Part shown: piece after piece, positions 1-54,512 of the stretch
Layout: every line of letters starts with the position of its first letter
Position numbering within the stretch: the stretch's first letter is position 1
Origin: Chara braunii
Lineage: Eukaryota; Plantae; Charophyceae
Assembly (NCBI GenBank): GCA_003427395.1
Contig: BFEA01000026.1
Location: 423,058 to 477,569 of the forward strand
Direction: 5' to 3'
DNA: 54,512 bases
Program-made: the position numbers and the translations under genes
Notes under the pieces: model-generated
The model's database searches: none
What the model was told of the DNA's origin: nothing
The model's input: the letters and a program-made list of their open reading frames with translations, nothing else

Positions 1-69
<69 letters not shown>

Positions 70-90
70 GTCAGTGAGAGAGAGGGAGAG
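1..90. repeat. (GA)n microsatellite
   Basis: Direct reading. Similar (GA/CT)n or (GT/CA)n tracts occur at 1803-1847, 22768-23040, 31960-32063, 34409-34468 and 54469-54512. Confidence 0.95.
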
Positions 91-529
91 ATTTATGGAG
101 GGTGTTGATTGAGAAAAAATTCTCACCTACAGACCAGAGAGAGAAATTGAATAAATATTAGGGTATGTAAATGGTGACGTAAAAATCTCAGAATTCTATA
201 GGGATTTCTTTCCAGATTTGCATACCGGCTTCTCGCACCACTTCACCTATTTATATTTATCTATCTATACTACACATTAAGCATCATAGATTCATGATAA
301 CCCACACAGTTCTCGTATTCTCGATTGGACAGAATAGGTAAGACACACCAACAAAGAGGGGAGACAAAAATGGTACGGGTAGGACACAGCAAACTCTTCT
401 CTTTGTTTTGTTTTTTTTGGGAATTTCGCTTTTTCCCAGCGATCAAACCACAACCAGCACATGGACAAATTTATTTTTCCTACTTCAAAAGTATCCAAAC
501 CAGTGCCGTCAACTCGCCTCTCTCAGGGG

Positions 530-560
<31 letters not shown>

Positions 561-1802
561 GCCTCTCTTCACGGCCAAAATTCCCACACACCAAATAGCC
601 CGACCACAGAATGCAAACCCAAAAAAAAAAAAAAAAAGAATGCAAACCCCCAAACACCCCCCTCCTTTCCACTACCTTATCAATCTCTTGTCGACCGTCG
701 AAACCATACCTATATATTGTCACATGATATCAGAGCTATAAATATATAATATATACATGACACGTGTTCATTCATCACCATACACTTTCCTTAAACGTCG
801 TGTTTTATAGTTTTGACCGTTCTTGTATCATGCTCCCCATTCCGATTCCTCACCCTTAATGTATATATATCCAGATCTAATATAAATATATTGTTATATT
901 TATTTGTATATAAATTTTCATGCATATACTTATGTCTTGCAGATGATGCGCCTAGCGTCGGGCCTGTACTAGTACCAGGCGCATGCTCTTCCTTTTGGCA
1001 GATTTTACCTTTCCTCTTTTGTTTTATTTTTTTCCGTTTTCTTTTATCTTGTCGGCCATTTCTTCCTGATGTGGAATGACATCTGTATATTGCGGGCCCT
1101 CTGTTGAGGTTCCGTTTCTTTTACTCTTGATTATATTTGGATTTGGATTTGGATTGGTACTCCGTATCTGTTGGTAGTGTCGAAAGCTTTATCTGTATCT
1201 GTCCTACAAGTGAGGTTTGGTTTCCTCCTCCCTCCTTTTCTTTACCACTTTTTTGCCTTTTGGCTGCGTGCAAGTGGGCCCTTGTGACACACGTGAGGAT
1301 GGGGGCAGCCGGTGCTCAACCATCATCCACGTGGCCGGCCTTGTACGTAAGAGGTGATGAACAGGCGGAGCTTTCCCACCTTACTTCTTTCCTTTTTCTG
1401 ATGTCTTTTTTCGCCTTTGCGCTCCGATACACNNNNNNNNNNNNNNNNNNNNNNNNNNNNNNNNNNNNNNNNNNNNNNNNNNNNNNNNNNNNNNNNNNNN
1501 NNNNNNNNNNNNNNNNNNNNNNNNNNNNNNNNNNNNNNNNNNNNNNNNNNNNNNNNNNNNNNNNNNNNNNNNNNNNNNNNNNNNNNNNNNNNNNNNNNNN
1601 NNNNNNNNNNNNNNNNNNNNNNNNNNNNNNNNNNNNNNNNNNNNNNNNNNNNNNNNNNNNNNNNNNNNNNNNNNNNNNNNNNNNNNNNNNNNNNNNNNNN
1701 NNNNNNNNNNNNNNNNNNNNNNNNNNNNNNNNNNNNNNNNNNNNNNNNNNNNNNNNNNNNNNNNNNNNNNNNNNNNNNNNNNNNNNNNNNNNNNNNNNNN
1801 NN

Positions 1803-1851
<49 letters not shown>

Positions 1852-1887
1852 TGCTCTTTCACGCATGTGGAGGCGTTGATTTTGTTC

Positions 1888-2335
1888 AGTCATTGAGCAC
1901 ATCGCCGTCAGATGGAACCTGGCTCTGAACACGCAAGTAGTAGACACCCGAGTTCTATTTATATTTATAATAAGTAAAAACCAATAATGTCGAGGCATTG
2001 ATCTAAGCTGGTGAAGTGACAGATCATCATCAGCACTTGTCTGCTAAACCCCTCCCTTCTCCTCTCTCCCCCACGCGCGCGCATTCTCTCCCTCCCCCGA
2101 AACACGTTTTCCAAATGAAGCCAAGGTCAGGAGAGGGTTTTCGCACTTGAGCACTAACCTCTTCCTCTCGAACTCCCTTCCCACTCGTAGGCTCGTAGTC
2201 ATCGTCAGGAGGCGGAGGGGTCGTCTTCAGATGATATGGAACCCCCCATACTCCGTCTGCAGAACCCCCTGAACTCCCGTTGTTTCTACTCCCCCCCCCG
2301 CTTCCCTTCTGAGGTGGCGTTGTTCTCGTAGCCAT
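1888..2335 (-). CDS. Possible small hydrophilic spliced gene (MATRTTPPQKGSGGGSRNNG...)
   Basis: Gly/Ser/Pro/acidic ORF from the ATG at 2335, with candidate donors (GAG|GTTAGT, CAA|GTGCGA) and an acceptor (TTCAG| near 1924, giving SQVPSDGDVLND*). A cluster of ACGT boxes lies upstream. No family recognised. Confidence 0.3.
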
Positions 2336-2504
2336 GCCTAAGCCACGGTAACCTCCCCCGCCTGCTTCGTGCTCTTCCTACCGTTCTTTCTCTCTTCAAC
2401 TCGCTGCGCACATTAATCAATCAATCAATCAATCAACCAATCAAGCAAGCAACCAATCAATCAATCAATCAATCGACCAGTCAGTCAATCAATCGCATTG
2501 CATC

Positions 2505-2590
2505 CACGTTTCCTGCGCCCGCGCACGTGAGGAAACTTGGTCATCTACGTGCATTTACACGTGGCGGATTCAGAGACGCTTCACATGTGA
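2505..2590. promoter_or_regulatory. Cluster of G-box/ABRE-like elements
   Basis: CCACGTT, GCACGTGA, CTACGTGC, ACACGTGGC (canonical ABRE) and CACATGTG within about 85 bp, 170-255 bp upstream of the minus-strand ATG at 2335. Confidence 0.4.
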
Positions 2591-3112
2591 CTTCTTCGCC
2601 CTTCTATTCCTACTACTCCTCCTCTCCTCTCGTCTCCTCTACACTTCTTCAACTACATAACCCTTCTGCCTATCTGTCATGACAGTACCTATGCGCATCC
2701 TTGCGCGAAGAAGGAACCAGCAGTTCTCCATCGACTACCGGTACCGGCCACATTGCCGCGCGCGCCATTTCCCCGCCAGTTCCTCCATTTCTCCCGCCAA
2801 ACTGCTTCCCAACATCGCTTGCTTCTCCTCCTACTGCGTAGTTTCTTCTCTCTCACGCCCGCCTTCCCCGTTTCTTGTCCCCTTCCTCTCACCGCTCACC
2901 ACCGCGCTGGCTCTCCCTTCCCCTCCCTTCCCCTTTCTCGTCGTGAAACACTCCTTCTTGGTCGACTCTGGGCAGTACTATGGACATCCCATTCGACACG
3001 CGGAAGGCCTCTTACCCCCAATGTCAATTGCGTACAGCCTCTATTTGGGCCCTTCGGCGGCTGGCATTCCCTAAAAAAAAACCTCCCGTCCCCCACAAGA
3101 TACCCACCCACT

Positions 3113-4028
3113 CGCAGGACCCGGCAGACCCGGACGCCCCCCCCAAGGAAATCGGCCTGGACCAAAAAATCCAAGTCGTGACGGAATGGATAATTAAACA
3201 CTTGCAGGCCGAATTTCCCCACGAAGGTGAGCAATACTGGGATTGCTCCTATGTCGAACTTGTCACCCTCCTCAACAACAGCCCGACACTCAGGATGCGC
3301 TGTCCACTGGCCCGCCTGCTCATTTGACATGGGCAGAAGCGTTTCAACGCATACTTGCCGTAGCAAGAGGCCGCTTCCGTCCCCCTCCCACCAAGGACTC
3401 CCCCGCTCCTCGCCAGGACCCTCTAGCACAGGAAGGGCACACCCAGCCCGCCCCAACCGAGGAAAAGGAAAGCACGGGAGGCACGGGAAACATGGAAGGA
3501 CTAGATGAAGGACTGACCTCCCAAAGACTCAAGATTAGACAGCTCGTAGAGCGAGGTCTATTTGAAACGCCCCTATCCAAACAGGTGGGAGTTCTGGTGG
3601 CCCCTCTGAGGAAAACCGATGGGAAATGGGAGATAGGCCTTTACCCGATAGGGAAACACGGGGGCGTAACCTTACAAGGGTGGGAATTCTCGCCGAAGGA
3701 AGGAGAGGACGGGGACAAGGTTTTTACCGACCAAATGCGCACCTTTATCCCCTCACACTATGCCCCGGGCGCAAAAGCGGGAGTGCGGTTGCTTGGAACC
3801 AGCGACTATCAAATGGCCAACAACGACCTCTTCCTGCGTTTTGAAACCAACAAGACAGCCAACTTACATTGGTTTACCCACAATGCACTGGTGGATCTCC
3901 AATGTGCAAAAGTCAAAGCCAGCGAGTATTGGCCAGAGGATGATGTATGTAGGTGTCTGTGTAAGATGGTGAGGAAGAGGACTCTACTCCTGGACAGATG
4001 GGACGACAAGCCATGGCACACACTGTAG
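3113..4028 (+). pseudogene. LINE ORF1, C-terminal remnant (frameshifted)
   Basis: Open stretches (ORFs 2980-3327 and 3243-4028) lie directly upstream of the endonuclease and inside the TSD. Confidence 0.6.
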
Positions 4029-4087
4029 ATAAGGAATACCAATGGATGATTTAGAAACATTATACTGCAAGAACCCAGCATGGCAAA

Positions 4088-7000
4088 AATGCGTTATCGG
4101 TCGCCCTTAATTTACAATCTATCAATGTAAATGGTCTTCCGTCGAGCAAACCTGAAAAGCGTCAGGCCATCTGGGACCAACTTAGAGGAGTAGGAGGCAG
4201 ACGATGGCCGGACGTAACTTGCGTCCAGGAAACCCACCTACAAGACACCCCGGAGCATAACAGGGCACATAAGATGGTCTGGCCTCACACAGCTTTCAGA
4301 GCCCACGCACCTAGACCTGGTTCGGCAGGAGTAGCAATCTGGGTCCCTCCGGACTCCAGATTTCAGCCAGTTCACTTGGTCGTAGATGGGGACGAGGGAC
4401 GATGGGTATCGGTCCTCGGTATGCTGGAACTGGAGCTACTATGCATACTCTGTATTTACCCACCTAACACTGTCGGCGAACGAAGGAAATTTTTGGGGAA
4501 GCTGGCCACACAAGTACCGGAAGGCATCCCCCTAGTCATAGCAGGGGACTTTAATGCTACCCCTGACAGGACCTTGGACAGATGGAATGCCCAAGAATCC
4601 CCTTCCTTTGCCGCAATGGAAGATGAACGAATGATCGCCGAACTCTGTGATACACTTTCAATCTTCGACTCCTTTTGCCGATTACATCCTCAGGCGCGTT
4701 CCTTTACATGCGTAAGGGATAGCGACCTGGCACGCCTGTCCAAATCTAGGATTGACCTCATCCTTATCTCTAACGACCTAGAAGGTGCATTGCGCTGGTC
4801 ACTAATTCTCCCGCGAAGCCCGTACCCAGGTCTAGACCATAAGACATGTGGAATCATACTGACAACAAGGAAAAGGTCCGATCATGGCCCTGACTTTTAT
4901 AAGTTAAACACCTCCCTCCTTAAAGATTCAACCTTCACACAGATGATCCGTAGCGAATGGAACTTCTGGCGTCAACAAAAGCATCTGTTCGACTCACACC
5001 TTACATGGTTTAACAATGGACTAATCTATCTAGCAAAAAAATGCAAGGATCTTTCCAAAATCAAGGCAGCCCAACGACAACAGCACGAGATGTCAACCCA
5101 CAAAGAACTAATAATCCTGGAACAACAGGCAAATTCACAATCTCTCACTACCACCATCCAAGATATTAAGGACCGCCTTTTACAATACGCATTACATAGA
5201 TGACAAGGTATTAGAATTCGGGGAAAGATGACCAAATTTACTCAGGAAGCTACCATGGACACCCATTTCTTCTCCATGGCCACAGCACGGGCTAGACGTA
5301 CAGTCATCGAAGCCCTTTTTGACCCGAACAACGACAGAATCATAGCTACTGACACAACACACTGCACACTAATTACTAGGACCTTTTTCAAACAGCTATA
5401 CACATCTCAGATCCCGCGCTCTCAAAAGGAAAAAGGGATAGGGAACTGGAAGAGTTCTTAGCACCAATGGATCGCCGCCTCTCCCCATAACAGCAAGAAC
5501 AGTTGGAGGAAAATCTGTCTAAAAACGAAATATGGACAACACTCCTCCAAATGAGAGAGGAAAAAAAAAACGGCATAGACGGATTCCCCAAGGAATTTTG
5601 GGAAATCATGTGGCCAGAATTGAACTCGGACCTATGGGAGTATTATCAGGAGGTGTGGAATGCCGGGGAAATGGGATAAATTGTGGGTAAGGGGGTGCTA
5701 TCGCTGTTATACAAAAAAGGCGACAAAATGAACATTAGGAATTACAGACCTATCACTCTACTCACAGTAGTCTATAAGATGGTGGCCAAAGTGCTGGCAC
5801 ATCGTATGGCATCTGTCCTGGAGGATGTCATACACCCGGCTGAGACAGGGTTCATGACCGGAAGGAATATACAAGAAAATATCTTACTAGTTAATGAGGT
5901 GGGCGAACTAGCCCAACGGAATAAAGTTAACACGGCCATTATATTCATTGACTTCGAAAAAGCATACGACCACGTTGACTGGGAATTTCTGGACAAATGC
6001 TTGGAAAGAATGAACTTCGGACCAGTCTTCCGACGCTGGGTTAGGATTCTCCACCATAACGCCACCACCTGTGTGCAGGTCAACGGGTCGATAGCGCACC
6101 CCTTCGTGCTTCAGAGGTCTGTAAGACAAGGGGATCCCATTGCACCCTATCTGTTCTTGGTAATAATAGAAGCACTATCGGCCAACCTCAGGCATAATAA
6201 GAACCTCTCTCGCATCAAAATCACGAACATCCCGGAGGAGGCAATACCGATCTGCTCACTTTTCGCTGATGACCTCACCATAATGATGGAAGCGACAGAT
6301 CGTAACATGGAAGAAATCCAAGTTCTCATGGACCGGTTCTGTCGACTCTCCGATATGGTAGTTAATTGGGGGCAGAAGACGGTAGGATGGTGGATGCACC
6401 AGCAAGGAGGAAGGCCTCCTGAAAACCCGCGCATCACATGGCTACCCCTGGAAGACCCCTTGAGAGTGTTGGGAACCCTCATTACAGCAAAAGGGAAGTC
6501 GGCGACCAACGATGACTGGCTGACAGGACCAGTACAAGCCAAACTAAAATAATGGAATAAAAAGCACACATCGTTATTTGGGCGGGCCTTGGTCATTAAT
6601 AACGTGGTGTTGGCCACACTTTGGTACAAATCGATTATATGGCCCATGAGCGACGGGGGGCTTAGGTCCCTAAAACAGCAGCTAGCAGCTTTCATTTGGA
6701 GAGGGGACAGTATTAACCCCCACACAATTAGTCAAGTAGCTTGGGACTCAGTGATCCAACCCAAGACCAGAGGAGGACTAGGAATTGTGGACCCGGCCAC
6801 TCAATCCCAGTCCCTTACACTCCGTTGGCTTCAACACATTATCTTCTCTCCGTCCTCCCCCTGCCCCCCCATGGCTCTGGCGCAAATCGCTGCCCTAGCA
6901 CCGGAGCCCCCCCCGGAGACGGACCCTCTGGTATGGCTACAAGACAGATACTGGAGGCTTCCAAGGAAAGATAAGAATGGGAAACCCGTGAGCACACATT

Positions 7001-8575
7001 GGTTGCGCTTACTTCGCACATGGAGGAAGCTCCCGCCGCCCGACCGACCCAATCTGGATCGATGGGAAGAAATTTTCAGACAACCGCTGTTTGGGAATCG
7101 ACTGATTACGGATGCCTTGGGCCAGGTAAGATGCAGCTCATATGCCCCCTGGAAAGGTTGGGTTAAACATGGTGCTAGCAGAGTAGGGGATCTGTGGGAT
7201 ATAGAGGCAAGATGTTGGAAGAGTACAGAAAGGATGCGGGCATGGCTACGCTACTGCCATTTCACGGAATCGGCGCTAAACGAACTCATTGAAAGTTTTC
7301 CTCTCCAATGGTATAGCATTCTTCGAAAAGGGCCTCAATTGAGAGAAGGAGACTGGGTTTGCATGCCCAATCACAAGGAGGAGATAGGAGAAGTACACAT
7401 TGTAAGCCCAACACAGGCCCTAATTGAGATTTTATCCGTTCAAAAGGATGACACTCTACGGGGCAGCCAAGATCCTTTTATTTGGAAGGACAGATCGAAC
7501 ATATATCGCATCGGAGTTCTAGACAACGACAGAGGACGATGGGCCTATCGCCCAACAACCCCGATTGAGGATCTCCCCTTCAACCCCGACGAGTCGCATT
7601 GGTCCCAGGGAGCCCCGACTAGACAAGGGCCGACAAAACAGCTAACACTTTACAATCTAAAAACCAAATCAGCCTATCGTATGCTCCGTCCGAAGACTGC
7701 GGTAGACGGTTGAGGACAGGTGGCATCGACATATTAACGTGGACCGAGACTTGCTCAAGCCGATCCGGTGGTTTACTCAACTTAGAAATAGACCTGCTAA
7801 GATCTCGGCCCTTCAGTGGCAAATAGCACACCGATGCCTGCCGACAAACAACTGGTTGATAGATCACACCCGTTTGGAGCAGCAAGGTCGGGCATTGCCC
7901 TGGTGCCATAGTTGTCTCTTGGGTTACCCGGGGAGGAAAAGGGCCGAAACAATCGAACACATCTTCCTCCAATGCCCGACTTCGGTTTTGCTCTGGAGGG
8001 TTTGGGACAGGATCTGGCGACACATTGTCCCCTGTGCAGAGTGGCCATGGGAGTGGAGGGCCATATTACTAGGTCATTAACCCCCGATTCGGGGAGACAC
8101 ATTCAAGGAGAACATGTTTCATTTGGGCAGGCGGGCGGTCCTGTGGGTCATCTGGTGGAAACGTTGCATTTTGGAAATGGAAGGGGCACGGGTTGAAGAA
8201 GGAGAAGTCACAGAACAGTTACGCCTATTAGTCCAACATGAAATTGCTGCCCAGTGGAAGGCGGCCAGAGATAAACTTGACCAAATGAATTTATGGTCTG
8301 ACATCAACAGGATCATCTCCCGATTCAGTCAGGATTGGTTAGGAGGGGAAAGAAAAGGATGGGTGGAGGAGGTAAGATGGTCTGAGAATTGCCAGCAGGG
8401 AGGAGAGCTGCAAGAAGGACACTGGACGGAGATAGCAAGAGATTATCAGTTGATCTTCCATGAATGGACAAACCTCGATCCTGGCGAGAGGTTACGCCCG
8501 GCTCAAGAATTTGCAGACCCTTCCCCCCCCCACCCACTGGCACTAGAAGAGGTCCTCCCCCCATGCTCACAGTAA
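4088..8575 (+). pseudogene. LINE ORF2 (AP endonuclease, reverse transcriptase, zf-RVT), disrupted
   Basis: APE motifs SINVNG, QETH, GDFN, SRIDLI, LDH; RT motifs NYRPITLL, DFEKAYD, RQGDPIAPYLF, FADD; GGLG; CxxC...ETIEHIFLQC. Broken by in-frame stops (about 5201, 5488, 5677, 6550) and frameshifts (about 5430, 7700). Confidence 0.95.
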
Positions 8576-8831
8576 CCCAGTCCGGTGGAACCAGCCCGAC
8601 TCAGTTATCATTCGGATTTTTCGGGCTACCCTCTGGCTATTTGATCTTGCCCTCGTATTTTGCGGTCCCCTAGCCCTCCTCCCTTCTGCTCTCTTCCTTT
8701 GCCTCCTTCTTTTCCCTCTCTGGTTGTCTATCCCTGGTTATCCCTGTTCATCTCTGTTCACCTCTGACTATTCTGTCCATTCTATCTCTCCCAACACAAG
8801 CCCAGTCTCATGGTTAGTAGAGGGACAGCAG

Positions 8832-9165
8832 CAGATGGTGGTTGGATAAACAACACCAATATGGGACGCTGGACCCGGTTTCCAGCATTGGCAATGTACT
8901 GTCTGGTTCAGTTTTTTCGGTTACAAGTTCAGTCTAATGGTCAGCAGAGATGGATACACTGCAGGATTGGTTGGATGAACAACACTGATATGGGACGCTG
9001 GACCCGGTTCCCAGCAGTGGCGATGTATTGTCTGCCTCAGCCTTTCTGATAATGCCAAATAACTCCAAATATCAAGAGGCACCACATTGGTTGGATGAAC
9101 AACACAAATATGGGACGCTGGACCCGGTTTCCAACATTGGCAATGTACTGTCTTTCCCAGCTTTT
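8832..9165 (+). repeat. Three ~125-bp tandem units in the LINE 3' UTR, each carrying the GCTGGA-CCCGGTT-TCCAGC hairpin
   Basis: TGGTTGGAT(A/G)AACAACAC..ATATGGGACGCTGGACCCGGTT(T/C)CCA(G/A)CA.TGGC.ATGTA.TGTCT at about 8839, 8968 and 9088; further motif copies at about 9319 and 9388. Confidence 0.9.
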
Positions 9166-9677
9166 TTCAGATAGTTTCAAAATAACGAGGCGCCAGAAGG
9201 TGAGTAGGTGGATGGCAGGGGCTAGGGTTGGAGGAGGCTCCACTGGTGCCCCCCCGTGGGTCCCCCCCAACACCCGAGCCTGCTGCAAGATAGGTATGGT
9301 ATAGGGGATGGGATGGGAGGCTGGACCCAGTTTCCAGCGCAAAGGCGCCACTTTTAAAATGCACTGCTTTTTTACAGATGTATCTAAGGGACGCTGGACC
9401 CGGTTTCCAGCAGGTGTTGCTCCCCACCAATAGATGGAGCGGTCTGCCAGGCAAGCCTCAATCCCGGTGGTTCTCTTACCACCACTAGGATAGAGGCCTT
9501 GCATAAGGGCCTTCCCCTCCCAAAAAAAAAAAAAAAAAAAAAAAAAAGATACCCACCCACTATCTCCCATTTTCCAGGCCCTCCTAGTATGACCTTTTCC
9601 TATGTAGGCTCTTGTGCCCCTTTAGCCCCTCCACCCTGCAAACCCCCTTACTGCCCCCGTGGGTCCCCCCCAACACC

Positions 9678-9970
9678 CGAGAACACCAATCTCGTGTGGA
9701 GCCAAAGAGCAAAAGCTCACTCAATTTTGATTTCCAATACGAATCGAAAGTGTGCGAGCGTGGCCTATCGATCCTTTAGCGTTCCGGACTTGAAGCTAGA
9801 GGTATCCGAAAAGTTACCGCAAGGATAATTGGTCTGTGGCTGCCAAGCGTTCAGAACGACGTCGCTTTTTTATCCTTCGATGTCGACTTCACCAAGTTGG
9901 ATTGCACACCCACCTATCCCGAGCATCTAATTAGTGATGCGCATGATTGGACCAGTAAGATTCCCCCTCT
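9678..9970 (+). pseudogene. Degenerate, rearranged 25S/28S rRNA fragments
   Basis: 9678-9917 follows LSU domain V (AATCTCGTGTGG...GCGTGGCCTATCGATCCTTTAG...GAAAAGTTACC...GCCAAGCGTTCA...ATCCTTCGATGTCG...CACCAAG..TTGGATTG..CACCCAC). 9924-9966 follows the upstream CATCTAATTAGTGACGCGCATGAATGG...AGATTCCC segment. Confidence 0.9.
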
Positions 9971-12209
9971 CTTTGGGAATCTCATAACTGTCCTTCTGCG
10001 TCCTCCGGACGGTCATAGTCATCATCATCATCCACATCATCGACGACCACGACGCTCATCATCGCAGTTCTTCATCATCATTGCGCGAGCATATTCCGGC
10101 GACCTCGTCGTTCCACTGGGGGAACAATCGAGAAAACCCTTTAGGGGTGATAGGAAGACCTTCCTCGACTAGGAGGAAGAACATTCATTGCTCCCGACCG
10201 ACCGGGAGCGCGGTATCGTCCAACTTTCCCACCTTTACCAACCCCCCCTCCCTCTCGTCGATCTCCCTCAAAGATCTTATCTCTCTTCTTCTACTATCTC
10301 CCCTCCACCCCTCCTTCCCTCCTCTACCATCCCACCTAATGGGTCGCATCATCTAAAATTCCTAAAGCACGTAACGCATATTTTCTATTCCTGTGCTTGT
10401 CTCACAATGCCGTTCATTCTGTTGTGCGGAATTTATACCCAATTTGATAGGATTAATCTTCATTATCTTTTCTCCTAATCCCGTGAATGAAATTAATTCT
10501 GATGTTTTTTGTTCAAAAGTTATGTGAATTCCTTCATTATACCAAATTCTTTTCGTTATTTAGTTTCAATTTTTTTTTTTTTCCAGAAATTCGTGAAATA
10601 TTTTTTTTTAATTTACCAAATTTGATTTTTATGAACTCGACTCAATTTCTACTTCCGGTCCTCTGTAAAAATTCTAAAATTCTGCAATTATTTTTGAAAT
10701 TCTTTTGGAGTTTTTTTGAAACTTCTTAAAAATTTTTATTAATTTTACAACATCATGATATTTTTTTTGAATTTCATCTAAAATTTTTCGAAACCTCTTT
10801 TGACTTATCCTATTCGACTGTCATTAATTCCTTATGTTTTTTAATCGTAAACTCTTTATTTATGAATTTGTTTTCTATTTTAATTTTCATAAGCCTTCAT
10901 TTTTTTATTTTTTTTTTGGAAATACATCAAGGAATTTTTCATTTTATTTCAAAAGTGTCCTCTAAACTCATCTCTACCTCTTCTCTCAAACCCCGGAAGT
11001 TTCAGATTTTTTTATGATTGTTTTTTAAATTCGTTGAGTTTTGCTTCAATTTCTTCTAAATTTTAAATTTACGTCCAAATAATTTTGGAATTTTAGTTTG
11101 ACCTCGCAAATTTCTTTTGCATGCTTTACTTTATATTCTGTTCCTTTCTCTGAAAAGCTCCCCTCATTTTCTTACCCAAATGGGAAATTGAATCCCTTCT
11201 CCCTCAATCGGACTCAAAATTTTCTTGATTTAGTTTTATAATTTCGTTAGACGTCATTCCTACCCGCCCTCTTTTCTCAGTCCACCCTACCCCCCCTTCC
11301 GCGTGTCACCCTGACTCCTCGTGACAACCCATAGCGCGCACTCCAAAATCACGCTCGAGATGTCCACGCTGGGAACCGGCTCGCTCGCTTTAACGCACCG
11401 ATCGGGTCCATTGAGCGACCCTCTCGTCCCAGTCCCCCCTCTGCACCATCTTCATCTTCTTTATCCCTTGATTTCATGCAGAGGGTAGAGTCCATGATCC
11501 CAGATCGCTCCACTAGCGACTGCCTTGCACTTCTTGCTTGCAAGATGACTTGGATCGCTTCACCAGTGACGGCCTTGCACTTCTTGCAGCCGAGCGGTAT
11601 TGTTATTCTGCAGGTAAGACTGGGGGAAGGAGGAGGAGGAGGGAGGGAGGAATGGGTTGTGGGAAGAGAATCATATGAAGGAACAGTGAAAATCAAGGAA
11701 ATGAGAGGGCATTTGTGTCCCAATGTATCAATCAGTGTTTAAGGGACTGAATGTGTGTCGCTCGATTATAGAAGTTGATAAATCAGTGTTTAAGGGACTG
11801 AATGTGCTTATTATTTATGTATTTCTACTGTTCTTTTTAGTACACCCATTAGTGGTACATTTTTTCATAATAGTCAACTTATATTAGATCAATTTTCATG
11901 CAATAATCAGGTATTGAGTGTCGAAGGGGTTAACGACTCACGTGTTGCTGTTGCAACAATACTCGAGGACTCGTCTCTTCAGTGTGCTTGTACGCTAAAA
12001 AATCGGATTCAAGGAACGATAACCCAAGCTAGTTGAAAGTTCTCTTTTCCTTTCTAGATGTATATGGATATGTCTATGGAATTAGTTATCATTCAATAAT
12101 TCTTCCTCATTTCAACAATAATGAATGTTATGAAAATTGTCTTCCTGCAGTTGATGTTCGACAGTCATGGAGTTTTTTACAAGCTTTGTTTTTGCATCGA
12201 AATGTCCGA

Positions 12210-12790
12210 TGTTTTTTTATCTTTTTTTTTTCCTTTTTGGAGAGCACGCACCCTCCTGTGCTAGCAGTGATGGTAAAAGTCAACCCTGCTAGCGCCGGGG
12301 GGGGGGGGGAGGAGGCTCCATCTATTGGTGGGGAGCATCATGATAACCTGATGGAAAGCGGGTCCAACGTCCCTTACATAAGATAGTACAGACAATCGTA
12401 AAGAAAATAACAAGGAAATGCCCGACAACATTGATTGCTCTTAGTTCCAGACGATCGACTGCGCAGGTTTGCGGTAAGAGGAACTCTCTGCCTCCCGTTG
12501 TCTCAAGCATGCAACAGTTGGGGTTGTCATGATCCACCCCACCCCTTTCTCCCGCCAGTTGGCCGCCGTTCAGTATACTTCAGTCCGTAATCCAACTTAT
12601 GTCGCTCCATACCACTGTGCAAGGAATATGAGCGAGAGCGATAGAAATCCAAATTGGAAAATCACGAAGTAGTCCAGATAGTCGTGTACCAAACACAGAG
12701 CACAATGCACCAAGATACCATCCAAATAAGAGCAATATAATGAACTCGTATATCAATGGCAATGCTTTCTGGCCTCACCAACACAGGATT
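12210..12790 (-). mobile_element. 5'-truncated copy of a related L1-like LINE
   Basis: The minus strand carries GGGACGTTGGACCCGCTTTCCA...GCTCCCCACCAATAGATGGAGC (the same 3' module as 9388-9441). It is preceded by a Trp-rich stretch like the ORF2 C-terminus (12580-12762) and followed by an A-rich tail (T-rich on + at 12211-12238). Confidence 0.7.
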
Positions 12791-12849
12791 AGTTGTCACT
12801 CCTACTGATTTGTTCCCAGTGCCCAGCCTACACTACTCAACCTATCTAT

Positions 12850-13350
12850 GTCTGCCTACGTTTTTGCAACCAGATCGCATCGAAGTTGAAGACCAATGTA
12901 TGTGACGTCATCAAAATGTCGAGCGCAACATACACCAGGTACGTTCTCTTTCCTCCCCTCATCACACGCTGTCTCCCCTCTGCATGAGCCTCGTATCTAA
13001 ACACCACCATCGTCATCACCTGCTACCCGCACGCATAGCCCGGCTATGGGCGTCGTGCGCCCGCTGCCACTGCAGCGTCCTCTCACCTCTTGCGCCCGCG
13101 TGCGCCCCAGCCTGTCTACTTAGCGCAGTGTCACACAACAAAGCAGCAGTGTGGCAACATCTGCTCAGGCCATAATGTCGTGCCTCTGAGCTCACACTTT
13201 CCTATATGGAAAGTGCGCCCTGCCGCTGGCCTGCCTGGGCCTGGCGTGTAGGGGCCCAGTAGCTTCAAGTTGGCCCAAAATATTTGCGCCTCAGACCCAG
13301 TTTCAAACACTGATTCGGGCCTCGTGCAACTGGGCACGTCCAAGTAGCCC
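12850..13350 (+). repeat. Diverged member of the promoter/splice-donor repeat family also found at 35880-36900, 40900-41660 and 43155-44140
   Basis: Shares TGACGTCA, ACCAG|GTA(C/T)GT (12938) and the CTTTCC-TATAT-GGAAAG hairpin (13197-13213) with the other copies. Confidence 0.5.
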
Positions 13351-13439
13351 TCCAGGCTCCAAGTGTTTGCCGCATTCTCATTGGTCTGTGGTAGATGTGT
13401 GACGACAATATTGCATTGTCATTGGTCCACTGCCACTAC

Positions 13440-13975
13440 TTGATGAAATTGGGCGGGGAAATAAGTGATTCTGAGACTTTTGTATCGGGCGACCTCGTTT
13501 CTCACGTCGGAATTAGTAGACAGTTAGTGTAGGGAGAGAAAGAAGAGAAAAACGGTGCGCGGAGGTGTAGCGATGGCAAAAACAGTTATGGTAGAAGGAA
13601 ATAAAACTGTAGCGCGTCCGTTCCTCCATGGAATCGGGCGGGGAAAGAGGCATTTTGGGGGTTCTGAGCTAGGGCGAATCTATTAGTAAGATCAGATTTG
13701 GGTAAAAGTCAATAGATTAAGAGATTAGTAAAGAAAGTGTTGCATGGAAGAAGGGCAGAGGTGAAGTGAACGAGAGGGAAAAGTCATGTATCTCGCCCGT
13801 TTCTTGATGGAATCGGGCGAGTAAGGAGGCTAACCTGATGTCTTTGACCACTGCGATCATGATGGCATCAATGGATTTCAGGTTAAGGGTAAGGTATGGA
13901 CAGTAGAGTGGTTTTTGGCTGCGCCTGGGGAAAGGGGTGATGTATCTCCCCGCGTTTTAGCGGGAGATTCATTCA
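13440..13975. repeat. Degenerate ~180-bp tandem repeat with small palindromes
   Basis: (G/A)AAT(C/T)GGGCG(G/A)G at about 13446, 13631 and 13810; hairpins CTCGCCCG...CGGGCGAG and ATCTCCC.GC...GCGGGAGAT. Confidence 0.5.
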
Positions 13976-16320
13976 CCTTTCACATAACGGGTGTGTAGGG
14001 GGGCGGAAACAAGTCGGGACGTGCATGGTTACTTGGCGAAGGCGCATCTGGCTCATGTTCCAGCGAAAGAATTATCCCCTCCCCTCCGCCTGTCAACGCG
14101 GTTTTGGGGGAGCTTGTCGTCACAGTTGCCATAGCAGCGCCCATCGAGATCTCGTTGGCCACCCTCAATTGAGTCTCGAAGACCCGCCTGGTCACCGTCC
14201 CCGAAGCGACCACCTTCTTGTTCGTCTGGGAGGGGGTTGCCCTCGTGTCTGCTCATCGTGGCCGCTACTGCGATCGTGATTGTTCCTCCTCGCAGCCGCT
14301 TGCGCGGCCTCACCACGCTTGCTCCTATAAAAGTCGATGAACCTGGTCACCGTTTGGAGGAAGATCAGCAGCTAAAATGAAGAGCGGCTATGAGTTGGGC
14401 GCGAGCAGGCTACGAGGGAGATAGGAGTAGATCTCACTGATCTCCTAATAGATTTCAGTACTGAAATCAACCAACATAAGTTTGAGGTATTGCAGTTAGT
14501 TTGCACTCGCCAACCTTGCGGATCGGATTCTGTAATGGTCGTTGCTGGTGGGGTACAGCATGTGCGGAATGTTCTGCGAATGTATCCTCTCGTATTGTAG
14601 CAGAAGGTACATGGGCATGTTGCATTGTCGACAGGTAAGGGAATGAGAACGCTTATCGCAGGCGTTCTACTAGCAGTCACGATCGGTATGGTCATGTGGT
14701 TCGTCTTAAGGGCTCACGCGACTGTGTTGTTGTCATGACTAAGCTAGTACTGCGAACGGAAGACTCATTCTGATTTAGCCCATCCGAGCGATCGGAAGGC
14801 GTGAAGTGAGCTGGGAGGTTGGAGATTTAGCCACCGATAGCGATGTTGATGAACATGATTGCACTGTTGAGGGTGGTCGCAGTATTGATTGATCCCGCTG
14901 CCACGATTCCGGTTATGCCTTATTATGGTAAGGACCAGGCTCATTACGACAATAAAAACTCCTCCGTTAAAGTTCGAGTGAACCCGGCCACGCTTGTGAC
15001 CAGCTGCGTTTTTTTTGCAGGCGGGCTGTTGTGTCGATAGTAAGGAGGAGGGAACGTGGTGACCACGTCATTTCATAGCATGGAGGAGGACTTGTGAAAT
15101 TACGAACTTTCCTAGTAGCTGCTGCATTGCTTATCTTGACGGAAATGGTGGACGCAGCAGGCCAAACGCGAAGGAGCAGGCTTACCAGCTGACTGAGGGG
15201 ACTGCCCATACAGTCAGGTGAAGCAGCAGAGGACGACAACAGGGTTGGGGGACTTGCCACTTAGCAGAAGTGCTGCATGTATCATCAACTGAAGTGGCGG
15301 AGCCTGCGAGCCAAAGGTCTGTAAGCTTACTTACTGGTCTCTATGTTATCCATCATTTGTTAGACCGGAAGAGTGAGGAGAAAGGTTGTGGGATTGCAGA
15401 TCTACCTGTTGGCTGGCAGACCGTCATCCCGTCAGCCTGCGCGGCAAGAAGACCAGCTGCAGAGATTACTGAACTACCGGCTGACGGAAGAGTTGCTCAG
15501 CCTGCTGTATCTGAGTAAAGAAAGGCGAGCCGCAAGGCTGACAACCCGCTAATACTCTGCTGATCGTATCATGCGACGCAGCTGAAGGCAGGCCGCAAGG
15601 AGTAGGTTTGGTCACAGGGCGGTGCGTTGTCCATCCTATTGAACGGAGTAGGGGAAGGAGAGCCAGGGGACTGCAGATCTACTTGTGATCAATGGGTTTC
15701 GGGTCACGAGCTCGCTAAGAGAATTGAGATCGTTGAAAGGGAGTCATCAGGGAGTCAGCAGTTGGTGCTTTGACTTCGGTTGACCAACGACTGTGTATCT
15801 TGGCTGCCATTGCGGGGCCCTCAGGCGCACAAAGGTTACAAGACCCTCTCCAGAGAGTTGAGTTTGTCCCTCTCCTGTATCTCGAGAGTCTGAAACCCCT
15901 TATCTTCTGCCCTTCTTACTCTCAGTCTAATCCTGGTTACGAGAGGAAGGCGGCAGGCGAAATTGCAACCTGTAGGACCGCAGCAAGACTCTGTAGGGAG
16001 TCAGCCCACCGATTGTGAGAGCTCTGCCGGAAATCAGGAGGAGTTATGGAAGCAGGGAACTGAGAGGTAATCATTGCTTTCCTTCTATAACCCCAGTATA
16101 ACCCTTATCTGTATTCCTTGATATGTTTTGACTGAGCATACTGCATGCACCCCTACTTTGACTTTTAGTTTGACTTTCAGGACACAACCCAGACTAAGTA
16201 AAAGAATGTATGCTCAATGTCAGTTTTAGTTTAATTGTCTGACTGAAAAGAAATTGTGGGATTGCATCTGGGGGAAGGATGTGAGGCACTATTGCTTCAA
16301 AGTTTGTTTGGGTCATTAAG

Positions 16321-16916
16321 GCTGGGAAGTCCCAATAAGTTTGGGGAGACCTAGTGCTGTGTTTAGTTCTGAATGTTCTGGAGGTTAGGAAGTCCCCATA
16401 AGTTTGGGGAGACCTAGTGATGTGAAATTGCATGGAGAGTTAGGCCATTCTATAAGTTTAGGTGGTCTGGTTGCTCTGACTTGTGAGGGTTAATTGTGAT
16501 TGGACTTTTCAGGAGCCAAGCACATTTTGTAAGTTCAGGTGGCTTGGTTGCCTTATCTACTTTGTGTTTCTATCAGTTTCTTTAGTTTCTGAACGAGGAG
16601 GTTTGAGCATGTTCCATAAGTTTGGGTGACTCAGCCTCTTCCTGCTTTGGCCTTGAGATAAATGAACCAGACTGAGGACCAAGACATGTTCCATAAGTTT
16701 GGGTGGTCTTGGTCCAATGCCTCGCACATGCTGGAACCCGAAGGTTATAATTTGGCTATACTTTATTACTATCTTATTTAATAACAGGCTAGTCAGACTA
16801 TTCTATAAGTTTAGGTAGTCTGACTATAGCTTATCACAATCTGAAGAAAGTATAACTGAGAGTAACTTGGGCCGACTGAGCATTGTTTCTAAGACGAATG
16901 GCTCAGTCCTACGCCC
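16321..16916 (+). other. Array of about 8 stem-loops with a conserved (A)TAAGTT(T) loop and divergent stems
   Basis: Loops at 16335, 16398, 16452, 16530, 16616, 16693 and 16805, plus a variant CTAAG at 16889. The stems pair on the + strand with G-U wobbles. Confidence 0.85.
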
Positions 16917-17519
16917 GCTTTGAAGATTAAGTTCGGAGAGATATATACAATCTGGCTACTAAACAGTTCAGGGCGACTAGGATGGCCTAGTCATATGCTC
17001 AAAGAAGATAAAAGTTGTTGTGCCCGAAATGCTAATTTCAGTTTTGGACTCGTTACCCATGACATGAAACTAGGGGTCCCCGTTAACCAAATAAAAACCC
17101 TAATTTTCAGACCACTTGCCATGCCATTTATAAAAAAACAAAGGGTCATTTAAATCAAATTTGCCATCAATTCATAGAGTGGAGACCATATTAACCGACG
17201 AAAAAAAAAAAAAAAAAAAGATTTATAATAAAAAACATACAAAACAATATTTTCATGAAATTCGCAAATATTTTAATTTTAGAAATCTTGAAAATTTTCA
17301 GAAATCTTAACAGAGGAAATTTCAATTCTCCAAATGAAATAAAATTTGACACACAGTAACAGAGGAAATTTCAATTTTCGAAATGACACAAAATTTGACA
17401 TACAACAACCTTGAACCAAACAAAAACAGACAATTTTTTTTTTTCTTCAAAATAATTTCAGCTTTGGACTCGTTACCCAGGGTCTGAAATTGAGGGTCCT
17501 CGATAACCATTTGTGACTA

Positions 17520-19255
17520 TATGTTGCGATACTCTTATCTACTTTACTCCACTCCCCTCCGCTCTACTTTTCTCTATTCTACTCTAGTACACTCGACTCT
17601 ACTCGACTTTACTCGACTCGACGCTACTCTACTCTACACTACACTACTTTACTCTACTTTGTCTTACTCTTTCTTACTCCACTCTCCGATATGCTACTAC
17701 TTTACAATACTTTATGTTACAATACTCTAATCTACTCAAGTTTTCTTTGCTCTACTCTACTCTACTCTTTCCTATTTTACTCTATTCTACTCGATTCTAC
17801 TTTACTGTACTCTATCACTGTACTCTACTCCAGGATACTCTACTCTATGATACTTTATGTTTCCTTATTCATCTCAAGTCTACTCTTGTCTACTCTTCTC
17901 TTCCCTACTGTACTCTACTTTACTTTACTCTACAATAATCTACCCTTCCCTACTTTTCTCGACTCTACTTTTTTTCACTTCTCTCTTCCATAAGCTTCTC
18001 TTCTCTACTCTACACTTCCTTGCTCTGCTCTGTTCTGCTATGGTCCACTCTACTCTACTCTACACTTCCCTACTCTACTCCACTCTACCCTACTCCACTC
18101 CACTCTACTCTACTTTACTTTACTCTCCTCCACTCCTCTCTGCTCCACTCCACTGTTTTACACACTACTCTACTTCATTCCACGCCACGCCACTCCACTC
18201 CACTCCAATTTGCTCAGCTCCACTCTCCTCCACTCCATTCCACTCCACTCCACTCTACTTCACTATACTCTCCTCGACTCAACGTTACTCCACACTTCAT
18301 TCTACTTCACTTTACTCCATTCGACTCGACTATATTCCACTAGACTCCACTCCACACCACTCTGTTCGACTCTTCTCCCGCTACTTCACTTCACTCTCCT
18401 CCATTCCATGTTACTCCACTCCACTCCATTCTACTCGAGTCCACTTCACTCCATTCGACTCAACGATATTCTACTAGACTCTACTCCACACCACTCCACT
18501 ACTCTACTCTACTCGACTCTTCTCCACCCGATTCTCCTCTACTCTACACCACTATACTCAACTCTACTATACTCTCAACTCTACTATACTTTGCTTTACT
18601 ATACTTTATTATAATCTAAACTACTTTGCTCTATTAGAGTCAGGTTGATCTCGTTTTGAGTATCGCTTTAATTTGTTTTAGAGCATAGGTCCATTTGAGG
18701 TACGCCCATCTTCTCTACTCTACTCCACTCGACTCTATTCTACTCGACTCGACGCGAATTCTATTGTACTTTATGCTACACTACTATAAGCTACGCTACT
18801 CTACTCTACTCTACTCTACTCTACTCTTTCCTATTTTACTCTACTGTACTTTTTTCTATTTTACTGTACTCTACTCGATTCGACTTTACTTTACTCTAAC
18901 CTACTCTACTCTACTCTAGGATACTGTATTGTTTACTCTATGATACTTTATGCTTCCCTACTCTTCTCCACTCTACTATTTTCTACTCTTCTTTTTCCTA
19001 AGTTTTTCTTCCCTACTCTACTCTACTCTAGGATACTCTACTTTACTCTACAATACTCTATGCTGCCCTACTCTTTTCGACTCTACTTTTTTTCTCTTTT
19101 CTCTTCCCTACTCTTCTTTACTTTACGCTCCCTGCTCTGCTCTACTCTACTTTATGCTTCCCTACTCCACTCTACTATATTATACTCCACTGTACTCCAT
19201 TGTACTCCACTCTACTTTACTATACTCTCCTCCACTCCTCTTTGCTCCACTCCCA
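17520..19255. repeat. Degenerate pentamer satellite (CTACT/CCACT)n
   Basis: About 1.7 kb of CTACT, CCACT and CGACT units, interrupted by a ~75-bp unrelated stretch at about 18635-18710. Confidence 0.95.
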
Positions 19256-19599
19256 ATAATTATCTGTCTGATCTGGACAAAACGACCTTTCAAACCTTTT
19301 CTATTGTCATTATAGTATTACAGGGAACCCTGCAGCAACCACATCTGTGTTCAAGCCTCCAACAAGGGAACATGCAGAAGGTGCACCCTCCAGCAGGAGC
19401 GACACCTGCTACAGCAGGTTGACGATACCGTGCAGGGATTAGCCTGTAGCATTGCTAGTGAAACCGAGCTTCTTCGACGGGTCGTTTGTTGTGCCTCTCC
19501 TGTGGTCCCCTGCCCCTACGAACATCAACAACCTCTGCTCAATGCCGCACGGGGGGCCCAACGACCTATCTCTAGGTGGCGGGCACCAAGTTTGCTCAA

Positions 19600-19680
19600 G
19601 AAGGTACATGAGGCCAATGGGGATTGAACCCAAGACCTCTTATATGTCACTGCCTTACCAACTAGTCCGCTAAATCTCCA
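19600..19680 (-). mobile_element. tRNA-derived SINE-like head
   Basis: Minus strand reads TAGCGGACTAGTTGGTAAGGCA...GAGGTCTTGGGTTCAATCCCCAT (A and B boxes); homologous to 20475-20550 (+). Confidence 0.6.
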
Positions 19681-20197
19681 TATACTTTTGGGGTAAGTAG
19701 TGTTCCATTGGAAAAAAAGAAAAAAGTAAGCAGTGTGACTACACACAGTTCCTGTGAGATGCAAGTGTCAGGGCCGCAACTCTGTTCTTTATGGACACAG
19801 AAGGCCGGTGTGACCACCCAAAGGCACAAATACATGGAACCATCGTTCCAAAAAGCTACGGTAGGGTGGGACAGTCACGCGTGGGCGCTGCGGCTGGCGA
19901 TTGCACCCAGTCTCAACGCCGTTTATGGTTGGGTGAGCCTGTTCAGCGGTTGGGACCTTCAACGCGAAAGTGTATATCCATCCCTTCGTGGTGACGAAGG
20001 GCTATGGTTGTTGTGTAGCCATAGCTGGCGATATCGACGAACAGTTTTTGTCACCGATCGTCCTTCCTCTGCCCGTCTACGATAGTCGTTGCTTTTTCGT
20101 GGTAGCTGAAGCATGTGTTTGTCATGGTTGTGAAGTTTCGGTTAGAAACTGACATCTCATTAGGGCTAGTATGGAGCCAAAAGGTACTCCTCATGGG

Positions 20198-20331
20198 GAA
20201 AGGGATTTGAGATCCCAAGTACCCAACGACTATCAGCTGGAAAGATAGAGTAAGAGAAATGATTAAAGGGATTTGAGATCCCAAGTACCCAGCGACTATC
20301 GGTTGGAAAGATAGAATAAGAGAAATGATTA
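20198..20331. repeat. ~67-bp tandem duplication
   Basis: AAAGGGATTTGAGATCCCAAGTACCCA.CGACTATC.G.TGGAAAGATAGA.TAAGAGAAATGATTA, twice. Confidence 0.9.
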
Positions 20332-20474
20332 GAGCATGCTTTGTCGTGGCTGTGAAGCTTCTGTTTAGAAACCCTGACTGAGGCGTTTACCTCACCTGTA
20401 AGCTTAAGCCGGATGATGCTTCAACAATGTTTCTGCGACTAATGTAGGGGTTCCCCTGTACAAATGATTAGCTC

Positions 20475-20550
20475 AGTGGCATTTCGCATATTGGTTAGGC
20501 ACACAAGTGGCACTCAGGAGGTCGTGGGTTCAATCCCCATGCCCGCATGC
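20475..20550 (+). mobile_element. tRNA-derived SINE-like head
   Basis: TTGGTTAGGCA...GGAGGTCGTGGGTTCAATCCCCAT; inverted homolog of 19600-19680. Confidence 0.6.
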
Positions 20551-20930
20551 GTGATTCCTGGTGCCAACCAACTGAGATAGTCAGCTGGATACTCGTAGTC
20601 GATTAGCAGGGTTTTCAGCCAAGACAGGTGCGAGTGCGAGTGTGAGTGGGTTGCATGTGGTGTGGGGGAGAGTGTTGGCCTTAGACACTGCTGTTACTGG
20701 ATGGGGTTGGGGTAAGACGAAAAGGGAGGTGCAGCAGCTGCAGCTACTGGCAACTGCTTGGTCCTTGTGTTGGCAGGGGCCCCCACGGGTGGCCCCAACC
20801 CTGCACCCTAAACCACTACGGCAAGGGGCACAAATGCAATTACCTCCCCCCACCGGGTGAGGCAAACGAGAGGTAGATAGCTATGCTTGTAGGGGTCATG
20901 AAAGTATGAAAGAACTTGAGAGAGAAAAAA

Positions 20931-21287
20931 GGGGACAATTTTCGAAATGCCCCTCGACTTCCATTTATTTGCTGTATCCCCCTAGGGTATCTGAAGTCCT
21001 GCAGGCCCCTGTCAGTGAGGGGTGCAACTTTCCCGCATACCCCTGTGGCTGTTGGTGGCACTGGCTGCCGTTCCCCTACCAGTAGCCGGGGGAGGGGAGC
21101 TACTGCGGCATACTGGAAATTTGAAACCTACCTGGTAGGGGAACATTGAACATATTTCAGGCCCCGAATGATGGCAGGGGTATTTCGGAAACATCAATAG
21201 TTGTCAGAGCGGCGAGACAGGGTAAGTCTACCGAGGGGCATACCGCAAATAAATGAAAGTGGGAGGGGCATTTCGAAAATTTTCGCA
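20931..21287. mobile_element. MITE with ~60-bp imperfect TIRs (possibly Mutator-like)
   Basis: AATTTTCGAAATGCCCCTC..CTT.CATTTATTTGC.GTAT.CCC at the left end is inverted at 21235-21283. No clear TSD. Confidence 0.7.
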
Positions 21288-22226
21288 AACACAAAAACGA
21301 GAACTGTAAGCGTTCCTGACCGTTGTAACTACGGGGTTCCCTGTAAACGCTTCATACCGGTAAGTGGAATTACCCCTTCTCCCTCCCCCCCATCCTCAAG
21401 GTATATACAGGTATCGATAGATGAGGGGTTGTGAAAAGCTGTGTTCTTGCACACGAAAAGAGGACCCCGCAAGTCAAAGTCCTTCCGTAACCTTGAAGCG
21501 GCGTTTTCGTTTTTTTTTATAATTTTATATATATATATGACGATATATATACGATATATATATATTTTTTTACTTAATTTTTTTAAACGGCGTTTTCGTT
21601 GTAGTTACGGTAATTCAAAAAGGGAGCACGGAAAGACAGGTGTCACTCGTAGGTCCTTCCCACAACGTCTAGGCGTCGCCATGGCCATGACCATGTTTAT
21701 CATAACAGGACCTTCTACGCTTTCTTCTTCATCTTCTTGCACTTGCAAAAGAAATGAAACGAAATGGGGATTCCTTTACACTGTTTCTTCTTCTTGTTCT
21801 TGTTCGTCCGCCTTCCTCTTCCTCTCTTTTTCTCTGTCCCTCTCCTCCTCCTCGTTGTCGGTCGGTGTCGTCGTCGTCCTACTGCTCTTCGCCTTCCTCC
21901 TCGTGCTCCTCTGCCTGTTTCTACTTCCTCCGACTCTTTTGTTTTTCGTTTTGTCGATGCTTGTACGAGAAGCAGTCTATGACCACTGTTTTCACTCTTC
22001 TTCTTCTTCTTCTTCTGCTTCTTGTCCTTCTTCTTCTTCTTCTTCTTCTCTGCACGTGTCAGAGACTTGTGCATGCGGATTTGTTTGGAAAAGCTTGAGA
22101 TGCATGTACGAAACACGTGTTTGGCCTCCGTTGTCGCTGTTATTCTTCTTTGCTTTCATTGTTGTTGTTCCAAATCTCAAAAACTCGGAGAGGAAACTTT
22201 GCTTCTGCTGCATTGTTCTATCGTTT

Positions 22227-22388
22227 GTTTTTTTTTTTTTTTCAAAACGGCGATGGTCTTGGGATATCTTCATTGATCGGACCGGCAATTCAGAATGATT
22301 TATTCAATTCATCAACGTCCAACAGGATTTGAACTCAGGTCTGTATTTCAAAGGTTCATGGGTGTACCGACTGAGCTAGGCTCGTTGG
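22227..22388 (-). mobile_element. tRNA-derived SINE with poly(A) tail and TSD
   Basis: Minus strand CCTAGCTCAGTCGGTACACCCATGAAC...GAGTTCAAATCC, then body and A-tail; TSD TATCGTTT at 22219-22226 and 22389-22396; homolog at 24224-24435. Confidence 0.85.
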
Positions 22389-22556
22389 TATCGTTTTTTT
22401 TTCCCAATTTGTTCATCCGTCTCTTGTAGGTCACCCAGCGATCTACGAAGGCTGCTCGAGCAGACGCCTCCATGATCCCCTCCCTTAGCCAATCTGAATA
22501 CGCACGCGCGCGCGGCCACACATATGCACACACAAGCAAAGCACGATAAGGGCAAA

Positions 22557-22676
22557 AGTATGGTTGTATCTATGGGACGCTGGACCCGGTTTCCAGCAGG
22601 TGTTGCTCCCCACCAGTAGATGGAAGCCTTGTCTGGTTAAAAAAAAACAAAACAAAAAAAACAAACAAACAAACAA
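22557..22676 (+). mobile_element. Very short retroposed copy of the LINE 3' structural module
   Basis: TSD ACGATAAGGGCAAA at 22543-22556 and 22677-22690. Contains GGGACGCTGGACCCGGTTTCCAGCAGGTGTTGCTCCCCACCAGTAGATGGA, nearly identical to 9388-9438, then an A/(CAAA)n tail. Confidence 0.9.
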
Positions 22677-22765
22677 ACGATAAGGGCAAATTCTAACCTC
22701 GTGGGGATCTGTATGAATCGCCCTCGGAGTGGTCGACCCACCGCCTGCCGCGTGTGTTGACGATC

Positions 22766-22836
<71 letters not shown>

Positions 22837-22930
22837 GTGCTCTCCTCTCTCCTAGTTCTCTTCCTGGGCTCATCTGTCAGTCTGCCTGCCTGCCTCCTTG
22901 TCTCTCTCTGTGTCTGTCTTCTGCTCTCTC

Positions 22931-23002
<72 letters not shown>

Positions 23003-24023
23003 CCTCCCTCCCTCCCTCCCTCTCTCCGTCTCTCTCTCTCCCCCTCTGCCTACAAATACACGCTCAGCTTAGCCATCCATCTCACAGTGCTCTTGTTTCT
23101 TTCTCTCTTTCTTCCGCTGTGAACCAGCTGTATCCTGGAGATGTTCGCTGGTCGAGGGTACGCGTGATGGCCTTCGGTACGTGGGAGTGAATGCCGCGAA
23201 TATGCTCGTTGTTCGGATCCAGAACTGGCCCTAAGATTCGGCCCTTCCTGATACACTTGCTGCGCTCTGTTTTATCCTTGTTCAAACTCTTTAAGGCTGC
23301 CGGCTCCGATCTCGGAGGCTTTCTCTCTCCCATTCTTCCCCTCTCTCTCACCTAGTTTTCCTCTCTTCCTCTCTCTTCCTCTCTTCCTCTCTTTCTCCCT
23401 CCTGCTGTCTCTCTTCCTCTCTCTCTCCCTCTCTTCTTCTCTTTCTCTCTCTGTCCCTCTCTTCCCCTCTTCCTCTTCCTCTCCACCTTATTGTCCCTCC
23501 AACTCTTCCTTTCTTTCTCTCTCCTTCCCCTCTCTTCCTCTTTCTGTCCCACTCTTCTTTTTTCTGCCTCCTCTTCTTCCTCTCGTCCTCTCTTGGTCAA
23601 GTCGGCTTTGGCCTTCCGTTCTCTCCCGCCTTTGCCGGCTTGTTTCTGCTCTGTGAGAGAATCATTGTTGCCGAACATCCTCCTCCTCCTCCTCCTTCTC
23701 CTCCTCCTCCTCCTCCACGTCCACCTTCTCCTGTTCCTCTTTCTCCACCCCTTTCTCATCTCTCTTTCCCCTTCTCCCCTCCGCAGCATCCCCCACTTGC
23801 GCGCATCCGGGTGGTGCTGCTGGTGCTGCGTCCCATCCATCGTCTTGGTTATCCTCGGCCGGCTCTTTGCCTCATGCTCTGCCACGTCATTGGCATCCCC
23901 ACCTCTCCCTTAGTGCATGCACTGCCCCGCTCCTGCACGATCGTCGTCGCCATCACTTTGAAAAATCGTATGCACCACCTCCACTTTATCATCGACATCA
24001 TCAACCACGTTATTAATTTAAGG

Positions 24024-24099
24024 CGGAGCCTACGACCGGACTTGAACCGGAGACCTTCCCCTTTCCACGACAGTGCTCTACCAGCTGAGCTACGTTGGC
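24024..24099 (-). pseudogene. tRNA-like pseudogene resembling bacterial/organellar tRNA-Thr(GGU)
   Basis: GCCAACG acceptor stem (1 mismatch), GCTC/GAGC D-stem, CCGG-TTCAAGT-CCGG T-arm. The anticodon stem is broken and the loop reads GGA. Confidence 0.65.
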
Positions 24100-24223
24100 T
24101 CACGGGGAAGGTTGTTTGGAGACGATCCGACTTGAACTGACGACTTCATACTTACTTGCAATTTACGCTGTGAGATCTAACGCCCAAAAATACCTTCTTG
24201 TATGTTTTGAAGAATGCCAGCAT

Positions 24224-24435
24224 TTACCAATTGGCCTACCTAGCTCAGTTGGTACACCCATGAACTGTTGAAATGCAGACTCAAGTTCGAATCCACATAC
24301 TATCATCAGATGAACAGACTGAAACCATTCTGCATTGCCTGGGGTCGGTCAGTTCGATGATGATATCTCAAGGCCGTCGCCCTTCGGGAAAAAAGAAAAG
24401 AAAAGAAAAAAAGAAAAAAAAAAAGAAACGTAGAA
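24224..24435 (+). mobile_element. tRNA-derived SINE with poly(A) tail and TSD
   Basis: A box TAGCTCAGTTGG, B box GTTCGAATCC, A-rich tail; 14-bp TSD AAGAATGCCAGCAT at 24210-24223 and 24436-24449. Confidence 0.9.
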
Positions 24436-24829
24436 AAGAATGCCAGCATGGGCCAGCTCAGCTCAGGCCGGAAAATAAAAAGGGAATGTTTCCAGCAGCA
24501 AGCCTGTCCGCACACAGCAAATACTTTTTTTTTTTCTAGTTTTCAATTTTTTTTTTTTTTTTTAAAACTCAGCTAATTATTACATCAGGTCTGTTGACGG
24601 TTGTCGTCAAAGAAAAAACGGAATAACGCTTTTTGGTGGCAAGCCGGCCCACTTGTAGTGGAGTTATCGTTGATTGCTCGTTTGGATGATTTGCTGTCCA
24701 CCCTAGTCGGTTTTGAATTGACATTCGCTGGATTGCAGATGCGGTGGATGAGCAGGTTGGCTGGCTAATGTGCCTGTTCGTTAATTAACCGAATGCACCA
24801 TGGGTTGATGGATTGACTGCACCTTCGGC

Positions 24830-24948
24830 AGTTAATTGATTGGTTGATTGGCCTATCGACCAATTATTACTTTGAACTCACTGATCGATAGATTGATATA
24901 TTGATTTGCTTGATTAATTGATTGATTGATTGATTGATTGATCGATCA

Positions 24949-24982
<34 letters not shown>

Positions 24983-25274
24983 CGATTGATTGATTGAGTA
25001 ATGGATTGATTTGGTTGATTGCAGGCCAGGCGTGTACGTCTTCGGAAAGTAAGTGCCATGTTGAAGGGAATGGGTTGGCTTTGACCTGCTTCCTGCTTTT
25101 GAGAACTGTTGCTGAGGAGATCGAGTGAAGGATTGGTTGCCTGATTCTGTCACAAACATGTTCTGGATTTTGAAGGCAGAAGCTGCGGCTGGAGGTAAGC
25201 AGCCATCGCCAATTGCAGTGACTTTTCTCTCTCACCGTCTGAACTCTCTGGTGAGGACGTAAGAATCGGTCGAT

Positions 25275-25315
<41 letters not shown>

Positions 25316-25555
25316 TGATTGATTGATTGAATGAACTGATTGATTAACTGATGGATCATTGGACCGATGGATTGATGGATCCAATTTGATTGATCAATTG
25401 ATTGATTGATCGTTCGAATTGATTGTTTGATTGTTTGTTTGTTTGTTTGTTTGTTTGATTGATTGATTGATTGATTGATTGATCGATCAAATTGATTGAT
25501 TGATTGATTGATCGATCAAATTGATTGATTGATTGTTTGATTGATTGATTGATCT
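24830..25555. repeat. (GATT)n microsatellite fields flanking a ~245-bp unique island
   Basis: Direct reading. (AATC)n also occurs at 2415-2495. Confidence 0.9.
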
Positions 25556-26799
25556 ATAGACGGACCCAATGTGAGGAGTTGTGCTATTTGTCTGAGCTCA
25601 ATCTCATACCTTCATCTGCTGAATGTATGAAACTTCCGATTATGAATGTGAGAAATTATGTCACACGTCTCACCTGTGTAGAGAGTTGAGAATAAGGTGT
25701 GCCGCAAGAGAGAAGGACGGTGGTTCTCTGTGTGCATGGAATACCAAAATTGCATCTGCAGATTGAGAATGAGTTCATCGGACTTCATCCCCTTCAGGCT
25801 CCATAGGGAGCAAAAGTTCCAACCCCCCCCCCCCAAAAAAAAAAAAAAAAAACAGAACAGAGATGTTTCCCCTTTCTTAGAGCATTTGGCTTCATCATGT
25901 TTAAACTTTAAAAGTCTTGAAGTTTGAACTTTAGAGTTAGAAAAAAAGTGAGCTCAGCTTTGAAGGTAGGAGAAAGTGACCTCAGCTTTGAAGGTAGAAA
26001 TGGAGCTGAGTCCCCACAGAGAGAATCAATTTCGATGAAGCAGAAGGCAAGCTTAGGGTATTGATGAAGTTTAGGGTTTAGCAAGCATGACGACGGCGAC
26101 ACACGCAAATATAGACATGTTTTAATGAAAAGTGGAAACGAGAGGGAAAAAGTGGAGGTTAGGATGAATGAACTGCGTTTGTTACGTTGTTCCCGTTCTT
26201 CCTTTCTTTCGTTTTTTGAACCCCCAGTTCCTCCGAGCCTCCTCTTGCCAACCCGGAGCTGTGCTGTGCACCAAAAATAGAAAATGGACTGGCGCGGTTG
26301 CAATTTTTTTTCGCTTTTGTTTTGGCTTGCGTTGCCAGCCAAAGAGGTTCGGCAGGCTGAGGCCCTGAAAAAAAATGCGGTTGTATATAAAAGTATAAAT
26401 GAGTTGGAAGGCAACGGTTGGGAAAGGTAGTGGCGGTTTGAAATGACAAAAAAGACACAAGTTCTCAATGCGGCTCATGATTCTCATCCTTTTCGTCACT
26501 GGGATCTGCAAATGTAGGTCCCGGCTGCAGATACCATTCCGATTTTAACGGATGTTCTCGATGGGCATGATCCTATTTTCCTCCCGTCTATGTCGGGACA
26601 AATCTTGTTTGTTGTATTGGAATCCTCACAAGTCAGTACCAAATAAGACACGCCCTAAAATAGAAAGGGACCCAAGACAGAAGGCAGGTCCGTGACCATG
26701 GAATTCAGGAGGAGAATGTCGCGGTTTTCACATGTTACGGTCCTGGGTTTTCACATGTCACAGTCCTGGGTTGTCATGCTACGGTTGTACTCTGCCCAC

Positions 26800-27030
26800 A
26801 GTCTGCAGGCAGGATCGGCAGCCAGTATCTGCACCCCGGAGCTGCAGCCAGGATCTGTGGTCGGGATCTGCAGTCGGGATCTGCGGTCGGGATCTGCAGT
26901 AGGGATCTGCAGCACAGATCCGTTGCTGTGATCTGTAGCTCAGATCTGTTGCTGCTGTGATCTGTAGCTGGTCTGCATCTGTGATCTGCATCCGTGATCT
27001 GCATCTGTGATCTGCAGCCGGTATCTGTCG
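26800..27030. repeat. GATCTG(C/T) minisatellite
   Basis: Many GATCTG(C/T) units at a period of roughly 6-13 bp. Confidence 0.85.
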
Positions 27031-27774
27031 GGGTAGATGGTTGTGCCTTTTGGAAGTAGAGGGCACCCTGTTGCAGATTCAGATACCACAGACTGCTGGG
27101 AATGTCCACCCCTCGTTGTGAGCGGGAGACAATCACACAGGAAAAGTATGTCTCAGACCAGGAAATTGTATCATGGACCCCTTTTTTGTCCTTGTGATGG
27201 TGGTGATGAAGTTCAAGGGAAGGCTCTAGGGAAATCAGCCTTTGCAGGGAGAGAGGAATGACCGCCTTCCTTGCTTCCTTCCTTCCCTCCTTTACAAGAA
27301 TATGGCGTTGGTGGCAGAGGCAGCAGTGCTTGGCGGGGCGTGACCCTTAGTTGTTTGTCGGCTTAGAGGGTGTACAGCAGCTTTGCGGTTTTTTTGGCTT
27401 AGGGCCTTAGGCCCTTTTTAAGGGGTTACGCCGACTACGTAGGGTTTAAGGTTTGTCCGCACTTTGTGGTAAATGTAGGTCAGATGCAGTCTATCAGAGC
27501 TAAATATAGGCGAAGTGGCAAAGCGGAAGAGGATTGGCTACTTGTAGGTGCCCAGTGAGGTCTACTGGACAGGACCAGCAGCCATTGGACTGAGGGCCAG
27601 GCCACACTGGTGCTATCTTTGTGCTATGCTCCCAAGCGCCTGGCCAAATTTTGTTTCTAAAGATGAAGATAGCGCCAGTGGGGCCTCGCCCTAGCTGCCG
27701 CCTTCCAAACACAGCCGCTGGCAGGCTGTACAGCTTCTGCATTGGCCTCAGCTATCCTCCCTCAGTGGAAACTG

Positions 27775-28180
27775 TGCATCGGCCAAGTTCTTAGCACAAG
27801 TCTGCGGGTGGAAATTGGCGATTGGTACTTGAGAGACTTTGTGCCAAGTACTTAGCACAAGTCTGCGGGTGGGAATTGGCCATTGCTATTTGCACCGAGT
27901 ATGTAGCACAAGTCTGCGGGTGGAAATTGGCCATTGGTATTCTCACTCAGTGCAAACTGCACATTTGTGCTAAGTACTTAGTACAGGTCTGGGTGTGAAA
28001 CTGGCCATGGCTATTTGCACGTAGCACAAAGGCCACATTTGTGTCAAGTACTGAGTACAAGTCTGGGTTGGAAATTGGCCATGGCTATTCGCTCATAGCA
28101 CAAAAGTTGAAAAGTCACATTTGTGCCAAGTACACAAGCCTGGGTTTGACAATGGTCACGACTATTCTCACGTAGGACAA
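27775..28180. repeat. Six ~50-80-bp tandem units with a palindromic core
   Basis: TTGTGC(C/T)AAGTACTTAGCACAAGTCTG(C)GGGTGGAAATTGGCCA units at about 27783, 27844, 27895, 27970, 28044 and 28126. Confidence 0.85.
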
Positions 28181-28360
28181 GCACCACACCAGTGGGACTT
28201 TTGGTCTGTACTGGCAGGTAATGATGGGAGTATTACTGCAGCACAACTTTGAGAAGACGCCCCTCGCTTTGTGAGAACAAACTGGATCTGATCGAAGCAT
28301 ATGCAGTCTTCGCCCAGTCTACTGTCAGTTCTTTTTTCTGTATCTATCTATATTTTTTTC

Positions 28361-29480
28361 TCTATCTATCAATATCCTTATTAAAGAGTAACCCGGGTCT
28401 CACGTGACGCATCGCACGTGAGTCCCTTTTCACGTTTGGGCCCAGGCCGGTGTACGCGATTCTCCCCTGGGCTCGCGGTGCCAAGTGGGCCGCAGGACGT
28501 CGGGAGCATGTTCGAATACAAATACATAGCTGGGCTTGGGCGGGGACACTCGCAGCAGGGCGTTTTATACTTTGGAGAAGTTTGGACGTGATCCGGGGCA
28601 GATACGTTCTGGAAAGTGGCAGAGTGGCTGGGGTAGTTGTTTTTTGTTGTTGTTGTTGTTTTGTTTGCTTTTTGTCGTGTTGTGGCCCAAGCGCCGCAGC
28701 CTGTCCAGCAAGGACTTCGAACGTGATCTGTGGCAGATACATTTGTTTTTCTTGCAGAGAGGTTTCCGGTGACAGCTGGCATTGTCTCAGTACAGTAGCA
28801 GCCCGTTCACTGGGGCTTTCTTTGCTAACTGTCTGTTTTCTTTTTCCGGTCGCAATTTGGGTGAGCGCAGCGGCATTTGTCCTTCCCCGTCTGGTTTTTT
28901 TTTTTTTTTTTTTTTTTTCCCGTTGCCTTGCTGGGCGGTTGCGGCATTTGTCCCTCTCTTTTTTTTTCTTTTTTCCCCGGGTCCTTTTTAAAATTTTGGC
29001 TCTTTCCCGGTTTCCCCATGTTCGAATACATGTACACAGGGGGTTGCTCCACTACTCGCCACATGCAGAAAATACACAAATCATGGTGGTGTATATCTTT
29101 CCATGCTCTGCCGGAAGATCATTTTCCACAATTGTTGGTGGTGAGTAATGGAGCCGTGCCCATAGCAAGGCTGCTTCGAAGTGTCTGCAGGCCCTTTGTT
29201 TTTGCAGGGGTTGTGCATGCGGTCCACCTGGCTGGCCAGGAACATGTAGAATGTTGTACACTGTTCTTTTGGTCCGAATGCATGTGACCGACTCGCCTGT
29301 CTCTCAACGTTTTGAATGTATAGAGATGATAATCAGGACAGATACATTTTCGGTGCTGCATAGAGGAGCGAGGCAGAGAAAAGAGGCTGTGCCAAGTGCC
29401 CTTTCTGGCTCTGCCATTTTCTCTGTCTTCCCCTTTGTTGGGCCGTGGCATCGCCGTGGCGGGCCCAGTTGTTTTCTATA
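28361..29480 (+). mobile_element. Possible non-autonomous Helitron-like element
   Basis: 5' TCTATCTATC...TATTAAAG start; 3' GC-rich hairpin GCCGTGGC-ATC-GCCGTGGC about 20 nt before the end. A similar hairpin occurs inverted at about 54430-54450. The canonical CTRR terminus is not clearly present. Confidence 0.35.
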
Positions 29481-30285
29481 ATAGGTATGTCGACTCCTCA
29501 GCCAACATGTGATGCATACTGAAGTGACACAAACTAAAAGGCTGCAGAAAAGGTCCTCTGGGAAAACTCGCACTGTTTCTTTTTCAGGTGAATCTTAGGC
29601 GGAATATCAGTCACATACGTCTAGAAAAGTCCTACTAGGAGTAAGATGTCCTCGTTCATCATGAAACAGGAAACGATGATGTTACATCACAGACCTCGGC
29701 CGTGACAAGCGCGCAGTCTATTCGCGGGAAGCATGGTTGTTTCTTCTGAGAAGCTTCGCTGCCCACCACCTTTGCCCAGTCTTGCTCTGCGAGACACGCG
29801 GTAGTGTCTAATCACTGTGCAAGGGACACTTGCATTCATGAGTTGCTGATTTCATGAACTCTCTGGGAGGAATGGATTCTTTATCCTTTCCCTAACACGA
29901 GTGTGCTGGCGGCAACCCACTCGCTTTAAAACTTCAACATCATTACATGATTACACATAATTTGAGTTGAATCGTTTTAGGCAAGTGCTATTCTCCCCAA
30001 TGTTCTTGAGGATCAAGCAGTGTGATTGGTTTTGGATTTGGTTTTTATCGTGTACCGAGTTTGGTGCTTTTGTACACAGCATTCAAACCTATTGCCGAAG
30101 TGAAGAATGTAAGCAAGATGTCCCCTGCTCTCCCAATCACTTCTAAGTTCGCAAATGTACACTCGATAAGTTCTTTGTTTTTTCTGGAGTTCATGCTGCC
30201 ATGTTTCGCATCGCTTTCATCATTTTGTTTTGCTGTGCTTTGCTTTGCGTTGTGCATGTTCTTGACTGAACTGATCCATTCTCAG

Positions 30286-30375
30286 ACCCTGGCCAAGAGT
30301 TATTAAGCGGTTCATTGGGCAAATTAGGGCCCTATATCCTCAAGGCCCCAGGAACATACAAGGTTGGCCGGAAAG
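30286..30375 (+). CDS. NBS1: NBS1 exon, start of the FHA domain (...RAYILKAPGTYKVGRK); 5' boundary uncertain
   Basis: YKVGRK matches the first FHA motif of plant NBS1. The donor AAAG|GTAAGC is phase 1 and joins in frame to the exon at 37450. Candidate acceptor TTCTCAG at 30285. Confidence 0.8.
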
Positions 30376-31980
30376 GTAAGCGTCATTTACCTGGTGTGTT
30401 ATGCCTTTCATTACTGTACATACTCTGTCAAGTATTTGTTAATTAATGCACAACGTTTGTTCGACTATTCTATTCTGTGGCTATACACGAGACCCTTCTG
30501 CAAGCTTTCCTATGCGGGCAAGATGACCAAAGTGTCCTTTTCCGCTTTTTTTATGCTGCTCTTCACTCAAGCTTTGTTATTGGTTGGCCTGTCTGTGGGA
30601 TTGTCAGATCATTTCTTGGTCACACAGATCTATGTATTCAAATGGCATGGATCAGGTTCGCCAAGGGTGCGTACATGAATCAAAGTCGATACACGTTGGC
30701 ACAGAAAGAGAAACTAAGTAGAACACAGCAGGGGAGATGTATGTGGTCGAGGGTTGCATGCACACACACACACACACACACTGGGTGGAATTGGGGCTGT
30801 TGTGGGGAAAATCTAAAACACACACAGAAGAGGGGGGGGGCGGGGAGGGTGTGGTTGCATCAATGTCCCCCCTCCCCCTCCCTCTCTCTCTCTCTGTGTT
30901 GCGTGGCTGCATGGGCCCAACACAGACACAGATATACATACATACATACACACACACACAGTACTGTACTCGTGTATGGCACGCTGACATGTCATGTCCA
31001 ATTTGTAGACAGGGGCTGGAATGGCAATGCCTCTGTAATTGTGGTCGACGTGCCTCCGTGTTCCTAGCATCTAGGAGTCGTGTAGCCCGTTACATTTGTC
31101 TGTGCCGCGCCATTCGATGCAGCAACTACGACTGCGAGAATTGGATGTGGTGCTTCAAAAATCCACACCCGAACCGGTCCTGTCCGGTCTGTAGGGGTGG
31201 CCACTTACCATGGGCAATAGCTGCTCGTCAACCCCAAATCTTATGCAACCCAAACACTAACTGACCTCATGTGCCATTCTAGAGTAGCCGTTCCAGCGGT
31301 CAGTATTTTGAATTCTGCGAAGTTCGTCATGTATATCTCTCTCCTGCCCTTTGCATGTCAACTCCATCCTGCCCTTCACATATTTCTCTCCTGCCCTTTG
31401 CACTCCACTTCCCCCTACCCCACACTCCTGTAGAACTCCGCCTCCTGTTCCTTTCCCGCCAGCCTCCCCTTATGTGCTACTAGCAAATACATACGAATGA
31501 GAATCGTTAAGAGAACAGACAAAGCATAAGCTGAAGATCTGAAGTGAAGTGAACAAGAGTATGAAGACAAACGACCGACACAAAGACTAAGTAGAAGCTG
31601 AAGATCTGAAGGGAAATGAACAGGAGTATGAAGATCTGAAGTGAAATACACAGGAGCATACCTTCCCCTTTATTCTGCCTCCTGTTATAATATGCAAGTG
31701 GGCCGTTAAGGCACACGGGGATGTGGGCAGCTGGCGCTCAAGCACAATCAACGTGGGCAGCCTTGCACATGCGAGGCATAGTAAAAGAGGAGCTGTTGCC
31801 CCAAAGAAAACCCAGCTAACACACAGCTCTAAATGGTTCTATTATGAGTCATGTTGCTTGCTAAAGAAGTGAAATTGTTTAATTGTTGGGCTATCTCAAC
31901 TTGAATCTATTCATCTCGGTGGAATAGGGGCTGTTGTGGTGGAAATTTAAAACACACATGCACACCCACCCACCCACACA

Positions 31981-32053
<73 letters not shown>

Positions 32054-32504
32054 ACACACACACAGGCACAAAAGAGAACGCACAGAAGAACATGGAAGCA
32101 CAATGAAAACAAAGCAGTCATGAAATCTCATACAAAAGACTGAACAGTCATGCCGAAATCACATATAGAAGCTGAATATGAAATACATGTCACATGGTAT
32201 GAGTGTCGTCGACACTTCGTCACACTCGTACCGAGTCGTACGGACTCGTATAGCCAAGGGTCACAGCCTACATCGCTAACTAACATATCCAGAAAGAAAA
32301 CCGAAACAAACACCTACGTAATACGACGAGTCACAATGAAGTCCCACCTCAAACAGAAACCCAAGACCAACACAAAAAAATGACACGCCGTACATGAACC
32401 AAAAACGTAAAACAAAAATGAACTCTCGACGTCACTACCTCAATCTACCTGCATGCTAATGTCCATGAACTGGTCCTAAGTGCCTGGAACCTAACTGTAT
32501 GTAC

Positions 32505-34407
32505 ATCATCCTAAACAATATACAGAATGGTCGACAGACAAAGATGGATGAACGACATATACGCGAGATGGAAGGGGAATGAAGTTGTCAAGACTGTCGA
32601 CCTCACTTCCCCTTACCGCTGCCTCTCCGCCTCTCGCGACCCGAGTTGCCTGTCCGTGACACACCTCGTCGGCTCGCCCCGGTCGCAGCGGATGGTCCTC
32701 GACTCCTCGTGCGGGGTCTCGTCTCACGAAACTCCTCCTGCCGTCTATCAGAACCACATCGTGGTCGAGGGGAGGGCTCATTGTCGTCGTCGTCCTCCTC
32801 CTCCTCCTCGTCATCCCTCTCCTCCTCCCGACTCTCGTCATCCTCTCTGTACTCGTCATCCTCAGGCGGGTCCTCGTCACGTGCTGGCTCCGCCTCGTCC
32901 TCCTCTACGATGACCTGCTCATCCCCCCTCCTCACCTGAACAAGCCTAGTACTCGCTCGAGTGACAACCTCGACAGTCTTATCACGACGAGAACCCCGCG
33001 GCATCCCCAAACCCTCAGGTCCTGAAGACTCCTCCAATGCGGCACCACCCGCCGCAGGCACGAGACGCGGACGAGAGTCACGATATGCTGCGCTCCTGCG
33101 CGAAGTCTGGTCACGCACAGCACGTGCTGCTGCTGCCAAAGCGTGCTGCAAGGTGGACTCGGCCTCTACACCCCCACGAACATGTCGCGGTTGAGAAACT
33201 GCCGCCATGACCTCCCGAGCCGCACCCCTCTCGGTGCCACCCCCACCCAAACCTGGCTGGAGTCGTGCAGTGTGCACTATTACCCGGCGAGTCGAGTCCA
33301 GGTCGATATCTGTCCTCCCGAATAGCGTCGTGTCAAAAGGGAGGCTCCCTACGCCCGTGGTGTCACGGACCCTGGGTCTGCCAGGCGTGGATGGTGAGCG
33401 GAGGTGTGCACGCGCTGGTGTCGAGGGTGAATCTCCGTGACGTGATCTCGGAGGAGGAGGCGGCATGCCTGGTCTCCGTGAGTATGTGTCCTTCTCCCAT
33501 GTGACATTACGCACAGCAGCCCGTGCGAGCTCTGTCGCATCAAATGGGCAAGCAGTATCCTCAGGAGCTCGCCACCCACTAACGGAAGTCTAAAGCGGTG
33601 GCTCTGATCCTAAATCCACCACTACGACCGGTGGTACCTCGTCAGGTGCCACCTCCTCAGAACCTGAGCCATGCACACATGGTCGAACTGGGCGTGTCGT
33701 CGTCGTCAGCTGCATGCCCGCGAAGTGTACCAACGGACCGCTACCTCCCAGGATCTCTACAGCGGCTACATCGTCATGCTCCTCCTGAGGGTGCTCTCGT
33801 GCCTCCTCGTACCCCTGCTGAAGAGTGTCCCGTGTACGAATCCTGGAGGCTCCTGCGAATGCCTGCTCGATGTCCTCTGCGGAGTAACCAGCGGCCGCTA
33901 AGGCACGCGCTATATCCTCTATGTCTGCGCGACGACTCTGACAAGGGGTGGGAGGATCCACATCTGAGCAAAATCCCGCATCTCATCGTCAACAGCCCCG
34001 CTCTCTCCTGATGGCGACGCCCCTAGTGCCCTCATCGTGCCCGGGGTCAAACCCGATAGTGCGGGACCCACCTCATCAGCGATGAAACGCTCGATAGTCG
34101 GATCAAGGGTGTCGCTGCCCTCTCCTCCGTCATGGGCGACGTCACCCTCTAAAAGAATGGCCTGTCCCTCAACCAGCGCAGTACCATCTGCCCTGACCAC
34201 GCCCTCCTGTCTCTCACGCTGCGCAGCATAGGAAGGCACTGCCACGCCCTCCTCTCTCCCAACCTGAGTAGTCACAACGTCCTCCTCTCTCTCTACCTGC
34301 GCACGATCATCCACCTCCACTGCCACCTCCCTCTTAACCTGCGCACGATCATCCACCTGCACTCCCGCCTCCCTCTCTACCTGCGCACGATCATCCACCT
34401 CCACTGC
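32505..34407 (-). mobile_element. Transposon-associated low-complexity coding remnant
   Basis: Long Arg/Glu/Asp/Pro-rich ORFs (33919-34404, 33590-33961, 32603-33514), including three 13-aa repeats (VDDRAQV.RE). No catalytic motif seen; intronic and antisense to NBS1. Confidence 0.45.
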
Positions 34408-34408
34408 N

Positions 34409-34471
<63 letters not shown>

Positions 34472-35879
34472 TTAATCTGGGTAGGTCCCGAGATAGGGCT
34501 TATTGACTTTTTCCTTTGGTCTTCTTTTTTTTCTTTTTTTTTTTTCCAAAGAACAGAACTTCTTGGCTCTGGCTCCTACCATTCTGGGGAGCGACAGTCC
34601 GGTTCCTCTCCCCCGGCAAGTCAATTAGGAATACATCAGAGACTCACACACACTCCCCCCCATTATGGTTGGGAGGCCCGAGTAGACGGCATTGATTACT
34701 TCCTTGAGGAAGGATGTACCACCTCTCACCCCTGCCTAAGTTACCCTCTGCTAATTTTGCCTACCAATCCGTCTGGTCCCAGTTCTACTCCTCTCAGTTG
34801 TGAAACTGTCAGGTAGGTGTGTTATTCGAGAGGGTTCTGGGCCCCTTATAATCGTCTTTGAGGCCTCACCCTCTAAATTCCTATTTGTTTTAATTCGTGT
34901 AAACCCTAAACCCTAGACCCTAAACCCTGATCCTTAAACCCTCGGTTGTCGGACTATCTTGTTGCACCCATTTCCTAGAACGAACAAGGAAAACCTGTGC
35001 TATTCCTGAGCCATAAACCCTGAACCTTCTCTGAGGGGTAATCCCTGTGAACTAATGATTCTTATCCTGTCCTACTTCATGTTTCCCTTACGCGACGTTC
35101 ATTCTTTTAGCCCTATTGTCTTAGGCCTTGATGAAACCTTGCTTCCTGGCCTGTTATTCTTGGGTAGCTGTTGAGACTAGCTCTGTTCGAGACTGTCTAA
35201 TAGGCTGTCTTTCCTGATAGCTGGGAGTGGAGAAGGTATGCGAATGCAAGGGGGTGGGGGCGAAGGTATTTTGTTGGGATTTGTCGTTATGGTATTGGAT
35301 CAAGGTGGGAGGGTAGGCTTTAGTTGGGAGTGAGGGTTTTAGTGGACGTTTCGAGCAATTTGGGATTGGAGACGGGGAGAGTTTTCAGGGGGATTGGAAC
35401 CTTTTTTTTTTTTTTTTTTTTTTTTGTTTTTATATTTTTTTTTTTTTTTTTTTTTTGTAATTCACAGTTATTTTTTTCATCTGATCAACAGGATTGAAAC
35501 TCAAGTCTGTNNNNNNNNNNNNNNNNNNNNNNNNNNNNNNNNNNNNNTACACGGCCGTTGCTTTTTTACTGCACAGTCCTTTTTTTTTTTTTTTTTTTTG
35601 GTCTTACCGTTTTTTTTTTAACTTTCTTCTTTGGTCTTACCGTTTTTTTTTTAATACAAATCGGGACGAGGCCTATTTCACGGTAGGACCCATCTGAGGG
35701 CTTATTGACAAGTCGGCGGGGTCGTACTGGGGATATTTTGACAACTAAGCGCTGCCAGAAAAAAAAGGACTTATAGTTGGAGGGGTGCTTTTTGTTGGGG
35801 ACATCCACAATTTCGGCAAACGTTTTGGGCTTCTCGACAACTTTTCCCCTAAACTTTATTGAAATTGATTCAGAAGAAG

Positions 35880-36900
35880 TCAGGAGAACTCAATTGCAGC
35901 GAGTGCGAGGATCTGGGTCCTCGGCAGGCCTAAGGGCCCCCTGTTGCATCTGTGCCCGCTCTAAGTGAAGGCGGGCCTAACAAATCACGAAAGGCCCTCG
36001 GCCTTCAATTTCGTTTTTGGGGTCCAGGCAGTTTCGTCGCGCCAGTTGGTTGAGGAAAACACAGGCCGAGCAGCAAGACTTTCGACGGCCTTCCAGGCCT
36101 TTCCGAAATGATGCAGGCCCTGGACAAGAATGGCAGCCTCATACACAGACAGTTGGGAGGCCCAACCGAATGAGGCCCAGTAGCTGCAAGATAGGCGCAG
36201 CGTCCTGGGGCCTACCGGAAGCTTCTGGGCGCAGGCCAGTCCAGCCAGACTGCCGAATCAGCAGGCTCTTTCCATATAGGAAGGAGCTCGCTGCCTGGGC
36301 ATTCATTCATTCGGGCACTCGCATGTTGGTGGCAGTGCTGCTGGAGCTGAAGCTCGTGGGCTGCTGTGAGCGCTGAGAGGCGAAGTGCAAGCACGTGCGG
36401 TCGTGCAAGGAGGAGGGCGCTGCTGAGGGCAGCGCCATAGCCCAGCCTCCATAGCTGGCGGGCTTGGATGTACAGTGAGGCGCAGGGGTGGTCTTCGGGT
36501 TTCAAGAGGGAAGACGTGGGAGAGAGAGAGAGAGAAGGATGATGATGATGATGATGTGAGGGCACATACCTGGTATTGGCGATGGTCTGCATGGGCGACA
36601 TCTTCAAGTACTTCGGAGGCTGCTGACGTCAACAGTTGCATTGTCAATTAGTAGGCTAGTAGTAGCTGTGTAGGGAGTAGGCTGGGCGCCAAGCGCCAAG
36701 TAGGGAGATAGGGGCTGGATACATATGTTGGTGGTGGCGAGAGCAAGCTCTCATTGACATTGTTTTTCAGTGCTACGATTCTCCATTGGTGTCATATTGG
36801 TGCAATGCTGCTTTCTGAACTCTGTGATACGATCTGGCTTTCAATGTAATTATGCAATCTGAATATTGTCATCTCGCTATTGCTCATTTTCCTTGCACGA
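35880..36900 (-). repeat. Left arm of a ~1-kb inverted repeat pair
   Basis: Reverse-complement homolog of 43155-44140; the translations MTMQLLTSAA..VLEDVAHADHRQYQV and MGSRQ.RRASWL appear in both on opposite strands. Confidence 0.92.
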
Positions 36901-37449
36901 GTTTATGATGAAACTAATTGTAAATGTAAGCAAGGATTGAAATTCTGCTGTCCTTATCAAAGAAGTTTTGTCACTCCTTGCCACCAAACCCCAACTGCAA
37001 TCTCTGATAATAGTATCATAATACACAGAGTGGCCTTTAACCATTCCCACTCTGTCACCCAACTCTCGGTTCCCGCATGCGTGCAGTGCGCACCACCACT
37101 TTCCAAAGATCTCATTCAGGAAGTGAAGTTGTTGAAGAGATTGTGAAGGCATTTGTTGGAGCTATGTTTGCATTTACAATCGGGGGGGCTTTGAGGGAGC
37201 TACCGCTTGCAGGCAATGACCATGCTACCTTATCATGATCCTGGCCTGCCATCATGTCCCCATCTGTAGAATCAATGGTATATACCATCATGAATCTGAT
37301 CCTGAAAGCACGCCAGGTGGATGCTCAGCTAGCAGCACATAATTCTAGTTCTGTCAGTTTGGAGCTCAGCTGACCCTGTATGCGAAAGTTCTACCAGCTG
37401 TCTGGCTGACGTATTGTGCATCGGGGGGCTGTGTGGATGGATGATGCAG

Positions 37450-37747
37450 ATAGTGATATAAGCATCAATGACAGAGCGGTTTCGCGACATCATGCAGATA
37501 TTGTTGTGGGGCCTCTGGGTCCTCTGCCTGACCCTGCCGTCTCAGGAACGGCCGTGGATAGAACGAAAGCAATGGCGGATTGGATATCTATATGGCGGCC
37601 ATCCATTAAGGTGAAGGATGTTTCGAAGTTTGGGACCCTAGTTTGTGACCGATCGGGCACAAAGAAGCAATCTGAGACTCCTGATAGATCTGCTGAGCTG
37701 AATGAAGGTGATTTGGTCGTATTTCTCCATTGCAAAGTGCATTTCAG
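37450..37747 (+). CDS. NBS1: NBS1 exon, FHA core
   Basis: DSDISINDRAVSRHHADI...IKVKDVSKFGT...LNEGDLVVF...FR carries the FHA motifs SRxHA and DxSKxGT. Acceptor TGCAG|, donor AG|GTGAGT, phase 1 to 2. Confidence 0.92.
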
Positions 37748-37925
37748 GTGAGTTGGTAGAGTTCCCATGTTATTTGGCGGTGTTATGATTCTGGCTATTC
37801 CGAAGTGCAAATACACAACGAAAGACAATGGTCTGGAGCATTGTCTTCTTCTGCTAGGCCTGCCGCTACTCAAGGGCTATCCTAAGCTACGTGGCCTACA
37901 TACTACCACTACTACTTGAGTGCTA

Positions 37926-38035
37926 CCCGTCTTCACCCCGAATAGAACGCCCGGTCATTATATAGCTGTATTGGGGAAACTTTTAGTCCAGGTGCACAGC
38001 TATAATGACCGGGCGTTCTATTCGAGTGAAGAGGG
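37926..38035. mobile_element. Tc1/mariner-type MITE, almost fully palindromic
   Basis: TA|CC(C)GTCTTCACCC(C)GAATAGAACGCCCGGTCATTATA...TATAATGACCGGGCGTTCTATTCGAGTGAAGAGGG|TA; second copy at 47546-47650. Confidence 0.9.
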
Positions 38036-39337
38036 TAGCCTACCCTACTTGAGCGTTTCCCCACTGCAACAACCCTCAAAGTCACGGCCACAGGTAAGTA
38101 GTACTGGCCCTGAGGGCCCCTCCCAAACATACAAGTACCCTGGCGGGTCACACACACACACTCAGGCAGACATGCACTCAGACAGGCACACGCGAACCAG
38201 CGAAAACACACACACACACAAACACACAGACTTAGAAATGTCAGCAGACAGCGAAAATCTCAGCCAGGCACACATTCCAGCGGCAAAACTCAGAAATCAG
38301 CACAGTTCTCAGGCTGTAATGATTTGCAGGTCATTACAGCGGCATGTAATTAGCATGCCTCAACGCACCGATCAATGAATAGTTTGGTGGGATGAGACTC
38401 GTGAGAGTCTTACGTCCCCTGTTGAACGATAGGTAGGGGGGGGAGGGGGTGGCGGACATCCACTCCGATTCCTGGGGTCGAGAATCCAGATAAATGGACT
38501 GGTTCGAGTGAATGGTTTGGGTCCGGAGCAGGGAAAGGGGGTTCTGTACAGGCCCGCAGCTATCTGGCTCTGCCAAGAGCAGAGACTGTTCTCTGGCAGA
38601 ATAATGTGGAACCTAGAAATCCAATCGGACGTTCGAACCCCCACTACCTAGGTTGAATCGAATGATACCGTACAATGGGCCTCAGCGCACGGCACATGAA
38701 ATGAGAAACGAAACGAGTGCATGTTCCCTGAGAAACAAATGGAGCGATTCATCGGTGTACTCTAATATAAATAGAAATGAATGCAAGGAAAAAACACAAG
38801 GAATGCGAACAAAAATAAAAGCCAAGTTGTGACATACAAACCAGGAGCAGGGGGAATGAGTAGCCAGGATTTAGGATTTTATGGTCAGGAAAGGAGATGT
38901 GGGACAGATTTTGGAATTGGAACCACAGGTTGGGGTCATAGGAGAATGAGGTGCAGGGGTTGTTCAAATGTTGTTGCTTCGTGCTCGGATCCCTGGGCGG
39001 GTCCCGTCAAAAGCATAACACTGGGTAAAGCTGCCAGTTCCGGTCTTTATGGGGTGGCCGGCCCCTTTTCTCTGAGTATGCGAAAAAGAAAAAAAGAAAG
39101 AAAAAAAAGAAAAAAAGAAAAGAAAAGAAAAAACTAGGCTACCAGCCAGGCCGCCCGGGTCACCCTGCTTTCCCCGGCGGCCCGGCCGTGCAAGGACCAG
39201 GGAAGGTCCCAGCCAAACAAAAAAAAAAAAAAAAAAAAAAAAAAACTCCCAAAACAACTTATGTTATGCAGAAAAATAAACTGAGCAACTTTTGCCTCAG
39301 GGTTACATCAAAATTCTTTACCAAATTTAAAATAGAT

Positions 39338-39867
39338 CAGGGTTACCTGACCGAACGTTCGGGGGCCACCGTTCGGGGGCCAAACACCTCCAGGTTCGGC
39401 CCCCGCCAAAATTTTGTTCGGGGCCTAAAAATAAGTTTTTTTTTCTGATGTTTTTTTTTGTGAGTTCTCTATGATGTAACCTACACGCCTATAAATTTTG
39501 AAGACATTCTGCTAAGCCAAAAAAACATTAAAAATCGTCAAAGATGGGGGTGTCAAAACGTGCTCGCCCACTCACTATTTTGTTTTTTTTCACTTTTAAC
39601 TTTTTGTTTTCACTTTATTGCGGGGCCTAAANNNNNNNNNNNNNNNNNNNNNNNNNNNNNNNNNNNNNNNNNNNNNNNNNNNNNNNNNNNNNNNNNNNNN
39701 NNNNNNNNNNNNNNNNNNNNNNNNNNNNNNNNNNNNNNNNNNNNNNNNNNNNNNNNNNNNNNNNNNNNNNNNNNNNNNNNNNNNNNNNNNNNNNNNNNNN
39801 NNNNNNNNNNNNNNNNNNNNNCCCATACGTTCGGGCGTTCGGCCCGTCCCGAACGCCGGCAACCCTG
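39338..39867 (+). mobile_element. hAT MITE (CAGGGTTACC...GGCAACCCTG)
   Basis: Perfect 8-bp TSD AAATAGAT; GTTCGG subterminal repeats; spans an N gap. Confidence 0.88.
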
Positions 39868-39892
39868 AAATAGATTAAAAAATATATATATA

Positions 39893-40663
39893 CAGGGTTA
39901 CCTGACCAAACGTTCGGGGGCCCCCGGGCTGGCCCCCGGGCTGGCCCCCGAACGTTCAGGCGTTCGGGGTCCCGTTCGGGGGCCGAACACCTCCAGGTTC
40001 GGCCCCCGCCAAAAAACTTTTCGGGTCCTAAAAATAAGGTTTTGTTTCTGATTTTTTTTTTGTGAGTTCTCTATGATGTAACCTACACACCTATAAATTT
40101 TGAAGCCATTCTGCTAAGCCAAAAAAACATTAAAAATCGTCAAAGATGGGGGTGTCAAAACGTGCTCGCCCACTCGCTATTTTGTTTTCTTTCACTTTTA
40201 ACTTTTTGTTTTCACTTTATTTCGGGGCCTAAAAAAAATTATTATTTTTTGAAACATTTTTAATAAGTTATTGATTATGTAAACTACATATCTGTAAATT
40301 TTCAGGGCATTTGTCGATGCCAAAAAATAATTAAAAATTGGCTAAGATGGCGGTGTCGAAAAGGTGCTGGCACACTCACTCATTTCAATTCTCTTTTTAT
40401 TTTTTCCTATTTTAATCATAGTGTTTATTTTCTGTATTTGATTTTTAATTCCAATTTGGTAAAGAATTTGAATGTAGTGCCCAGGCAAATGTTGATTAGT
40501 TTATTTTTCTCCATAACATATGTTTTTTTCGGATTTTTTTTTTTTTGGTCCGCGTTCGGCCCGAATGGCCGAACGCCTTCCGAAGGGGTCCCGTACGTTC
40601 GGGCGTTCGGGTTCGGGCGTTCGGGTTCAGGCGTTCGGCCCGTCCCGAACGCCGGTAACCCTG
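39893..40663 (+). mobile_element. hAT MITE, same family, second copy
   Basis: TIR CAGGGTTACC/GGTAACCCTG, TSD TATATATA, internal sequence nearly identical to 39338-39867. Confidence 0.9.
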
Positions 40664-42169
40664 TATATATATATTTTTTATTTTTTTATTCTTTTATTTC
40701 TTTTTGGCCGGGCCGGGCAAGTGGACCCGGGCCACTCTGTGTAGCCTAGAAAAAAAAAAGAAAAAAAAAAAAAGAAAAAAAGAAAAAGAAAAAGAAAAGA
40801 AAAAAGCCAGGTTGCTATACCTCACAGAAGGCCACACATGTCATTGAAGCGAAATTGAAAGCAGAAAGAAAAGTGAGTATTCACTCCAAATAGGAGCGAG
40901 CGAAGTACTGAAGTCTCTCTTGATAATGCAAGCCCCTCCAATGCGTCCAATCACCAATGCAACAACAATGTAGCCCTCCTACAGGAGGCTATACTGCCAA
41001 CTCTACCTCCCACGGCACCTATCGGACTAGCCCACTCATGTCTGCAAGTGGTCCATGTCTCATGATCGATCCCTAATGTCGCTCGAAGACTCTGATCGAA
41101 CAGCCTGCCCTTCGTCAAAACCAGGTACGTGCCTTTTCACACTGCCTCTCTTCCTCTTCTCCCTGCGCCCTTCTTCCACGAAGAAGAACCTCTGCCAGTC
41201 CACCACTCAGCTATGGTATGCGCACCTTGGCTACGGCTGCCACACCCCCTTCTTCCACGCTGCCCCCCCCGAACAGCTTCCTTCTCTGGCCGCACATGCT
41301 AAGCAGCTGCTCGGGCTATGTCAAGTGCTGCGCCCTCCAGCCTTTTGTGCTGGCTGGGGAGGCCGTGCAGCCTCTGTCCATGCTGCGCCCAGTCCCAGTA
41401 CCTGCGCCCTGGTGGGCCCTTTCAGAATCTGCACGAGGCCCAGCGTCTTTAACTAAGTCGTGGGCTGAGCCCTCTACCAGTTATGTGAAGATGCTGCATC
41501 CGTGCAGCAACTACATGGGGCCCCCATTTTGCTCACGTTGGCCTGTACTCAGGCCTGGGCTCATTTCTTTAGGCCCGCCTTCACTTAGCGTGGGCTGGGC
41601 ATTTTTCTGGCTTGCCGAAGTGCTAAATCCTCGCACGAATGCAGTTTTCCAACTTTTGTGGGCACATGCACTCGTTCTTTTTTTTCCGTTACATGTGCCG
41701 TGTGGCGAGGCTGAATGACCAGGTTCTCTGTGTCTCTCAGGTTCCACTTTTACTCGAACGCATTGTTTTTGGTGAGATTGCCGACTCACAGCCAATCTGT
41801 GACAGCGCATACGAATACTGTAGATGGAAGTTATTATTTCAAAGTTCAAAACTTCAAACTCGTAATGCAAAACAAATGTAACCTCATGCACATGTCATCA
41901 TCAAGGTAAGTATGATTGATGTGAGTGCAGGCTGGGAGTGATTGATGGCTGCTGCATGGTGCAAGGGACCAACATCGACGAAACTGCAGCAACACCACAG
42001 CTGCAACAGCAAGTTATTGTGGTTTGTCAGGCGATGTTCATCACCTTTGTCCGTCACCGAGGCTCTCCGGGAAGGATCTTGCTGACTTTGTGTTGGTAAT
42101 GTGGTTGTTGTGTGATTGATGGTGGCCTGTGCACATGCCGCATGGTGTTTGCTGGGTGCCTGGGGGAAG

Positions 42170-42258
42170 ACTGGAGTGCAAGCCCATAATTGCCTGTGTG
42201 TCATCTGTGGTCGAAAGTGAAAGACGACGGCAATTGACCCACAATCTTAAGTCAGCAG
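42170..42258 (+). CDS. NBS1: NBS1 exon, FHA-BRCT1 junction
   Basis: RLECKPIIACVSSVVESERRRQLTHNLKSAG aligns with nibrin RIEYEPLVACSS...LGG. Acceptor AAG|, donor CAG|GTAGGC, phase 2 to 1. Confidence 0.85.
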
Positions 42259-42370
42259 GTAGGCCTACGAAAAAATAGAAAAAAATTGCAGTGTCTAATA
42301 CTGTCTATCGACTCTAATCTATTCCATAGCACAGGGTTGATCAAATAGACTGGCCGCGAGCAAAGTCTAT

Positions 42371-42401
<31 letters not shown>

Positions 42402-42620
42402 GTTTGTAAAAAAACAATCCTATTTGTGATGAGAAGTGATGTTTTGTGGTAGGAGAATGGTAAAGTGACTGGATGCAACGTGGAGTCAGAAGCTTGGGAT
42501 GCATGTTTGGTATATAATCTATGGGGTGTCGCTCCACTACACAACCCACTCGATATGTATCTGGGGCTGATAATCGTCCCAATACATTCAAAATGTTGGA
42601 CTCGTCATAATGCACCTGGT

Positions 42621-42912
42621 CCAGAAAGTCGTCCAAATGCATGGAGAACGTTGAGTAGTGGAGCAAGGCCCATGGTCTGTAGAGGACTGTTTTGTCTGGT
42701 GTGGGTGGGAAGACTGGACTTGTGCACCCCGGTTTCTTATCTCCTTTTTCCGAGGGGGAAAGTGCACCTTTTCCAGAAAGCGTCCAAATGCATGTAGAAC
42801 GTTGAGTAGTGGAGCGAGGCCCATGGTCTGTAGAGGACTCTTTTGGCTGGTGTGAGTGGGAAGACTGGACTTGTGCCCCACTTTCTTATCTCCCTTTTCA
42901 GACAGGGGAAGA
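42621..42912. repeat. ~150-bp tandem duplication
   Basis: CCAGAAAG(T)CGTCCAAATGCATG.AGAACGTTGAGTAGTGGAGC.AGGCCCATGGTCTGTAGAGGACT..., twice. Confidence 0.9.
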
Positions 42913-43154
42913 GGGGGAGGGTAGCCCCTAATATTATTGTATCCATCGGATTTAGTAAGAATTTGAACTCGCGATCTGTTTATCAAAAGTTATGCGTGTG
43001 TAGTACTACTGTGTACCATTGAGCCGCATGGGCTGGGTGACCCCTGCTGCAGCCTGCACTTTCTCCACCGAGCTCGTATATCCATTTCCACTCCGATTCT
43101 AAAGTGGAGACGGACGTAGTCGTCCCTCCTCCAAAATTTGCTGGCAAGTGTACC

Positions 43155-44140
43155 ATTTGCAAGGAAAATGAGCATTAGCGAGATGACGATAACCAGATTG
43201 CACAATCACATTGAAGGGCAGAAAAGCAGAAATGCACCAATATAACACCAATGAAGATTCGTAACACTGAAAACCAATGTCAATGAGAGCTTGCTCTCGC
43301 CACCACCAACATGACTGTCCAGGCCCTATCTCCCTACTTGGCGCTCGGCGCCCAGCCTACTTCCTACACAGTTACTCTCTGCGTACTAATTGACAATGCA
43401 ATTGTTGACGTCAGCAGCCTACAAAGTACTTGAAGATGTCGCCCATGCAGACCATCGCCAATACCAGGTATGTGCCCTCACATCACCATCATCATCATCC
43501 TTCTCTCTCTTCCCTGTCTTACTCCCACGTCTTCCCTCTGCGCACCCGAAGACCACCCCTGCGCCTCACTGTAGTCCAAGCCCAACCAGCTACGGAGGCT
43601 GGGCTATGGCGCTGTCCTCAGCAGCGCCCTGCTCCCTTCACAACCGCATGCGCTAGCACCTCGCCTCTCAGCGCCAGCAGCAGCCCATGAGCGTCCGCTC
43701 CAGCAGTGCTGCCGCTAGCATGCGAGTGCCTGAATGACCAGCCAGGCAGCGAGCTCTTTCCTATATGGAAAGAGCCTGCCTCGATTGGAGGCCTGGCTGG
43801 CCTGGGCCTCGGCCCAGAAGCTTCCGGTAGGCCCCTGTACGCTGCACCTCTGCTGCGGCTACTGGGCCTCATCCGGTTGGGCCTCTGGCTGCGATTCTTG
43901 CCCAGGGCCTGCACTTCCGGAAGGGCCAGGAAGGCCGTGGAATTTTCTTGCTGCTCGGCCCGAGTTTCCTTTAACCAACTGGCGCGTCGCAACTGTCTGG
44001 ACCCCAAATACGCAGTTGACAGCCGAGGGCCTCTCGTGTTTTGTTTGGCCCGCCTTCACTTAGGGCGGGCACATACGCAACAGGGGCCCTTCAGGCCTGC
44101 CGAGGACCCAGATTCTCGCACATTTTTCCGATTTTCTCAT
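43155..44140 (+). repeat. Right arm of a ~1-kb inverted repeat pair
   Basis: See 35880-36900. Contains CCAAT boxes, TGACGTCA and the donor-like ACCAG|GTATGT at 43467. Confidence 0.92.
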
Positions 44141-44670
44141 CAATCAATTGGGAAAAGAATCAAGCAAACTCCAAATTGTGTCACTTTTGATTCGTTTTGA
44201 AAGGCAAAGAAAAACAGAAAAAAAAAAAAGAAAAAAAAGAAAAAAAGAAAAAAGAAAGAAAGAAAGAAAGAAAAGAAAAAAAAGAAAGAAAAAAAGGAAA
44301 AAAAAGGAAAAAAGAAAGAAAAAAAAGGAAAAAAAAGGGAAAAAAAAAGAAAAAAAGAAAAAAAGAAATAAAAGGAAAAAAAGAAAACTCTGAAAAAGAG
44401 AAAAAGAGAGAAAACAAAGAAAAGATCAGTTGGCACTTGGCAGGGAGCTTGGTGTGCTTCTGACTTCCAAGCCTGGTTTGGTTCCACTCTCCAAATTTGG
44501 TTTGGTCCCAACTTGGTCCCAACTTCCCAGCTTCGTTCCCAGAGCAACAGTTTTTTTACTAGTGAGGTGGTCCCCACTACTGCTCGAGAGGTAGAAGTTC
44601 CGTAGAACATAGAAACCTATTCTGTTACCGACATACAGTCATGCCGTAATGCAGACACTTTTTATTTTTC

Positions 44671-44797
44671 ATATTCTGGCCGTTTCTCAATTTTTGTGTC
44701 TTGATGTCATCCGTGCACAAGGGCCATGGTAATTTATTTAAATTAATCTTGTCTTTATCTTTCCAATTTTAACGGCTGTGATCTCCTGAAGGATGGC
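44671..44797 (-). pseudogene. U6 snRNA-derived pseudogene
   Basis: The minus strand follows U6 along its length: AAAATTGGAA.GATA.AGA.AAGATTA [14-nt insert] CCATGGCCC.TG.GCA.GGATGACA...AAATTGAGAAA.GG. The ACAGAGA box and AGC triad are mutated. Confidence 0.8.
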
Positions 44798-45323
44798 TAA
44801 TTTAGGACGCACTTAAGTGACTTACCTCATCGACATAAACGGAAAGAACTCCCTTGAGGGGAACCAAGATGGGCCCATTGGATAGAGAAAGGTGCTTCAC
44901 AAATCCACCACATACCATTTATGGGATGAACTTCCGATGAAGGCATTCTTCAAGGGTACAAAAAAAATTAGAAAAAGAAAAAGATGTGCACTTCTCGGCG
45001 AAATATGTCAGCTGTACCAAGTTTGCTCTATCAACTTAAACTACCAAAAACATGGCCGGAAAATAAAAGGCCCCAAAAGCTGGAAGGAGAGGAAGGCGAC
45101 AAAGGAGGAGGAGGGGAAGAAGGTGTGCCACTTTTCATGCTGTACAGCGTGTGCTCATATAGGGGTTGAAGTCGCCAGCAGTTAGACTCTGGAAATCTTG
45201 GCCTCTCAAAAAGAAGGAAAGATAAAAAAAGTTTAAAAAACTTAAAAAAGACTAAACTGGTTTTGAGTTTGGCTGTCACTGAGTGGAAGCCTGGATGCTG
45301 CTGTGTATGTTGGGAGTGAGCAG

Positions 45324-45454
45324 GAGCCGGAGTTGTCGCCCAGTGGTCAGAGTTTGCTACCCACTTGGTTGTGGACGATGGTGCTCACTGCAATGATGAA
45401 ATTGTTGCGGCTGTGTCTGCTGGCAGGCATTTGGTCCATAGTCGCTGGGCAGAG
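45324..45454 (+). CDS. NBS1: NBS1 exon, BRCT1
   Basis: GAGVVAQWSEFATHLVVDDG...IVAAVSAGRHLVHSRWAE fits the BRCT pattern WxxxxTHL...GxxxVxxxW. Acceptor CAG|, donor GAG|GTAAGC, phase 1 to 0. Confidence 0.9.
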
Positions 45455-45470
45455 GTAAGCACCTCCACTG

Positions 45471-45530
<60 letters not shown>

Positions 45531-45824
45531 CGAAACAGAACCTCAGGGTTCCGGCGCCGTATCAATTCACCTCCACTGTTTTTCCTTTCTTTTCCCACGA
45601 GAATTGTCACCATATCCACCACTACCTGTGTTCCAAGCCGGCAGTTGGGTGAAGCTAAGGACCACCACCATTAGATGACAGCAGTGTTGTTCTAGGTATT
45701 GCCTTGATGAAATGAAGATAGAAGCTCCATGGGACTGGATCTCGAAGAGCTGAAGCCCCATGGGACTTCTCCTCACATATCTCACGCATCTCATCTTCTC
45801 AAGTTGTCAATACAACTCGCTGTA

Positions 45825-46375
45825 CCAGCCCGCCTGCCTCACCGCTCGCCCGCCCGTCCGCGCGCCCGCCTGTCCAGCCAGCCCGCGAACCTACCCTGCC
45901 CGCCCGCCCGCCTGCCTGCCTGTCCTCCAGCTCGGCCGGTCGCCAGCCCCCCGCCTGCCCCACCCAGCCTGCCCGCGTAACCAGCCCACAAGCCCGTCTG
46001 CCAGTCTGCCTTCCAACCCACCTGCCAGGCCGCCTGCCAACCTGCCCGCCCGCCCGCCCGCTCCCCCCCCAGCCTGCCCATCCTGCCCTGCCCGCACAGC
46101 CCACCCAGCCCGTCCGCCCAGCCTGCCCAGCCGGCCCAACTTGCCCAGCCGGCCCAACTTGCCCAGCCTTCCCAGCCAGCCAGCCAGCCAGCCAGCCCGC
46201 CCAGCCAGCCAGCCAGCCCGCACCAGCCAGCCCACCAGCCAGCCTGCCAGCCAGCCCCCCATCCAGCCCACCAGCCAGCCCACCATCCATCAATCCATCC
46301 ATCCAGGCAGGCACCCAGCCAACCATCCATCCATCCATCCATCCAGCGAGCCAGCCAGCCAGTCAGCCAGCAAGC
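45825..46375. repeat. (CCTG/CCCG/CCAG/CCAT)n compound microsatellite
   Basis: Direct reading. Confidence 0.9.
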
Positions 46376-46394
46376 AATGCTGGGTCTTGTGATT

Positions 46395-46640
46395 TGAGTA
46401 CACTTTAAAATGTCTACAGGGCGGTACCCTTTGCCATGCTCTTGCTGTAGAACAATCCCTCTCCTGAATTGACAAGGGTTGGTCGTGACTATGAACGGTA
46501 AGGAGGGGTCCGCTATTTTCAGAACAGGATACTCGATCAACGCCTGGTTTAATATGCAGAAGGCTTGCGTACAGGCTTTGTCCCACTACCACACTGCTTC
46601 TTTCTGCAGCAGTCTATGTAGCGGTGCTGCTATCGTAGCA
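46395..46640 (-). mobile_element. Ty3/gypsy pol fragment (RT connection to RNase H)
   Basis: IEYPVLKIADPSLPFIVTTN...GIVLQQ..GKGYRPV matches the PVL...F.V.TDAS..G.G.VL.Q.....RP motif. Confidence 0.85.
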
Positions 46641-46984
46641 AAATTACACATAAATTAATGGTTGTAAGTCACTTGTCCAGAAAACAATGCGGTTCAGTGA
46701 GAGTCTTAGGTGTTTGCCAGTCTCAAATTGGCGCTATTTTCAAATTGTTGGGCTGGATTCTGTCTTCATCTATGACATTGCAATGAACATGCATGCTCTA
46801 GTGGGTTGTATACTAACTGGGCTGTTTTGCTAGTTTGCTGACTCCGGGGTTTGATCCCTGGACTTATGCCTAACTGGGACTGCTCTAACTTGTGTGGATT
46901 TTGAGCTCTCTAGGACTCGATCCCTAGACCTGTTCCGTACGAGGGATCTCTTTTCTGCTGCTGTAGATTTACGTCCAATTTGCT

Positions 46985-48107
46985 TTTTGTTTTCTTTTTT
47001 TTTTTTTTTTTTTAACAGGAAGGAAGAGATAACTTCAAAAAGGGGCCGGCCACCCCACATAAAGACCGGGTCTGGGAGCTTTACCCAGGGTTATGCTTTT
47101 GATGGGACTCTAATGGGACCCGGACTCAAAGTATACCACTTAACTAAAACTGAAATCCTAGTTCATGGGCTTAACCCCTAAACCCTGATTGCTCGTATTC
47201 TTAACCCCTAACAATTCCTACTGCTACCACACTGCGTTCTAGCTCTACCCTTATGTAGCCCTCTCAGCTGACATAGCTGTCTAGTGGCCCCCCAATGGGA
47301 CCCGAACTCGGCGTAACAACACATAACTGACGCTACAACTCTTGGGTTTAAACCTTAATCCCTAGTTACTCATATCTTAACCCTTTACTTTCCTACTTCT
47401 ACGAAACTGTTTTCTTGCTCTAGCTCTGTGTACTCCTCTCATCTGTCACAGCTGTCAGGTGAACGTAGTATCCTAGAGTCAAAAGGCTAATCTCTGTGAA
47501 ACTTCTATCTCTTGTCCTAACCTGCAGCATAGCTCTCTGCAACTACCGTCTTCACCCGAATAGAACACCCGGTCATTATAGCTGTATTTGACGCAGCTTT
47601 CAGTCCAGATACAGCCATAATTACCGGGCGTTCTATTCGGGTGAAGACGGTAGCCTCCTCGTCACACCATGGCCAGGTTGACCGGTTGTGTTGGTGAATG
47701 AACAAGTGTCGACAGGACTTCTGTTGCTACGTGGTGGTCTCCCTGTTGGGGCCCTGCGATCCTCCAGACAAGCTTTGGTGTGCTGCCTTCGATGTCTCCT
47801 AGTTTACCTCTGGCGCCCAGTCGTTCTCTCTTGAACTTATCATTGATTCCCTGTTGTTTCGTGGGGTCTTTTTTTGATGAGCTTCACCGCTTTGTTCCAA
47901 TTTGCTTGATATTCGTCCCGTAAGAGGTGGAGGAGAGTCTGCCAAGCTTCAGGCTCGGGAACAGTCTGAGTATGATACATGCTCAGTTGAGCGATGTATG
48001 GGGAGTCAAGGATCCACAAAGTGATGAAAAGGACTCGAATGGACAATGCAGTGTCAGCAAAGCATCAACAAGGAATGTACATCCAGATACATATGAAAAT
48101 AGCACAA
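46985..48107 (-). mobile_element. 5'-truncated L1-like LINE (ORF2 C-terminus, 3' UTR, tail)
   Basis: Poly(T) at about 46995-47012 on +; 3' module shared with 39000-39070; LLHLLRDEYQANWNKA resembles LRLLVQHEIAAQWKAA of the ORF2 end at 8114-8575. Confidence 0.65.
47546..47650. mobile_element. Tc1/mariner-type MITE, second copy
   Basis: TA|CCGTCTTCACCCGAATAGAAC...GTTCTATTCGGGTGAAGACGG|TA, with ~42-bp arms. Confidence 0.92.
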
Positions 48108-48428
48108 TGTAGCGCGGCGGAAGACTCAAAGATATGACCTGACCTATCAGGGACTGACGCGACACCCCATCATACACCACACATGTGAGAGAGGGAGGAG
48201 GGACCGCATACATGGAGGAAAGGCCCCTCCTTGAACACGCACATGGGGGGAGATACCACGGATGAGGAGATCGGGAGAGAGGCGAGACGAAGATGGAGGT
48301 GGGGGAGAAGACCAAGATCGCGATAGCTAAGTCCAAAAATAATCTCCCTGCCGAATGTCCAATCAATGTCTGCCATAAAATGTCGAATCAGATCCTGGGC
48401 TTCATGCCCGATGCACCCTCTGCCTGTA

Positions 48429-48467
<39 letters not shown>

Positions 48468-54512: not shown

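Follow-up and report, generated by a model that had tools for sequence, protein, structure and literature searches.

An array of eight hairpins with a common UAAG loop was identified in a high-copy repeat of Chara braunii, within a window of 54,512 nt (the whole stretch of DNA analysed; contig BFEA01000026.1, positions 423,058 to 477,569, forward strand). The array is real and was probably selected as folded RNA. It is apparently undescribed: no description of it was found in the open literature, although the host element could well have an entry in some repeat library. Our reading of its role is tentative and stands close to an even chance, namely that the array is a multivalent docking site in the + strand RNA of a probable Ty3/gypsy-type element, most likely for Gag.

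All eight units folded on the + strand with z-scores between -1.96 and -4.52 relative to shuffles, and the array as a whole gave z-scores of -4.30 (+ strand) and -3.17 (- strand). The five units quoted in an earlier, sequence-only reading of this DNA were present where it had placed them, and its estimate of eight stem-loops about 55-110 nt apart agrees with measured loop-to-loop distances of 54-112 nt. The conserved UAAGUU loop that it described holds for seven of the eight units and fails in U8, which carries CUAAG. Within 16305-16925 (621 nt), TAAGTT occurs seven times, against a mean of 0.39 and a maximum of 5 in 5000 dinucleotide shuffles, none of which reached seven; any hexamer at all reached seven copies in 7 of 1000 shuffles. 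The motif is not enriched across the window (25 observed, 26.4 expected), so the signal is local to the array. When the window's 259 TAAG-centred folds were ranked, all eight units lay in the top 14. The sequence at 15800-16300 was not unusually structured (fold z +1.18). Coordinates of the units and of the surrounding features are given in the table.

Features of the hairpin array and its host repeat, in coordinates of the window
Feature	Position	Strand	Remarks
U1 hairpin	16321..16355	+	loop UAAGUU; purine-rich internal loop; z -2.48
U2 hairpin	16384..16418	+	tandem duplicate of U1 (91% over 43 nt)
U3 hairpin	16438..16473	+	U bulged three pairs beneath the loop; 88% like U7
U4 hairpin	16514..16549	+	family-rare variant, judged by low DNA depth
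U5 hairpin	16597..16639	+	21-nt core in common with U6
U6 hairpin	16676..16715	+	highest stability of all units; outer stem of 10 bp and an internal loop; RNA -21.1, z -4.19
U7 hairpin	16790..16826	+	15 bp, single bulged U; z -4.52
U8 hairpin	16874..16908	+	tip shortened to CUAAG; z -3.59
Candidate intron	16067..16180	+	GT..AG, pyrimidine-rich end
Most abundant segment, AG to GT	15927..16066	+	exon in two C. braunii gene models
Conserved high-copy core of host repeat	15800..17025	+	from depth; loose ends at 15800 and 17025
Low-copy, CpG-rich upstream part	13940..15800	+	depth mostly 9-600, graded; TATAAA at 14326

The stems had been described as freely varying, which proved wrong. A 20-nt core around the loop averages 70% identity in U1-U7 (range 45-95%), and the outer arms are the sole variable part of the stem (38-40% identity in U1-U7, ungapped). 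Neither are the first two units the only plain duplicates, because U3 and U7 match over 32 nt at 88% and U5 and U6 share an identical 21-mer. A bulged U about 3 bp below the loop, reported as a frequent feature, appears in two of the eight minimum-energy folds (U3 and U7) and not in the rest; what the minimum-energy folds have in general beneath the tip is an asymmetric bulge or internal loop. The supposed ninth copy at 14460-14496 (+) has the core letters, but it folds no better than shuffles (z +0.48) and is absent from the 15 model matches with E up to 5. In the window, a model built from the eight units scored high on those eight alone, as it must by construction. Just 3' of the array, 16975-16992 (+) forms another hairpin, with 7 bp perfectly paired and a four-letter loop unlike that of the units; one of its arms resembles the outer stem of U1/U2.

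The composition of the stems points to the strand on which they are formed. Arms were aligned in a strand-neutral manner, with G-U and A-C given equal score. Across the eight units, the opposed positions comprised 92 Watson-Crick, 20 G-U, no A-C, and 6 other combinations, while the same procedure applied to control hairpin-like windows elsewhere (n = 46) yielded 78 G-U and 61 A-C (20:0 vs. 78:61, Fisher p = 3e-5). Since some wobbles were inherited between units, the comparison was repeated with just 10 wobbles taken as independent, and the bias was retained (p = 0.003-0.02); against local composition, p was 4e-4. The earlier statement that the mismatches are G-U wobbles on the + strand is thereby borne out. 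RNA folding energies preferred the + strand in all eight units, e.g. -15.2 (+) vs. -7.8 (-) kcal/mol for U1 and -11.4 (+) vs. -2.6 (-) for U3. Two-sided changes were seen in eight of nine consensus pairs among the eight units and were matched by one of 500 shuffles; this figure is not a p-value, and as the units are kin it is supporting rather than decisive. A control alignment slid by +1 paired 67% of the cells, compared with 81% for the true register.

We considered whether the folded molecule might be DNA, i.e. a single-stranded signal read either by an HUH enzyme or by the tyrosine recombinase of a DIRS/Ngaro element, and regard this as quite improbable. Two points count in favor of such a signal: G-T is tolerated better than A-C in DNA too, and C. 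braunii is reported to contain DIRS and Ngaro elements (10.1101/835561). However, folding of the units as DNA was weak (-1.3 to -9.0) and nearly symmetric between the strands; the long-lived single strand of reverse transcription is the minus cDNA, on which these wobbles are A-C; and none of the ORFs scanned in 13.4-17.1 kb encodes a recombinase or an HUH enzyme.

Variation among genomic copies was assessed with 5379 contigs of DNA run X2 over 16305-16925. With 3 mixed bins set aside, the 13 unit bins had a median contig depth of 72,723 and the 14 spacer bins one of 21,618 (p = 0.015), with peaks at U3 (125,294), U6 (181,644, the highest), and U8 (97,208); U4 was the exception with about 5,000. 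These peaks may come in part from units of other arrays that settle on the best-fitting unit. Of 125 variants in the array, 40 were listed, and after dropping 7 with a DNA share under 0.1, 33 were left. Units held 11 of these 33 listed variants and no transversion, spacers 22 variants and 8 transversions (p = 0.03); the scarcity of variants in units by itself gave p = 0.07. None of the 40 listed variants fell in a loop, an outcome with a chance probability of about 0.05. Seven of the nine paired-site variants with a DNA share of at least 0.1 (eight from the X2 array table and one from the wider-region table, all unlinked) exchange a Watson-Crick pair for G-U or the reverse when read in the minimum-energy register. 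Variants at 16334 and 16603 break the minimum-energy pair, yet they fit a register shifted by one base, which is that of a sister unit or of the neutral alignment. Two rare variants among the seven dropped (16410 and 16799) break a pair; they account for under 1% in DNA and are common in contigs presumed to be RNA. Contig joints demonstrated that unit number and unit order vary among genomic copies, with 16478>16319, 16474>16377, and 16824>16714 as examples of joints that mark differing order.

Such shuffling of units between copies, together with the clear duplication kinship of U1/U2, U3/U7, and U5/U6, would also be expected of a neutral by-product, in which a palindromic monomer was amplified in tandem and its stems were re-perfected by template switching. 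The + strand is G/T-rich, and the depth that units may in part owe to other arrays fits this explanation as well. It is nevertheless improbable: mutation of double-stranded DNA predicts G-U to be about as frequent as A-C, as opposed to the 20:0 observed; spacers, although duplicated together with the units, have diverged more quickly and are where the transversions lie; and sparing of the loops is not expected. Selection on a single-stranded + strand structure is supported both inside the array and across genomic copies, in line with the earlier proposal of a structure formed by + strand RNA or single-stranded DNA.

The host repeat was found in four DNA runs, all from one sample. Summed contig depth over 15800-17059 ranged from 13,500 to 149,000, compared with a depth of 6-15 for contigs identical to this locus. 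Summed depth itself is no copy number; the depth ratios suggest about 10^4 copies of 15940-16079 and 2-6 x 10^3 over the array bins. Upstream of the core, depth drops stepwise to near single copy, and the ratio of observed to expected CpG is 0.82-0.97 as compared with 0.26-0.33 in the core. Similarity to the window persists in the loose ends at 15800. The element therefore likely extends upstream in a fast-diverging form, and we infer that 13940..15800 is probably this fast-diverging portion of the same element. Other copies continue past 17025 with a different sequence; the present copy is therefore cut or interrupted there, and the continuation was found nowhere else in the window. A small element (17033-17509) is inserted where the array-bearing copy ends. 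It contains direct repeats of 57 nt (82% alike) as well as inverted repeats of 17 nt, and it is followed by a 1.7-kb TACTC array (17530-19237). Further repeated motifs were noted in the 5' part of the region. A GGGATTGCA-like motif at 14486, 15390, 15667, and 16258 occurs in low-copy and high-copy parts alike and is possibly a protein-binding site in DNA or RNA. A 44-nt motif is present three times at intervals of about 180 nt (13423-13466, 13608-13651, and 13787-13830), with at least one strong hairpin (z -3.9), and a related hairpin lies at 13940-13970; copy depth in this region is moderate.

The element had previously been left as an unclassified mobile element. It is a mobile-type repeat at high copy number, and its class can be narrowed: on indirect evidence, it probably belongs to the LTR elements of Ty3/gypsy type. 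This assignment draws on the most abundant segment. The sequence at 15920-16060 matches two C. braunii gene models, with 83% identity to CBR_g30386 (47 residues) and 64% to CBR_g36417 (50 residues). In P0001, the only protein returned by the region search, residues 360-480 resemble retrotransposon Gag capsid clusters with feature scores of 0.90-0.93 and TM values of 0.53-0.60, at low shared-feature counts (107-141 of 256) and with structure scores beneath the bar for naming. In P0002, the segment lies directly 5' of a region with zinc-knuckle/DUF4100 leads (scores 0.79-0.84, below 0.9), and a reverse transcriptase (RT) fragment is also present. Both gene models that use the segment thus contain Gag-like pieces, one before it and one after it. 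Gag on either side is the pattern that would be expected of a terminal repeat, in models that are often chimeric; P0001 and P0002 are probably chimeric gene models of a transposon-dense genome. The other reading frame of 15921-16064 was without protein match. Matches at 35% identity to P0003 and P0004, which are repetitive or PKD proteins, were discarded as chance, and none of 15 candidate relatives of P0002 in viral contigs was confirmed. Within the window there was no second copy of the repeat, and the only trace of LTR landmarks was a TG with a weak stretch of purines at 13927-13942. None of 49 ORFs scanned in 13.4-17.1 kb reached the Pfam cut-off. Placement of the array in a 3' UTR, as had been suggested, consequently lacks support, given the missing Pfam domains and an adjoining candidate intron for which none of the listed joints indicated splicing.

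Among the LTR elements of C. braunii, Gypsy forms the main family, and DIRS and Ngaro elements also occur in this species (10.1101/835561). The Penelope-like elements Chlamys and PLE-X of C. braunii resemble the present host as high-copy retroelements, some of them with a hammerhead near the 3' end (PMC8557442, in the part available). They differ in that the array motifs are absent from their consensus records and that the array has no hammerhead match. A curated C. braunii Penelope-like element was rejected as the host on these grounds: four 12-13-letter motifs from the array and the exon gave no match in eight C. braunii consensus records from the accessible material of that study. Shorter motifs of 9 and 10 letters gave 3 and 1 matches in its whole supplement, and one displayed match lies outside the C. 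braunii records.

Transcription was examined in three poly(A) RNA runs (X5, X6, and X7). In X7, 45 reads covered the array and the first mates were nearly confined to the - strand, where depth reached 12.4 as against 2 on the + strand; under the usual stranded protocol, this indicates + strand RNA. None of the 45 reads was 99% alike to this copy, so they stem from other copies. X5 agreed with + strand RNA at a depth of 0.06-2.5 over the array and was strongest over 15800-16079. X6 displayed an opposite or unstranded pattern over the array, with first mates at 42-66 (+) vs. 14-43 (-). The expected + strand expression was accordingly seen in X7 and X5, at low depth and from other copies, and was mixed in X6. 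Contigs presumed to be RNA, 581-1763 nt long and from two runs of two further studies, contained arrays about 84% alike.

For the intron proposed upstream of the array (GAG/GTAATC to TTTCAG/), the GT at 16067 and the AG at 16180 are present, but no splice joint was found among the 15 joints listed of 217. The neighborhood bears on a second interpretation of the array, in which the RNA structure recruits a host RNA-binding protein or snRNP that controls how the element RNA is exported, localised, spliced, or polyadenylated. All observations on structure and conservation are equally compatible with this interpretation. The array begins about 250 nt after the GT donor and 140 nt after the AG acceptor, in X5 the RNA depth declines over 16051-16091, from about 40 to 4, and the loops AUAAGU and GUAAGU (U4) bear what we take to be a resemblance to the 5' splice-site consensus. 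Against it, this likeness is limited to 5-6 letters, pairing would be impeded by the inner stem, and DNA depth drops about 8-fold at the same place, so that the RNA drop need not be splicing. Recruitment of a host factor is a possibility that we consider unlikely, though a serious one.

Regular arrays of short hairpins with separate spacers can also be read as substrates for an RNase III-type or other nuclease, or for self-cleavage, that would free small RNAs. This was among the roles suggested earlier, and we found no support for it. Rfam contained no match to the array at gathering score, and 13400-17100 gave one chance-level match (E 7.5), in agreement with the view that the array is not a described RNA family. 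In particular, no ribozyme or miRNA family appeared, whether at gathering score or with E relaxed to 10; neither a hammerhead nor any other small self-cleaving ribozyme was matched in Rfam, and the units are simple hairpins. With 11-16 bp per unit, the interrupted stems stay short of the 21-nt duplex of a plant miRNA precursor; bulged stems of this length are too short for a 21-nt Dicer duplex. It is the loop rather than an arm that is conserved. Taken together, processing into small RNAs is very improbable. The poly(A) reads, which are not suited to judging this point, displayed no pile-ups of molecule starts or ends.

Multivalent protein binding, also put forward in the sequence-only reading, remains the best interpretation, with a partner that is so far a candidate. 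A fixed loop and core, an exchangeable outer stem, and variable number and order of units give the array the appearance of a multivalent protein site. In the RNA of a retroelement, Gag would be the obvious partner present in many copies. In the mechanism that we propose, each unit would present the UAAG(UU) loop and the inner core to one protein site, and the outer stem would need only to pair. Repetition of units would provide avidity, and single units would therefore be free to be gained, lost, or shuffled. The array would sit in the terminal repeat or leader of the LTR element, 3' of a possible splice donor as packaging regions do, and would be bound by the element's own Gag during RNA selection and packaging. 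Structurally, the array has the properties looked for in a packaging signal, i.e. repeated stem-loops with a common loop and variable stems in sense RNA.

Repeated fixed-loop hairpins that bind proteins multivalently are known from the Xist A-repeat and from CsrB/RsmZ. These are single-locus regulatory RNAs of the host, while the Chara array is part of a repeat in thousands of copies and has no Rfam-level relation to them. Among viruses, the degenerate AxxA stem-loops of satellite tobacco necrosis virus (STNV) are the closest in design: several short stem-loops with a common loop motif and variable stems, for which binding by many coat-protein copies was proposed (PMC6475782, available in part). 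The Chara array differs in its six-letter loop and 20-nt conserved core, its compact non-coding tandem arrangement, and its location in a nuclear retroelement. In vivo data described in the same text weigh against the view that AxxA motifs are genuine signals for packaging (PMC6475782). The Psi signals of MMTV (PMC8096270) and Ty1 (PMC8396678) share with the array clustered + strand stem-loops near a splice donor (a possible one in Chara); those of Psi are bound by Gag. According to the accessible sections of both sources, they consist of a small number of stem-loops, neither identical nor redundant, whose position 5' of gag or within it is fixed; the Chara array is a redundant same-loop array with a variable number of units, and is seen here without a primer-binding site (PBS) or gag. 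More generally, the LTR and retroviral packaging signals treated in those sections are sets of differing stem-loops, not same-loop arrays (PMC8096270; PMC8396678). For Ty1, the portion available describes the mechanism of RNA selection as unclear and Psi as lacking a precise definition (PMC8396678). The available portions of PMC11341676 and PMC11630846 contained nothing on Chara repeats.

How the Gag of an LTR retrotransposon chooses its own RNA is still an open question, on which the array bears. A doubtful but far-reaching extension of our reading is that one of Chara's most abundant retroelements recognises its own RNA via a modular, expandable same-loop array that is read by Gag. If true, the recognition code could be read directly from the natural variants of the unit, of which a single genome would offer tens of thousands. 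A same-loop array in thousands of copies amounts to a natural mutagenesis library for the needs of loop, core, and stem. If the partner were a host protein, the array would reveal one way in which a major family of repeats manages its RNA, in an alga with giant cells that stands near the land plants. The surprise is limited by the fact that repeated loops on variable stems are already known from RNA viruses and regulatory RNAs.

Pattern scans of other sequence collections were also performed. In metagenome contigs, they returned 13 loci without BLASTN similarity and without a model match below E 0.1, which were rejected as chance or unrelated tandem repeats. One unrelated metagenome contig (L003, 588-1176) carries a 72-nt tandem repeat whose unit folds around a ATAAGTTTAGGT tip; its model score is just 13-14 bits, and it has no DNA similarity to the Chara region. 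Three patterns applied to viral contigs gave 0, 0, and 13 loci, and the latter were set aside as single matches that scored only through preselection by the core pattern. Scans of prokaryote genomes returned 0 loci.

Elsewhere in the window, scans for bacterial promoters and terminators and for tRNAs were uninformative. A degraded L1-type LINE occupies 2947-8575 (+), with a PF03372 endonuclease (E 1.6e-13) and a PF00078 RT (E 2.3e-31) in separate frames. A motif starting with TATGGGACGCTGGACCCGG occurs in four copies within 8860-9410 and again near 22575 (22575-22610); this repeat region is possibly a LINE 3' end or a SINE. Beside it, about 9735-9885 presumably represents a fragment of large-subunit rRNA. 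The sole Rfam match in the window at gathering score is tRNA-like (24027-24099, -; 40 bits); ARAGORN does not call it, and it may be a SINE head or a pseudogene. Finally, an exon-like frame at 37410-37751 (+) contains an FHA domain (E 5.3e-5) and is probably part of a host gene, possibly NBS1-like, with long repeat-filled introns.
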